A DNA stretch of 54,660 bases, taken from Clostridiales bacterium (GTDB taxonomy: Bacteria; Bacillota; Clostridia; Lachnospirales; WRAX01). Below are positions 1-54,660 of this stretch, one piece after another. The DNA lies in contig JAITMQ010000134.1 in NCBI GenBank assembly GCA_031277225.1, forward strand, positions 1 through 54,660, read 5' to 3'. The stretch's first letter is position 1. The number at the start of each line of letters is the position of its first letter. Below the pieces are notes generated by a model. It did not search any database, was not told the origin of the DNA, and worked only from the letters and a program-made list of their open reading frames with translations. The translations under genes were made by a program, and so were the position numbers.

Positions 1-345
1 GGGGATATTAAGATTGACCCTTGCGACAGATGCGCGGTTTTGATGGTGAATGTCTGCGACCCCATTCACACAAACTTGGAAGAAATTGTAATTCATGAAT
101 TGCTGCATCTCAAACTTTATGCCATGGACCAAACCATCGAAAAATACCTAAACGCAGTCTATGGCGCAGACGAAAGCTGCCCGCGGCGCGAGCTGGCCTA
201 TGGCGATTTTATGGTGCTTTTAGAATCGACTGTGCATGATTTAACCAAGAGCTTTTTGGCCTTGGGCGGCGAGGACAAAACCCTGTCTTTTGGGCGATTG
301 CAGCGAGAAGTTGCGCAGGAATTAGGCGGTGATGAGCCATTTTAG
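1..345 (+). CDS. hypothetical protein, 5'-partial (open from window edge), HExxH-like motif
   Basis: Frame 1 is open from base 1 to the stop at 343-345. The translation contains VIHELLHLKLYAMDQ. No family recognised. Confidence 0.4.
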   Translation, partial: GDIKIDPCDRCAVLMVNVCDPIHTNLEEIVIHELLHLKLYAMDQTIEKYLNAVYGADESCPRRELAYGDFMVLLESTVHDLTKSFLALGGEDKTLSFGRLQREVAQELGGDEPF

Positions 346-359
346 AGATTATTGCAAAA

Positions 360-1238
360 TTGCCGACGGCGGAAGAATTAAAGGCAGAATTTCGGCCTTC
401 TGCCTCGACCGTGGAGATTAAGGCCGCGCGGGATGCCGAAATTCGGCGGATTTTTTTGGGTAGGGCGGAAAAATTATTGTTGATTATTGGGCCATGTTCG
501 GCGCATTGTCCGGAACTTACTCTGGAATATGTCGGGCAGCTTGCCGAAGTCGCTTCGGAAGCCGGCGACAAAATTTTAATTGTGCCGAGGGTCTATACGG
601 CCAAGGCGCGCAGCGCGTCCATGGGCTTTATGGGGCTTATCCACGCGGGGGCGGGCGGCCTTAAGGCCGCCCGCAGGTTGCATCTCGATGTCCTCGAACA
701 AACAGGCCTCTCCACCGCCGACGAACTCTTGTACCCCGCGCTTTTGCCTTATTTTAGCGACCTTGTGAGCTATTTTGCCGTGGGCGCGCGTTCGGTGCTA
801 AATCAAGAGCATCGCCTGGTTGCGAGCGGCCTAAATTTGCCCGTGGGCATGAAAAACCCGCTTTGCGGCGATTTGGCAGCCATGCAGGCGGCGATTTGCG
901 CGGCAAAAAGTCCGCAGGAATTTATTTTTCGTGATAATTTCGTGAAAACGGGCGGCAATCCGCTGGCGCATGGGGTTTTGCGCGGCGGGCGCGCCCCGAA
1001 TTACCGCCAAGCCGCCGAGCTTGATATTCCGATTATAATTGACGCAAGCCACGGAAATTCGGGGAAAAACCCGCTGAAACAGCGCGAAGTCATCCTTGAC
1101 GTACTGAAAAACCGCCCAAAAAATCTTAAGGGCTTTATGATAGAAAGCTTTTTCGAGGGCGCGTCCATAACCGACCCCTGCCTAAACTGGCCAAAAACGC
1201 GGGATTTGATTTGTGAAATTGTGGAAGCTCTTGAATGA
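360..1238 (+). CDS. 3-deoxy-7-phosphoheptulonate (DAHP) synthase, compact class I-alpha-like
   Basis: LLLIIGPCSAH (GPCS metal-Cys motif), RVYTAKARS (variant of KPRT), GARSVLNQ, VLRGG, IIDASHGNS, MIESFF and SITDPC all align to E. coli AroG landmarks. Only 292 aa because of internal deletions. TTG start as given by the track. Confidence 0.8.
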   Translation: MPTAEELKAEFRPSASTVEIKAARDAEIRRIFLGRAEKLLLIIGPCSAHCPELTLEYVGQLAEVASEAGDKILIVPRVYTAKARSASMGFMGLIHAGAGGLKAARRLHLDVLEQTGLSTADELLYPALLPYFSDLVSYFAVGARSVLNQEHRLVASGLNLPVGMKNPLCGDLAAMQAAICAAKSPQEFIFRDNFVKTGGNPLAHGVLRGGRAPNYRQAAELDIPIIIDASHGNSGKNPLKQREVILDVLKNRPKNLKGFMIESFFEGASITDPCLNWPKTRDLICEIVEALE

Positions 1239-1242
1239 AAAA

Positions 1243-1449
1243 TCAACTACTAACTAATTCCTTATGTGCTGCCATAGGTATACGCAATGAAATTTTGCCA
1301 CTTTCCCTCGTTCTCAATCTCCGCATTTCCTCAAGCGTTATGCCCTTTTCCGTGTCATTTGCCGCCGCTATACGATTTATGGCTTCCAAATCCAAGGCAT
1401 CCGGCTCCACTTCCGGCGTGGCCAGAAATCTTTTTTCTATATCGCTCAT
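1243..1449 (-). CDS. putative antitoxin, RHH-like C-terminus that ends prematurely
   Basis: 68 aa. The start overlaps the toxin stop by 4 nt. The acidic N-terminus is followed by GKISLRIPMAAHKELVSS, a beta-strand plus helix start typical of HicB/BrnA-type RHH. The ORF stops 5 nt from the convergent DAHP synthase gene. Confidence 0.45.
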   Translation of the reverse strand: MSDIEKRFLATPEVEPDALDLEAINRIAAANDTEKGITLEEMRRLRTRESGKISLRIPMAAHKELVSS

Positions 1450-1712
1450 TTCGTATACCTCCTATAATTTATATTAGTTCTAGTATTTATTTCCTCTATG
1501 TGAATTATGTTGATTCCATTGTCATATGTAAAAATGAATCTATATTTTGGGATTTTAAGCCGATAAAATCTACCGCCTTTCAATCTAACTATGTCCCCAT
1601 CCCAAAACCTTAATTTTTCCAACGCCTTATCAAGCTTCGCAAATGTATTTCCGTCCACCTTGGATAAATACTTTTGCGGCTGTTTTTTAAGCTCTATATC
1701 TATAGGTTTCAT
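1446..1712 (-). CDS. type II toxin, RelE/ParE family
   Basis: From the internal ATG at 1712: MKPIDIELKKQPQKYLSKV...LKGGRFYRLKIPKYRFIFTYDNGINIIHIEEINTR, the RelE/ParE pattern. RBS GGAGAGTGAGGG lies upstream. The track's longer 133-aa start lacks an RBS. Confidence 0.75.
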   Translation of the reverse strand: MKPIDIELKKQPQKYLSKVDGNTFAKLDKALEKLRFWDGDIVRLKGGRFYRLKIPKYRFIFTYDNGINIIHIEEINTRTNINYRRYTK

Positions 1713-1734
1713 GCCCTCACTCTCCTGTATAACG

Positions 1735-1763
1735 ATATTATCACAACTTACACCAAATGTCAA
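1735..1763 (-). promoter_or_regulatory. sigma-A type promoter for the RelE operon
   Basis: On the minus strand: TTGACA, 17-nt spacer, TAATAT, about 20 nt upstream of the toxin RBS. Confidence 0.55.
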
Positions 1764-1841
1764 CGGCATTAAAAATAAGGCATATCGTCCAAGCGGCGCA
1801 CCATAAGCTTTAATTGAGCTTAATTTAAGGGGAGGGTTTTT

Positions 1842-2003
1842 ATGCATAGGCCCAGACCACCGCAGAACAACTTTTTGATGTTGTTTTTACTTATGATGAT
1901 GATGGACGGCCCCGGTTTTGGCGGCGATAATATGATGATGCTGCTTATTCTAATGATGATGATGCAACAGCCGGGCGGGATAATGGGAATGGAAGCGAAC
2001 TAG
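1842..2003 (+). CDS. unannotated 53-aa methionine-rich small ORF (15 Met)
   Basis: Strong RBS AAGGGGAGGG lies 5 nt upstream of ATG 1842. Translation: MHRPRPPQNNFLMLFLLMMMMDGPGFGGDNMMMLLILMMMMQQPGGIMGMEAN, which is an internal two-fold repeat. Below the track's 60-aa cut-off. Confidence 0.35.
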   Translation: MHRPRPPQNNFLMLFLLMMMMDGPGFGGDNMMMLLILMMMMQQPGGIMGMEAN

Positions 2004-2048
2004 AGACTAGAAACTAGAGGCTAGAAACTAGAAACTAGAGGCTAGAAA
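2001..2048. repeat. heptamer tandem array (CTAGARR)x7, also readable as 2 x 21 bp
   Basis: tagaga ctagaaa ctagagg ctagaaa ctagaaa ctagagg ctagaaa. It starts at the stop codon of the Met-rich ORF and places TAG in all three frames. Confidence 0.9.
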
Positions 2049-2052
2049 AGAC

Positions 2053-2081
2053 AAAAAAATCGGAGCTTAGCTCCGATTTTT
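2053..2081. terminator. bidirectional intrinsic terminator
   Basis: AAAAAAA-TCGGAGC-TTA-GCTCCGA-TTTTT, between the convergent Met-rich ORF and the ferredoxin gene. Confidence 0.8.
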
Positions 2082-2087
2082 ATTGTT

Positions 2088-2270
<183 letters not shown>

Positions 2271-2317
2271 TTAATATTTTTGGAGCATTGTCCGATATGT
2301 ATATAAGCTCCAAAATC

Positions 2318-2346
2318 ATAATACAACAAAACCAAAAAATTATCAA
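2318..2346 (-). promoter_or_regulatory. promoter for the ferredoxin gene
   Basis: On the minus strand: TTGATA, 17 nt, TATTAT. Confidence 0.5.
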
Positions 2347-2443
2347 GCCTTTTTTGAAAAATTTTTTCAAAAAACTATAGAAATTTTGGGCAATTTGTGG
2401 TACAATGGAAAGCGGACGCTAATTTTTCCTCGGAGGTTATGAT

Positions 2444-5400
2444 ATGAAATATAAAACTAAAGGTACAATTAAAAAAATAATTGCGGCAGTTTTGGCGGTG
2501 ATAATGCTGTTTGGAACGATTCCGTGGTTTGCAATACAGGCCCTCGCCGACACGCCTTTTGCCTTTGAGGCAAGTTTTGGCCGCGGCCTGCGCCCGGCCG
2601 GGCCAATTTATGACCCGTCGCCGGCACTTGCCACAGACCCATTGCCTGATGGGCAGGTGCATTTAAGCTGGCCGATAGAAGCCGACCCCGGCACAGTCTT
2701 CCGGCTGACTTTCCCTGTGGGCAATACTACGGGCAATAGCCTTAATCATCTTTATGTTGAAATTACGGGCACAAATACCGCCCTTGTGCGCTATGTGCCG
2801 GGGTCAACTTTGGGTGCTGCCTTTTCCGTTAATATAGGCGTGCCGCCCGATGCTTCACCGGGTTCGGTTAATTTCGTTTCTTTAGCCACTTTAGAGTCAA
2901 ATCAGCCCACCGGCGCAAATGTACCACCCGGCGTTTTTTTTCCCGACCGATATTATCCCCAACCGGGCGGCTTTGGCGACCCTGCGAATATTGACCCCGG
3001 AAATCCCGACTTTTTTATAGATTCAAGACATGAATATTTCGGTATGACACCGCTTTTTGGCATCCAACAGAACAATGGCGGGGGATTCTCGTTTAGGTCG
3101 GGCGTTCCCGGCGAGAGCGACTATATGACCGCCGCACATTCCATTTCTTTCCTTTGGGAAGGCGGCAATTTCCATGTAACCACGGGTGGCCTGCAACAGG
3201 GGCGGATTTATGATTTCACCTTAACTCAAGGAAGCGGTGCAATATACACAGCTGCAGACCCCGGCGCAGACCCCAATTTTACGCCCGTGTCCGGCCCGCC
3301 TTTGGGTACACAGGCTGTTTTTACCGGGTTTAATTACGCCGCCCGCCCTATAGCGCGCCATAGGGCTGCGCCGAATCCAAGAGCCGAGGACGCACAAGCT
3401 TCCCCCGAAGACCTTTTATTTGAAGGCAGAGAAAGTATGGGTTTGGATGGTAGAGGTGATTTCCCTATAGGATGGACAAATTGGGATTTAATTTCCACCT
3501 ATGACCCCGATAATCCTTTAAGTCATCCATCTAATGTGCTGATACATTACAATCCCATTGGTGATCCCGGAAACGACTTTTATCCTGCGGGCTTTACATC
3601 CGATACAGACCCGCCCGGGCAAGAAAATATGCTGGAATTTACGATTGAAATTCCGGAAAGATGGATTGGCGGCACTTTTGCACCTCTTCCTCTTGAAGAT
3701 ACCGGATCCGACCCGGTAATTGCGGGCGCGCGGACAATATTTGGCCCCGGCACCAGCTTGACTTTTGGAATTGATGATGGTATAGGAACAAACTATACCT
3801 TTATTATTCGTAATATATTTGCAGAAAATTACGAAATTTTCCGACAGCCCGATAATGGCCGTATTTTTGTGCTGCCTGCTTACGAGGGTAGCCTTGACAC
3901 CTCTGCTCGCCTAAGAACCACTATAATTTTAGATGGCAACGAACCATTCAGCATCCCCGCATCTCGCTTATTTTCGGAAAGTACGCTGGAATTTGGCGGC
4001 ACACGACCCGAAGGAATTGATTTAATGCGTGATGGGGTTTTTAGATTAAGTGGATTGCACACTTTTTTGTCCTATAGCGTGGTTTATATGGACGGGGATT
4101 TTCATGTGCGAATCGAACCTTTTGTGGGTCGCAATTCGGAAGGGTTGTACAGGATTGATTTTCATACCCCGCCTGCACCCGGTCAAACTGGTGCTTCTGT
4201 GAGGTCGGACGGAAGCGACAGACCCGTTTTTATACCGCTTATTTTAGCACCTAGTGCCTTTACGCAATTTAGCGTAATTTTTGAACCCGGTGGCTTAAAT
4301 CTATATTCCCAAATGATGGCTTTCGAGGCTACACCCGACCGTATGATTTTAACCGCGCCTGCAGGTTTTAATGTTGTGCCTAATAATCCTTCATTGAGCT
4401 ATATTTTGGATGGGGATGGCTTGGCGGAGTTTGAGATTGAGGCTCGTTGGCAAATGGGCATGGTGGGCGCAATGCGGGGCTTTTTTGACATTTTAAGTCC
4501 AATACCCTCTGACCCCCCCGACCCAAATGACCCCACAACCGTTGATGAAATAATCTTTACCTATGCAATTCGTTCCAGACAAGACCAAGACCAGCCGGGC
4601 AACGTTGCCGACAAAATTGCCGAGGTTGATATTTTGTTTACAATGCATAGAGCGGATGATGTGCCGACAGACCCGGAAACAGAACCTGCTTTTTTGGCCG
4701 GCGACATAACTTGGGAAATTATAGCAATCAGATATGGCATGGGTGCGCATGACTGCCTTGACCCCATATTGCCGCCCATTCCTCCTACATCTCCTCCGGA
4801 TTATATCGATTGCGGATGCTTTCCCGATGTGGGGGGCATTATCCGCGCCACTCTTGTCGAAACACAGCCCATAAACGTTTTCGTGCCCTTGCGCCTTATT
4901 GCAGATTCTGCGGAAGATGCGGAAGAAGGGCGCAGTCCATTGCTTTATGAAGGGATTTATTTCATGTCGAATGTGCTTATGCGCGTGAATCATGATGGCG
5001 TGGCCGACCCCGGCAGGCCTTTTGCGCATGAAATGTTTGAATCCAGCCACAACAATTACAGCTATATCACCATTTCAAGGCCGGATTTGCGGGATTTTCC
5101 CGGGCCGCAGAATTTGGAGGCGGATGTTCATGAAGGTGTTGCCGGTTTTGACATGACTTTTGGCGTTCCGGCGGTTGAAATTGACAGGTTTTTGGGGCGT
5201 TCGCCATTTCATAATGCGGGGCATGACCATAGGGTTACCTATCGCGTGTTTTTGGGCGCAAGTCGGCATATGCGCGAAATTGTCGGCCAAACCCCCGAAT
5301 GGCGCACCGATAATATAGGCATGGGCGCAAATGACATAATTTTCCCGATTTTAGGGGATGACGGCGCATATGGCGAAGTTCCGCCAAGGACGGATTGGAA

Positions 5401-8400
5401 TTCCGTGCCGGGCGACTTCAATTTCGGCGAATTGCCCTTAGATACGCCATTGACTTTTGATGAAATTGAAATTATTCCCGACATGGTGCGGGACGAGGAA
5501 GTCCGCAGGCAACTGGATGAAAGAGCCTATGAAGCCATTCAAGGTGCGCTTGTGGAGCATATTGTTGACGCGCTTGAAGAATTTGGAACGGACTTTGAAT
5601 ATATAAGCGACTGGCTGGAATATGTCGCACCCGGAGATGAGGAAGAGCATGACGACGCAAGAGCCGCCGCCTGGCCCGTCATTCGCAATGGCGTGATGGG
5701 AAGGGGCTGGGACGAGGCCACAATGTCCGCAATTTGGGCAAGTCAGGGCGATTTGGATGTAACCATTGCCCAATGGGCGGCTGTTATTTCGGGCTTTAAT
5801 TGGTGGCCGCATATTAGGCGCGATTGGGAGAGTGTTGCAAGCGATTTTGACCTTACAACCCTTGCATCATCAGACCGTTTTGACGCCATAACCCTAAGCG
5901 ACGCGCGGATTACACAGCCCATCTTAGGGCGGCTGGACATAGAGCGCGAGAATTTTTGGAATTTAATTAGCGTGGACTTTAGAGCGCATCTTGCCGAACA
6001 GCTTGATGATGAAATAATTATGATTTCGGATTGGTTGCATTATATTACGGGCAATCCTGTTTTGGGGCCCGTGCCGCCCGGACTTGCGGCCGCAAGAGAG
6101 GCGGGCTGGGCTTTAATTCGCGCGGGCGAAATAATTGAATACGAGGATTGGGATGACGTGATGTTGCCCATTTGGGCGGATTATACGGAACTTAACGCCA
6201 CGATAGCGGCTTGGACGGCTCTTTTGACGGATTTTGATTTTGCGCCCCAACCCGACACCTCGCCCGTGCTTGGCGATTTAATTGTCAATGGCGACAACGA
6301 GCAGGGCGTGTTTGACCTGCGCCCATTTATCGACCGCATAAGAGATGGCGTGGTTGTGCTGCAAATTCCATATGAAGCCTCTGTGCCGCCCGCCGATTTT
6401 AGGCAGATGTTTAGCTTTGTGGGCTTGGACTATAATTGGACTTATTATGTGATGGTGGATTCCTTTATACAATTTTACGACGGAGATATGCCTATTTTCA
6501 CGGAATATCCGCCGCACGCACGCGATTATTCCGGAAGCAGCGGCGTAGAGGCCTTTTCCACTTGGATTGAAGTTGTGCCGCCCGACGGCGGCGAGATTGT
6601 GCCGCCCGCCCCGCGCGAGCTTCGGGTTGAGGGGGTTACGCTTAACAGCGTAACGACTTCTTGGCTGGACGTGCCGCGCCCGGCAGAGCTTGAGGGCGCG
6701 CGCATTGAATTCGAGATTGTGCGTATGCGGAATATGCAAGTTTCACCCGCATATTTGCTTGATATGCGCGACCAGAGCGTGGCGCAATTTAGAGATGGCA
6801 TGACGGCGGAGGCGAGAGCCGCTTTCGAGGCGGCGGTTCGCACAAATCGTGTTCCCAATGCGGCGGGGCAATTGCAGCTTAGCTTGGTGAATCCTCCGAA
6901 TTTTACGCAGGGTGCGGCTGTGTTAAACAGCTTCCATTTATCGCATCCCGGCGAAGGGCGTGTCGAGCTTGAAAATCTCGGCCTTGTGCCCAATACGTTG
7001 TATTTTTACTATGTGCGTACGGTGTGGATAACCGACAGCGGCTATACCTATTCCAATTGGATGGTTGTTTCGGCCACAACGCAAATTGTTCAGCCGCCTA
7101 TAAACCTTAGAATTATGGACGGCAGGGGCTTTCCTGCGGCCAATATTAATCCCGAAAATCAAATCGTAATCCGTTTTGATGCGCCCGTTGGCGGCCTTGG
7201 TGCAGGAAATATCGCTATTGACCATGGCAACATCTTTGATTTCCGCTTCTCGCTTCGGGAGGAGGCGGGTTCTTGGGGTGCGCCTGTGCCTTTACCTAGT
7301 GTTTTGGGCGGCGGCGGCCAGCATAGGCTTTTGGAGCGACGGCCGTCCGTCGGTATGCCCGGCTATTATGAATTTACCTATGTCATCGGCGGCCTGCGCC
7401 CCGGCACGACATATAGTATTCGTGTGCATACTTTTGACCGCGCAAATAGCGGGGCGGATGTTTTTGCGCATGTTTATTCGGCATGGTCAAATATTGCGTC
7501 GGCAAGGACGGAGGTTGACCAAGATTATATCGATAGAGAGCGCGATAGGGACAATTTGCGCAGATATTTGCGCGATTTGCTTATGGAATTTATGCGCCGC
7601 CCCTATTGGGTTGCGCAAGACCGCCTAAACACCTTTATAACGCTGTATCGGCCGACTATGATAAATTATTTAATAAATGAAAACGGCACAATGATATTCT
7701 TGGCGGATTCCGAGCAAGATATAAATGTGTTCTATTTGCCGCAGGCGTTGTTTTTGCGAATTTGGGACGATGGGCAGGGCTTTATTGTGCAGCGCGGCCA
7801 AATGGAAATTTCTATACCAAATCAGGCCATAAACCGCGTCAATAGCCAGCCCGTGCTTTCTGCAATGACGCGAATTCGCGATGTGCGCGGAATTGAGGAC
7901 TATTATGTCCGTCTGACTTTGGATGTGAGAGAGCATCCCAATCAAATGATTCACGGCGCAACACCCGCGGGTCAGCAGGTTATAATGTCCGTTGAGGCCG
8001 TGGAATCGAACCGCAATGTGCGGGATTTGGACGAAGCCATTTTGCGCCAATTGCAATATTTGGTTGAAACCGACTATTATCTTAATAGAATTGTGGTCGG
8101 CAGAAGCATGACTTTTGCGCAAGAAATTGACAATATGATTGCGCGCGGCATGTCCTATCAATTTATGGTGCGCAGGCTTCATGAAATTGCGGAAATTATT
8201 ACGCAGGAAATGTCGGCATATGTTAATACGCGCCTTCGGGCTTCTGCCGGGCGCGTAACCGCATTTAATTATATAAGCCAGCCTGTTTCAATCGGACTTT
8301 TGAATGTAAATCCATCCGACATGGTTGGAGGATTCCAATTTGCGGGCGGAAATTGGGCGCGGCGCGAGGTGCTGACGCTTGGCACAACAAGGGTTATTCG

Positions 8401-8941
8401 TACATCTGTGCCGGGTTCGTTTGGCTTTAATTCGCAGACCGTTAATTTGCCCGGGCTAAGCAATATTCCGGGGCATGACCGCCTGCAAGGCATTATTATC
8501 AGCAATAATTTGACCGAATTTTTAGGAAGCGGCGCAACTTTTGACCTTAATGCGCCCATAAGCCTAAATGCCGTGCAGGGGATTGTGGCGCGGCTTGGCG
8601 GGGCGACTGCCGGTACAAATGCGCAAAATTGGTTGCGGCAAAGGGGTTATATTGTGCCCGTGCGGGGTGCTGCAGCCCCCGCGCAAACCCAAGAAGCCGT
8701 CTACACCGTCATGGCTCTTTACGAAATGCGCACGAATACAAGGGTTAATGACCTGCGCACCACGAATTTTAACGCCCTTGCGGGCATAAACGGCATTGAC
8801 GCGCGTATGCGCCCCTTTATACAGGCGGCCTTTGAGCTTAATATCTATAACAACCAAAACATGCAGCCCACCGGGACGATGACAACGGGGGATTTCTTGC
8901 GGATGCTGATTGCCCTTGACAGGCGGGTGGGATTGCAATAG
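2444..8941 (+). CDS. giant secreted cell-surface protein (2165 aa) with FN3-like modules and a degenerate C-terminal SLH-like anchor
   Basis: RBS GGAGG. Signal peptide MKYKTKGTIKKIIAAVLAVIMLFGTIPWFAIQALA. FN3-like segments include PPAPRELRVEGVTLNSVTTSWLD...LVPNTLYFYYVRTVW and GLRPGTTYSIRVHTFD. The C-terminal roughly 100 aa are homologous to the C-terminus of the 1431-aa neighbour and resemble SLH (..FIQAAFELNIY...MTTGDFLRMLIAL). Confidence 0.85.
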   Translation: MKYKTKGTIKKIIAAVLAVIMLFGTIPWFAIQALADTPFAFEASFGRGLRPAGPIYDPSPALATDPLPDGQVHLSWPIEADPGTVFRLTFPVGNTTGNSLNHLYVEITGTNTALVRYVPGSTLGAAFSVNIGVPPDASPGSVNFVSLATLESNQPTGANVPPGVFFPDRYYPQPGGFGDPANIDPGNPDFFIDSRHEYFGMTPLFGIQQNNGGGFSFRSGVPGESDYMTAAHSISFLWEGGNFHVTTGGLQQGRIYDFTLTQGSGAIYTAADPGADPNFTPVSGPPLGTQAVFTGFNYAARPIARHRAAPNPRAEDAQASPEDLLFEGRESMGLDGRGDFPIGWTNWDLISTYDPDNPLSHPSNVLIHYNPIGDPGNDFYPAGFTSDTDPPGQENMLEFTIEIPERWIGGTFAPLPLEDTGSDPVIAGARTIFGPGTSLTFGIDDGIGTNYTFIIRNIFAENYEIFRQPDNGRIFVLPAYEGSLDTSARLRTTIILDGNEPFSIPASRLFSESTLEFGGTRPEGIDLMRDGVFRLSGLHTFLSYSVVYMDGDFHVRIEPFVGRNSEGLYRIDFHTPPAPGQTGASVRSDGSDRPVFIPLILAPSAFTQFSVIFEPGGLNLYSQMMAFEATPDRMILTAPAGFNVVPNNPSLSYILDGDGLAEFEIEARWQMGMVGAMRGFFDILSPIPSDPPDPNDPTTVDEIIFTYAIRSRQDQDQPGNVADKIAEVDILFTMHRADDVPTDPETEPAFLAGDITWEIIAIRYGMGAHDCLDPILPPIPPTSPPDYIDCGCFPDVGGIIRATLVETQPINVFVPLRLIADSAEDAEEGRSPLLYEGIYFMSNVLMRVNHDGVADPGRPFAHEMFESSHNNYSYITISRPDLRDFPGPQNLEADVHEGVAGFDMTFGVPAVEIDRFLGRSPFHNAGHDHRVTYRVFLGASRHMREIVGQTPEWRTDNIGMGANDIIFPILGDDGAYGEVPPRTDWNSVPGDFNFGELPLDTPLTFDEIEIIPDMVRDEEVRRQLDERAYEAIQGALVEHIVDALEEFGTDFEYISDWLEYVAPGDEEEHDDARAAAWPVIRNGVMGRGWDEATMSAIWASQGDLDVTIAQWAAVISGFNWWPHIRRDWESVASDFDLTTLASSDRFDAITLSDARITQPILGRLDIERENFWNLISVDFRAHLAEQLDDEIIMISDWLHYITGNPVLGPVPPGLAAAREAGWALIRAGEIIEYEDWDDVMLPIWADYTELNATIAAWTALLTDFDFAPQPDTSPVLGDLIVNGDNEQGVFDLRPFIDRIRDGVVVLQIPYEASVPPADFRQMFSFVGLDYNWTYYVMVDSFIQFYDGDMPIFTEYPPHARDYSGSSGVEAFSTWIEVVPPDGGEIVPPAPRELRVEGVTLNSVTTSWLDVPRPAELEGARIEFEIVRMRNMQVSPAYLLDMRDQSVAQFRDGMTAEARAAFEAAVRTNRVPNAAGQLQLSLVNPPNFTQGAAVLNSFHLSHPGEGRVELENLGLVPNTLYFYYVRTVWITDSGYTYSNWMVVSATTQIVQPPINLRIMDGRGFPAANINPENQIVIRFDAPVGGLGAGNIAIDHGNIFDFRFSLREEAGSWGAPVPLPSVLGGGGQHRLLERRPSVGMPGYYEFTYVIGGLRPGTTYSIRVHTFDRANSGADVFAHVYSAWSNIASARTEVDQDYIDRERDRDNLRRYLRDLLMEFMRRPYWVAQDRLNTFITLYRPTMINYLINENGTMIFLADSEQDINVFYLPQALFLRIWDDGQGFIVQRGQMEISIPNQAINRVNSQPVLSAMTRIRDVRGIEDYYVRLTLDVREHPNQMIHGATPAGQQVIMSVEAVESNRNVRDLDEAILRQLQYLVETDYYLNRIVVGRSMTFAQEIDNMIARGMSYQFMVRRLHEIAEIITQEMSAYVNTRLRASAGRVTAFNYISQPVSIGLLNVNPSDMVGGFQFAGGNWARREVLTLGTTRVIRTSVPGSFGFNSQTVNLPGLSNIPGHDRLQGIIISNNLTEFLGSGATFDLNAPISLNAVQGIVARLGGATAGTNAQNWLRQRGYIVPVRGAAAPAQTQEAVYTVMALYEMRTNTRVNDLRTTNFNALAGINGIDARMRPFIQAAFELNIYNNQNMQPTGTMTTGDFLRMLIALDRRVGLQ

Positions 8942-8956
8942 AAAGAAGGTGTTTCA

Positions 8957-9145
8957 ATGATTGCGAGAGAGAATTTGTTGGATGAGATTAATTTGCTAAA
9001 AGAGGAAGATTATGTAAAGGTTGCTAAGTTTGTGGACTATCTTAGGAATTGGCGGTATGTGCCTGAATCCGTTTTGGTTGCAAGGATGGGAGTAGCGGAT
9101 ATTTGGGATTCGCCGGAGGAAGATGAAGCATGGAAAGACCTTTAG
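8957..9145 (+). CDS. antitoxin, DUF2281-like (partner of MazF/PemK)
   Basis: 62 aa. LLDEINLLKEEDYVKVAKFVDYL plus an acidic tail DIWDSPEEDEAWKDL. Overlaps the toxin gene by 16 nt. Locally lower GC. Confidence 0.6.
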   Translation: MIARENLLDEINLLKEEDYVKVAKFVDYLRNWRYVPESVLVARMGVADIWDSPEEDEAWKDL

Positions 9146-9654
9146 TTGGAGAAATTGTTGTAATGGATTTTCCCTATGCAGACCTTACGGGCAGCAAGCG
9201 GCGTCCCGCTTTGATTCTTGCCACGCTTGAAGGAAGGCAGGTTTTGCTGTGCAAAATAACATCTCGTACTAAGCTTGACAAATATAGTATACCGACTTAC
9301 AAAGGTGATTTTTTGGGAGGCAAATTAGCTGCTCAAAGCATAATTCGCCCCAATATGCTCTTCACCGCTAATGAAAGTGTCATAAGGTATACTGTTTGCA
9401 GACTTAAGCGCGTGAGAGTTGACCGCGCCCTTGCAGAAGTGGCTTCCATACTGACGCAAAGCAGGCTTAGAGAAGGCGATAAAATAAGGCTTAGGACAGG
9501 CGAAATTGCCACAATTCTTGAAGATTTTGGTGATGGTAGATATATCGCCGAAGTTTTTCGCATAACGGGAGATATTGAAACCACCGAAATCAAGCACAGG
9601 GACATTTTAAGCATTTTTATAGAAACCGAGCATGTGCTGGAGCATAGTGCTTAG
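9130..9654 (+). CDS. PemK/MazF-family toxin with a roughly 64-aa C-terminal extension (DUF4926-like)
   Basis: The N-terminus GEIVVMDFPYADLTGSKRRPALILA...LLCKITS...IIRPNMLFTANESVI fits the MazF fold signature. Residues about 111-174 (REGDKIRLRTGEIATILEDFGDGRYIAEVFRITGDIETTEIKHRDI) form an extra small beta domain. Confidence 0.7.
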   Translation: MERPLVGEIVVMDFPYADLTGSKRRPALILATLEGRQVLLCKITSRTKLDKYSIPTYKGDFLGGKLAAQSIIRPNMLFTANESVIRYTVCRLKRVRVDRALAEVASILTQSRLREGDKIRLRTGEIATILEDFGDGRYIAEVFRITGDIETTEIKHRDILSIFIETEHVLEHSA

Positions 9655-9677
9655 AGAACTTGGAGAAGGGGATTTTT

Positions 9678-12600
9678 ATGAGAAAACATTCGATTTTTAA
9701 GAGAATATTGGCGGGGGGTTTGGCGGCTTTATTTGTGCTTGCACTTTTGCCGCCCATTTGGGTTTCGGCCAATCCCCAAAACCCTGTAACAAATTTTGGA
9801 ATAAGCTCTGTTACGGGGGGTGGGCGCAATTATACCTTAACCATGTCGTGGTTGCAACCCGCGACAAATCCCGTAACGCCGGCGCATACGGATACACCCG
9901 CCCCCATTTTAACCGCCGACCATTTTAACATATTACGCTTTGATGCGGGCCCCGTCGGCGTTCAGCCGAATCAGCTTGTAACCCAAGTACACAACACGCA
10001 AGCACCCAGCTTCAGGCACCGAATAACCGAAACCAACAAACCTTTCGGCAGCATTTTCGGCTATAGAATCGAAGCGGTGCATTATCATCCCAGACCGAGC
10101 GTTCCGCCCGCGCCGCCTCCGCCGCCCCATAGGGATGCGGCCATGTCCCCAACCGTGTTTTTCTTAACCGATTTAGAGGTCATTGCCCGCGGCGAAGGGC
10201 GCAATCTTACTATTGAATGGAGCAGACCGCTTTTTAACGGCCAGCCTGCCTTCACCGATTATGAAATCGGCGTTCAGCTGACGGCGGGCGGAACGCGTAT
10301 TCCAATCACCGTCAGCACAGACCCCAACAACCCCACAGAAGGCCTAACAATTCCCACAGCCCCCGGCGGACGCTATGTTTTTGAAACCTATGTGTCCCAA
10401 CTTGAGCCGGGCAGATTTTACGATATAAGCGTTGAACCCGTGATTAACGGCGCAACCCGCCACACGCCCTATCCAAATAATTTGGCGGGGGCTTTTGCGC
10501 AATTGCCCGACCGCGGCCCGCTTGTCTATACAATGAATCTTTATGCCGCGCGCAGCGTTTTTGTGCGCCCGCTTTTGCGTTCAGACCCCGTGGGAATGGT
10601 CTATCTCCTTCTGCAATGGGATAGCCCCGCAAGACCCCCTGTTGGACAGGTTGAAATTATCGTTGAGTCGCGCCCCTTGGTTGGGCCGGGCCGGAATTTG
10701 CTTGCAAATTTAGTTGGCGATGCCGCATTTAGCGTCGATTTCTTGCTTATAAGGCGGCCGGAAGTGGCTACGCAATTTAGTCTTAGGGTCTATGTTGGCG
10801 GCGCGCCGCAAGAGCCGATTTTCCACGAATTTCACCCCGATTTGGCGCAATTCACCCCCACGCGCCCAAATATCAATTGGGTGGACACGGCAACAGAACC
10901 AACTTTGGGGCTTGAGGTGAATTGGGATGCCTTTATGCGCAGACCGTTTACGGACAGACCGTTTACGGACGTAGAGGAAACGGCCGCCGCCGCTACGGGC
11001 GGCTGGTTTAGAGACCCCGATGTGGTCTATGATGTATGGATTACGGATTATGCGGGTGCTTTTGGCGGTGAAACCGTGGCGCATCAATTTATGGTGGCCG
11101 AGGGCATGACGCAGAGCCAAATTCGCCAATTTAATTTTAACGACCCCGACGAGCGTTTGGGCAATTTCACCTATAACCACGCCTTTACCGCATTTGTTGA
11201 CAGAAATGGCGTAGAACACGCAATCGAACGTAATCGCGTTTATTATATCCGCATTGTGGCGCGCCGCGATGTGCCGGGCTATCAGCCTTCCGAGGCGGCC
11301 TATGCCGCTTGGTTCATTCCCGGCGATGTGCTTGCACAGCCGCCCGTTATGCCGCGCCCGCCGCTTAGAATCGGGGGAGAGGGGCTTGATTATCTTGTCC
11401 TCGAATTTGAAGACCTTTGGATTGAAGCATTTAGGGCAAATGCCGCAGGCAATGGCGGCGAATGGCATTCTGCCTTTGGTCTTCTCAATAATAACCTGGT
11501 TTTTGACTATGAAGTCGTACAACCCAATAGATGGGATGTCAGACCCGGGGTTTCACCCCTGTTTGACCTGGATAATGAGGCGGCCATAAGGCTTGCAATG
11601 ACCAATGCGGGCGTAACGCCGCCGCCCTTGCGCACTCAAGATTTAAGATATGACGACATGGAATTTCAATTTCATCTCGTGCCCTTAATTGACATTTTGC
11701 CCTATATGGCGAATGAGGCCGCATTTGAAACCTTTACACGGGCTCTCCATAATAATCCTGCGGCATGGACGACAATAGATGCCGAGGCCGACGATTACGG
11801 CGTTTTCACCCATGTAATCGAAAATCTTGAATCGGACACGGCCTATGGCATATTCTTTAGACCCGTAAATGCGGCGGGAATTCCGTGGTGGCCAACCTTT
11901 TTGACGGGAACGACAATAATTGTCGGCCCGCCGCCCGATATTACGCCGCCGGCGCCGTTTTTGAGTCCTTATGAATATGGCGACAGATGGTTGGAATTTG
12001 TTTTGCGGCCATTTGATACTACGGGCATTTTAAGCTATGAATTCTGGATTTCGGAATTTGCCGACCGCTCTACGGCCTGGCAATTTGACCCGAATCCGCT
12101 TTACGAACGCCCATTTTATTACGGCGCGAACAGACCCAGCGCAGACAGGCGAATTTTCAGGGCCGACGGGCTTTTCCCCGAAACGAATTATTATATTTGG
12201 GTCAAGATTTATGTTACGGACAATGACGAAAGATATAATTGGTCTTCGCCCATAAGTATGCGCACTTTGCCGCTTATAATTCCGCCGCCGCCAACGGGGC
12301 TTGGCCTTGCCGGGCAAACCGAGGTCAATATTATCAATCTTGAAAATGAGCGGGAATTGCGGCGTATTGCGCCCGACCATATGATAATTTCATGGTCGCC
12401 TTTGCGCGGCTTTCCAAATATGCCCAATGACGACAATTTGCCGCTTAGCGGAATTGAGGCGGGTGCGGGCAATACCGAAATTTTGGGTTCGGAGCTGATT
12501 GACTATGTGCATATGGTGCTTTTTCCCGAACTTGTGCCGAATCGGGGCTATTGGGTTCGCGCGCGCACAATTTTTAGCGTGCATCGCGACGGAATCGGCG

Positions 12601-13973
12601 GCGAAATTACCGAGCGCATAAGCTATATTGTCGAATTTGCGACAAATATTGATTTTGTTGATGCCACAAGGGTTTATGTCATGCCGGATGCAAGCGAAAT
12701 TGCGCCCGGAATTCACACGCGAATGACAATTTCCGATTGGGCGGGGCCGCTGCGCTTTTTCACCCTGCGTTATGACGGCGAATATGACGGCGACGTTATT
12801 GCAGAGCTTTTCCCTCTGCCGGAGCGTGATTTTGAAATCATTTGGAATGAAGTTACAAGGACGCTTTTGTGGCGTTTCCGCTCTACGGGCGTAGACCAAT
12901 GGGGGCATAGGGATAATCTTGTTGACCAGCGGTTTATCTCGCGACTTGTGCAATTGCGGGTTTTTGAGCATACGATTGACATGACAAATCACAATAATAT
13001 TCCCGTGGAAAACCGCGTTATAGAGCTGCCTTTTTCGATTATTCAAGCATTTAACGAAAGGGGCATAACCCTTAGGATTATAGCGGGCGACACAACCTAT
13101 GTCTTTAGCCCCGGCTTTGCAAATACGCCGCAAAACGCCAATTTTGGGCGGGATTCGCGGGTAAGGCTGTATATCAGCAATTTGGCGCAACCGGAGGTTT
13201 TGGTTAGCCCGCGCGCCTATATTGTAACGCCGCAGTCCGTGGGCATAAATGTGGTGAATCCGCGCAATATGGTTACTTTGACGGCCTTGGGTGCGCCGCT
13301 TTATGCGATCCACAGCATAAATCGCGCCGTGGCCATGGATTATAATATCGGCGCATATATGCGCACGCCGGATGATATTGGCTGGCGGCGTTTTGGCGCG
13401 CCTTTTAACGACAGCGCGGGCACAATAACCACATCAACCACGCGCCTTGGGCATTTTGCGGCCATAAGAGCGGGTCTGCCCACGCAATTTTACCAAAATC
13501 CCGCCGCGCGCGACGCGCTGTATTTCGTCAATACGCAAATTGCCTTTAGCGATATGGAATGGTTTATGCCCGATTTTCCTATAAATGCCTGGCAAATTAA
13601 CCGCATAATTTCGGCGATTGCAAGAAATGACGCATATGTGCGCATGAATGACGACCTTAGCGCGCAGGAAAGGTCGTCGCTGATAAATTCCCGAATGTTG
13701 GTGCCGGGCGCGGACAATGTCTATCGTGAAGACGCGCTGGCGGGCTTGGTGCGCCTTTATGAAGTGCGCACGGGCAGGCGCGTTTCGGGCCAGCCCACTC
13801 TGGAAACCACGGCCTTTCCCGATATTGCAGAAGCCACCCCCGAATTGCAGCAGGCCCTGCTGCGCGCGGAATTCCTGGGCTTTTTGGACTTTGAAACAGG
13901 GCAAGCAAACCCCCGCGAGCCTATGAGCATGGGCGATGCCATGCAAATCTTCGAGATTATTTTGAGGAATTAG
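9678..13973 (+). CDS. giant secreted cell-surface protein (1431 aa from ATG 9678) with FN3-like modules and a degenerate SLH-like C-terminus
   Basis: RBS GGAGAAGGGG lies 6 nt before ATG 9678. Signal peptide MRKHSIFKRILAGGLAALFVLALLPPIWVSA. FN3-like segments include NLTIEWSRPLFNGQPAFTDYEIGV...LEPGRFYDISVEPV. The C-terminus ...LYEVRTGRRV...FPDIAEATPELQQALLRAEFLGFLD...MSMGDAMQIFEIILR is paralogous to the end of the 2165-aa protein. Confidence 0.85.
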   Translation: MRKHSIFKRILAGGLAALFVLALLPPIWVSANPQNPVTNFGISSVTGGGRNYTLTMSWLQPATNPVTPAHTDTPAPILTADHFNILRFDAGPVGVQPNQLVTQVHNTQAPSFRHRITETNKPFGSIFGYRIEAVHYHPRPSVPPAPPPPPHRDAAMSPTVFFLTDLEVIARGEGRNLTIEWSRPLFNGQPAFTDYEIGVQLTAGGTRIPITVSTDPNNPTEGLTIPTAPGGRYVFETYVSQLEPGRFYDISVEPVINGATRHTPYPNNLAGAFAQLPDRGPLVYTMNLYAARSVFVRPLLRSDPVGMVYLLLQWDSPARPPVGQVEIIVESRPLVGPGRNLLANLVGDAAFSVDFLLIRRPEVATQFSLRVYVGGAPQEPIFHEFHPDLAQFTPTRPNINWVDTATEPTLGLEVNWDAFMRRPFTDRPFTDVEETAAAATGGWFRDPDVVYDVWITDYAGAFGGETVAHQFMVAEGMTQSQIRQFNFNDPDERLGNFTYNHAFTAFVDRNGVEHAIERNRVYYIRIVARRDVPGYQPSEAAYAAWFIPGDVLAQPPVMPRPPLRIGGEGLDYLVLEFEDLWIEAFRANAAGNGGEWHSAFGLLNNNLVFDYEVVQPNRWDVRPGVSPLFDLDNEAAIRLAMTNAGVTPPPLRTQDLRYDDMEFQFHLVPLIDILPYMANEAAFETFTRALHNNPAAWTTIDAEADDYGVFTHVIENLESDTAYGIFFRPVNAAGIPWWPTFLTGTTIIVGPPPDITPPAPFLSPYEYGDRWLEFVLRPFDTTGILSYEFWISEFADRSTAWQFDPNPLYERPFYYGANRPSADRRIFRADGLFPETNYYIWVKIYVTDNDERYNWSSPISMRTLPLIIPPPPTGLGLAGQTEVNIINLENERELRRIAPDHMIISWSPLRGFPNMPNDDNLPLSGIEAGAGNTEILGSELIDYVHMVLFPELVPNRGYWVRARTIFSVHRDGIGGEITERISYIVEFATNIDFVDATRVYVMPDASEIAPGIHTRMTISDWAGPLRFFTLRYDGEYDGDVIAELFPLPERDFEIIWNEVTRTLLWRFRSTGVDQWGHRDNLVDQRFISRLVQLRVFEHTIDMTNHNNIPVENRVIELPFSIIQAFNERGITLRIIAGDTTYVFSPGFANTPQNANFGRDSRVRLYISNLAQPEVLVSPRAYIVTPQSVGINVVNPRNMVTLTALGAPLYAIHSINRAVAMDYNIGAYMRTPDDIGWRRFGAPFNDSAGTITTSTTRLGHFAAIRAGLPTQFYQNPAARDALYFVNTQIAFSDMEWFMPDFPINAWQINRIISAIARNDAYVRMNDDLSAQERSSLINSRMLVPGADNVYREDALAGLVRLYEVRTGRRVSGQPTLETTAFPDIAEATPELQQALLRAEFLGFLDFETGQANPREPMSMGDAMQIFEIILRN

Positions 13974-13985
13974 GGGGTTTTGGAT

Positions 13986-14297
13986 ATGCCTTTGGTTAAA
14001 ATAAGAGGTAGGTTTTTTAGTTGGGATGAGGATAAGTATGAAAGCAATATAAAGAAACATGGGGTAAATTTTCACGAGGCCGCCTCGGTTTTTGATGACC
14101 TAAATGCCTTTATGTTTTACGATTCCGATCATTCCGAAGACGAGGATCGCTTTATCGTAATCGGAATAAGTGAAGATGCTCGCTTGCTTATGGTTTGCCA
14201 TTGCTATTGGGAAAAGGTTGAGGTGGCAAGAATAATTTCTGCGAGGAAAGCCACAAAAAATGAAGAAAAAATGTATACGAGGAGGAAATTATTGTGA
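13986..14297 (+). CDS. brnT: BrnT-family (DUF497) ribonuclease toxin
   Basis: FSWDEDKYESNIKKHGVNFHEAASVFDD...DSDHSEDEDRFIVIG...ARIISARKATKNEEKMY is the classic BrnT pattern. ATG 13986 follows AGGGGG. Confidence 0.8.
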   Translation: MPLVKIRGRFFSWDEDKYESNIKKHGVNFHEAASVFDDLNAFMFYDSDHSEDEDRFIVIGISEDARLLMVCHCYWEKVEVARIISARKATKNEEKMYTRRKLL

Positions 14298-14509
14298 AAG
14301 ACGAGTATACAGCGGAGGATTTCGCAAGAGCTGTTAGAAATCCTTATTATGGAAAATTTTTTAAAGATGGGAAGTATACGGTGCAAATTAATTTTGCAGA
14401 CCATATTGAAATTCAGGAAATTGAGCAGGGCACCAGGAGAATTTTGAGTTCTGTAAAAATCCCTAAAGAAGCCCACGCAGAAAGCCATGTGGGACTTGTT
14501 GCAAATTAA
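14294..14509 (+). CDS. brnA: BrnA-like antitoxin
   Basis: GTG start overlaps the brnT stop (GTGA). EDFARAVRNPYYGKFF matches the BrnA N-terminal motif. 71 aa. Confidence 0.6.
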   Translation: MKDEYTAEDFARAVRNPYYGKFFKDGKYTVQINFADHIEIQEIEQGTRRILSSVKIPKEAHAESHVGLVAN

Positions 14510-14512
14510 CAC

Positions 14513-14541
14513 TTGACAAAATTCCCTATTTGGCTTATAAT
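14513..14541 (+). promoter_or_regulatory. consensus sigma-A promoter upstream of speD
   Basis: TTGACA (14513-14518), 17-nt spacer, TATAAT (14536-14541). Confidence 0.7.
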
Positions 14542-14574
14542 CTATTTTCATTATTTAATTTTGAGGTGAGGCGA

Positions 14575-15339
14575 GTGGCGGCTAATAAGCTTAAATTGTA
14601 TGGATTTAACAATTTAACCAAGTCTTTAAGTTTTAATATTTATGACATTTGTTATGCGGGCAGCGCACGCGAACAAAAGGATTATATCGCCTATATTGAC
14701 GAGGAATACAATTCTGACCGCCTTACCAGCATTTTGCTTCATGTAACCGAAATGATTGGCGCGCATGTGCTTTCCGTGTCAAAACAGGATTATGAGCCGC
14801 AGGGCGCGTCGGTAACGATTTTGGTGGCTGAAGAAGAAATTCGCAAAGATGCCGTCGTTGCGCATCTCGACAAAAGCCATGTAACCGTGCATACCTATCC
14901 CGAATTTCACCCCGAAACGTCAATTGCGACTTTTAGGGTGGATATTGACGTGTCAACCTGTGGCAAGATTACGCCGCTGTCGACGCTGGATTATCTTATC
15001 GGAAGTTTTGATTCGGATATTATTACCATGGATTACAGGGTTCGTGGCTTTACGCGGGATGTTGAGGGCAATAAGGTTTTTATGGACGAATCGCTGACGA
15101 GTATACAAAGTTATATAGACAATAAGACATTGGAGCTCTATGATGCCATTGATGTAAATGTTTACCAAAGCAATCTTTTCCATACGAAAATGATGGTTAG
15201 GGATGTTATTTTGCAAGACTATTTGTTTAATTCCGATGTTTATGAGCTTGCGCCGAAAAAGCGCATAGACATCACAAATAATATTCGCAAAGAAATGATT
15301 GAAATTTTTAGCGGGGTTAATGTATTTGGGCAAAATTAG
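14575..15339 (+). CDS. speD: S-adenosylmethionine decarboxylase proenzyme (E. coli-type class 1B)
   Basis: NKLKLYGFNNLTKSLSFNIYDICYA...IAYIDEEYNSDRLT...DYEPQGASVTILVAEE...HLDKSHVTVHTYPE is near-collinear with E. coli SpeD. GTG 14575 follows GAGGTGAGG. Confidence 0.9.
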   Translation: MAANKLKLYGFNNLTKSLSFNIYDICYAGSAREQKDYIAYIDEEYNSDRLTSILLHVTEMIGAHVLSVSKQDYEPQGASVTILVAEEEIRKDAVVAHLDKSHVTVHTYPEFHPETSIATFRVDIDVSTCGKITPLSTLDYLIGSFDSDIITMDYRVRGFTRDVEGNKVFMDESLTSIQSYIDNKTLELYDAIDVNVYQSNLFHTKMMVRDVILQDYLFNSDVYELAPKKRIDITNNIRKEMIEIFSGVNVFGQN

Positions 15340-16777
15340 CAACCAAAATAGAGCGCCTATCATGGAAGCCTTGACGGAATTGGGCCGCAGACGTGTGGTT
15401 CCTTTTGACGTGCCCGGACATAAGCGCGGGCGCGGCAATCCCGATTTGGCGGAATTTTTGGGCGAAAAGGCCATGGCTTTGGATGTAAATTCCATGAAAA
15501 GCCTGGATTTTTTAGGAAATCCCGTTTCGGTTATCAAGGAGGCGGAGGGGCTGGCGGCCGAGGCTTTTGGCGCGCGCGCTGCCTTTTTTATGGTTGGCGG
15601 AACAACTTCGTCGGTGCAGGCCATGGTTATGTCGGCCTGCAAACGCGGCGAAAAAATCCTGCTGCCGCGAAATGTGCATGTTTCCGTCATAACTGCGCTG
15701 ATTTTGTCGGGGGCTGTTCCCTGCTATATAGACCCCGGAATTCACGAGAATTTCGGCATTTCGCTTGGCATGAATTTTGCGGATATTAAGGCCGCCATTG
15801 AGAAAAATCCCGACGCAAAGGCCATTTTGCTGAATAATCCGACATATTACGGAATCTGTTCCGACCTGCGCGCCGCAACCAAGCTGGCGCATGATTACGG
15901 CATGATGGTGCTTGTGGATGAGGCGCATGGCACGCATTTTTCATTTGGCGAAAATCTGCCGCCATCGGGCATGGCGGCGGGGGCGGACATGGCCTCGGTA
16001 AGTATGCATAAATCGGGCGGTTCGCTTACGCAATCTTCGATTTTGCTGCTGGGGCCGCGGCCGGATGCGGCTTCGGTGCGCCAAATTATTAATTTGACGC
16101 AGACCACGTCGGCATCATATCTGCTGCTGTCAAGCCTTGACATTACACGCCGCAACCTGGCTCTAAAGGGCGCGGAAATTTTTGCGCGGGTCTATGAATT
16201 GGCGGCTTATGCCCGCGATGAAATCAATAAAATCGGCGGATTTTACGCCTTTGGCAAGGAGATTATCAATGGCGGCAATATCTTTGATTTTGACGCGACA
16301 AAATTGTCTGTAAACAGCTTGAAAATGGGGCTGGCGGGCATTGAGGTCTATGATATTTTGCGGGATGATTATGACATTCAAATTGAATTTGGCGATATTG
16401 GGAATTTTTTAGCATATATTTCCATTGGCGACACCAAAAAGGACATAGAGCGGCTTTGTTCCGCTCTGGCGGAAATTTTGCGCAAATATCGCAAAGACCC
16501 CAAGGGTATGTTGGACTATGAATATGTGCATCCCGAGGTCGTTTTGCCGCCGCAGACCGCCTTTTACGGCGAAAAGGAGAATTTGCCGCTGGGCGCGGCC
16601 TGCGGGCGAATTGCCGCAGAAATGGCGATTTGCTATCCGCCCGGCATCCCAATTCTGGCCCCCGGCGAAAAAATCACGCCGGCGGCGATTGATTATATTC
16701 GTTATGCGAAGGAGAGGGGCTGTAAATTCACGGGAAGCCGGGATTCGGGGGTTGACAGCATTTTGGTATTAAAATAA
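15320..16777 (+). CDS. speA: PLP-dependent Orn/Lys/Arg decarboxylase (Bacillus SpeA-type arginine decarboxylase family)
   Basis: PFDVPGHKRG, FFMVGGTTSSVQAM and VSMHKSGGSLTQSS (PLP-Lys). The start is ambiguous among 15299, 15320 and 15362. Confidence 0.85.
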   Translation: MYLGKISNQNRAPIMEALTELGRRRVVPFDVPGHKRGRGNPDLAEFLGEKAMALDVNSMKSLDFLGNPVSVIKEAEGLAAEAFGARAAFFMVGGTTSSVQAMVMSACKRGEKILLPRNVHVSVITALILSGAVPCYIDPGIHENFGISLGMNFADIKAAIEKNPDAKAILLNNPTYYGICSDLRAATKLAHDYGMMVLVDEAHGTHFSFGENLPPSGMAAGADMASVSMHKSGGSLTQSSILLLGPRPDAASVRQIINLTQTTSASYLLLSSLDITRRNLALKGAEIFARVYELAAYARDEINKIGGFYAFGKEIINGGNIFDFDATKLSVNSLKMGLAGIEVYDILRDDYDIQIEFGDIGNFLAYISIGDTKKDIERLCSALAEILRKYRKDPKGMLDYEYVHPEVVLPPQTAFYGEKENLPLGAACGRIAAEMAICYPPGIPILAPGEKITPAAIDYIRYAKERGCKFTGSRDSGVDSILVLK

Positions 16778-16780
16778 CCA

Positions 16781-16838
16781 CATTTGGTGGCAAAATGGTT
16801 ACATTTTTACATTTGGTGGCAAAATGGTTACATTTTTG
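16781..16838. repeat. 29-bp perfect tandem direct repeat x2
   Basis: CATTTGGTGGCAAAATGGTTACATTTTT(A/G) at 16781-16809 and 16810-16838. It lies just after the decarboxylase stop and just upstream of promoter P1. Confidence 0.9.
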
Positions 16839-16851
16839 CTTGAAAAAGTGC

Positions 16852-16880
16852 TTGCATAAATTTGTGGGGCGTGGTATAAT
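16852..16880 (+). promoter_or_regulatory. promoter P1 of small-RNA unit 1
   Basis: TTGCAT, 17 nt, TGgTATAAT (extended -10). About 90% identical to P2 at 17154-17182. Confidence 0.65.
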
Positions 16881-16886
16881 AATAAA

Positions 16887-16978
16887 AAAAGAGCAACCGC
16901 AAAGCGGTTGGCCGGAGTTAGAGGGAATTTCAAATTGCAAATACCGCCTACCTTAGCCTGGGGGCGGTTGTTTTTTTG
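16887..16978 (+). ncRNA. candidate small RNA 1 (about 90 nt), putative antisense partner of a small-peptide gene
   Basis: Starts after P1. 5' hairpin CAACCGC-AAA-GCGGTTG, and a 3' GC-rich hairpin (ACCGCC..GGCGGT) followed by a T7 run. No credible ORF. Confidence 0.45.
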
Positions 16979-17037
16979 GTGCGGAAGTATGTTAGCAGAT
17001 TACATATTGCTTGCAAATCGTTGCCGATTGCCAGCAA
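16948..17037 (-). pseudogene. 5'-truncated paralog of the 35-aa hydrophobic peptide gene (status uncertain)
   Basis: The minus-strand frame reads ..VGVLLAIGNDLQAICNLLTYFRTKK.., against MLAVGNDMQAFCNIVNHLVVIFARK in the intact copy. Many differences are synonymous. There is no ATG, only a TTG at 17037. The homologous promoter (TTGCAA-17-TACAAT, 17074-17102) abuts the ORF directly. Confidence 0.4.
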
Positions 17038-17153
17038 TACCCCGACGCGCCATTCGCCGCAGACTTCACAACAATTGTATCACATAAAACTACATTTTGC
17101 AAGCAATTTCGCAAAAGCCGTTTCCGGGCGAGGTGGTTCCTCGAAAAAAGTGC

Positions 17154-17182
17154 TTGCATAAATTTTGGGCATATGCTATAAT
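17154..17182 (+). promoter_or_regulatory. promoter P2 of small-RNA unit 2
   Basis: TTGCAT, 17 nt, TGcTATAAT. Confidence 0.65.
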
Positions 17183-17188
17183 ATAAAA

Positions 17189-17279
17189 AAAGAGCAACCG
17201 CAAAGCGGTTGGCCGGAATAGAATGTTACTAGTTGAAACTAATAACCGCTATCCTTGCCACGGGGGCGGTTATTTTCTT
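17189..17279 (+). ncRNA. candidate small RNA 2 (about 90 nt), 3'-overlapping antisense to the 35-aa peptide mRNA
   Basis: Same 5' box AGAGCAACCGCAAAGCGGTTGGCCGGA as unit 1. The terminator hairpin ATAACCGC..GCGGTTAT (17242-17274) overlaps the stop codon and 3' end of the convergent peptide gene. Confidence 0.45.
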
Positions 17280-17377
17280 GCGAAAATCACGACGAGGTGA
17301 TTGACTATATTGCAAAATGCCTGCATGTCGTTTCCGACCGCGAGCATGACAGCGCAAATCAAATCAAAAATTGTCAT
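17270..17377 (-). CDS. 35-aa hydrophobic peptide, candidate type I toxin
   Basis: RBS TAGGAGGTGAGG lies 4 nt before the ATG. Translation: MTIFDLICAVMLAVGNDMQAFCNIVNHLVVIFARK. The stop is embedded in the shared terminator hairpin. Not in the track (under 60 aa). Confidence 0.5.
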   Translation of the reverse strand: MTIFDLICAVMLAVGNDMQAFCNIVNHLVVIFARK

Positions 17378-17500
17378 GAGCCTCACCTCCTAACGGGGGT
17401 CGGCCAAACCGCCTTGCTTTCGGTTGCTCTTAGGATTCGGGCGGGGAGTTCGTTGTTGCATTTTGCCGGCATTTCTCGGAATTGCCCTTATCCCAAAGAC

Positions 17501-17529
17501 ATCATACCACAAGTTTCAACATTTTGCAA
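17501..17529 (-). promoter_or_regulatory. promoter of the peptide mRNA (about 115-nt leader to the ATG at 17377)
   Basis: On the minus strand: TTGCAA, 17 nt, TGgTATGAT. The leader contains AAGAGCAACCGAAAGCAAGGCGGTTTGGCCGAC, an inverted copy of the sRNA 5' box. Confidence 0.55.
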
Positions 17530-17550
17530 GCAATTTCACAAAAAAATGGC

Positions 17551-17640
17551 GGGGGGATTCCCGCTTTCGCGGGAATGACGAGTTTTCGCGGGAATGACGG
17601 GTTCATTCCCGCCGGGGAATTCCGCCGGGGAATTTTTCTT
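17551..17640. repeat. REP/MITE-like palindromic units (cluster 1)
   Basis: GGGGGGATTCCCGCTTTCGCGGGAATGACG, then a partial unit, then ATTCCCGCCGGGGAAT / ATTCCGCCGGGGAAT variants. Confidence 0.85.
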
Positions 17641-17667
17641 GCAGGAAATTTTTTTTTGTGTTATACT
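17639..17667 (+). promoter_or_regulatory. putative promoter of parA-parB
   Basis: TTGCAG, 17 nt, TATACT, about 15 nt before the RBS GAGGTGG. Confidence 0.45.
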
Positions 17668-17685
17668 ATAATTGAGGTGGATTAA

Positions 17686-18447
17686 ATGAGCAGGATTATT
17701 GCTGTTGCGAATCAAAAAGGGGGCGTGGGCAAGACCACCACGGCCATAAATTTGTCGGCCTGCTTGGCGCAGGCGGGCAAGAAGGTTTTGGTGATTGATT
17801 TTGACCCGCAGGCCAACACCACCAGCGGGCTTGGACTGGACAAGCATTCCCTAAAGTCTTCCGTCTATCATCTTTTGCTTGGACATAAGCGTTTTGACCA
17901 GGTTGTCGCGGGGACAATGCTTGACGGCTTGCAAATTTTGCCAACTTGTGTAGAGCTTGCGGGCGCGGAAATTGAACTTATCGACATTCCCGAGCGAGAA
18001 TTCATCCTGCGGCGCATAATGGTGGATGTAAAATATACATATGACTTTATTTTAATAGATTGCCCGCCTTCTTTGAATATTTTGACGGTTAATGCGCTGG
18101 CGGCGGCGGACACGGTCTTGGTTCCCATTCAATGCGAATATTTCGCGCTGGAGGGGCTAAGCCAGCTTTTGCGTACCGTTGACTTGGTTCGCAAACGCCT
18201 AAACAAGCGGCTGAATCTTGAGGGCGTGGTTTTTACGATGTATGACCCGCGAACGAATCTTTCTGCCGAGGTTGTGGCCGAGGTTAAAAAGCACCTGCAG
18301 GAAAATGTTTACAACAGCATTATTCCGCGGAATGTAAGACTTAGCGAGGCGCCCAGCCATGGGCTGCCGATTACTATATACGACGCCAAATCGAAAGGCA
18401 GTGAGGCGTATAGAGCTCTGGCGCAGGAGGTTATTAACAGGAGCTAG
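17686..18447 (+). CDS. soj: chromosome-partitioning ATPase ParA/Soj
   Basis: IIAVANQKGGVGKTTTAINLSACLA...VIDFDPQANTTSGLG, the deviant Walker A. Confidence 0.93.
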   Translation: MSRIIAVANQKGGVGKTTTAINLSACLAQAGKKVLVIDFDPQANTTSGLGLDKHSLKSSVYHLLLGHKRFDQVVAGTMLDGLQILPTCVELAGAEIELIDIPEREFILRRIMVDVKYTYDFILIDCPPSLNILTVNALAAADTVLVPIQCEYFALEGLSQLLRTVDLVRKRLNKRLNLEGVVFTMYDPRTNLSAEVVAEVKKHLQENVYNSIIPRNVRLSEAPSHGLPITIYDAKSKGSEAYRALAQEVINRS

Positions 18448-18484
18448 GGGTCAGAGGTCAGAAATCAGATTAGAGGTGAGGGGT

Positions 18485-19384
18485 TTGAAGAAATTGGGTA
18501 AGGGATTGGGCAAGGGTTTGGACGCGCTTATTACTTATGGGGAAGTGGCGGAGGAGGCCTTGAATCAGGAGATTTTGGAGATTGGGATTGACGCTGTCAG
18601 GCCCAACAAAAATCAGCCGCGCAAGGTTTTTAAAGAGCCGGAAATTGCAGAGCTGGCGGAGTCTATTGTCGAATTTGGCATTGTTCAGCCGCTTATAGTT
18701 CGGCAGGAGGGAAGCAATTCTTACACCATTGTCGCGGGCGAGCGGCGTTGGCGCGCGGCCAAGGTGGCCGAGCTTAAGGTTATTCCCGTAATTGTGCGCA
18801 ATTTTACGGATTTTGAGATGTTGGGCATTGCGCTTATTGAGAATATTCAGCGCGAGGATTTGAATCCCGTTGAGGAGGCCGTGTGCTATAAGCGGCTTAA
18901 CGAAGAATTCGGCATGACGCAGGAGGAAATTGCCAAAAAAATTGGCAAAAGCCGCAGTCATATCTCGAATTGTATTCGGGTTTTAAAGCTGGACGACAGG
19001 GTTTTGGACATGGTGTCGAATGAGAGGCTGTCCATGGGCCATGCCAAGGCCATTTTGGCGACTTCCGACAAAGACGAACAATTTTATTTGGCCGCCGAAA
19101 TTATGGAAGAGGGCATGAATGTGCGCCAGGCCGAGGATTTTGTGCGTAAATATATGGTTACGGCGGATAAAATCGAAGAAGAATTGCAGACCAAGCAAAA
19201 GGAGCAGGCCAAGGCGCTGAAAGAGGCATTTTCGGCCTATCAAAAGAATCTTGAGGCGCTGTTGAGTACGCGTGTGAATATAAAGTCCACAAAATCCGGC
19301 GAGGGTGGCAAAATTGAGATAAATTATTTCACCAAAACCGACCTTGAGCGGATTCTTAGTATCATTGGCAATCGCGCGGAATGA
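18485..19384 (+). CDS. spo0J: chromosome-partitioning protein ParB/Spo0J
   Basis: KKLGKGLGKGLDALI, IVAGERRWRAAK and HTH MTQEEIAKKIGKSRSHISN. TTG 18485 follows GAGGTGAGGGG. The track's longer start overlaps parA. Confidence 0.9.
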   Translation: MKKLGKGLGKGLDALITYGEVAEEALNQEILEIGIDAVRPNKNQPRKVFKEPEIAELAESIVEFGIVQPLIVRQEGSNSYTIVAGERRWRAAKVAELKVIPVIVRNFTDFEMLGIALIENIQREDLNPVEEAVCYKRLNEEFGMTQEEIAKKIGKSRSHISNCIRVLKLDDRVLDMVSNERLSMGHAKAILATSDKDEQFYLAAEIMEEGMNVRQAEDFVRKYMVTADKIEEELQTKQKEQAKALKEAFSAYQKNLEALLSTRVNIKSTKSGEGGKIEINYFTKTDLERILSIIGNRAE

Positions 19385-19387
19385 TGG

Positions 19388-19510
19388 TCGTCATTCCCGC
19401 GAGCAAGCCCGTCATTCCCGCGAAAGCGGGAATCCCCTACCAATGGCGGGGGATTGCGGGTCAAGCGCGGAATGACGGCTAACAGCAAGCCGCCAACCCC
19501 GCCGGAGGTT
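19388..19510. repeat. REP/MITE-like cluster 2 (partial unit, a 69-bp composite at 19410-19478, and a 32-bp tail)
   Basis: CGTCATTCCCGCGAAAGCGGGAATCCCC..GGGGATTGCGGGTCAAGCGCGGAATGACGG, then GCTAACAGCAAGCCGCCAACCCCGCCGGAGGTT. Confidence 0.9.
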
Positions 19511-19515
19511 TCCGA

Positions 19516-19785
19516 TTATTTTTTCAGCTTCTCGTAAACCATGATGCTTGCGATTAGGATTCCGTATATAGCGAAGACTACTATTAGTGTTGGGATGCTT
19601 GTCGACAGCAAGCCCAGCACCGCTTGGAATGTTGTGCCATGCTCAATCATTTGGGTGATGCCATAGCCGAAGGCGACGAGGGCGACGAGCAAATACAGGC
19701 ACACAAGCCCGAACACAAATCTCGCGACCTTGTAGACATTCCCCTCGCTATAGAGAAATTTTTCCAATTTTGTCTTTTCCTTCAT
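19516..19785 (-). CDS. small membrane protein (2 TM helices)
   Basis: 89 aa with two hydrophobic stretches, immediately downstream of the TetR remnant. Confidence 0.55.
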   Translation of the reverse strand: MKEKTKLEKFLYSEGNVYKVARFVFGLVCLYLLVALVAFGYGITQMIEHGTTFQAVLGLLSTSIPTLIVVFAIYGILIASIMVYEKLKK

Positions 19786-19786
19786 A

Positions 19787-20320
19787 CTAATCTCTCCTTT
19801 CCAATAATTTCAACAATAATTCCATTAGATAAACCCTGCTTTCCGCCATGCCGACCTCCTGATTTTTGTAGAAATCCGCATGGATATTTCGGAATGCGCC
19901 CAGCAGAAATACTGCGCTGTAATGGGCATTTGGCAGCGCAAAATCGCCGCTTGCCATGCCTTCTTCAAAAAGCGTTGCAAACATTGGCGTCATTTGGTTA
20001 ATTCCCTCGTCCAAGGCGGCGAGGTAAATTTTTTGTTGCGCCTTGTTGGCATTGGGGCTAAGCACATGGCTAAGGGTTTTTTCTTGCCTTGCGGCCAGCT
20101 CAAAAGTCCAATCAATATAGCGCAATAGTCGCTCTTTTGGGCTTCCTGCGCCGCTCAAAATTTCCTTTGTTGCTTCCAAGGTTTGCAATGCCACGAAAGA
20201 AACGGCCGCCTCGTAAACATCTTCTTTGGACTTGAAATAATTGTAAAAACTGCCCTTCGCAATGCCGGAATTTTTGGCGATGCTCTCAACGGTTACTTTT
20301 TCAAACCCTTCTTTGCCATA
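19787..20320 (-). pseudogene. TetR/AcrR-family regulator lacking its N-terminus and start codon (decapitated by REP insertion)
   Basis: The frame reads ..HYGKEGFEKVTVESIAKNSGIAKGSFYNYFKSKEDVYEAAVSF-VALQTLE.. (TetR HTH helices 2-3 plus the ligand domain). Upstream, the same frame runs into REP sequence and reaches a TAG without any ATG, GTG or TTG. Helix 1 is absent. The track's 135-aa ORF starts at an internal GTG. Confidence 0.7.
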
Positions 20321-20323
20321 ATG

Positions 20324-20520
20324 GGGGGATTCCGCGTCAAGCGCGGAATGACGGAAGCTCTTGCGAGCTTGTTGGCGAAATGCAAGCTAAAGGCACGCGC
20401 ACGCACTACGTCATTCCCGCGAAAGCGGGAATCCCCCACGGGCGGCTACCAACAGCAGGGGATTCCGCGTCAAGCGCGGAATGACGGCTAACAGCAAGCC
20501 GCCAACCCCGCCGGAGGTTC
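20324..20520. repeat. REP/MITE-like cluster 3 (solo unit, spacer, a 79-bp composite at 20409-20487, and a 32-bp tail)
   Basis: GGGGGGATTCCGCGTCAAGCGCGGAATGACGG ... CGTCATTCCCGCGAAAGCGGGAATCCCCCACGGGCGGCTACCAACAGCAGGGGATTCCGCGTCAAGCGCGGAATGACGG, then the same tail as at 19479-19510. Confidence 0.9.
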
Positions 20521-20535
20521 CGCCCAAAAATTTTG

Positions 20536-20564
20536 TTGACAAAAGTGCGCGATTATGTTAAGAT
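20536..20564 (+). promoter_or_regulatory. promoter of the ECF-S/kinase operon
   Basis: TTGACA, 17 nt, TAAGAT. Confidence 0.6.
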
Positions 20565-20574
20565 GAGCTGAAGC

Positions 20575-20619
20575 GATGCCAGAAGGTATCTTGCGCGGCT
20601 GAAGCTGTGCGGGTTTTTT
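20575..20619 (+). terminator. leader hairpin plus intrinsic terminator (attenuator, possible riboswitch expression platform)
   Basis: GAUGCC-AGAA-GGUAUC, then CUUGCGCGGC-UGAA-GCUGUGCGGG followed by U6. It lies between the promoter and the RBS GAGGAGGG. GCUGAAGC occurs twice. Confidence 0.5.
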
Positions 20620-20648
20620 GGTGTCTTTTTATTTTGAGGAGGGATTTT

Positions 20649-21185
20649 ATGACCAGGATTCATATTAGGAATATGGTATTTGCGGCGATGTTTTTGACTA
20701 TTGGGCTTTTGCTGCCCATTCTAACGCCGCCGCCCGTGCTTGCGCCGATGTTTTTGCCAATGCATATACCCGTTTTGCTTTGCGGAATAATTTTGGGAAT
20801 GCGCTATGGCTTCATAGTCGGGGCGATTTTGCCCCTGCTGCGGTCGCTGCTATTTGTTTTTCCCATTTTCCCCGCAATGGCCGCCCCCATGGCCTTTGAA
20901 TTGGCCACATATGGCCTTGTGATTGGCCTGTTATACGCCCGTTTGCCCAAAACCATACCCATGCTTTTTGCTTCGCTGGTTGGCGCAATGCTGGCGGGGC
21001 GCGTGGTTTTTGCGGCGGCGTTTTCAATTATAAACGGCCTGCCCGAAGCGCCGTTTGCGCATTTTGCGACAACTATGTTTGTTACGGGCTGGCCGGGAAT
21101 CGCTATACAATTGGTGCTGGTTCCCGCGATAATTATCGCGCTGAGGAGAATGGGGTGGAGAAGTGCAAAAGAACAGGCTGTATAG
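20649..21185 (+). CDS. ECF-transporter substrate-specific (S) component, substrate unknown
   Basis: FLPMHIPVLLCGIILGMRYGFIVGAILPLLRSLLF..PMAFELATYGLVIGLLY is typical of ECF S components. About 178 aa with 5-6 TM helices. Confidence 0.75.
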   Translation: MTRIHIRNMVFAAMFLTIGLLLPILTPPPVLAPMFLPMHIPVLLCGIILGMRYGFIVGAILPLLRSLLFVFPIFPAMAAPMAFELATYGLVIGLLYARLPKTIPMLFASLVGAMLAGRVVFAAAFSIINGLPEAPFAHFATTMFVTGWPGIAIQLVLVPAIIIALRRMGWRSAKEQAV

Positions 21186-21720
21186 GCTGATTGATTCTGC
21201 CTTAGAAGCGAATGAACGCGTTTTGGTTGCAATTGATGGCGACGCGGCGGCGGGAAAGTCTACTTTGGCGGCGGAGCTTAAGCGCGCCTATGACTGCAAT
21301 GTCATACATATGGACGATTTTTTCCTGCCGCCAAATTTGCGAACGCAGAGCCGCGCGGCCGAGCCGGGCGGCAATGTGGATTACGAACGCTTTAAAAAAG
21401 AGGCCTTAGAGCCTCTTTTGGCGGGTCAAGCTTTTGCGTTTCGGCCGTTTGATTGCGGAATTTGGGATTTTGGCGAAGAAATCGCAATTAGCCCCGGGCG
21501 ACTGACCATTGTCGAGGGCGCATATTCCATGCATCCAACGCTAGTCCACGCTTACGATATTAAAATTTTCGTAAAAATCGACCCCGCCGAGCAAATGCGC
21601 CGCATAGAAGCCCGAAACGGCCCGGAAGCGGCAGAAAAATTCCGGGATATTTGGATTCCGATGGAAAAACGCTATCAGGTGGAATTTTCTATCGAGGCCG
21701 ATTGCGACCTGGTGTTATAG
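21163..21720 (+). CDS. P-loop nucleoside/uridine-kinase-family protein
   Basis: Walker A VAIDGDAAAGKST, HMDDFF, and the layout TIVEGAYSMHP..IKIFV. Overlaps the S-component gene by 23 nt. Confidence 0.65.
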   Translation: MQKNRLYRLIDSALEANERVLVAIDGDAAAGKSTLAAELKRAYDCNVIHMDDFFLPPNLRTQSRAAEPGGNVDYERFKKEALEPLLAGQAFAFRPFDCGIWDFGEEIAISPGRLTIVEGAYSMHPTLVHAYDIKIFVKIDPAEQMRRIEARNGPEAAEKFRDIWIPMEKRYQVEFSIEADCDLVL

Positions 21721-21743
21721 CGGACTGACGGCGGGGGATGGCT

Positions 21744-21822
21744 CGTCATTCCCGCGAAAGCGGGAATCCCCCACGGGCGGCTACAACCATCAGGGGATTC
21801 CGCGTCAAGCGCGGAATGACGG
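21744..21822. repeat. REP/MITE-like composite element (79 bp), cluster 4
   Basis: CGTCATTCCCGCGAAAGCGGGAATCCCCCACGGGCGGCTACAACCATCAGGGGATTCCGCGTCAAGCGCGGAATGACGG. Confidence 0.9.
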
Positions 21823-21905
21823 GCGAAATCTTTGACAAAAATGCGATTTTTTGAGGCTTGAACTTTGGAATTGTCTGCTAAACTCCTTTTAAAGGAGGGA
21901 GGCGG

Positions 21906-23558
21906 ATGATTACGAAAAGATTCCCATTCCTATTGCCGCTTAGAAAGGCGCAGCGCAAGGCGTTTTTCTACGCAGGAATGTGGTTTGATGGGCGAAAATA
22001 TTCCAAAGAGCTCCACGACGAGCGATTGCCGCGATTGGTGGTTTGCGCAGGCGCGCCGCTTTACAACACGCAAACCGGTTTTGATATGGTTTACCAAGAG
22101 AACAAGGTCTTCAACTTAAAGCTGCTGGCCAAAACAATGGACGGGCTTGTGATTAGACCCGGCGAAACCTTCTCATTCTGGCAGGCCGCGCGCCGCGCCG
22201 ACAAATTCACGCCATATCGCGAGGGGCTGGTTCTGCGCGGCGGCGAACTTCGCGTCGGCAAGGGCGGCGGCCTTTGTCAAATGAGCAATTTGCTGCATTA
22301 TGCGCTTTCTCAATCGCCGCTGAATGTGGTGGAGCGGCATAAACACAGCAATAACGCATTGCAGAGCGGGCTGCCGGAGGGCATGGACGCTGCTGTTAGC
22401 GAGGGCTGGCTTGACCTAAAGGCGGAGAATAATACTGACAGAATTTTCCAAATTGGCATTAATTTCTGCGACGAAAAAGTTAGCGTGAGCCTTTTTACGC
22501 AAGCGCCGCGAATCGCCGTAATTTTCGGCGGCCACTCCTCCGAATACGAAATTTCGCTAAAATCAGCCTATAGCGTGCTAACGCATATGAATCGTGAAAA
22601 ATACGAGGCTGTAGCAATCGGAATCACCCGCGAGGGCGAATGGTTTCATTTTCGCGGCCCTTATCAAAAAATTCTTGAGGATAGCTGGCAAAACCCCGAA
22701 GATTGTATTCCTGCGATTATTTCGCCTGACCGCAGAACAAACGGGATTCTAGTCTTTGGCGAGGGCGCAACGCGCAAAATTAGTATTGATGCCGCTATGC
22801 CGATGTTGCACGGAAGAAATGGCGAAGACGGCACGATTCAGGGGCTGCTTGAGCTGGCGGGCATTACGATTATCGGCTGTAATACGCTCTCCTCTGCGCT
22901 TTGCATGGATAAAAGCGTGGCGCATAAGCTCGTTAGCCTTGCCGGTATCAAAGTCCCAAAATCTCTTGTTCTGCAAAATGAGGCAGACTTTTCGGCAGCG
23001 ACAAGTTTCGCGGAAGAAGTCGGCTTCCCCTTATTTGTCAAGCCCGTTAATGGTGGTTCTTCTTTCGGAATAACTCGGGTGGAAACCTGTGAAGAGTTGC
23101 CTAAGGCGATTAAACTGGCATTCGAACACGACAATTCGATAATAATCGAAGAAAATATCGAAGGCTTCGAGGTCGGCTGCGCGATTTTGGGGCGGGACGA
23201 GCTTTTTGTCGGGGAAGTGGATGAAATCGAGCTTTTGGGCGGATTTTTGGGCTGCGACGAAAAAAACACCCTCAGCACAACGACAATACACGCGCCCGCG
23301 CGAATCGCGGCGGACAAAGCCCATGAAATCAAGGAAATTGCGAAGGTGATTTATAGGGCGCTGGGCTGTAGCGGTTTTGCGCGGGTCGATATGTTTTTGA
23401 CGCCTGCAGGCGAGATTGTTTTTAATGAGGTGAACACGATTCCCGGATTTATGCCGCATAGTCGCTATCCGAATATGCTGAAGGCGGCGGGAATGACGCT
23501 TGAAGGGATTGTCGGCGGGATTATTGAAGCGGCTATGCCTCGGAGGAATGCCGGTTGA
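21906..23558 (+). CDS. ddl: fusion protein: VanW domain (aa about 1-200) plus Van-type D-alanine--D-alanine/D-Ala-D-X ligase (aa about 201-550)
   Basis: The N-terminal part RPGETFSFWQ...GKGGGLCQMSNLLHYA...VERHKHS..DAAV is a VanW domain. From RIAVIFGGHSSEYEISL onward: LHGRNGEDGTIQGLLELAG, FVKPVNGGSSFG, ALGCSGFARVDMFL and FNEVNTIPGF, a Ddl ATP-grasp of the VanA/VanG-like clade. It is one uninterrupted ORF with RBS AGGAGGGAGG. Confidence 0.8.
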   Translation: MITKRFPFLLPLRKAQRKAFFYAGMWFDGRKYSKELHDERLPRLVVCAGAPLYNTQTGFDMVYQENKVFNLKLLAKTMDGLVIRPGETFSFWQAARRADKFTPYREGLVLRGGELRVGKGGGLCQMSNLLHYALSQSPLNVVERHKHSNNALQSGLPEGMDAAVSEGWLDLKAENNTDRIFQIGINFCDEKVSVSLFTQAPRIAVIFGGHSSEYEISLKSAYSVLTHMNREKYEAVAIGITREGEWFHFRGPYQKILEDSWQNPEDCIPAIISPDRRTNGILVFGEGATRKISIDAAMPMLHGRNGEDGTIQGLLELAGITIIGCNTLSSALCMDKSVAHKLVSLAGIKVPKSLVLQNEADFSAATSFAEEVGFPLFVKPVNGGSSFGITRVETCEELPKAIKLAFEHDNSIIIEENIEGFEVGCAILGRDELFVGEVDEIELLGGFLGCDEKNTLSTTTIHAPARIAADKAHEIKEIAKVIYRALGCSGFARVDMFLTPAGEIVFNEVNTIPGFMPHSRYPNMLKAAGMTLEGIVGGIIEAAMPRRNAG

Positions 23559-23629
23559 AACCGGCTAAAGATTCCGACTGGAAGTCGGCCTACGGTTTCC
23601 AACCGTTACTTTAGCCGGTTTTAACCGGC
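23551..23629. repeat. multi-hairpin palindromic element / bidirectional terminator between ddl and tsaD
   Basis: A 12-bp outer inverted repeat AACCGGCTAAAG..CTTTAGCCGGTT encloses hairpins TCCGACT-GGA-AGTCGG(A) and ACGGTT-TCC-AACCGT. It is flanked by CCGGTT-GA-AACCGG and GCCGGTT-TT-AACCGGC. Confidence 0.7.
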
Positions 23630-23637
23630 ATTTCATG

Positions 23638-24663
23638 TCAAATCCGCAGCCCGGGGACTGCGTTTAGCGACGAATCCGCAAAATCCCCGGATTTAAAGCG
23701 ATGAAAGCCCGCCGCCGCAATCATGGCGGCATTGTCGGTGCAATACACGGGCTTTGGGATATGCAGGGCAATCCCCGCTTCGGCGCATTTTTCGGCCAAA
23801 AGCGCGCGCAGGCGGCTGTTGCAAGCCACGCCGCCAACCACCGCCAACCTGCCGCAATCCTTTAAATTGCAGGCGCGCAGGGACTTTTCCACCAAAATTT
23901 CAACCACGGCCTCTTGAAATGAGGCGGCGATATTGGCGGGGCTGATGTCCTCGCCCTTCATTTTGGCGGAATTCAAAAAATTCAAAACGGCGGATTTAAG
24001 TCCGGAAAAGCTAAAATTCAAACTATCGCCAAGTCGCGAGCGCGGAAAATTTATAGATTTGGCGCAACCCGCTTTTGCCAAACGGTCAATTTCCACCCCA
24101 CCGGGATAGGGCAAATTAAGGCTTCGCGCCACTTTATCAAAGGCCTCGCCGGCCGCGTCGTCTACTGTCTTGCCGAGGATTTCAAATTCCGTAAAATCCT
24201 TCACATAAACGAGGTGGCTATGCCCGCCGGAGGCGATTAGGGTCATAAAAGGCGGGCTAAAGCCCGCATTTTCAAGGTAAACCGAGGCAATATGCCCTTC
24301 GAGATGGTTTACGCCAATAAGCGGCAAATTCGCGCCAAAAGCCAGGCCTTTTGCGAAATTTACGCCAACGAGCAGAGCGCCGACAAGTCCCGGGCCGTGG
24401 GTTACCGCCACGGCGGAAATATCGGCAAGGCCGATGCCCGCTTCATCCAGCGCCATTTGCACCACACGGTCAATTTTGCCGACATGATTGCGCGCCGCAA
24501 TTTCCGGCACAACCCCGCCAAAAACCCTATGCACATCAATTTGCGAAAAAATCACATTCGACAGCACGAAACAGCCGTCCGCAACAATAGCGGCGGCGGT
24601 TTCATCGCAGGATGTTTCAATTCCCAAAATCCTAATATCTCCCGTAAAATCATCTCCCTCCAC
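23638..24663 (-). CDS. tsaD: tRNA N6-adenosine threonylcarbamoyltransferase
   Basis: ILGIETSCDETAAAIV, VNHLEGHI and the overall Kae1/TsaD layout. Confidence 0.93.
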   Translation of the reverse strand: MEGDDFTGDIRILGIETSCDETAAAIVADGCFVLSNVIFSQIDVHRVFGGVVPEIAARNHVGKIDRVVQMALDEAGIGLADISAVAVTHGPGLVGALLVGVNFAKGLAFGANLPLIGVNHLEGHIASVYLENAGFSPPFMTLIASGGHSHLVYVKDFTEFEILGKTVDDAAGEAFDKVARSLNLPYPGGVEIDRLAKAGCAKSINFPRSRLGDSLNFSFSGLKSAVLNFLNSAKMKGEDISPANIAASFQEAVVEILVEKSLRACNLKDCGRLAVVGGVACNSRLRALLAEKCAEAGIALHIPKPVYCTDNAAMIAAAGFHRFKSGDFADSSLNAVPGLRI

Positions 24664-25228
24664 TTCGCCTTAGTTTGGCTTTGGGCGACAGGCCGAATTG
24701 CAGGGCTACCAGAGCCACAAAAACCAGCAGGAAGGCAATGCTGTAGAGAATCATGGTTTGATGCGACCATTCGCCCAAATTCCCGAAAAACGCGCCGATA
24801 GAACTCAGACCTGCGGACATGGCTGTAATTACGGGGCTTAGAGCGTCTGACAGGCCGTAAAGACCCGCGCCCTGTAGCCAAGTTAAGATTTCCGCGCCAA
24901 ATAAAGCCAGAGCCGCGCCGCCGAACAGCCCAAGGGCTAAAATCGCCCACGCACCAAAAATCAAGCCATCAAGAATCCGACCTTTTTTGGGGGAGTTATA
25001 GAGGTTTAGAGCCGCAACTTTCGCCATAATAGCGGGGGCGAAGTCCGCCGGGGCTTCCACAATTTCCATGTCGTCAAAACCCTGCAAAATCTCGCTATAG
25101 GCGGCAAAATCTTCGCGGCAGTCCGCGCAGACCTCCATATGCTTCTTTAGATTCATTTCTTCAAAGTCGCAAAGGGAAAGCTCTTTATCCATATATTTCA
25201 TCATGAATTCGCCATATTTGTTACACAT
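24650..25228 (-). CDS. anti-sigma factor, zf-HC2 type, membrane-anchored
   Basis: HMEVCADCREDFAAY (HxxxCxxC) followed by TM helices. The ATG overlaps the sigma gene stop. RBS GGGGTGAGAG. Confidence 0.75.
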   Translation of the reverse strand: MCNKYGEFMMKYMDKELSLCDFEEMNLKKHMEVCADCREDFAAYSEILQGFDDMEIVEAPADFAPAIMAKVAALNLYNSPKKGRILDGLIFGAWAILALGLFGGAALALFGAEILTWLQGAGLYGLSDALSPVITAMSAGLSSIGAFFGNLGEWSHQTMILYSIAFLLVFVALVALQFGLSPKAKLRRSGGR

Positions 25229-25793
25229 AACTCTCACCCCTTTTCAAAGTCATTAAACTTTCCTTAAGCAGCTTGCGCGCCCGAAACAGGCGGTTTTTCA
25301 CCTTGGACATGGGTTCGTCCACAATTTCCGAAATTTCTTGATAACTCAGCCCCTGGCTATGATACAGCACAATCGGCAATTTATACATATCGGGCAGGGA
25401 TTCAATGGCATCTGTCAAAATTTGGCTTTGTTCCTTCGCCAAATATGCTTCTTCGGGCGAGTCCGCCACAGCCACAGCCGCCGCGGCCTCCAATTCATAG
25501 GTTTCGGCCGCCGCACTTCCGCGCCGCCTAAAATCAATCACATGATTCGTTGCAATCCGAATAACCCATGTCGAAAATTTATAATCGGGTTTATATTTTT
25601 TCAAATTTTTGTAAATCTTGATGAAGACCTCCTGCGCCTGGTCATTTGCGTCCTCGCGACAATTTACCATGCGCAAAACCACGGAATATACCAAATTTTT
25701 ATAGCGCGCCAAAAGTTCGTCAAAAGCGGCCACCTCGCCGCCCGTGGTTGCTAAAATCAATTCGTAGTCGGTTTTGCCTTCGTATTTGTCCAT
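25221..25793 (-). CDS. ECF-type RNA polymerase sigma-70 family factor
   Basis: Region 2: AQEVFIKIYKNL..FSTWVIRIATNHVIDFRRR. Region 4: LSYQEISEIVDEPMSKVKNRLFRARKLL. Confidence 0.88.
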   Translation of the reverse strand: MDKYEGKTDYELILATTGGEVAAFDELLARYKNLVYSVVLRMVNCREDANDQAQEVFIKIYKNLKKYKPDYKFSTWVIRIATNHVIDFRRRGSAAAETYELEAAAAVAVADSPEEAYLAKEQSQILTDAIESLPDMYKLPIVLYHSQGLSYQEISEIVDEPMSKVKNRLFRARKLLKESLMTLKRGESYV

Positions 25794-25828
25794 AATAACC
25801 CTTTTCTTATATATACGCAAAATTTTTA

Positions 25829-26725
25829 TTAAGGTCTGATTTTATTTAGAGCCTTTTGGAAGCATGGCGGCGGGTCGGCTTCAAAGCGCATTTTTTCGCC
25901 ATTTGTGTGGGTGAAACCTAAGGTTTGGGCGTGCAGGGCTTGACCATCCAACCCGAAATTTTGCTTAGCGCGGCTATATACGGGGTCAGCCATGACAGGA
26001 TGCCCGATATGCGCCATATGCGCGCGAATTTGGTGCGTTCGGCCCGTTTCCAAGCGGGCTTGGATTAGGGTAAAATTCCCAAAAGATTCCAAAGTTTGGT
26101 AATGCGTGATGGCGGCGCGCCCTGCGGGGTCTACCGCCATTTTTTTGCGGTTAATTTTATGACGGGCAAGGGGCGCGTTAATTGTGCCGTCGGGCGGATT
26201 TGGGCGGCCGTGGACAATTGCGATATATTCGCGCAAAATTGCGCGCTCGGCGAATTGCTTAGCCAACGCATTATGCGCCCTGTCGGTTTTTGCGGCAACC
26301 AAAAGCCCCGAAGTATCCTTATCAATTCGATGCACAATTCCCGGCCGCAAAACGCCGTTTATGCCCGAAAGCGAGTCGCCGCAATGAAACAAAAGGGCGT
26401 TGACAAGAGTGCCTTCGGCATGGCCGGGCGCGGGATGAACAACCATTCCTTTGGGTTTGTTTACAACTATAAGCTCGCTGTCCTCGTAGATAATGTCCAG
26501 CGGCAGAGCCTGCGGCGCGATTTCGAGAGCCACGACCGAAGGTCCGCGCAAATGTACCTTATCGCCCAAACGTAGGCGATAGCCCGCCTTAGTTTTTGCT
26601 CCGTTAACGGTTACATTCTCCGCCGCAATTAGCTTATTCACAGCATTACGCGTCAACCCACCAAATTCCGCGGCAAAAATGTCCAGGCGCGCGCCCACAT
26701 CGCCCGATTCGACAACTCTAAGCAT
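25829..26725 (-). CDS. rluD: RluA/RluD-family 23S rRNA pseudouridine synthase
   Basis: N-terminal S4 domain, GIVHRIDKDTSGLLVAAKTD and TGRTHQIRAHMAHIGHP. Confidence 0.9.
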   Translation of the reverse strand: MLRVVESGDVGARLDIFAAEFGGLTRNAVNKLIAAENVTVNGAKTKAGYRLRLGDKVHLRGPSVVALEIAPQALPLDIIYEDSELIVVNKPKGMVVHPAPGHAEGTLVNALLFHCGDSLSGINGVLRPGIVHRIDKDTSGLLVAAKTDRAHNALAKQFAERAILREYIAIVHGRPNPPDGTINAPLARHKINRKKMAVDPAGRAAITHYQTLESFGNFTLIQARLETGRTHQIRAHMAHIGHPVMADPVYSRAKQNFGLDGQALHAQTLGFTHTNGEKMRFEADPPPCFQKALNKIRP

Positions 26726-27227
26726 CGCTTTTCTCCTTTTTTTCGTCCTTCATGAATAATGTTAGGACAATTAGCCCGATTACCGACACAACGACGAAGA
26801 CATCGGCAAAATTGAAGACGAAGGGGAAAAATTCAAAGATTATAAAGTCTACAACAAAGCCGCCGCGAAGGACACGGTCGACAAAATTGCCCAGCGCGCC
26901 GCCAATCAGCACTAAAATCGTGATTTGGTAGATTTTGCCTATGCGGGTTTTTGGGGCGGTGATGTAAAAATAAAATAGGGCGGCCAAAATTACCACGGTG
27001 GCGACAATAAAAAGCCAGCGCCAGCCCGACAAAAGCCCCAAGGCCATGCCGTCATTTTCCGTAAAGGTTAGGCGCAAAAAGCCGTCGATTAGGATTCTGT
27101 CGCGGGCCGGGCCAAATTCTGTTAGCGGGGCCAAATGCCTGATGGCCAGGAATTTTGTGATTTGGTCGATAAATAAAGCCAGCCCCACTATTAGCGCGGG
27201 AAATACATATGTTTTTAAGATTCGCAT
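26718..27227 (-). CDS. lspA: lipoprotein signal peptidase II
   Basis: FIDQITK, NDGMALG, GNFVDR and FNFADVFV motifs, with 4 TM helices. Confidence 0.9.
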   Translation of the reverse strand: MRILKTYVFPALIVGLALFIDQITKFLAIRHLAPLTEFGPARDRILIDGFLRLTFTENDGMALGLLSGWRWLFIVATVVILAALFYFYITAPKTRIGKIYQITILVLIGGALGNFVDRVLRGGFVVDFIIFEFFPFVFNFADVFVVVSVIGLIVLTLFMKDEKKEKSDA

Positions 27228-27228
27228 A

Positions 27229-28284
27229 TTAACCTCTCAAAATAGTTTTTATAGACCGCAAAACCTCCGCACGGGCGGGATTGCGAACAATTTCGGCTTG
27301 ACCCGGCTGCGGCGTGAGAATCAGCGTAAGTTGGCCATTTCGCGCCTTTTTGTCCTTTAGCATTTGCGCATAAATTTCCTCGGGACAAAGCCCTGCCAAG
27401 GCCGTGGGCAGGCCGAAACCCTCCAGGAGTTGCGCCGCAAAATCGGCCTCTTTTGCGCTTAGGCCAAGATGCCGCACGGAATAATCCAGCGCGCAGACCA
27501 TGCCGAGGGACACGGCGTGGCCGTGGGGCAGGCTGAAATTCAGCAGGGATTCGATGGCATGTCCGAAAGTATGGCCGAAATTCAGGATTTGGCGCAGGTT
27601 GGCCTCTTTTTCGTCGGCGGCGACAATTTCGGACTTTATGGCGCAGCAGCGCGCGACTATATGAGCCAGTGCGTCAGCACCGCGCATGGTTATGGCCTCT
27701 TTATTCTCGTGCAGAAAGTCAAGCAAAGCCCTATCCTTTATTATGCCATATTTTACGACTTCCGACAAGCCCGAAATAAATTCCCGCCGAGGCAGACTGT
27801 CCAAGGTGGCGAGATTGGCGTAAATCAGGCGCGGATGGCGGAAGCTGCCTATAAGATTTTTCACGCCGGCAAAGTCTATGGCGGTTTTGCCGCCTATACT
27901 TGCGTCTACTTGCGCCAGAAGGGTTGTCGGCAAATTTACATAATCGATTCCGCGCATATAAATTGAGGCGGCAAAGCCCGCAATATCGGAAATTACGCCG
28001 CCGCCAAGCGCGAAAACCAAAGAAGACCTGTCCAGCCCGGCCTCGTGGAAAATTGTTAGAATTTTGCCCAAATTCCCAAAATCTTTAGCGGCTTCGCCTG
28101 CCGGAAGGGTCAGCATCTCAAGATGCCAATTTGTGCCCCCGGAAAGGGATTCCCAAATTTGCGCAGCATAAAGTGCCTCGACATTCACATCCGTTACAAT
28201 AATAACCCGCCGCGCCTCGCTAATCTCCCAAATTTTCGCGATTTCGGAAACCAAATCGCCCCAATCATTCCTAACCACAACCAT
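27229..28284 (-). CDS. aroB: 3-dehydroquinate synthase
   Basis: GGGVISDIAGFAAS, LPTTLLAQVDASIGGKTAID, NFGHTFGHAIE and HGHAVSLGM. ATG 28284 has GGAGG 7 nt upstream. Confidence 0.92.
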   Translation of the reverse strand: MVVVRNDWGDLVSEIAKIWEISEARRVIIVTDVNVEALYAAQIWESLSGGTNWHLEMLTLPAGEAAKDFGNLGKILTIFHEAGLDRSSLVFALGGGVISDIAGFAASIYMRGIDYVNLPTTLLAQVDASIGGKTAIDFAGVKNLIGSFRHPRLIYANLATLDSLPRREFISGLSEVVKYGIIKDRALLDFLHENKEAITMRGADALAHIVARCCAIKSEIVAADEKEANLRQILNFGHTFGHAIESLLNFSLPHGHAVSLGMVCALDYSVRHLGLSAKEADFAAQLLEGFGLPTALAGLCPEEIYAQMLKDKKARNGQLTLILTPQPGQAEIVRNPARAEVLRSIKTILRG

Positions 28285-28336
28285 CCCAATCCCTCCTATC
28301 AAAAAAACCTTCATTGATTATGAAGGTTTTTGTAAA

Positions 28337-29380
28337 TTATTCCAAGCCGTGCCATTCGGAAATTAGTATATATTCGTCGGGGATGACTGTCGTTGCCAGC
28401 CCTAGAATCTCCCTAAAGAAGGTCAACGGCACATACATTTCGCCCCTGCGAAGCCTTGGCCCGGTTTCAAGCTGGCGGGTTTCTCCATCGCGTATATAGG
28501 CGTTTCGGCCCACGGTTACTGTGGTTACAGCCTCCCCGCCCCTTGAAATATTCATGCGAATAGGAGCTGTAAGGGCTTCTGTTTCGAAGCCAAAACGTGC
28601 GACAACATCACTTAAACGAACCATTATTGTGCTGTATTGCGCGGCGGTTAGGGCGAAAAACACCTCGTTTTCTATTATTTCGTTTTGAATGTCTTCAAAG
28701 GCGAAGGTAATATTTTCAATTTCGCGCTGGCTAATCCGAAGCGTGCCGGACGCAAATGGAACGACAAGCCCGTCTTCATCCAAATAAAACGGATGATTAT
28801 TGTCAATTCCCGCAAAATTAGCTATAAAAAGCCGCGGATTAAGCGCAATTTTATTTTCAAGGCGGCCATTTACAATTTGCAGGGCATTTGGATTAAAATC
28901 GGTTATGCTTATAATTTCAAGGGTTTCGGCATTAATTACGGTTGTGGCGACGGCGCGCGTGATATTAACCCCGCGAGCCTCCATATTCACAATCACGGAA
29001 ACATAACGCCCTGCTGCAATTGTTTCGGTTTCAAAATGCAAGTCGGGCGTGCGCGCCCTGTGAATTTGAATGAATTCGTCGCGTTGGGCGACAAAACGGT
29101 CGTTAAGCTCAATATTCAGAGCGGCGGCACCGAGGACAGTCAAGGAGGCATTTGGAATTTCGCCCGTTATGGTCATATCGGGCGCGCCCCTGCGCGGCGT
29201 GGCGGCGCGTGTGCCGATTTGGTCGGCAATGCGAGTGGCGGCGACGGTCGCAAAGGTCGCGTCTTGCGCATATGCGCGCAATTCGCCTGTAACAAGCCCG
29301 GACAATGCCAAAACAACGGCCAAAGATGTTGTGGCCACGGATTTATATATTTTTGAATTTTTGAATTTAAGGCATTTCAT
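28337..29380 (-). CDS. secreted protein with DUF3298/DUF4163-like core and a C-terminal copper-amine-oxidase-N-like (stalk) domain
   Basis: Signal peptide. C-terminus ..IRDGETRQLETGPRLRRGEMYVPLTFFREILGL. The second ATG (29380) has proper GGAG spacing. Confidence 0.6.
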   Translation of the reverse strand: MKCLKFKNSKIYKSVATTSLAVVLALSGLVTGELRAYAQDATFATVAATRIADQIGTRAATPRRGAPDMTITGEIPNASLTVLGAAALNIELNDRFVAQRDEFIQIHRARTPDLHFETETIAAGRYVSVIVNMEARGVNITRAVATTVINAETLEIISITDFNPNALQIVNGRLENKIALNPRLFIANFAGIDNNHPFYLDEDGLVVPFASGTLRISQREIENITFAFEDIQNEIIENEVFFALTAAQYSTIMVRLSDVVARFGFETEALTAPIRMNISRGGEAVTTVTVGRNAYIRDGETRQLETGPRLRRGEMYVPLTFFREILGLATTVIPDEYILISEWHGLE

Positions 29381-29498
29381 AGTCATTTCTCCTTTCTGTC
29401 TAGCTCATTATAGCGGGGTTCGAGATGAAAGTCAATGGAATAATGGGATTGTAGAGAAATTGTAATCAAACAGACATATTTTTTAATAAAAATTATAC

Positions 29499-29527
29499 TT
29501 GAATAAATCGGAGAAATAGTGTATAAT
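29499..29527 (+). promoter_or_regulatory. promoter of the cyclophilin gene
   Basis: TTGAAT, 17 nt, TATAAT. Confidence 0.55.
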
Positions 29528-29567
29528 AGATATTTAACCATAGAATTCAATAAAAAGGAGAGTTTTT

Positions 29568-30464
29568 ATGACTAAACAAAAGAATAGATTCTTAGGAAAA
29601 TTTGCCATCCTTGCGGTGGCGGCGGTGGGTCTGGCCTTTACGGGCTGTAATAATGGCGAGCTTAATATTGAACCGCTTGACGAGGCAGTCTTGGAGGCGT
29701 TTTTAGCACCCATGCCCGACGACATTACGGGTTTTATGAGCTTTAACGCAAACCCGGGGGCTTTGGCAAATCAGCTGGCAGAACCCGCTCCGGGCGATAT
29801 TTACGCCGTTTTGCACACGAATCACGGGCAAATTCACCTGCGCTTCTTTCCCGACCTAGCCCCCCTTGCCGTCAGAAATTTTTTAACACATGCAAATAAT
29901 GGCTATTTTAACGGCCTTATTTTCCACCGTGTTATTGATACCTTTATGATTCAAGGCGGCGACCCCGAAGGCACGGGAATGGGCGGCGAAAGCATTTTCG
30001 GCGCAACCTTTGGCGACGAATTGTCGCCGAATTTAAAGCATATCAGAGGTGCGCTGTCCATGGCCAATTCAAATAATCCCGATTTGGGACGTTTCCAAAC
30101 GAATGGCAGTCAATTCTTTATTGTGCAAAATAGCGCGCTTCCGGCACATGCCGCCGGCGACACGCAATTTTTCCTTGAAAACCAAGATGTGCCTTTTGCG
30201 GAAATTTTTGGCGAGGGGCTGAGAGAAGATTTGATGGATGCGACAATTAGGGATGTCTATCCGGCTGATTTTATGCAGCATTATCTTGAAAACGGCGGCA
30301 CGCCGCATCTCGATTTTGGGCATACGGTGTTTGGGCAGGTTATTCGCGGAATGGATATTGTTGACGCAATAGCCGCCGTAGAGGTTGTAAACCCCATGGC
30401 GCAGGACTTTCGGCCTGTGGAAGATGTAATCCTCCAAGCCGTCGAATTGCGGATTTGGGAATAA
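29568..30464 (+). CDS. ppiB: cyclophilin-type peptidyl-prolyl isomerase, lipoprotein
   Basis: Lipobox LAFTGC. FHRVIDTFMIQGGDPEGTGMGGESIFG and GSQFFIV. Confidence 0.9.
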   Translation: MTKQKNRFLGKFAILAVAAVGLAFTGCNNGELNIEPLDEAVLEAFLAPMPDDITGFMSFNANPGALANQLAEPAPGDIYAVLHTNHGQIHLRFFPDLAPLAVRNFLTHANNGYFNGLIFHRVIDTFMIQGGDPEGTGMGGESIFGATFGDELSPNLKHIRGALSMANSNNPDLGRFQTNGSQFFIVQNSALPAHAAGDTQFFLENQDVPFAEIFGEGLREDLMDATIRDVYPADFMQHYLENGGTPHLDFGHTVFGQVIRGMDIVDAIAAVEVVNPMAQDFRPVEDVILQAVELRIWE

Positions 30465-30490
30465 TTTCCAACGTGGAGTAGCTGCTAGGC

Positions 30491-30727
<237 letters not shown>

Positions 30728-30764
30728 TATGACACGCCTTCAACAGGCTTTAGGAGGGGTTTTT

Positions 30765-30938
30765 ATGGCATTGGAAACGAAGGTAATGTTGCAAATGCTG
30801 GCAGACCAGGTTGCAAATTCTGACAGCGTGGAGAAGGCCTATCTCTTCATAATGCGTGCTGCAAATGCAAAAGGTTTGAACTTGCAACCCATCGAAGAAG
30901 TTCGCGCCTTGTATAGAGGGGAAGCTTATGGCAATTGA
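30765..30938 (+). CDS. small helical protein (57 aa), paralog of the next gene
   Basis: RBS TAGGAGGGG. Translation: MALETKVMLQMLADQVANSDSVEKAYLFIMRAANAKGLNLQPIEEV.. Confidence 0.6.
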   Translation: MALETKVMLQMLADQVANSDSVEKAYLFIMRAANAKGLNLQPIEEVRALYRGEAYGN

Positions 30939-31131
30939 AACCAAGATGCTTTTAAAATCAGTCCTGAACCAAATAGCAATGTCCGACAGCTTGGAACAGG
31001 CCTATTCGCTTATCGCCGAAATGGCCAGCGTTGAGGGCTTGGACATTTTAAGCTATAACGATATGAGGACAAAGGTTAAGGGCTGGGCCGCCATGAATCG
31101 GCCCGATGTCGCAAAAAATAGGGAGGAATAA
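30928..31131 (+). CDS. small helical protein (67 aa), paralog of the previous gene
   Basis: MAIETKMLLKSVLNQIAMSDSLEQAYSLIAEMASVEGLDILSYNDM.. It overlaps the previous gene by 11 nt, and its stop lies 4 nt before the SLH gene's GTG. Confidence 0.6.
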   Translation: MAIETKMLLKSVLNQIAMSDSLEQAYSLIAEMASVEGLDILSYNDMRTKVKGWAAMNRPDVAKNREE

Positions 31132-31135
31132 CCCC

Positions 31136-34054
31136 GTGAAAATATTTCGTAGATTTTTGGCCTTTGTTTTGGCGGCTTTGATGGTTTTGCCTTTGGCAAC
31201 GCCTGTTTTTGCCGACGATTTTATTTTGGTGGACGCAAACCGCACCTTTACGGGACGCGCCGAGGCCGAGGCCCTTATGGAATCCGCCAATTTTGACGAT
31301 TTAGGCGCGAATTGGCCCGCCGAGGCCGTGGTTCGCGGAATTGCGCTTGGCGCGCTTTCCGGCGATGCCGCCGTGGATTTTCGCAATTTTCGCCCGAATG
31401 ACAATATGACGCGGCAAGAGGTTGTGAACACAATTATGCGCGCAATGGGCCTTAGCGGTCAAGCGTCGGCGCGCGGCGCGGAACTTGTGCAGCAGACGGG
31501 AATGTGGCCAACCGCCCAAGCCATGGTCGATTTGGGCTATTCCGTGCTGGCCATGGACATGGGCATAATTCCCGCCGATTTTATGCTGTGGGGCAATGCA
31601 AGCCGTCAAGAGGTGGCTTCGATTCTTTATAATGCGGTTATGGCCGTGGCTTCGGGACATTTTAATGCCGCGCCCGCGCTGGTTCAAGTCTATAATTTGG
31701 CCGATTGGCGCGATATTGACCCGCTTTATTTAATTGCCGTTGAAAATATTATGGCCGCAAATATTATGCGGGGCGACGGGCTGTATTTTTCACCGAGAAA
31801 TAATGTAACCCGCGGCGAAATGGCGCAGGTTCTTTCGAATTTGGATACGATTTTCTTGGACATACACGGGCTTGAGCGCAGGACGGGCACGGTTGCCGAA
31901 ATTACGGGCGGCGAGCTTGTTCAGACCGGTCAAACGCAGTCCTGGCAGAATTTTCATGTGCGCTTAGGCGACGGTTCGGTGGATATTTTGCAATTTAGCG
32001 AAAATATTTATCCCTCGCCGCAGGCCGAGGTTTTGGATGCCGTGGTCTTTAATTTTGGGCAAATCGGCGGGCTGGAACTCCTTGAAATCAACCATACCAT
32101 AGAATATTTTGTGCATCTTGAAACCAATACCGTTTGGTATGTCAATATTTTACATTATGCCGTCGAAGATAGCGTAGAAGGGCAACTTTTCGCCCTTGAT
32201 GCCGCAGAAATGACCGTAACCCTGCGTTTTAACGGCCAAAACCTCATTTTTTCGCTGGTTGACGGCCTTGTTACAACCTTGGGCGGCAATAACTATGTGC
32301 TGATGGACCAAATTCGCGAAAATATTGCAACCCTGCCTTTTGGGCAAAATGTGCGGCTTTACTTGCGAAATAATGTCGTAATTCAAATATCATTCGTGGG
32401 AATGCCCGTCTTGGTTGACGAATTCCGAGGGCTTGTTTTGGAAAATAATCCCGATTTTGGCTATATGGTGCTTATGAATGCCGCAGGGCAACGTTTTTCC
32501 ATGCGATATTACAGCCAAGAAATGATGGTTCAAAGGCTGTCGCATTGGGACCATGGCTGGTTTAATTCCTATATCGGCCAAATTTTCCCAACTTTTGGCT
32601 TTAGACCGACAAATACAATCGGCGACATTGTGCCCGGCGACATTGTGTTTATTCGGCCAGAGGCGGGCGAAGCGGCGGTTATTTCCGCCATTTCCGCCAT
32701 CTCGAATTATATCATGCGCTATGGCCGAATTGTAACAATTGTGCATCATGAAGACCATATGTCGATACTTTTAGAGCGCGAAGACGGGCAGACGGCTTGG
32801 CATGAAATTATGGGCAATACCTTTATTCGTGCCGAAGGCCGCCCCATTGCGGCCGGTGCTGTGCGCGTCGGCGATTGGGTGCGCCTTTTGGTGAATGAGG
32901 CCGTGATAGCACCCGGTCATATGATTTCGTCTGTGCGGGAAATGGCCGTTGAAGGGGATGCGCGCCATATTTCCAATATTGTGCGCGGCAATTTAGTCGG
33001 CATAAATGCCATGCAAAATTTCTTGCAAATTGAACATGCGCAGGTGCTTTCACAGGCGGGCTGGACGAATTTTAACGATATTAGACAGCTTTCAATTGCA
33101 AATAATAATATTGCATATTATTACAATAATCGCAGGATTACGCGCGACGAGGCTCTGCGGCAATTCCGCCTAAGCCCCGCAACGGTCTATATCGCCCTTG
33201 AAAACCATTTTGCGGGCGAGAGGGTTACAATGGTAAGCTTCCGCACACAGCGCGAAGAGCGACTGCCCGCAGATACCGTAATTGCGTCGGATGGCGGCGG
33301 AGGATTCCAATTGGCAAGCATTGCGGGGCCAATAAATACCGACAGCGGCACTATTGTGCGCCGCCATGGGCGTTTGGTGTCGGGTCTGGATATTTTCCCG
33401 GGCGACCATGCCTCGGTTGTGCTAAACGGCGCGGGAATGGCGGCCGTGATTGATATTACAAATCGTCCCGACACATCGGCCCTGCAAATTATGCGCGCGC
33501 GGGTTACGCGCGTGTGGGATGGCGAAAGTTTCCGCGTGGCTTCTATGTCGCAGCTTTTTGGGCATAATTGGGTATTTTCGCCGGTTGAGCGGGAATTTGC
33601 AATCGACAGCCGCACCATGTATTTGGGCCCCGATGGTTCTGTAAATTCCGTGCTTGATGCCAATTTTATTACCTATACGGAAGAAACGGTTTTTGACCAA
33701 GTGTTTACGATTGTTACGGACGGGTCAAGAGCCACCCATATCTTTGAGGCGGCCTTTGCAAACCGCGCCGCGCGCGGCACAATTTACGCCATAGAGGACG
33801 GGCAGGTGCGCCTGCGGGATGTAACAATTCAAAATCCCGTTACGAATCGATGGGATATTATTTCGATTGCGAATAATACCATGGCCGTGAATTTAAGCTC
33901 TAATACGCTTATAGGGCGGGATAATGCGGTTGTGCCGTTTGCTGCAATGCAACAGCTTCAAATTGGGGATGAAGTGCTTGTCATGACAAATAATATTCCG
34001 GCGGCGAGAACGCCGGGAATGGAAATTAATGGTCTTATAGTGCTGGTTGATTGA
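31136..34054 (+). CDS. SLH-domain cell-wall protein (972 aa from GTG 31136)
   Basis: Signal peptide VKIFRRFLAFVLAALMVLPLATPVFA. N-terminal SLH repeats: WPAEAVVRGIALGALSGD...NMTRQEVVNTIMRAMGL and DPLYLIAVENIMAANIMRGDG..VTRGEMAQVLSNL. Confidence 0.85.
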   Translation: MKIFRRFLAFVLAALMVLPLATPVFADDFILVDANRTFTGRAEAEALMESANFDDLGANWPAEAVVRGIALGALSGDAAVDFRNFRPNDNMTRQEVVNTIMRAMGLSGQASARGAELVQQTGMWPTAQAMVDLGYSVLAMDMGIIPADFMLWGNASRQEVASILYNAVMAVASGHFNAAPALVQVYNLADWRDIDPLYLIAVENIMAANIMRGDGLYFSPRNNVTRGEMAQVLSNLDTIFLDIHGLERRTGTVAEITGGELVQTGQTQSWQNFHVRLGDGSVDILQFSENIYPSPQAEVLDAVVFNFGQIGGLELLEINHTIEYFVHLETNTVWYVNILHYAVEDSVEGQLFALDAAEMTVTLRFNGQNLIFSLVDGLVTTLGGNNYVLMDQIRENIATLPFGQNVRLYLRNNVVIQISFVGMPVLVDEFRGLVLENNPDFGYMVLMNAAGQRFSMRYYSQEMMVQRLSHWDHGWFNSYIGQIFPTFGFRPTNTIGDIVPGDIVFIRPEAGEAAVISAISAISNYIMRYGRIVTIVHHEDHMSILLEREDGQTAWHEIMGNTFIRAEGRPIAAGAVRVGDWVRLLVNEAVIAPGHMISSVREMAVEGDARHISNIVRGNLVGINAMQNFLQIEHAQVLSQAGWTNFNDIRQLSIANNNIAYYYNNRRITRDEALRQFRLSPATVYIALENHFAGERVTMVSFRTQREERLPADTVIASDGGGGFQLASIAGPINTDSGTIVRRHGRLVSGLDIFPGDHASVVLNGAGMAAVIDITNRPDTSALQIMRARVTRVWDGESFRVASMSQLFGHNWVFSPVEREFAIDSRTMYLGPDGSVNSVLDANFITYTEETVFDQVFTIVTDGSRATHIFEAAFANRAARGTIYAIEDGQVRLRDVTIQNPVTNRWDIISIANNTMAVNLSSNTLIGRDNAVVPFAAMQQLQIGDEVLVMTNNIPAARTPGMEINGLIVLVD

Positions 34055-34068
34055 TGGAGGTAATTAAA

Positions 34069-35649
34069 ATGAAGCGTAAAATCTCAATAACCATATTTCT
34101 GGCGGCCCTGCTGGCGATAATTTTTGCCACGCCCGCCTTTGCCCGCGTCGGCCAAATCGGCTTTTTCGGCGGCATAACCGAGGGCGTTCGCCTTCCGTTG
34201 ACAACGGAACAAATGATTGCCGACGCAAACACGGGCGGCCAAAGCGACGCAAATTTCAGAAATATGTTCTATACCGAAATTATTTGGCTGGACGGGATGC
34301 CCACGGAATTTGAAGGCCTTATGAATATGACGGTGAACAATGCTCGCGGACGGGGCGCAAACCCCAATTTTGGCACGCGAACCGTGCGCTATGAAATTCT
34401 TCCAAGCGACATAATCACGGCGGACGGCGTTTCTCTTGAGCGCGATATTACCTTCACCGTAACCTGGCGGCGCGAGGGCAATCAAGTCATTGAAACCTAT
34501 ACCGTGGCCAGAACGGGCGCCAGAATCCGCTGGGCGGAAACCATTACAACCCCCGACGGCACTTTTGAACTTATCCCCGAATTAAGCCATTTTGAGGTGA
34601 GTATCATTCGTGATATTACTCCGGGTGTAACTTATTATAGCGGGAATATTTCCATGCGCGCGGTCTATGCCGCCGCTGACGGCGAAACAGTCATCCATTA
34701 TTTGACAGGTAAGATTTACGGCTATGTTTCGGCATGGTCCGCCACGGAAACGCATCGTTTAGACGGGCTTGTAATCATGCCGACGGGGGAAATTCACTAT
34801 TCAAATGTGCCGAGCGTTGCCGTGAGTAAGGAATTGCAATATTCGCTTAACGAGCCTACTTTAATCAGCTTTTTCGGCAATTATAGAGAGATTACGACGA
34901 ATCAAAGCGGCCTAAACTTCGTTATAAATACCATGCCGGCCGAATTTTACGGACGACCTACGACAGGCCGCGCCACAATCAGCAGCTTTAACCGCTTCGA
35001 GCAGCTTATAGCCCCAAATTTAAACCATTTGCGCGGGCATTTTGCCTATCAAGACATTCGCCGCCTTTTCGCCATGGAGGTCATCACGGGAAATCCGAAT
35101 CATTTTGTGCCGAATCAAGCGGTTAGTCGCGCGGAATTTATGACAATGCTGGCAAGGGCGGTCAAATTGCCGCTTGACCCCGCGCATTTAACGCCGCCAC
35201 CGCCGCCAAGGGGCAATCGCCCCGTGCAAATTTTCCAGATTTTCCCGGATTTATGGCCGGACAGACCCGATTATGCCTATTTGCGAGCGATTAATGACGC
35301 GGGAATTGCGCAAGGGCGCGGCGACGGGCATTTCCATCCCGACCAAATTATTTATCGCGAGGAGGCATATGTGCTGACTTTGCGGGTTTTGGGCCTGTCG
35401 AATTTAGGGCTTGACCCCATGCCGATGCTGCCATATGTTGACAGTTATAGAATCAGCGCTTGGGCGCTAAACGACATAAATGCCGCCACGCGCATAGGCC
35501 TAATCGCCCCCGACGAAGACGGCATGTTGCACCCTCAAGAATACCTGACAAAGGCGCAGGCGGCGGCTTTGATAAATCGCCTGATTGAATATATGCGCCA
35601 TGAATTGATAAGAGATTATACAGAGAATATAATCAATTTTATGAACTAA
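34069..35649 (+). CDS. SLH-domain cell-wall protein (three C-terminal SLH repeats)
   Basis: Signal peptide MKRKISITIFLAALLAIIFATPAFA. C-terminus: FAMEVITGN..VSRAEFMTMLARAV, YAYLRAINDAGIAQGRGDG..IYREEAYVLTLRVLG and AWALNDINAATRIGLI..LTKAQAAALINRL. Confidence 0.85.
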   Translation: MKRKISITIFLAALLAIIFATPAFARVGQIGFFGGITEGVRLPLTTEQMIADANTGGQSDANFRNMFYTEIIWLDGMPTEFEGLMNMTVNNARGRGANPNFGTRTVRYEILPSDIITADGVSLERDITFTVTWRREGNQVIETYTVARTGARIRWAETITTPDGTFELIPELSHFEVSIIRDITPGVTYYSGNISMRAVYAAADGETVIHYLTGKIYGYVSAWSATETHRLDGLVIMPTGEIHYSNVPSVAVSKELQYSLNEPTLISFFGNYREITTNQSGLNFVINTMPAEFYGRPTTGRATISSFNRFEQLIAPNLNHLRGHFAYQDIRRLFAMEVITGNPNHFVPNQAVSRAEFMTMLARAVKLPLDPAHLTPPPPPRGNRPVQIFQIFPDLWPDRPDYAYLRAINDAGIAQGRGDGHFHPDQIIYREEAYVLTLRVLGLSNLGLDPMPMLPYVDSYRISAWALNDINAATRIGLIAPDEDGMLHPQEYLTKAQAAALINRLIEYMRHELIRDYTENIINFMN

Positions 35650-35664
35650 TAAGTGGGGGATTAA

Positions 35665-37230
<1,566 letters not shown>

Positions 37231-37243
37231 GACAGGAGGCGCA

Positions 37244-37570
37244 ATGTTACGACAATTTGTGGAAACAACCATATTCAGCAAGCGTTGGCTGGAACTGGGA
37301 TTAGATGACGATGATTTGTTAGAGCTACAAAAATACTTAATGAAAAATCCGACCTCCGGCAATATTATTATAGGAACAGGAGGGGCAAGGAAATTGCGTT
37401 TTGCCCTGCCAAACAAAGGCAAAAGAGGCGGCGTGAGAGTCATTTATGTGGATGTGTTGCAGGATGAGCAAATACACTTACTTTTGTGCTATGCTAAATC
37501 TAAACAAGGGAATTTAACAGAAACACAAAGACAACAATTGAAGGCTCTTATCAAGATTATTAAGAGGTGA
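37244..37570 (+). CDS. higB: HigB-2 / RelE-like toxin (PF06296-type)
   Basis: FVETTIFSKRW..LQKYLMKNPTSGNIIIGTGGARKLRFALPNKGKRGGVRVIYV...LLLCYAKSKQGNLT is collinear with Vibrio HigB-2. RBS AGGAGG. Confidence 0.8.
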   Translation: MLRQFVETTIFSKRWLELGLDDDDLLELQKYLMKNPTSGNIIIGTGGARKLRFALPNKGKRGGVRVIYVDVLQDEQIHLLLCYAKSKQGNLTETQRQQLKALIKIIKR

Positions 37571-37574
37571 GAAT

Positions 37575-37769
37575 ATGGATAAAGATTTATTTGATGATTT
37601 AATAGCGTCCTGCCAAGAGGTGATAGCGCACCAAAAGGGCTTGATTCAGCTAAAAACGACTACTGTTGAAATTCCCGATTCTGAAATTGGAAGAAGTCGG
37701 CTATTTGAAGCGGGCTTTCCGGCGGGGGATTTTAGCGGAAGAGAAGATTTTGTGGGGGCAAAAATATGA
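37575..37769 (+). CDS. HigA-2-like antitoxin N-terminal region, apparently lacking the HTH domain
   Basis: MDKDLFDDLIASCQEVIAHQKG.. matches the HigA-2 N-terminus. No XRE-type HTH follows in this frame. The stop overlaps the next gene's ATG (ATGA). Confidence 0.5.
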   Translation: MDKDLFDDLIASCQEVIAHQKGLIQLKTTTVEIPDSEIGRSRLFEAGFPAGDFSGREDFVGAKI

Positions 37770-38164
37770 AAAAGATAGTCTTGTGCGGGAGCATGGATTT
37801 TATTGGCAGGATGGCGGAATGTGCCGAAATTTTGCGCAGGGCGGGGCTTGCGCCTGTGGTGCCTGTGTCGGATGATTTGGATTTTATTGAAGCGGCCGGG
37901 CGAAATGAATTCAAAAAGCGAGTGTCCCGCGCGCATTTTGACGAAATAGCAGACAAGGAAACATTTGCCATTTTGGTGGTGAATGACAGGAAAAACGGGC
38001 AGGACAATTATATCGGCGCAAGCACTTTCGCCGAAATCGCCTTGGCATTTTATTTTGAGAAGGAGATTTATGTCCTAAACGATTTGTATAGTCCCTATGC
38101 CGACGAGCTGGCGGCGTGGGGCGCGCGCCTACTTCGGGGGAATCTTCAAAATATTACAACTTAG
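37766..38164 (+). CDS. nucleoside 2-deoxyribosyltransferase-like small protein
   Basis: MKKIVLCGSMDF... ..NYIGASTFAEIALAFYFEKEIYVL fits the NDT-like Rossmann family pattern. Confidence 0.5.
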   Translation: MKKIVLCGSMDFIGRMAECAEILRRAGLAPVVPVSDDLDFIEAAGRNEFKKRVSRAHFDEIADKETFAILVVNDRKNGQDNYIGASTFAEIALAFYFEKEIYVLNDLYSPYADELAAWGARLLRGNLQNITT

Positions 38165-38215
38165 GGGATTCCCACTTTTGCGAGAATATATGCAAATAAG
38201 CTAGGTTAAAACAAA

Positions 38216-38236
38216 AACAGGGCACTGCGCCCTGTC
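38216..38236. terminator. bidirectional terminator hairpin
   Basis: ACAGGGC-ACTGC-GCCCTGT between convergent genes, with A/T runs on both sides. Confidence 0.6.
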
Positions 38237-38259
38237 TTCAATTGCTGATTTATCTTGAT

Positions 38260-38835
38260 TCATGCCGCTTCAATTCCGTTTCCGGCATGGCCCGCATTTT
38301 TGGCTCCGGCCAGAAATGCGTTTATGGCCAATTCTAAACTTTGCGGGGTATACAGTCTATATTTGAAATTGTAAAACAAAAGTTTCCAAAATTCTATTAG
38401 TTTGTTGCGATTTGGTGCATTATTGTAATCTATTCCACATTCAAAAAGCAGCTCATAAAATAAGATATTTGCCGCAACCATTTCATTTATGTATAAACTA
38501 TCTCCGAGCAGTTCACCAACTATTTGAATGGGCTTTCTTCTTAAAAACCAAGATATTCCATATCCATTGGCTTTTTCCAAGCTTGCGCCCTGCATGGGGT
38601 GAAAAGCCATGGCTCTGTCTATATCTGCAAAATAGTCCAACGTAGCAATTTCTAGCAGAGCATCCCGAACAACAACCTTAGCGGTGTCCAAGCCCAATTT
38701 ACCTAATACTTTGTATGTCTGCGATGTTAATTCCAAATAATGGTCAACAATCTCATCCAAGGTAAAATTGGGCTTGCCACCTTTCCAGAGGTAGTTATAG
38801 GACTGTTTATCGTTTGCATGATCCACAATCCTCAC
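38260..38835 (-). CDS. hypothetical all-helical protein (191 aa), AT-rich gene
   Basis: Long ORF with no recognised motifs. GTG start at 38835 or 38826, after GGGGGTGAGG. Visibly lower GC than the flanks. Confidence 0.55.
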   Translation of the reverse strand: MRIVDHANDKQSYNYLWKGGKPNFTLDEIVDHYLELTSQTYKVLGKLGLDTAKVVVRDALLEIATLDYFADIDRAMAFHPMQGASLEKANGYGISWFLRRKPIQIVGELLGDSLYINEMVAANILFYELLFECGIDYNNAPNRNKLIEFWKLLFYNFKYRLYTPQSLELAINAFLAGAKNAGHAGNGIEAA

Positions 38836-38838
38836 CCC

Positions 38839-39060
38839 CTAAGCTAAAGCGTTGACTTCTTTAAAAAAGTCCGAATCAAGATAATCCGAAAACGCTTGCT
38901 CCCTTTTCTTTTTGTGCTCTGCTTTTTTGGTCTCCACCTCGTCCGCATCTACTGCAGCAAACTGCGCCGCATTGACGGAAACATCTCTTCTGTGATGGCC
39001 ACTTAGCAATCTTTGCCTAAAGGCCTCACCCGCTTTCTTTAAATCATCTTCACCAATCAT
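38839..39060 (-). CDS. hypothetical small charged protein (73 aa)
   Basis: RBS GGGAGG 7 nt before the ATG. Own promoter TTGTCA-17-TATAAT on the minus strand about 39090-39118. Confidence 0.5.
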   Translation of the reverse strand: MIGEDDLKKAGEAFRQRLLSGHHRRDVSVNAAQFAAVDADEVETKKAEHKKKREQAFSDYLDSDFFKEVNALA

Positions 39061-39169
39061 CAAAATCCTCCCTTTCTGAAGTAATATTATAAGCTCCAGA
39101 CTATATTATATCATAATTATTTTACCATGACAACAAAGAGTTCAAATTTTAATTAAATTTTAATTTGCT

Positions 39170-41452
39170 CTATCGCTGCAAAAGATGCATTTCTTCTATT
39201 AGCTCGTCGGGGACTATTTTGCCTAGTTGGCTGATTCTTTGCATTTGATTGGCCAGCTTTTGTTGCGCTTGTCGGTTTTTCATGTCAAATTGCCGCAGGG
39301 CCTCGGCATATTGCGGGTTTGAGGCCAGTTTTTCGCGCAATTCCTGCGGGAAGGGGCAATATTGGAACATAATTTTGCGCGCGACTTTGTTTAGGCGTTG
39401 CGAGCCGCCCGCCTCATATGTCAGCCAGTCTATATAATTGCGCACAAATACCGCACGATAGACATTTCGGGCGCGCACAAGCTCTGTTTTAACGGAAGAT
39501 TTTGCCTCCAGCGACAACTCTCTGTTGTTTCTATAAAACTGCAAATAGTTAAAATATTCGCTTGTCAGCGAGGGCGAAGACAGGTCGCTCCATCTTGCAC
39601 CCTGCACGCGCTTGCACATTTCCCAGCGGAATTCGCCCACAAGGCGCATAAACGCGGGCCGCAGGTCTTCCAAATAGAAGGTTGGCAAAAACATTCGCGC
39701 GCTTGTTTGGCGGTTGCGGCCCTCAATTTCCTGCCACATAACGCCGCGCGTGCCCACATTGGGCATGAGGATTATATTGGGCATATGCTCTTTGCCAAGC
39801 TGCATACTATTTATGCCAATATCCGGATTTGAATAGACGACATCCCTATAAAACGCCGAAAAATCAAGGCTTAGAATCTCATCCATTCTTTCTTTGAGAA
39901 TGTCGGCGGTAACCAGGCAGCGATGCAGATGGCGCTGCACATTATGGTCGCCAAAAAGCGGGCAATAGGACGTGATTCGGCCAAAGGTGATTTTGTTGCC
40001 GATTGGGAAGACGGCCTCCAGCTCAAAGCGCAATTTGCCCATTTTATCCACCAAAAGCCGGCGTTCTTCTTTGTCGGCAACATCCGGCATAAGCCGTCTG
40101 GCCTGCACCGATTCTTTGACATATGTGGCATAATCCGTGTCCAAATCGCCTTGACTTGGCTCTTTTTCGCCATTATAGATGGCCGTCAGCCATTCCACAA
40201 TGGTATAAATTCCCTGCTGTGGATTGCCTTTAAAGGAATCGGCAATCGAAAACAGATAGTCCGCATTTTCCGCGCCCGCAAGGGCCACGTCTACGAAGCC
40301 GAAGTTCAGGAACATCTTGATAATCGTCGGAACTTTGGGTTCTTTAAGGGTCTTAATGAAAATTGCGGTGTAAATTTCGTAAAAGGTCTTTGTAAGCTCG
40401 CGGCGAAGGCGGAAAACCTCGTCTTCGCTGCTGGTTCTGTCCCTAAATTGCGTGAATTCATAGACCCCGCGCGCAAATTTATTGCGCTCCTCTTCCTTAA
40501 GCCCGGAATATTCCAAAATTGTGTAAAGCGCGTCTTTAAGGTTTTGCTTAACGCCGTCTTCGTCGAGAGCCTCGATAATCTCGCCCATGGCCTCGCGCCT
40601 TTGCACCAAGTCTTCTTCCTTAAGAGCCAAACGCTTAATTAGCAGGCTTTGCTCAAGGCTTGTAAGCTCTTTAAGCATCTCTTTAACCGGCGCGGAAATC
40701 ATGGAAATAGCCTCGTCTGCGCCCTTTATATTAACCGAACCGACATGCAATTCCGCAATAAGCGCAAGTATGTCATGTTCGGATTCGTCCAAATACATTT
40801 TGGAAATATTGTCCAAATATTCGCGATACAGCCGCACGGACTGCATAATTTTGGAAATATGCTCGACCCCAATATGTAAAAAGCCCATAGAAATGTGGGC
40901 ATTGCTAAAAATTTCTTTTTTCACGGCGGATTCAAGGCCGACAAATTCGGGATAATAAGAGGGAAGCCAATCTTCGATAAGGTCATTTTCGCCGGGCTGG
41001 GTCAGCGCGTCAAAGCCATGCAGACGCTTTGCGGCAAAGGAATATAGCCCGCAAAGCCGCTCATATTCGGGAAAGGCGGCCTTTAGCACAGAATAGGCCT
41101 TTTTGGCCTCCTCAATCAATTCTGCACGATATTCAATTAAATTCGATGTCTGCACATACATTGACGACACAACTTTGCTCATTAAATCGGCGTTTCCGCG
41201 CAAAAAACCGCCCACATCGGCGAAATTTTCGCAAGGATAGGCGAAAAGCGTAACCTCGTCGGCGGCGCGATAGCTCATGCCGTAAATTCCGCGAGAAACC
41301 CCGCAAACGCCGACCGTATCCCCCTGCCCATAGACAAATTTGCGCCCCGAAAAATCCGCCTCGATGCGCCCTTTTGCCACAAAAAATATGGCGTCAAAAC
41401 GCGCGCCGACATCGCGAATAATATCCCCTTCTTTAAAAGTCGTTAAAGCCAT
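39170..41452 (-). CDS. large cytoplasmic protein (760 aa) with an N-terminal cNMP-binding-like beta-barrel and an uncharacterised helical C-terminal region
   Basis: The N-terminus FKEGDIIRDVGARFDAIFFVAKGRIEA..GQGDTVGVCGV...SYRAADEVTLFAY has CAP-family cNMP-binding topology. I recognise no domain in the remaining roughly 650 aa. ATG 41452 follows GGAG. Confidence 0.7.
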   Translation of the reverse strand: MALTTFKEGDIIRDVGARFDAIFFVAKGRIEADFSGRKFVYGQGDTVGVCGVSRGIYGMSYRAADEVTLFAYPCENFADVGGFLRGNADLMSKVVSSMYVQTSNLIEYRAELIEEAKKAYSVLKAAFPEYERLCGLYSFAAKRLHGFDALTQPGENDLIEDWLPSYYPEFVGLESAVKKEIFSNAHISMGFLHIGVEHISKIMQSVRLYREYLDNISKMYLDESEHDILALIAELHVGSVNIKGADEAISMISAPVKEMLKELTSLEQSLLIKRLALKEEDLVQRREAMGEIIEALDEDGVKQNLKDALYTILEYSGLKEEERNKFARGVYEFTQFRDRTSSEDEVFRLRRELTKTFYEIYTAIFIKTLKEPKVPTIIKMFLNFGFVDVALAGAENADYLFSIADSFKGNPQQGIYTIVEWLTAIYNGEKEPSQGDLDTDYATYVKESVQARRLMPDVADKEERRLLVDKMGKLRFELEAVFPIGNKITFGRITSYCPLFGDHNVQRHLHRCLVTADILKERMDEILSLDFSAFYRDVVYSNPDIGINSMQLGKEHMPNIILMPNVGTRGVMWQEIEGRNRQTSARMFLPTFYLEDLRPAFMRLVGEFRWEMCKRVQGARWSDLSSPSLTSEYFNYLQFYRNNRELSLEAKSSVKTELVRARNVYRAVFVRNYIDWLTYEAGGSQRLNKVARKIMFQYCPFPQELREKLASNPQYAEALRQFDMKNRQAQQKLANQMQRISQLGKIVPDELIEEMHLLQR

Positions 41453-41543
41453 GAATTCACTCCGTTCGTATTTTATAATGGATGGCATCCATTCTACCAC
41501 AAAAAAGACCCCGCGTCAAGGGCGGGGTATATTTGCTGGGGGA

Positions 41544-41744
41544 CTACTTCTTATAATAGCTTGCCACTTCATTTTCCGCCCACAAAACGTCCTCTTTGTC
41601 CATGGGGCCCTTCGCCTTAGAAATTAAAATATCCAAGCTTCCGACATCAATATTTTTATTTGCTTCCAAAAGGTCATAGCGAAGCTTTAAAAGGTCAAAA
41701 AGCCTGTCCACCAGCCTTTCACGTATTTCAGCCATATTCGGCAT
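41544..41744 (-). CDS. small helical protein, paralog 4 of 4 (66 aa)
   Basis: MPNMAEIRERLVDRLFDLLKLRYDLLEANKNIDVGSLDILISKAKGPMDKEDV.. GGAGG lies 7 nt upstream. Confidence 0.65.
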   Translation of the reverse strand: MPNMAEIRERLVDRLFDLLKLRYDLLEANKNIDVGSLDILISKAKGPMDKEDVLWAENEVASYYKK

Positions 41745-41756
41745 ATCGCCACCTCC

Positions 41757-41948
41757 TTATTTTATTCCCAAATACTCCCGCACATTCATTTCCACATCCG
41801 AAATAAGCTGCTTGGGCATTGCCGCTTTAGCTAAGGCAATCATCATGTCCAAATATTTAATTTCAATATCGGGATTTGAATATTTCACAAGCAAAAGCGG
41901 AAACAGCCTATTTGCCTGCCTTTCTCGAATTGCCAAAAATTCCGCCAT
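41757..41948 (-). CDS. small helical protein, paralog 3 of 4 (63 aa from ATG 41948)
   Basis: MAEFLAIRERQANRLFPLLLVKYSNPDIEIKYLDMMIALAKAAMPKQLISDV.. GGGGGTG SD. Confidence 0.6.
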   Translation of the reverse strand: MAEFLAIRERQANRLFPLLLVKYSNPDIEIKYLDMMIALAKAAMPKQLISDVEMNVREYLGIK

Positions 41949-41957
41949 AAGCACCCC

Positions 41958-42155
41958 CTATTTTTTACCAAAAACGCTATAAACACGCTTCTCCGTTGAA
42001 TCAATATCCTCTTTGGACATGGGCCCCATAGCGCGGGCAATCATATCGTCCAAGCCCTCTACATGATTTCCGGAATTTTCGTTTATAGCCTTAAGCTTCA
42101 AAAAGTCATAAAGCAGATTCATTTGCATTTGATGGATTTCCAAATGATTAGCCAT
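41958..42155 (-). CDS. small helical protein, paralog 2 of 4 (65 aa)
   Basis: MANHLEIHQMQMNLLYDFLKLKAINENSGNHVEGLDDMIARAMGPMSKEDI.. GGAGG lies 7 nt upstream. Confidence 0.65.
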   Translation of the reverse strand: MANHLEIHQMQMNLLYDFLKLKAINENSGNHVEGLDDMIARAMGPMSKEDIDSTEKRVYSVFGKK

Positions 42156-42166
42156 AAAGCCACCTC

Positions 42167-42376
42167 CTATTCCTTAATTTTCTTAGAAACAAATTTCGCC
42201 ACCTGCTCTTTCACAAAGGCGATTTCTTTGCTGTTAAGCCCTGTTTCTATACGGTATATACTTCTTTCCAATTCATTTAAAACGCCATGCCCGCGCGCCG
42301 TGTTTTCATGCTGTATCAAAAGAAGGTCATAAAGAGTGTTTGACAGCACAGTACTCAATTCTCGCTCTGATGCCAT
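42167..42376 (-). CDS. small helical protein, paralog 1 of 4 (69 aa)
   Basis: MASERELSTVLSNTLYDLLLIQHENTARGHGVLNELERSIYRIETGLNSKEIAFV.. GGAGG lies 7 nt upstream. Confidence 0.6.
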   Translation of the reverse strand: MASERELSTVLSNTLYDLLLIQHENTARGHGVLNELERSIYRIETGLNSKEIAFVKEQVAKFVSKKIKE

Positions 42377-42399
42377 AATACCACCTCCGCTTTTCTTCC

Positions 42400-42428
42400 A
42401 TTATATCACAATCCCCCCCGCCTGTCAA
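42400..42428 (-). promoter_or_regulatory. perfect-consensus promoter of the small-paralog/cNMP operon
   Basis: On the minus strand: TTGACA, 17 nt, TATAAT. The TSS would be about 15 nt from the first RBS. Confidence 0.7.
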
Positions 42429-42685
42429 ATTGTTAATTGTTGTAAAGCTTTCTAAGTTTTGCCTAACATATTTAGTCGAGATTTGCAAACCCTATTTTTG
42501 CAAGTAATTCAAGATAAAATTCCGAAAAAAGAAAAGGAAGATGGATTTTGTTAAAGTTTTATTACAAATTGATTAAAACCATTGCGAGGCACGCCACTTT
42601 ATGCTAGACTATAACCATCGTTTTAGATTCGGATAGGGTTTTATGTCATAAATGTTACAAGTCGGTTACACTTGATAAAGACCCG

Positions 42686-42714
42686 TTGACATGAGGCCCT
42701 CTCCCTGCTAAAAT
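42686..42714 (+). promoter_or_regulatory. strong promoter of the 1355-aa surface protein gene, giving a leader of about 160 nt
   Basis: TTGACA, 17 nt, TAAAAT. The RBS AAAGGAGGAA sits at 42866-42875. Confidence 0.65.
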
Positions 42715-42880
42715 GGTAATGTGAAAATTAAAAATGGGGCTTTTTCCCAAAAAATGTTGCGAGGCATATGCGCAGAAAGAGGCGATTCCCACCAAATCTT
42801 TCCCGCCAAGCCGCGCAACACAACTCCGAAAGGAGAAAGCCCTAACAAAATCCAATTTTATTTAAAGGAGGAAATTTCTT

Positions 42881-45800
42881 ATGAGATTAAAAAGAAGAAT
42901 TGCGGCGCTGTTAGCCCTCGTAATGGCCTTCAGCTCACTCGCAACCTTCAGTTTGGCTGGCGATTATTTGCAGCCCGAAACATTTAATGTTGGTGGAATC
43001 GACAATGTCGTCGTAACCGGCTTGAATTTAGAAGACCCACCACTCGTTGGCACACCTGCGCCTTCTGTAACTCAAAGCAATATCGCCACCGGCGGTGTTA
43101 CTTTGGTTAGCGCATCTTGGTCCGGCCTTTCGGGCGGAAACTTCGCTGCCGCTCCGACTGCGTTGACTCTTGTCGTGGAAACACCCAATTACATGTTCGC
43201 TGAGAACGTAAGCGGTGTTCTCGTTGGGCCCAACCCTGTATTAGGAACAAGCACGAACGACTGGGGTGTTAACACAGCCACTATTGTTTTTAACATTACC
43301 CAACCCACCCCCGAAGCCCCCGGCTTAGGGATCACAGGGACTGTTGCCGTAACTCAATTTGTAGAAGCCACCGGCACATTATACCTCGCTCTTACTCAAG
43401 GACATTTCACGGATGCTTCTGCGGGTTATATCACAGACTGGTTTGCGGGCTTTCCTACCGGGTTGACTTTCCACAGAGCAGCCACATCCGGGAACCCGAC
43501 CAACATCCAAGTATCCGTTGGGGGCAGACCTACAGCTGACGGCGATACCACTCTTACCGTAACCGTTCCCCATGCATCCCACAGCGGTGTGCGCAACTCC
43601 ACGGTTACTGTCCCACAAATTGTTACTTACACAGCATTTGCCGTTACAGGCAATATTACCGTTTCCGGCAATCTCAACCATGCTATCGCCGGGGCAAACC
43701 TTGCTTTGAGACTGCCTGATGGCTTCACATTCAACGCTGTAACCGGATCTGCGCAAGATGTAACCTCTTGGTTTACAGGAACCACACCCAGCGGATTAAC
43801 TATGTCGAGACCCGTTCAAGAAGCCGGGCAAGCCACAATTATTAATTTCTCCGGAACACCCACATCTGAAGTGGTGGGAGCTATGCAAATCACAATCCCT
43901 CACGGTGCAATCACACAAGCCGGAGTTGACAACAATATAGTTGTCGCCGGCGGAACGGCCAGAACTTGGAATATCGGGCCGGCAGCTGCTACAGAAGCGG
44001 CCATCAGAAATGACAGCCGTCCAATCTTCCTGCAAGGCGGAAATCTTCCAAGATTAACCACATTTGCGCCAACCACAGGAAATACCACTTTCAACACTAC
44101 TTTAGTAGTGCCCGGAAGATTTGTTGACGAAAGAATGCATGCGGCCGGCTTTGGCGTAACTGCTCCATTGATTCTTGATTTGCCCGGAAACCCTGTATTT
44201 ATGGGCGTTCGTCCCGGTCATATCTATAATGGCATATTCGCAGACGGAAATTGGGGCATTCCCGGACTTAGCATCCACGTTATTTCCGACAGCCGCATTG
44301 AATTGATTCCCACCTCCGGCACATGGACCGGGCTTTTAGGACTGGGAACAACATTAAGCATTCCAATGCAAATTCAAATCGGCAATGGCCAAATGGGTCG
44401 CCTTGATATGAATCTTAGCGGCGGAACCGGTTTCTTGACCGGCGCATTCGGCCAAACCCTTGTTGCTGCAGAGCGCGCGGCGGGAGCAATTGCATCCGTT
44501 ATTCGTCGTGGCAATGAAGGCCAAACCGGCCAAGCCGGCGTTATGGTTCAAGGTGCTGTTAATGCACTTCAAACAGGAACAGGCGCTGCTCGCGGAATTC
44601 AAATTCTTGAGGGTGCTGTGCCCGGCTTTGCAACTGCCGAACAACCTGCTAACCCACTTCGTGGTTTAACTTTAACCATTGGCACACCAAACGGCCCTAT
44701 CGCGTTTAACCACCGCGGAGCATATCCAACGGCGGTTGAATTGGCCGGAGTTTCGATTCCTCTATTCGTAAACCATTTAGAGGCCGCTGCTTTTGCCGGA
44801 ATTAACCTTACAGTTCGCAATGGAGCAAATGATTCTATCCTTGTTCCCGGAGCAACTGCCGGTCAGCCCGGATTTGCCAATGTAAATGCAAACGGAATTA
44901 TCGCCAACCTGTCTCCTCGCTCTATGGACGATGGCGTTAATAACTACAACTACGCTTTCTTTAGCCATAATATGACAAGAATCAATATTGTCTTTGGCAA
45001 TATTGCTTCAAGCCCACCACCTCATATTCCACGCTCTATTATGGTTACTCAAATTGCTGTTGAGCAACGCGCGCCACATACACCCGCTTGGGGCGAATTT
45101 GGCATTACTGTTGGTTCACAAATTCTTACAGGCGGAAACCTGTATGGGTCAACCGGAATTGCCGGTGGTGCAACAGCATTTATTGACTTTGTAAACTTTG
45201 CACAACAAAATGTAACTTTTGCTCCTCCATCTACTGAAGCCGGCGAACTTCGCGAATTAAGAGCGGGCCAAACCTATTATGAGAATGTTCCGCGCGAACC
45301 TCGTCAACCTCATGCATATCCAACCACAGCCAGCACGCAAGTTCCTGTGCCTGCTTCACAGTTAGACTTTGCAAGAGCACAAAGAGGCCTTGTGGGAGCA
45401 AGACAAATTAATCTTGCCGACAATGTTGGTCTTATGGGCGGTGTTGGTGTTGGCGGCGGAATCGGACTTGCACATGGCGCGTTTACTTTCACAGTAACCG
45501 ACGCTTATGGCGAGCCCCATCCTTATGCCAGCTTGGCTGCTGTGCGTCTTAACACAGACTTTAACGTGCATTATGGACAACCTGCAGGAAACCGCGGCTT
45601 TAACAATGACCTGTTCCACAATGTGGTCGGAAACATTGGTGCCGAGCCTACTGCCGAATCTGTATGGATTCAATCACATGCCACTGCCGCTAACGTAACC
45701 TTGCGTTCGCAAATGGCTAATGTGATGTTTACAGCTGATGGAAAGTCCGTGATTGTTTCCGGAATGCGTCATTATAATGACCTTGCTTTCGAATTGCAAA

Positions 45801-46948
45801 CATGGTTCCATATCTCCACAGCTTTGTCCTATAGCGGGCCTGTTTATATCACAGTTGACAGCCCTGTTATTACAGAAACCGTAAGATTGGCCGATGTTGT
45901 TTCACCTATTGAAGTTATCACCGAAACCACTTATGTGCAAACCGGTATTCTTCAGCAGCCTGTTTCAACAATCACAATCAGAGAAACTGCTCCCGGCAAC
46001 CTTGCTTCAGGAACAAGATTAGAAATCAGCATTCCTGACTTGCCTCTTGGTGTTGTTGGCGGTAACAACGGCTTCTGGCCAATTAATGCAAGCAATCTCA
46101 GCGTAAGCGGCGGAGGATTGGCTGCCTTGCCTGTATTGACAAACCAAATCTCTTCAACGATTTCTGTGGATATTACTAATCCATCCGTTGATGAGCCCGG
46201 TGAAATCGTATTGTCAGGTTTGGCCGTTTCCTTGCACTTTGTTGCTCAAGGTTACTACAGCTTGGTAATTACAGGCAATGACCTTGCTGACAACTTCGGC
46301 AATCTCATTAACTTGAGAAGAGATGTTGCTGTTAACCAAGTGCCTACGCTTGGGCCAAATGAGCCTATGCACCGTCGTTATGCCTTCCAAGGCTATGTTG
46401 CACCTGAATATCTTGGTGTTGGTATTGACGTGATTGCAGGGCCCGGAGCTATGGTTCCTACGCTTAGACTGCCTCACCAAACCGGCCCTCACTTCTATGT
46501 TGATGGTGAGCCTGTGCAGTTTGGCGGCGGAAGACAATCTATCAATATCACGGCTTTGACCAATGTAAATGGTGTTAATGTTGCACCCAACACATTGTAT
46601 GTGCCTTTCCGTCCCATAATTAATGCCTTAACCGGATTTACGGGAGCACCTGAAAGCGATGGAGATCCTATCCGCTTTATTACAGGGAATCCTATGGCGG
46701 GCATCCCTCATACCGTGCATGTAACTTTGCCTTCAGGTCAAGTTGCTACGTTCTGGGTGGGAGAGCATTTCTTCATGGTTGATGGAGCGAGAAGCTATAT
46801 GACTTCAGCAGAAGGAATTCCTGTTATTCCTTTCATTGGAAACGGAACAATCGGTGCTAATGCGTCAATGTATCTTCCAATTAGATTCATTGCCTATGCA
46901 TTCGGCTTGGAAGTTGACAATGTGAATAACGAGGCTGTAATCAACTAA
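42881..46948 (+). CDS. major surface (S-layer-like) protein with two C-terminal copper-amine-oxidase-N-like wall-binding repeats
   Basis: Signal peptide MRLKRRIAALLALVMAFSSLATFSLA. Thr/Gly/Asn/Val-rich and Cys-free. C-terminus ..LYVPFRPIINALTG.. and ..MVDGARSYM...ASMYLPIRFIAYAFGLEV. Codon choice visibly differs from its neighbours. Confidence 0.8.
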   Translation: MRLKRRIAALLALVMAFSSLATFSLAGDYLQPETFNVGGIDNVVVTGLNLEDPPLVGTPAPSVTQSNIATGGVTLVSASWSGLSGGNFAAAPTALTLVVETPNYMFAENVSGVLVGPNPVLGTSTNDWGVNTATIVFNITQPTPEAPGLGITGTVAVTQFVEATGTLYLALTQGHFTDASAGYITDWFAGFPTGLTFHRAATSGNPTNIQVSVGGRPTADGDTTLTVTVPHASHSGVRNSTVTVPQIVTYTAFAVTGNITVSGNLNHAIAGANLALRLPDGFTFNAVTGSAQDVTSWFTGTTPSGLTMSRPVQEAGQATIINFSGTPTSEVVGAMQITIPHGAITQAGVDNNIVVAGGTARTWNIGPAAATEAAIRNDSRPIFLQGGNLPRLTTFAPTTGNTTFNTTLVVPGRFVDERMHAAGFGVTAPLILDLPGNPVFMGVRPGHIYNGIFADGNWGIPGLSIHVISDSRIELIPTSGTWTGLLGLGTTLSIPMQIQIGNGQMGRLDMNLSGGTGFLTGAFGQTLVAAERAAGAIASVIRRGNEGQTGQAGVMVQGAVNALQTGTGAARGIQILEGAVPGFATAEQPANPLRGLTLTIGTPNGPIAFNHRGAYPTAVELAGVSIPLFVNHLEAAAFAGINLTVRNGANDSILVPGATAGQPGFANVNANGIIANLSPRSMDDGVNNYNYAFFSHNMTRINIVFGNIASSPPPHIPRSIMVTQIAVEQRAPHTPAWGEFGITVGSQILTGGNLYGSTGIAGGATAFIDFVNFAQQNVTFAPPSTEAGELRELRAGQTYYENVPREPRQPHAYPTTASTQVPVPASQLDFARAQRGLVGARQINLADNVGLMGGVGVGGGIGLAHGAFTFTVTDAYGEPHPYASLAAVRLNTDFNVHYGQPAGNRGFNNDLFHNVVGNIGAEPTAESVWIQSHATAANVTLRSQMANVMFTADGKSVIVSGMRHYNDLAFELQTWFHISTALSYSGPVYITVDSPVITETVRLADVVSPIEVITETTYVQTGILQQPVSTITIRETAPGNLASGTRLEISIPDLPLGVVGGNNGFWPINASNLSVSGGGLAALPVLTNQISSTISVDITNPSVDEPGEIVLSGLAVSLHFVAQGYYSLVITGNDLADNFGNLINLRRDVAVNQVPTLGPNEPMHRRYAFQGYVAPEYLGVGIDVIAGPGAMVPTLRLPHQTGPHFYVDGEPVQFGGGRQSINITALTNVNGVNVAPNTLYVPFRPIINALTGFTGAPESDGDPIRFITGNPMAGIPHTVHVTLPSGQVATFWVGEHFFMVDGARSYMTSAEGIPVIPFIGNGTIGANASMYLPIRFIAYAFGLEVDNVNNEAVIN

Positions 46949-46981
46949 TCAACCCTTAAGCTTCAAAACAATAAAAGCGAT

Positions 46982-47002
46982 AAACCCCTTCGGGGGTTTT
47001 TT
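46982..47002 (+). terminator. intrinsic terminator
   Basis: AACCCC-TTCG-GGGGTT followed by TTTT. Confidence 0.85.
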
Positions 47003-47043
47003 GCTTGCGGCGGAAATTTTTATGTGGTATAATGAGGGAAAAA

Positions 47044-47070
47044 GATCCCGCATCAAGTGCGGGATGACGA
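47044..47070. repeat. REP-like unit, compensatory-stem variant, in the pepD leader
   Basis: GATCCCGCATCAAGTGCGGGATGACGA, against the canonical GATTCCGCGTCAAGCGCGGAATGACG. Confidence 0.8.
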
Positions 47071-47085
47071 TGTGGGAGGGTTATT

Positions 47086-48555
47086 ATGGCAATTTTGAAG
47101 GATTTGCGGCCGGCGGATGTTTTTTCGTATTTTGAGGTGATTTGTTCTATTCCGCATGGGTCTTGGAATGAGAAGGCGCTAAGCGACCATATTTTGGGCT
47201 GGGCGCGGGATTTGGGGCTTGAGGCTGTGCAGGATGAGATGTGGAATTTGGTTATTAAAAAGCCCGGCTCGGCGGGGCGCGAGGACTTTGCGCCCGTGAT
47301 GATTCAGGCGCATATTGACATGGTTTGCGAGAAAAATAACGATGTTGAATTCGATTTTGAAACGCAGGGGCTGGACATTTATGTCGATGGGGATTTTGTG
47401 AAGGCGCGGGGCACGACGCTTGGCGGGGACAATGGAATTGCCGTGGCCATGGCCATGGCGATTTTGGCGGATAATTCGCTTGAGCATCCGCCGCTTGAGA
47501 TTGTGCTGACGACGGTTGAGGAGGCGGGCATGGACGGCGCGCGGGCCGTGGACGCGGGTCTGCTTTCCGGCAAGCGTTTTATAAATGTGGACAATGCCGA
47601 GGAGGGCGTGTTTTTGACGGGTTGTGCGGGCGGTGCGGCGGTTAAAATTAGCCTGCCTTTGGCCGACATGCCCCTGCCCGGGGCAGATTTTGCGGCGTTT
47701 ACAATTTTTGTGGGCGGGCTTAAGGGCGGACATTCGGGCATGGACATTCATCTTGAGCGCGGCAATTCCAATAAAATTCTCGGACGGGTTTTGGCAAGCC
47801 TCAAGACACCCTTCCATATTATGGATGTGGCCGGTGGCTCTAAAGACAATGCCATCCCGCGCGAGGCCTGGGCGAAAATTTTTGTGAAGCCGGCCGACGG
47901 CGGCGCGCTTGCGCTTGAAGTGGCGGAAATTGAGGCCGCGCTTAAGGCGGAGTTTAAGACCGCAGACCCCGGCGTTTTTGTGCGGCTTGATGGCAAGCCC
48001 ATGGGGCGGCAGTCTAGCCTGCCAAGTGGCACGCGCGTGTTTGCGCCCGAAACCAAGGAGGCGGCCATAAGCCTACTATTGCTGACGCCCTTTGGTGTAG
48101 ACCATTTTAGCATGGATTTTCCGGGGCTGGTTGAAACTTCCAATAATTTGGGGGTTGTGCGGGTTATCGATGGCGAATTAGTGTTGACTTGCGCCGTGCG
48201 CTCGTCTGTGGAAAGCCGCAAACTCGCGCTTTGTCAGCGTATTGAGCGGCTGGCGGAAGCATTGGGCGCAAAGGCGACGGTTTCGGATGGCTATCCCGGC
48301 TGGGCTTATAGCCCCGAATCGGCCCTGCGCGAAACTTTCAAGAAGGTTTATTTTGAGAAATATGGCAAGGACGCGACAATTGTGGCCATTCATGCGGGGC
48401 TGGAATGTGGCGTTTTTGCGGAAAAAATCGGCGGGCTGGATATGATTTCCTTTGGGCCGAATATGTTTGATTTGCATACGCCGGACGAGCGCGTCAGCAT
48501 TTCCAGTGTTGAGCGTTGTTATGACTTCTTTAAGAGCGTTTTGAAAGTCCTTTAA
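47086..48555 (+). CDS. pepD: aminoacyl-histidine dipeptidase (M20 family)
   Basis: FEVICSIPHGSWNE, IQAHIDMVCEKN, TTLGGDNGIAVA and TVEEAGMDGA. Confidence 0.9.
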   Translation: MAILKDLRPADVFSYFEVICSIPHGSWNEKALSDHILGWARDLGLEAVQDEMWNLVIKKPGSAGREDFAPVMIQAHIDMVCEKNNDVEFDFETQGLDIYVDGDFVKARGTTLGGDNGIAVAMAMAILADNSLEHPPLEIVLTTVEEAGMDGARAVDAGLLSGKRFINVDNAEEGVFLTGCAGGAAVKISLPLADMPLPGADFAAFTIFVGGLKGGHSGMDIHLERGNSNKILGRVLASLKTPFHIMDVAGGSKDNAIPREAWAKIFVKPADGGALALEVAEIEAALKAEFKTADPGVFVRLDGKPMGRQSSLPSGTRVFAPETKEAAISLLLLTPFGVDHFSMDFPGLVETSNNLGVVRVIDGELVLTCAVRSSVESRKLALCQRIERLAEALGAKATVSDGYPGWAYSPESALRETFKKVYFEKYGKDATIVAIHAGLECGVFAEKIGGLDMISFGPNMFDLHTPDERVSISSVERCYDFFKSVLKVL

Positions 48556-48620
48556 TTTCGTGCATTTCGTGCATTTCGTGGTTAAAGATTGAACCACGAA
48601 ATGCACGAAAATACACGAAA
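48556..48620. repeat. long hairpin built from TTTCGTG heptad arrays (19 bp perfect plus 7 bp, 8-nt loop)
   Basis: TTTCGTG-CA-TTTCGTGCATTTCGTGGTT / AAAGATTG / AACCACGAAATGCACGAAA-ATA-CACGAAA. Confidence 0.9.
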
Positions 48621-50031
48621 TGCTGGGGGTGATTTTATCCTGGATTTGCTGGCGGTTTTAAGTCGGTATTATTTTGTATTCCTGCTGATTTGCTTTATAA
48701 TCGTCGGCGTGGCTTATTTGCGCGGCGGCGGCAGGCTGGGCGGCGAGCGGGCGGCGGGGCGCACACAAACGGCCGTCATCCTGCTTTTTGCGATTTTTGC
48801 CTTCGCCATTGTGGTGGACAGCGTGGAAGGCCTGATTTTTGCGGGCTTTGTGCTGGCTTTTGCAATTTTTGCCTCCTTTGTTGCGCGGCGTTTTTATAGG
48901 CGGCTTTGCCCGCTGATTACCAATATCATGATATTCATGCTGGTTTTGGGCTTCATTATGCTGCAAAGGCTGGACCCCGGCCTTGCCATGCGCCAGCTTA
49001 TAATCGCCGCCGCGGGCTTTGGCGTGTCCATGCTGATTCCGCTAATTTTCAAAATCTTCAAAAATTTTGAAAAGCTGGAAAAGCTCTATATTGTGCTATG
49101 CGTGGGTCTTTTGGGAATTGTCAGCGCGGCCTCGCTTTTGGGCAATTTTATCGACATTCCGCTGGTAACCGAGGACAGATTTGGCGCGACAAATTGGATT
49201 AGCGTCTTTGGGATAACCTTCCAGCCATCGGAATTTGTGAAGCCCATTTTCGTGCTGTTTTTGGCGGCGGCCTTCCGCGACAAGCCGCGCATGTCCAAGC
49301 TAATCTTCACCTCGGCGGCCTCTGCGGCTCTGGTGCTGATTCTCGTCGTTCAGCGGGATTTGGGCGGCGCGCTGATATTTTTCACCGTTTTTATGGTCAT
49401 GCTCTATGCCTCGACCGGCTCAAAACTCCTTTTCGGCGCGGGATTTGGCGCAATGGCCATAGCCTCGGTCATTTCCTATCAAATTTTCCCGCATATACGC
49501 GTACGCGTGGCGGCGTTTTTAGACCCCTGGGGCGACATTGCGGTCAGCGGCTTCCAAATCACGCAGTCGCTGTTCGCGATTGGAACATGGGGGGCCTTTG
49601 GCTCGGGACTGACGCGCGGCCTGCCGGAGCGCATTCCCGTGGTGGAGCGGGATGTAATCTTCTCCGCCATTTCCGAAGAATTCGGCTGGATTTTTGGGCT
49701 GCTGCTAATCGCGCTATATGGCCTGCTCTTAATCAGAGGCCTGCAACTCGCGCGCCGCGCAGGGCGCCCGCTACACGCACTTATGGCGACAGGCTTCACA
49801 ATTTTTTTGGTATTCCAGGCCTTTGTGTCAATCGGCGGCAATATTCGCTTCATTCCCATGACGGGCGTAACTTTGCCGTTTATAAGCTATGGCGGTTCGT
49901 CGGTTTTTGTCAGTGTGCTTATGGTTGGCGTGTTGAATTGGCTGAATGGGCAGGATTGGCAGGATGGGCAAATTGGCGACGAGAAGGAAATGCTTGCAAA
50001 TTTTGGCGAAGATGATATAATAGAAGGATAA
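48589..50031 (+). CDS. ftsW: SEDS-family protein (FtsW/RodA/SpoVE), true start uncertain
   Basis: ITFQPSEFVKPIFVLFLAAAF, PERIPVVERDVIFSAISEEFG and GVTLPFISYGGSS. The track's TTG start lies in the hairpin loop, and no good RBS is visible. Confidence 0.85.
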   Translation: MNHEMHENTRNAGGDFILDLLAVLSRYYFVFLLICFIIVGVAYLRGGGRLGGERAAGRTQTAVILLFAIFAFAIVVDSVEGLIFAGFVLAFAIFASFVARRFYRRLCPLITNIMIFMLVLGFIMLQRLDPGLAMRQLIIAAAGFGVSMLIPLIFKIFKNFEKLEKLYIVLCVGLLGIVSAASLLGNFIDIPLVTEDRFGATNWISVFGITFQPSEFVKPIFVLFLAAAFRDKPRMSKLIFTSAASAALVLILVVQRDLGGALIFFTVFMVMLYASTGSKLLFGAGFGAMAIASVISYQIFPHIRVRVAAFLDPWGDIAVSGFQITQSLFAIGTWGAFGSGLTRGLPERIPVVERDVIFSAISEEFGWIFGLLLIALYGLLLIRGLQLARRAGRPLHALMATGFTIFLVFQAFVSIGGNIRFIPMTGVTLPFISYGGSSVFVSVLMVGVLNWLNGQDWQDGQIGDEKEMLANFGEDDIIEG

Positions 50032-50048
50032 ACATTAAAGGTGATAGG

Positions 50049-50213
50049 ATGGATATTAACGGAATTGTCGCAAATTGTATGCCGCCGGGAACTACGGTTG
50101 TTAAGGTTTATCAAGACGGCGCGGAACTTAAAGTCGATATTGACATTCCCGGAATGGGGCAGGTTACTTGCACGGTGAAGAAAAACCATGCGGGCGAGTT
50201 TTATGTGGAGTGA
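50049..50213 (+). CDS. unannotated 54-aa ORF between the SEDS and PBP genes
   Basis: RBS AAAGGTGATAGG. Translation: MDINGIVANCMPPGTTVVKVYQDGAELKVDIDIPGMGQVTCTVKKNHAGEFYVE. The stop lies 5 nt before the PBP ATG. Confidence 0.4.
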   Translation: MDINGIVANCMPPGTTVVKVYQDGAELKVDIDIPGMGQVTCTVKKNHAGEFYVE

Positions 50214-50218
50214 TATTA

Positions 50219-51574
50219 ATGCGCAGGAATATTGGTCAGATGTTTTGGGTTTTGGCCGTGATTTTTATGGCCATGGGCGCGTATTTTGTGTGGACTGCGG
50301 CTGTAGACGGGCGCAATTTTGCGGCACATCCTTTTAATGGGCGCGTTAATATTGAAGGGCGCGGGCTTCGCGGAACGATTTATGACGCGCGCGGGCGCGT
50401 TTTGGCCTATGACAGCGAATTTGGCCGAAATTATCCCTTTGGCGCGGTTTTTGCGCATGTTGTGGGATATTCGGGCATGTCGCGCGCGGGGCTGGAGCTT
50501 AGCCAAAATTTCACCCTCACGCGCCTTAGCCGCGAATTGATTCAAATGACGGCCGCCGTAATCTTTAATGACGAGGTTGCGGGAAACTCTATAGAAACCA
50601 CGCTTGATGCCGATATTCAGAGCATAATTCACAATGGCCTTGACGGCGCGCGGGGTGCTGCTGTTGTGCTTAATGCCCAAACGGGCGCAATTGTCGCCAT
50701 GGCATCCGCGCCTGGCTTTGAACCCGAACTTGTAGAGCAGGATTGGGGGCGGCTTTTAGGGGATGGGGCAAGCCCGCTGTTAAACCGCGCAACGCAGGGG
50801 CTTTATCCGCCGGGGTCGACTTTTAAGCTGATTACGGCACTTGCGGCACTCGAATACGATATGGAACTTCTGGACTTTGTATTCGATTGCACGGGGCAAA
50901 TAAGCTTTGAAGGGCAGACTTTGCAATGTTTTGGCGGCACGGCCCACGGCGAGGTGGACTTTAACCGCGCCATGGCCCTGTCTTGCAATGGATATTTTGC
51001 GGTTTTGGCGCAGAAAATTGACGCGGGGCATATTATAGCCGCCGCCGAGCGCGCGGCCCTGTTTAACCGCGAAATTCCCTTCGAGCTGGCCGCTTCTATG
51101 CCGCTTTTTTCCATGCCGAACGAACCCGAGCTGTCGGAACTTGTCGAAACGGCAATAGGGCAGGGGCGAACGCTGGCAACGCCGCTAAATATGGCCTTGC
51201 TTGCGGCGGCAATAGCAAATGACGGCATTATGCCCGAACCCTTTATGGTTGAACGCGTCGTCGGCGCATTTGACAATACCGTCGGCAGACATTCGCCGCG
51301 ACGAATTGGGCGGGTTATGCCCGCCGAAATTGCGGAAATTTTGGCCGATTCTATGGTTGATGCCGTAAATTTCGGAACGGCGGCACCTGCCACGCTAAAT
51401 CATGTGCAGGTGGCGGGAAAGACGGGCACGGCGCAAAATGAAACGGGGATTGACCATTCGTGGTTTATAGGCTTTGCGGGGGATTATGCGCTGGCGATTA
51501 TTATTGAAAATACGGGCGGAGGCACGCGGGCGACGCGCCTTGCGGGAGAGATACTGCTGCGCCTTACCGAATAA
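50219..51574 (+). CDS. mrdA: class B penicillin-binding protein (PBP2/PbpA-type transpeptidase)
   Basis: N-terminal TM helix, then STFK (PGSTFKLITALAA), SCN (ALSCNGYF) and KTGT (AGKTGTAQ). Confidence 0.9.
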   Translation: MRRNIGQMFWVLAVIFMAMGAYFVWTAAVDGRNFAAHPFNGRVNIEGRGLRGTIYDARGRVLAYDSEFGRNYPFGAVFAHVVGYSGMSRAGLELSQNFTLTRLSRELIQMTAAVIFNDEVAGNSIETTLDADIQSIIHNGLDGARGAAVVLNAQTGAIVAMASAPGFEPELVEQDWGRLLGDGASPLLNRATQGLYPPGSTFKLITALAALEYDMELLDFVFDCTGQISFEGQTLQCFGGTAHGEVDFNRAMALSCNGYFAVLAQKIDAGHIIAAAERAALFNREIPFELAASMPLFSMPNEPELSELVETAIGQGRTLATPLNMALLAAAIANDGIMPEPFMVERVVGAFDNTVGRHSPRRIGRVMPAEIAEILADSMVDAVNFGTAAPATLNHVQVAGKTGTAQNETGIDHSWFIGFAGDYALAIIIENTGGGTRATRLAGEILLRLTE

Positions 51575-51583
51575 GGAGAACGA

Positions 51584-52240
51584 ATGATTAAAGATAATAC
51601 AGTAATTTTTAAGGGCGGCAAAAGCGGGATTGTGATTTTGCTTGCCGAAGATGCGGGGTTTGAGCGCATTTGTCAGGCCTTGCGCGCCAAGGTTCGCGAG
51701 GCGGGCAAATTTTTTGCGGGAACACAAACCAGCATAACCTTTAAGGGCAAACAGCTGTCCGAGGCGCAAATTTTGGAGCTTTTGGACATTATGAACGAAG
51801 AAACCGACATTTCGGTTACTTTTGTCGAAGATTTGACGGGGCAAATGCAGGTGGCGGCGGCCATGCAGCCCGCGCCGCAGTTTTTTGATGCCCCCGACAC
51901 ATATTTCCACAAGGGTAGCCTTAGAAGCGGGCAGACGATTATCCAAAACGGCTCGGTTGTTGTCATGGGCGATGTTAATGCCGGGGCGGAAATTGTCGCC
52001 ACGGGCAATGTGGCGGTTTTTGGGGTTGTGCGCGGGCTGGTTCACGCCGGTTCGGGCGGCGACGAAAATGCCTTTATAAGCGCGATTTCAATTTTGCCCA
52101 ATCAATTCTTGAGCATTGCGGGCAAAAAGGTGCATTACACAAAGGAAATGCTGGCGGCCAAAAAAAATAAAATTGAGCCGGAATATGTCTTTGTGCAGGA
52201 TGGGTTTATAATTGTAGATTTAATCGCTAATATTAAATGA
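51584..52240 (+). CDS. minC: septum site-determining protein MinC
   Basis: C-terminal beta-helix GSLRSGQTIIQNGSVVVMGDVNAGAEIVATGNVAVFGVVRGLVHAG. Confidence 0.88.
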   Translation: MIKDNTVIFKGGKSGIVILLAEDAGFERICQALRAKVREAGKFFAGTQTSITFKGKQLSEAQILELLDIMNEETDISVTFVEDLTGQMQVAAAMQPAPQFFDAPDTYFHKGSLRSGQTIIQNGSVVVMGDVNAGAEIVATGNVAVFGVVRGLVHAGSGGDENAFISAISILPNQFLSIAGKKVHYTKEMLAAKKNKIEPEYVFVQDGFIIVDLIANIK

Positions 52241-52251
52241 GGGGGATACAA

Positions 52252-53046
52252 ATGGGAGAAGTTATTGTTGTTACAAGCGGAAAAGGCGGGGTGGGCAAAA
52301 CAACCACCACGGCCAATATTGGGACAGGCCTTGCGTCTATGGGCCGTTCTGTTGTGTTGATTGATGCGGACATTGGGCTTCGCAATCTTGACGTGGTTAT
52401 GGGGCTTGAAAACCGCATTGTCTACGATTTGGTTGATGTGGTTGAGGGGAAATGCCGCTATAAACAGGCGCTGATTCGGGACAAGCGTTATCCCGAACTG
52501 CATCTTTTGGCGGCGGCGCAAACCAAGGACAAATCGGCCGTAAGCCCCGAACAAATGGTCAAGCTTTGCTCGCAATTAACCGACGAATTTGACTTTATTA
52601 TAATCGACTGCCCCGCGGGCATCGAGCAGGGCTTTAAAAACGCCATTGCGGGCGCGCATAAGGCCATTGTCGTCGCCACGCCCGAAGTCAGCAGCGTTCG
52701 CGATGCAGACCGTATTGTCGGCCTGCTTAAATCCGCCGACATCAGCGAAGTTTGGCTGATTTTGAATCGTCTGCGCCCCGATTTGATTCGGCGCGGCGAA
52801 ATGATGACATTAGAGGATGTTGTGGACATTTTGGCCATTGATGTGCTGGGGGTTGTGCCTGATGATGAGGCCATAGTTGTTACAACAAATCGCGGCGAGG
52901 CGGCCGTAACCGAAGCGAAATCGCCCGCAGGGGCGGCGTTTCGGAATATTGTCGCGCGCATTGTCGACGAAAATGTGCCCATGCTTGAAGTGCAGGAAGA
53001 CGGCGGATTCATGGCGAAAATAAAGAAAATTTTCCGCAAGGGTTAG
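52252..53046 (+). CDS. minD: septum site-determining ATPase MinD
   Basis: VIVVTSGKGGVGKTTTTANIG..IDADIGLRNLDVVMGLE, with a C-terminal amphipathic helix KIKKIFRKG. Confidence 0.93.
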   Translation: MGEVIVVTSGKGGVGKTTTTANIGTGLASMGRSVVLIDADIGLRNLDVVMGLENRIVYDLVDVVEGKCRYKQALIRDKRYPELHLLAAAQTKDKSAVSPEQMVKLCSQLTDEFDFIIIDCPAGIEQGFKNAIAGAHKAIVVATPEVSSVRDADRIVGLLKSADISEVWLILNRLRPDLIRRGEMMTLEDVVDILAIDVLGVVPDDEAIVVTTNRGEAAVTEAKSPAGAAFRNIVARIVDENVPMLEVQEDGGFMAKIKKIFRKG

Positions 53047-53060
53047 GGGGAGTCGCAACA

Positions 53061-53324
53061 ATGTTTTTTAATTCAAGGAAGCAAAAATCGGGGGAAATTG
53101 CGAAAAACCGCCTGCAATTGGTAATTTATCAAGACAGGATGAATACAAATCCCGAATTGGTGGATAGACTGCGATATGATATTTTGCAGGTGATAAAGTC
53201 ATATATTGACATTGACGAGGGCGCGCTGGACATAAAAATCAGCTCGCCGCGCGGGGCTGCGCTTGGCGAAGATGGGCCTGCGCTGGAGGTTAATATTCCG
53301 ATTAAGGGCTGGAAAATGAGGTAG
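53061..53324 (+). CDS. minE: cell division topological specificity factor MinE
   Basis: KSGEIAKNRLQLVIYQDR...LRYDILQVIKSYIDID. Confidence 0.88.
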   Translation: MFFNSRKQKSGEIAKNRLQLVIYQDRMNTNPELVDRLRYDILQVIKSYIDIDEGALDIKISSPRGAALGEDGPALEVNIPIKGWKMR

Positions 53325-53326
53325 AA

Positions 53327-54490
53327 ATGGTTGGAATTCGGCGGAATCTACGTTCGTTTGACATAGTTTTATTTGTGCTGGTTTTATTGCTGTCGGCCTT
53401 CGGCCTGCTCATGGTAGGCTCGACGACGGGGCTTGGAAACGGCGTTGTTTCCGCCACTTTTATAAGCCAGCTTGTTTTTGCGTCCACGGGCGTGGGAATA
53501 ATGCTGTTGGCGGCCTTTATCAACTTTGAAACCATATGCAAATTCTATTTGCCAATTTACGGAATTAACATAATTTTCCTGGTCGCTGTTTTATTCATGC
53601 CCGAACAGGCGGGCGTGCATCGCTGGCTGGGCGTGGAAATTGGCGGAACTATGCTTGGCGTACAGCCCTCGGAATTTGCCAAAATTTTCATGGTAATCTT
53701 TCTCGCGAAAATTATTGACAAATATAAGGAAAAAATCAACCACCCGCTAATTATCGGCCTAATTTTGGCGTCAACGGCACTTCCTGTTGTGTTAATTTTC
53801 ATACAGCCGTCGTGGTCGGCGTCCATAATCCCGCTGGCAATCATGCTTGCAATGCTATTCGTCGGCAGGTTGAGTTATAAGTATATAATCGTGGCTGTAC
53901 TAATTGTCATACCCGCCGCGCTATTCTTCTTCATAGAACTACATTCCGAAAACCCCCTAATCCTGGCGAATCTGCTCGAAGACTATCAAATTGGCAGAAT
54001 TTGGAATTTCTTCTATCCCGAATTGGGCACAGACGGCACCTTCCAAAACGAAAGGGCGTGGGCCGCCTTTTCCAGCGGGCTTTTGACGGGGCGCGGGCTT
54101 TTTAACAATGAAATCGCCGTTCCCTTCGCGTCCAATGACTTTATTTTCGCAATCATAGGCGCGGAATTCGGCTTTTTAGGTTCGCTGGCCGTGCTGGTTG
54201 TCATATTAATTATAGTGGCCCGTTGTTTCATGATTGCGCATCGCTCGCAGGTATTTTTGGGCAAATTAATCGCCGTGGGCGTGGGCGTGGCCATAGCCTT
54301 TCAAAGTTTTGTGCATGTCGGCGTAAACACGTGGATTCTGCCGAATACGGGGATAAACCTGCCCTTCGTGTCCTCCGGCGGCTCGGCGATTTGGGTTTTT
54401 ATGGCAATGGTCGGGCTGGTGCTAAATGTCGGCATGACGCAGGAATATTCAATGTTTGACGACCTTGGAGGGGGGAAGGGTGGACGGTGA
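53327..54490 (+). CDS. rodA: rod shape-determining SEDS protein RodA
   Basis: GVQPSEFAKIFMVIFLAKII, NDFIFAIIGAEFGFLG and GINLPFVSSGGSA, in the position after minCDE typical of Bacillota. Confidence 0.9.
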   Translation: MVGIRRNLRSFDIVLFVLVLLLSAFGLLMVGSTTGLGNGVVSATFISQLVFASTGVGIMLLAAFINFETICKFYLPIYGINIIFLVAVLFMPEQAGVHRWLGVEIGGTMLGVQPSEFAKIFMVIFLAKIIDKYKEKINHPLIIGLILASTALPVVLIFIQPSWSASIIPLAIMLAMLFVGRLSYKYIIVAVLIVIPAALFFFIELHSENPLILANLLEDYQIGRIWNFFYPELGTDGTFQNERAWAAFSSGLLTGRGLFNNEIAVPFASNDFIFAIIGAEFGFLGSLAVLVVILIIVARCFMIAHRSQVFLGKLIAVGVGVAIAFQSFVHVGVNTWILPNTGINLPFVSSGGSAIWVFMAMVGLVLNVGMTQEYSMFDDLGGGKGGR

Positions 54491-54511
54491 TACTGCAGGG
54501 CATAACCACAT

Positions 54512-54584
54512 TTTCGCGCTTTTCGTGTGTTTCGTGGTTCGATTTTTTAATTTTTTAACCACGAAAGACACGAAAAACGCGAAA
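54512..54584. repeat. second long hairpin of the TTTCGYG-array family (28-bp arms, 2 mismatches, 17-nt AT loop)
   Basis: TTTCGCGCTTTTCGTGTGTTTCGTGGTT / CGATTTTTTAATTTTTT / AACCACGAAAGACACGAAAAACGCGAAA, 22 nt after the rodA stop. Confidence 0.9.
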
Positions 54585-54660
54585 GATGGTGCATTTCCTG
54601 CCAAAACGCTGCTTTAGCGGGAATGAAGAATTGCAAATTTTGGAAAATTTTGCGCGGGGC

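Follow-up and report, generated by a model that had tools for sequence, protein, structure and literature searches.

What do the two tandem units between positions 16845 and 17545 of this 54,660-nt stretch of DNA (the window) encode, and does their layout amount to a type I toxin-antitoxin arrangement? A sequence-only reading had likened them to txpA/RatA and bsrG/SR4, and our analysis supported this resemblance, as the peptide frame and the RNA elements are conserved in homologous loci. We consider it probable that the locus consists of two type I toxin-antitoxin-like modules in tandem, built on the bsrG/SR4 design. In silico, every element is conserved in three loci, the reading frame is conserved, and the structure covaries; we infer transcription, toxicity or membrane action of the peptide, and an involvement of RNase III.

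Both units have the same predicted type I-like architecture, and every coordinate given in the sequence-only reading proved correct when re-read in the sequence. The promoters and plus-strand RNAs are as follows.

16852..16880, plus strand: promoter of the unit 1 sRNA (TTGCAT, 17-nt spacer, TGgTATAAT)
16887..16977, plus strand: predicted sRNA 1, about 91 nt; box in a 5' hairpin at 16890-16916, then a variable middle that is unpaired, then the terminator hairpin (16943-16970) and a T-run
17074..17102, minus strand (reads 17102..17074): promoter of the unit 1 mRNA (TTGCAA, 17-nt spacer, TGtgATACAAT)
17154..17182, plus strand: promoter of the unit 2 sRNA (TTGCAT, 17-nt spacer, TGcTATAAT)
17189..17279, plus strand: putative antitoxin, predicted sRNA 2 of about 91 nt; box in a 5' hairpin at 17191-17217, then a variable middle, then the terminator hairpin (17245-17272)
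17501..17529, minus strand (reads 17529..17501): promoter of the unit 2 mRNA (TTGCAA, 17-nt spacer, TGtgGTATGAT)

Both plus-strand promoters are thus present in the TTGCAT-17-TGnTATAAT form ascribed to them, and both minus-strand promoters are found as TTGCAA-17-TGnTAnnAT. In unit 2, the -10 element of the mRNA promoter is weaker than that of the sRNA promoter. The plus-strand RNAs, expected at roughly 90 nt, are predicted at 91 nt each, with the 5' hairpin followed by the GC hairpin and T-run.

The search for relatives provided the comparisons on which the argument depends. An exhaustive phmmer search of 1.84 billion representative proteins returned a single homolog of the unit 2 peptide (P0122), identical in length, and its locus (L053), a metagenome contig, has the two units in the same tandem order, both of them (A and B) intact. 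A phage structural-gene contig (L054), located via the RNA box, holds one further unit as an autonomous insert between phage tail genes. With the exact-pattern scans, and among the matches listed, the total comes to three loci and five units, four of them intact. The ORF, the Shine-Dalgarno sequence (SD), both promoters, both hairpins and the leader box are kept in register across these loci. The sRNA promoter is found in all five units (TTGCAT/TTGCGC-17-TGnTATAAT, with TTGCGC in L054 and TTGCAT in the others), its hexamers and spacing being essentially invariant, and in all five it is faced by a weaker convergent extended -10 promoter; the promoters keep their hexamers and 17-nt spacing, while the spacer sequence varies between units.

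Beyond these loci, box patterns, exact and gapped, gave 17 genome-contig and 9 metagenome-contig matches among those listed, all of them single chance matches in coding sequences of unrelated phyla; the first patterns used were over-specific to the window, since L053 has AATC where the window has AACC. Further viral pattern scans yielded only chance matches apart from L054, among the matches listed. No module lies upstream of parA in the nearest relatives reached by ParA synteny (79-87% identity; L018-L024, L050-L052), and word-seeded peptide and profile searches found only three JGI-called peptides. No match came from BLAST searches of GenBank phages with the modules and the L054 peptide, or of PLSDB plasmids with the window region.

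These contexts bear directly on whether the box might be a tRNA-derived or repeat-element remnant (an integration site or REP-like), with the remainder being chance AT-rich promoter-like sequence. A relaxed box pattern did match many phage tRNA-Arg and tRNA-Asn genes (in the D-arm 3' strand, the anticodon stem and the variable loop), and REP-like GC-rich palindromes lie beside the module. However, a tRNA is absent from the window, the tRNA-like flank TGGCCG is not kept in L053, the loop measures 3 nt, and conservation extends beyond the box to the full 300-400-nt unit, in three unrelated genomic contexts. Given this full-unit conservation in L053 and L054, we regard a tRNA or repeat origin as effectively refuted and assign it a negligible probability.

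The minus strand of unit 2 carries the 35-aa ORF at 17377..17270 that the sequence-only reading had described as having a perfect ribosome-binding site: GGAGG precedes the ATG by 8 nt, and the TAA stop sits in the foot of the hairpin, where the stop codon had been placed. The remark that none of this appears among called ORFs did not hold, as the JGI gene caller lists the ORF as a hypothetical protein (P0121). A strong SD followed by a hydrophobic ORF of 35-44 aa is found in 4/4 intact units. Across window unit 2, L053 A and L053 B, only the frame of the ORF stays free of stops throughout; window unit 2 and L053 A show zero indels relative to each other over the 35 codons, and dN/dS is 0.4-0.5. 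Units 1 and 2 of the window differ at 7, 1 and 10 sites in codon positions 1, 2 and 3, which agrees with the codon-position bias seen earlier, and the proposed check that relatives preserve the frame was run on the homologous loci, where the frame held.

The peptides are small, hydrophobic and predicted to form a membrane helix, as type I toxins of <60 aa do. Their GRAVY values are 1.23 (window), 1.24 and 1.20, or about 1.2 vs 1.0 for BsrG, with L053 B at 0.65. The best 19-residue Kyte-Doolittle windows reach 1.47 for the window peptide, which is borderline and below the usual transmembrane (TM) cut-off of 1.6, and 2.04, 1.62 and 2.65 for the others. The window peptide contains polar residues at N16, D17, Q19, N23, N26 and H27 and only two basic residues at its C terminus; L053 B ends in an acidic tail, which is unusual among type I toxins; and the 36-aa L054 peptide, MSVFEIIMIIFVAMTFVVTMIELMIYINDMISRKRK, has a canonical TM-plus-basic-tail form. 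Neither Pfam nor NCBIfam has a family matching the peptides.

These features leave some room for a nontoxic product, a small membrane or accessory peptide controlled by a cis-antisense RNA, which would have identical RNA anatomy but would neither kill nor addict, for example a phage moron (superinfection exclusion, membrane modulation) with domesticated or remnant chromosomal copies. Compared with classic toxins, the peptides of the window and L053 are less TM-like, the tails vary (ARK, acidic, RKRK), no toxin family matches, and the L054 unit stands autonomously among phage tail genes, all of which would suit such a peptide. The locus nevertheless bears the signature of a toxic gene, namely, heavy predicted translational locking, a stronger antisense promoter, tandem paralogs and, in unit 1, loss of the ORF with the sRNA kept, and in design it corresponds to bsrG/SR4, a system with a toxic peptide (PMC3834814; PMC6562991). 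We judge a nontoxic peptide to be a serious but clearly minor contender and the toxin-antitoxin-like reading the better account.

The loss of the ORF in unit 1 concerns one feature of the minus strand.

16948..17037, minus strand: remnant of the unit 1 toxin gene (..LLAIGNDLQAICNLLTYFRTKK..), counterpart of the intact 44-aa L053 B ORF

A deletion has removed the leader, the SD, the ATG and about 10 N-terminal codons, so that the earlier description of unit 1 as a 5'-deleted paralog stands; near the 3' end there is an additional 8-nt frameshifting deletion, and unit 1 is therefore a pseudogene. The remnant shares 78% nucleotide identity with L053 B, with a dN/dS of 0.38 over 17 codons, and the unit 1 mRNA promoter is still present despite the decay of the ORF. 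Judged by its sequence, window unit 1 is a decayed copy of the putative toxin gene that keeps its predicted sRNA and both promoters.

On the plus strand, an sRNA of 75-96 nt with a 5' hairpin (the box) and a terminator is predicted in all five units, each thus having a cis-antisense RNA with its own promoter and terminator, as expected of type I systems. The box, AGAGCAACCGCAAAGCGGTTGGCCGGA, occurs on the plus strand of the window in exactly two copies (16890 and 17191), against a chance expectation of zero. It is identical between paralogous units within a genome, with the sRNA middles having diverged; the middle is the least conserved part across units. In a covariance model of the five sRNAs, sRNA 1 scores 88.7 bits, a sequence that is itself in the training set, and a search of the window and 13 loci with this model found no further copies.

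Such conservation raises the question of whether the plus-strand RNAs are trans-acting sRNAs with targets elsewhere, the minus-strand ORF and leader box being incidental or leftovers of duplication. The box and promoter are the most conserved part (35 nt are identical at the sRNA box/promoter of the two window units), unit 1 retains its sRNA without an ORF, and the box hairpin is better formed on the sRNA strand than on the mRNA strand: in L053 and L054, a C-A mismatch on the mRNA strand corresponds to a G-U pair on the sRNA strand. Because of this mismatch, the mRNA 3' end is uncertain in those loci, and conservation of the box could be driven by the sRNA alone. However, the ORF, SD, ATG, length and frame are conserved across loci, conservation is lowest in the middle, where an sRNA seed would usually lie, and the leader box keeps a 4-5-nt bulge and covaries with the 3' box. 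A purely trans-acting role is hence improbable in our view, more so than a nontoxic peptide, and we return to the cis-antisense, toxin-antitoxin-like reading for the unit 2 mRNA.

Its predicted elements, beginning at a transcription start near 17494 that we place from the -10 element, are listed here in the direction of transcription.

17432..17494, minus strand: predicted 5'-terminal hairpin of the mRNA (GGGAUAAGGGC...GCCCGAAUCC)
17401..17431, minus strand: leader box AAGAGCAACCGAAAGCAAGGCGGTTTGGCCG, in the same sense as the sRNA 5' box, a diverged third box copy (17429..17401)
17386..17399, minus strand: SD hairpin, in which the SD GGAGG (17390..17386) pairs with the anti-SD CCCCC (17399..17395)
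17270..17377, minus strand: 35-aa ORF MTIFDLICAVMLAVGNDMQAFCNIVNHLVVIFARK, the putative toxin, GRAVY 1.23
17185..17217, minus strand: 3' box of the mRNA CCGGCCAACCGCTTTGCGGTTGCTCTTTTTTT, terminator-like in a terminator scan, the 3' strand of the 5'-3' helix

Where this mRNA ends determines what the sRNA can bind. The sequence-only reading had the two transcripts converge on a shared GC hairpin; their convergence stands, while the overlap extends beyond the hairpin. On the minus strand, the box hairpin followed by CTCTTTTTTT forms an intrinsic-terminator-like site, the "shared" hairpin has no good U-run, and in unit-1-type ORFs, the reading frame passes through that hairpin. The putative toxin mRNA therefore most likely overlaps the whole sRNA, and predicted sRNA 2 is fully complementary to its last ~90 nt.

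The four intact mRNAs, folded independently, adopt one common predicted architecture. The leader box is complementary to the 3' box of the same mRNA (predicted duplex, -45 kcal/mol), which accounts for the inverted box copy already noticed upstream of the SD as the 5' strand of a 5'-3' helix like P1 of bsrG. This helix, about 25 bp long and bulged, is predicted with compensatory changes in 4/4 intact mRNAs, as is the small SD/anti-SD hairpin, with wobble or compensatory changes; in unit 2, the latter is predicted to stack on the helix. The 4-5-nt bulge of the leader box is kept across units, and the 5'-terminal hairpin is kept in the L053 units and absent in L054. An RNAalifold consensus of the four mRNAs retains the helices, with 91.8% of cells paired vs 34-51% in slid controls and 12 pairs altered on both sides vs 2-4, a result that 0/500 shuffles equaled, these statistics being thin (three loci and four intact units, two of them on one contig) and computed on the same alignment from which the structure was derived. 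As an example, a leader change from AACC to AATC is mirrored by GGTT to GATT at the 3' end. Translation initiation is predicted to be sequestered: in the three mRNAs of the window and L053, the probability of being unpaired is 0.01-0.22 for the SD and 0.00-0.01 for the AUG. Masking the sRNA-bound region produced no consistent predicted change in SD accessibility, and we therefore make no claim for the translational arm of the SR4 mechanism.

The closest known parallel is bsrG/SR4 of the Bacillus subtilis prophage SPbeta (TxpA/BsrG family, RF01412), a like module with convergent RNAs overlapping at their 3' ends. In bsrG mRNA, nt 1-35 pair with nt 232-262 to form helix P1, and the stem that follows it contains the SD; SR4, which overlaps the last 123 nt of bsrG, frees nt 1-33 as a single strand and extends the SD helix (PMC3834814). 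Both RNase III cleavage of the duplex and SD sequestration have been shown experimentally for SR4 on bsrG. The likeness extends to a ~300-nt mRNA whose ends are closed by a long 5'-3' helix (here predicted), an SD hairpin directly after the 5' strand of the helix with nearly the same motif, UCCCCU-(A/G)UGAA-AGGGGUG (UCCCCU-AUGAA-AGGGGUG at the SPbeta locus), a stop codon at a stem-loop, an antitoxin complementary to the 3' strand of the helix, so that binding frees the 5' strand, a peptide of 35-38 aa starting M-[TS]-x-[YF]-[ED] (MTVYE in SPbeta) and a phage or prophage location (here in L054). By comparison with the probed bsrG structure (PMC3834814), the P1-type helix, the SD in the first following stem and an antitoxin against the P1 3' strand are predicted in 4/4 intact mRNAs.

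The two systems also differ. Here, the 3' strand of the helix is itself the terminator-like box and the complement of the sRNA 5' hairpin, whereas in bsrG, a separate terminator (SL4) comes after P1; the sRNA is 75-96 nt rather than 183 nt, with complementarity along its entire predicted length or almost so; and the host is an uncultured Clostridia metagenome-assembled genome, outside Bacillales. Peptide similarity to BsrG beyond the first 7-9 residues is not significant: BLASTP gave E values of 0.52 and 0.037 over 9 aligned residues each (the N terminus in the case of L054), and hhalign gave a probability of 2.6%. At gathering thresholds, Rfam found nothing in the window, weaker matches being terminator-like noise, and RF01412 did not match the window unit even at E<=10. 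Below its 55-bit threshold, RF01412 scored 24.6 bits on the L054 mRNA (E, 5e-4 in a narrow search and 0.013 in a wider one) and 16.5 and 16.7 bits on the two L053 mRNAs, these subthreshold matches coinciding exactly with the three mRNAs; the SPbeta positive control reached 210 bits.

Other known systems share fewer features. Pairing of the 5' and 3' ends and SD sequestration, by which the primary transcript is predicted to be inert, recall hok/Sok and aapA1/IsoA1, in which the antisense RNA is directed at the 5' leader or the translation-initiation region and 3' processing is needed for activation. Here, in contrast, the antisense RNA covers the 3' end, being complementary only to the last 75-95 nt (the 3' UTR and the last few codons), and there is no sequence relationship. 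The par locus (fst/RNA II) of Enterococcus pAD1 likewise combines convergent transcription toward a common terminator region with a repeat element in both RNAs. In par, direct DNA repeats make the 5' ends of both RNAs complementary; the repeat here is inverted, which gives the sRNA box and the leader box the same sense and keeps them from pairing with each other. TxpA is 59 aa long and RatA about 220 nt. In the B. subtilis skin element, a paralogous type I module, bsrH/as-bsrH, is adjacent to txpA/RatA (PMC6563280), and our locus resembles this pair in its 3'-overlapping convergent antisense RNAs, its small hydrophobic peptide and its two paralogous modules side by side.

Considering these parallels, we propose the following model for unit 2. 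The moderate extended -10 promoter on the minus strand would give rise to an mRNA of about 310 nt (17494..17185) encoding the 35-aa hydrophobic peptide, under three locks: the leader box would pair with the mRNA's own 3' end in the bulged ~25-bp helix, the strong SD would be held in the anti-SD hairpin stacked on it, and the AUG would be paired with the 3' part of the ORF. The perfect TGnTATAAT promoter on the plus strand would produce the ~91-nt sRNA, fully complementary to the mRNA 3' region, whose unstructured, unit-specific middle may nucleate on the unpaired spacer of the mRNA 3' UTR; pairing would then spread into the conserved box and displace the leader, the sRNA-box duplex being predicted to be ~15-20 kcal/mol more stable than the leader-box duplex. 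RNase III would cleave the long perfect duplex, and SD sequestration may be reinforced. More speculatively, one element of ~27 nt might perform three jobs, as the terminator-like 3' end of the mRNA, as the docking site of the leader (the lock) and, on the other strand, as the 5' hairpin of the antitoxin, with the antitoxin 5' end mimicking the leader and competing for the mRNA 3' end; we hold this idea tentatively. If it is true, the identical box and diverged middles could allow tandem units to share the unlocking step while keeping unit-specific recognition, and the orphan sRNA of window unit 1 could still act in trans on the neighboring putative toxin mRNA.

Type I toxin-antitoxin loci are notoriously missed by annotation and are well studied mainly in Bacillus, Staphylococcus, Enterococcus, Clostridioides difficile and enterobacteria. 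The modules described here would represent a new and very sparsely sampled family, with three called proteins among billions and one uncalled ORF on a phage contig, ranging over an uncultured Clostridia lineage and one of its phages. The RNA logic of bsrG/SR4, a 5'-3' lock opened by a 3'-overlapping antitoxin, appears to be reused here; current understanding is not challenged, and the loci would offer natural sequence variation for testing lock logic of this type, including toxin decay with antitoxin retention and a phage-borne copy open to direct assay.

Two minor observations concern the immediate surroundings. A 107-aa plus-strand ORF (17255..17578) was rejected as an antisense artifact, its frame being interrupted by stops in L053, and the REP-like GC-rich palindromes flank the module at 17549-17640.

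Our analysis bore out in outline the sequence-only reading of duplicated type I toxin-antitoxin-like modules, and the module proved to be conserved on a metagenome contig with two units, A and B (L053), and on a phage contig with one unit (L054). A type I toxin-antitoxin-like module, comprising a putative toxin and a putative antitoxin, is the best-supported reading of the modeled RNAs. The module region in the window lies in a 908-bp gap between the following features:

15299..16777, + strand, Orn/Lys/Arg-decarboxylase gene, left flank of the gap
17686.., + strand, parA/parB, right flank of the gap

The window is a MAG contig of 54.7 kb carrying the label "Clostridiales bacterium"; among its nearest ParA relatives, the named entries are Defluviitaleaceae MAGs. 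The elements described earlier were recovered in this gap. The 27-nt box was counted exactly twice on the plus strand, with a third, diverged copy on the minus strand, and both units carry the plus-strand promoter (TTGCAT-17-TGnTATAAT), the minus-strand promoter (TTGCAA-17 followed by an extended -10) and a GC hairpin with a T-run after it. In unit 2, the 35-aa ORF (17377..17270, minus strand) has GGAGG 8 nt 5' of the ATG and places its stop codon within the hairpin foot. Unit 1 aligns with unit 2 as a 5'-deleted paralog, missing ~117 nt that include the leader box, SD, ATG and first codons. A 29-nt perfect direct repeat, ACATTTGGTGGCAAAATGGTTACATTTTT, in two tandem copies (16780-16837), lies after the stop codon of the decarboxylase gene and before the sRNA promoter of unit 1; it is not present in L053 or L054. 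A small hairpin inside it has a terminator-like score on the minus strand (16791..16777), and the repeat could serve to end minus-strand read-through as a far terminator, or could bind a regulator.

An exhaustive phmmer search of 1.84 billion representative proteins with the 35-aa peptide returned one homolog of the same length, MTMYDLIIAIVLAVGADCSALYHIVNYPVIVFARK (57% identity, E 3.5e-4). Its contig, L053, carries a tandem pair in the window's order between a DUF2161 gene and ispG, with both units intact. The 44-aa peptide of the second unit, MAIYDMLTAVLLAIGNDLQAIINLLQSLSIVSINKQPPTDEVGG, is clearly the full-length version of the one left as a remnant in unit 1 of the window. A scan of viral contigs using an L053-compatible box then yielded L054, a contig of phage structural genes (tail sheath, major head, tail assembly chaperone), in which a single unit inserted among tail genes encodes MSVFEIIMIIFVAMTFVVTMIELMIYINDMISRKRK, a textbook hydrophobic helix with a basic tail. 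The L054 module (905-1245) is inserted as a self-contained block on the strand of the late genes, with a virion structural gene on one side and the tail assembly chaperone gene on the other. Genomic contexts are unrelated across the three loci, and homology between the window and L053 is confined to the module. Scans of genome and metagenome collections with box DNA patterns gave chance matches only, and synteny via ParA relatives located no further module.

The peptide frame is kept in the homologous loci, being the sole stop-free frame in unit 2, L053 A and L053 B. A comparison of unit 2 with L053 A over the 35 codons shows 30% nucleotide divergence and zero indels, unlike the non-coding leader, where indels are present, and dN/dS for the ORF is 0.4-0.5. 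The differences between units 1 and 2, described earlier as largely synonymous, number 7, 1 and 10 at codon positions 1, 2 and 3. Unit 1 also carries an 8-nt frameshifting deletion near its 3' end; it is a pseudogene whose likeness to unit 2 is older than its decay. Contrary to the earlier claim, the peptide is annotated: all three metagenomic ORFs are among JGI's gene calls, each as a hypothetical protein. The peptides matched no family in Pfam or NCBIfam. A 107-aa open frame on the plus strand (17255-17578), antisense to the peptide gene and its leader, was rejected as an artefact of the opposite-strand gene because the equivalent L053 frame has stops.

The two RNAs had been proposed to converge on a shared hairpin. 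The predicted convergence holds, but the overlap is probably not limited to that hairpin. On the minus strand, the box hairpin (CAACCGCTTTGCGGTTG then CTCTTTTTTT) scores as an intrinsic terminator, whereas the "shared" hairpin is without a good U-run, so the unit 2 mRNA probably ends at ~17185 and overlaps the whole sRNA. With this end, the inverted box copy reported in the mRNA leader (17431..17401) becomes complementary to the mRNA's own 3' end. The predicted fold of the 310-nt transcript (z = -4.9) is closed by a 5'-3' helix of ~25 bp, on which the SD, paired with an upstream CCCCC, is stacked; the AUG is also paired. All four intact mRNAs are predicted to fold independently into one shared plan: a bulged 5'-3' helix of leader box and 3' box, an anti-SD/SD hairpin, a start region paired with the 3' part of the ORF, and a stop-codon hairpin. 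An extra 5' hairpin is predicted for the mRNAs of the window and L053. When the four sequences are aligned, 91.8% of cells are paired, whereas sliding the partners by one to three columns leaves 34-51%. Both sides have changed in 12 pairs, compared with 2-4 after sliding, and the observed values were not reached in any of 500 shuffles. As these tests cover four sequences and a structure derived from that same alignment, the covariation is supportive but not conclusive. Within the 5'-3' helix, a leader change from AACC to AATC has its counterpart at the 3' end in GGTT to GATT, and the position of the 4-5-nt bulge is conserved.

All five sRNAs are predicted to consist of a 5' hairpin, an unpaired, poorly conserved middle and a terminator. 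With a C-to-U change in the box, the sRNA-strand hairpin has a G-U pair, whereas the mRNA-strand hairpin has C-A, which argues that the hairpin itself is selected on the sRNA strand and that the L053 and L054 mRNAs have a weaker "terminator". A tRNA origin of the box (window 16890-16916) was also considered, since part of the phage tRNA-Arg(TCT) and tRNA-Asn genes in viral loci L025-L040 looks similar (AGAGCA-ACCGC...GCGGT-TGGCCG), namely the 3' strand of the D-arm, the anticodon stem and the variable loop. The likeness was judged coincidental, given the 3-nt loop, a flank not conserved in relatives and no tRNA in the window.

We propose that the toxin mRNA would be produced locked and is probably stable. 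The more strongly promoted sRNA would make first contact through its unit-specific middle, pairing with the mRNA's unpaired 3' spacer; pairing would then invade the box and displace the leader, in line with the energies predicted for duplexes with the 3' box: -55 to -63 kcal/mol when the partner is the sRNA, and -36 to -45 kcal/mol when it is the leader. The resulting perfect duplex of 75-95 bp would be an RNase III substrate, as inferred from the experimentally characterized bsrG/SR4. Since masking simulations of sRNA binding gave no consistent shift in SD accessibility, we claim only the degradation arm of an SR4-like mechanism as likely.

Helix P1 of bsrG mRNA joins nt 1-35 to nt 232-262, and the stem after it holds the SD; SR4 overlaps its 3' 123 nt, and upon SR4 binding nt 1-33 turn single-stranded and the SD helix lengthens (PMC3834814). 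The SPbeta bsrG locus (L059) shares a hairpin design with the module (UCCCCU-AUGAA-AGGGGUG), and the BsrG N terminus, MTVYE, is comparable to MTMYD, MSVFE and MTIFD in the module peptides. On the L054 mRNA strand, a separate strong-looking GC-rich hairpin with a T-run (~941..914) follows the 3' box, a layout even nearer that of bsrG (P1 then terminator). The Rfam BsrG model, which gives 210 bits on SPbeta, aligned full length and in the correct orientation with the L054 mRNA but reached only 24.6 bits there, with E 5e-4 when 381 nt were searched and 0.013 when the search covered 10.6 kb. Each L053 unit scored ~16.6 bits, and the window unit was not matched. Peptide comparison with BsrG lacked significance past the first 7-9 residues, and the module does not formally qualify for RF01412 or for the TxpA/BsrG protein family. 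By analogy, the module would work like bsrG/SR4, to which it may be remotely related. Unlike in the par/fst type, its box repeat is inverted and its two RNAs are not complementary there; unlike in the hok/Sok type, its antisense RNA is at the 3' end, not the 5' end. Tandem paralogous units and a prophage location are likewise familiar from Bacillus type I systems (PMC6563280). The module is a new, rare family, of putative function, within a known kind of system, featuring one compact box used by both RNAs and a window copy in which the putative toxin has decayed and the putative antitoxin is retained.

Several neighboring elements were observed. Intergenic GC-rich REP-like palindromes (cores CCCGCGAAAGCGGGAAT and CGCGGGAATGAC) occur in the window at 17549-17640, ~19415, 20414, 21749, 30495 and 30648, with one cluster between the module and the parA promoter, and yield spurious ORFs (..IPAKAGIP.. 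and ..SRFRGNDG..). About 2.5 kb upstream of the module is a type II toxin-antitoxin pair (13980-14509) made up of a BrnT-type toxin gene (PF04365, E 1e-27) and, after it, a small partner ORF; L018-L020, loci of ParA relatives, likewise have a BrnT/BrnA pair upstream of parA. In L021, whose ParA is an 85% relative, a different 42-aa gene, MRKKRINIASAYKLAKLCKYVIDAIKSLVDLFFKPKKANTLE (5687-5815), with a strong SD, its own extended -10 promoter and a terminator, sits immediately upstream of parA and has no homology to the window peptide. Polyamine genes (a speD-like AdoMet decarboxylase gene and the Orn/Lys/Arg-decarboxylase gene) lie upstream of parAB in the window (14530-16777), whereas a spermidine synthase gene lies downstream of parB in L021 (7682-8530), so the origin-proximal region differs in arrangement between close relatives.
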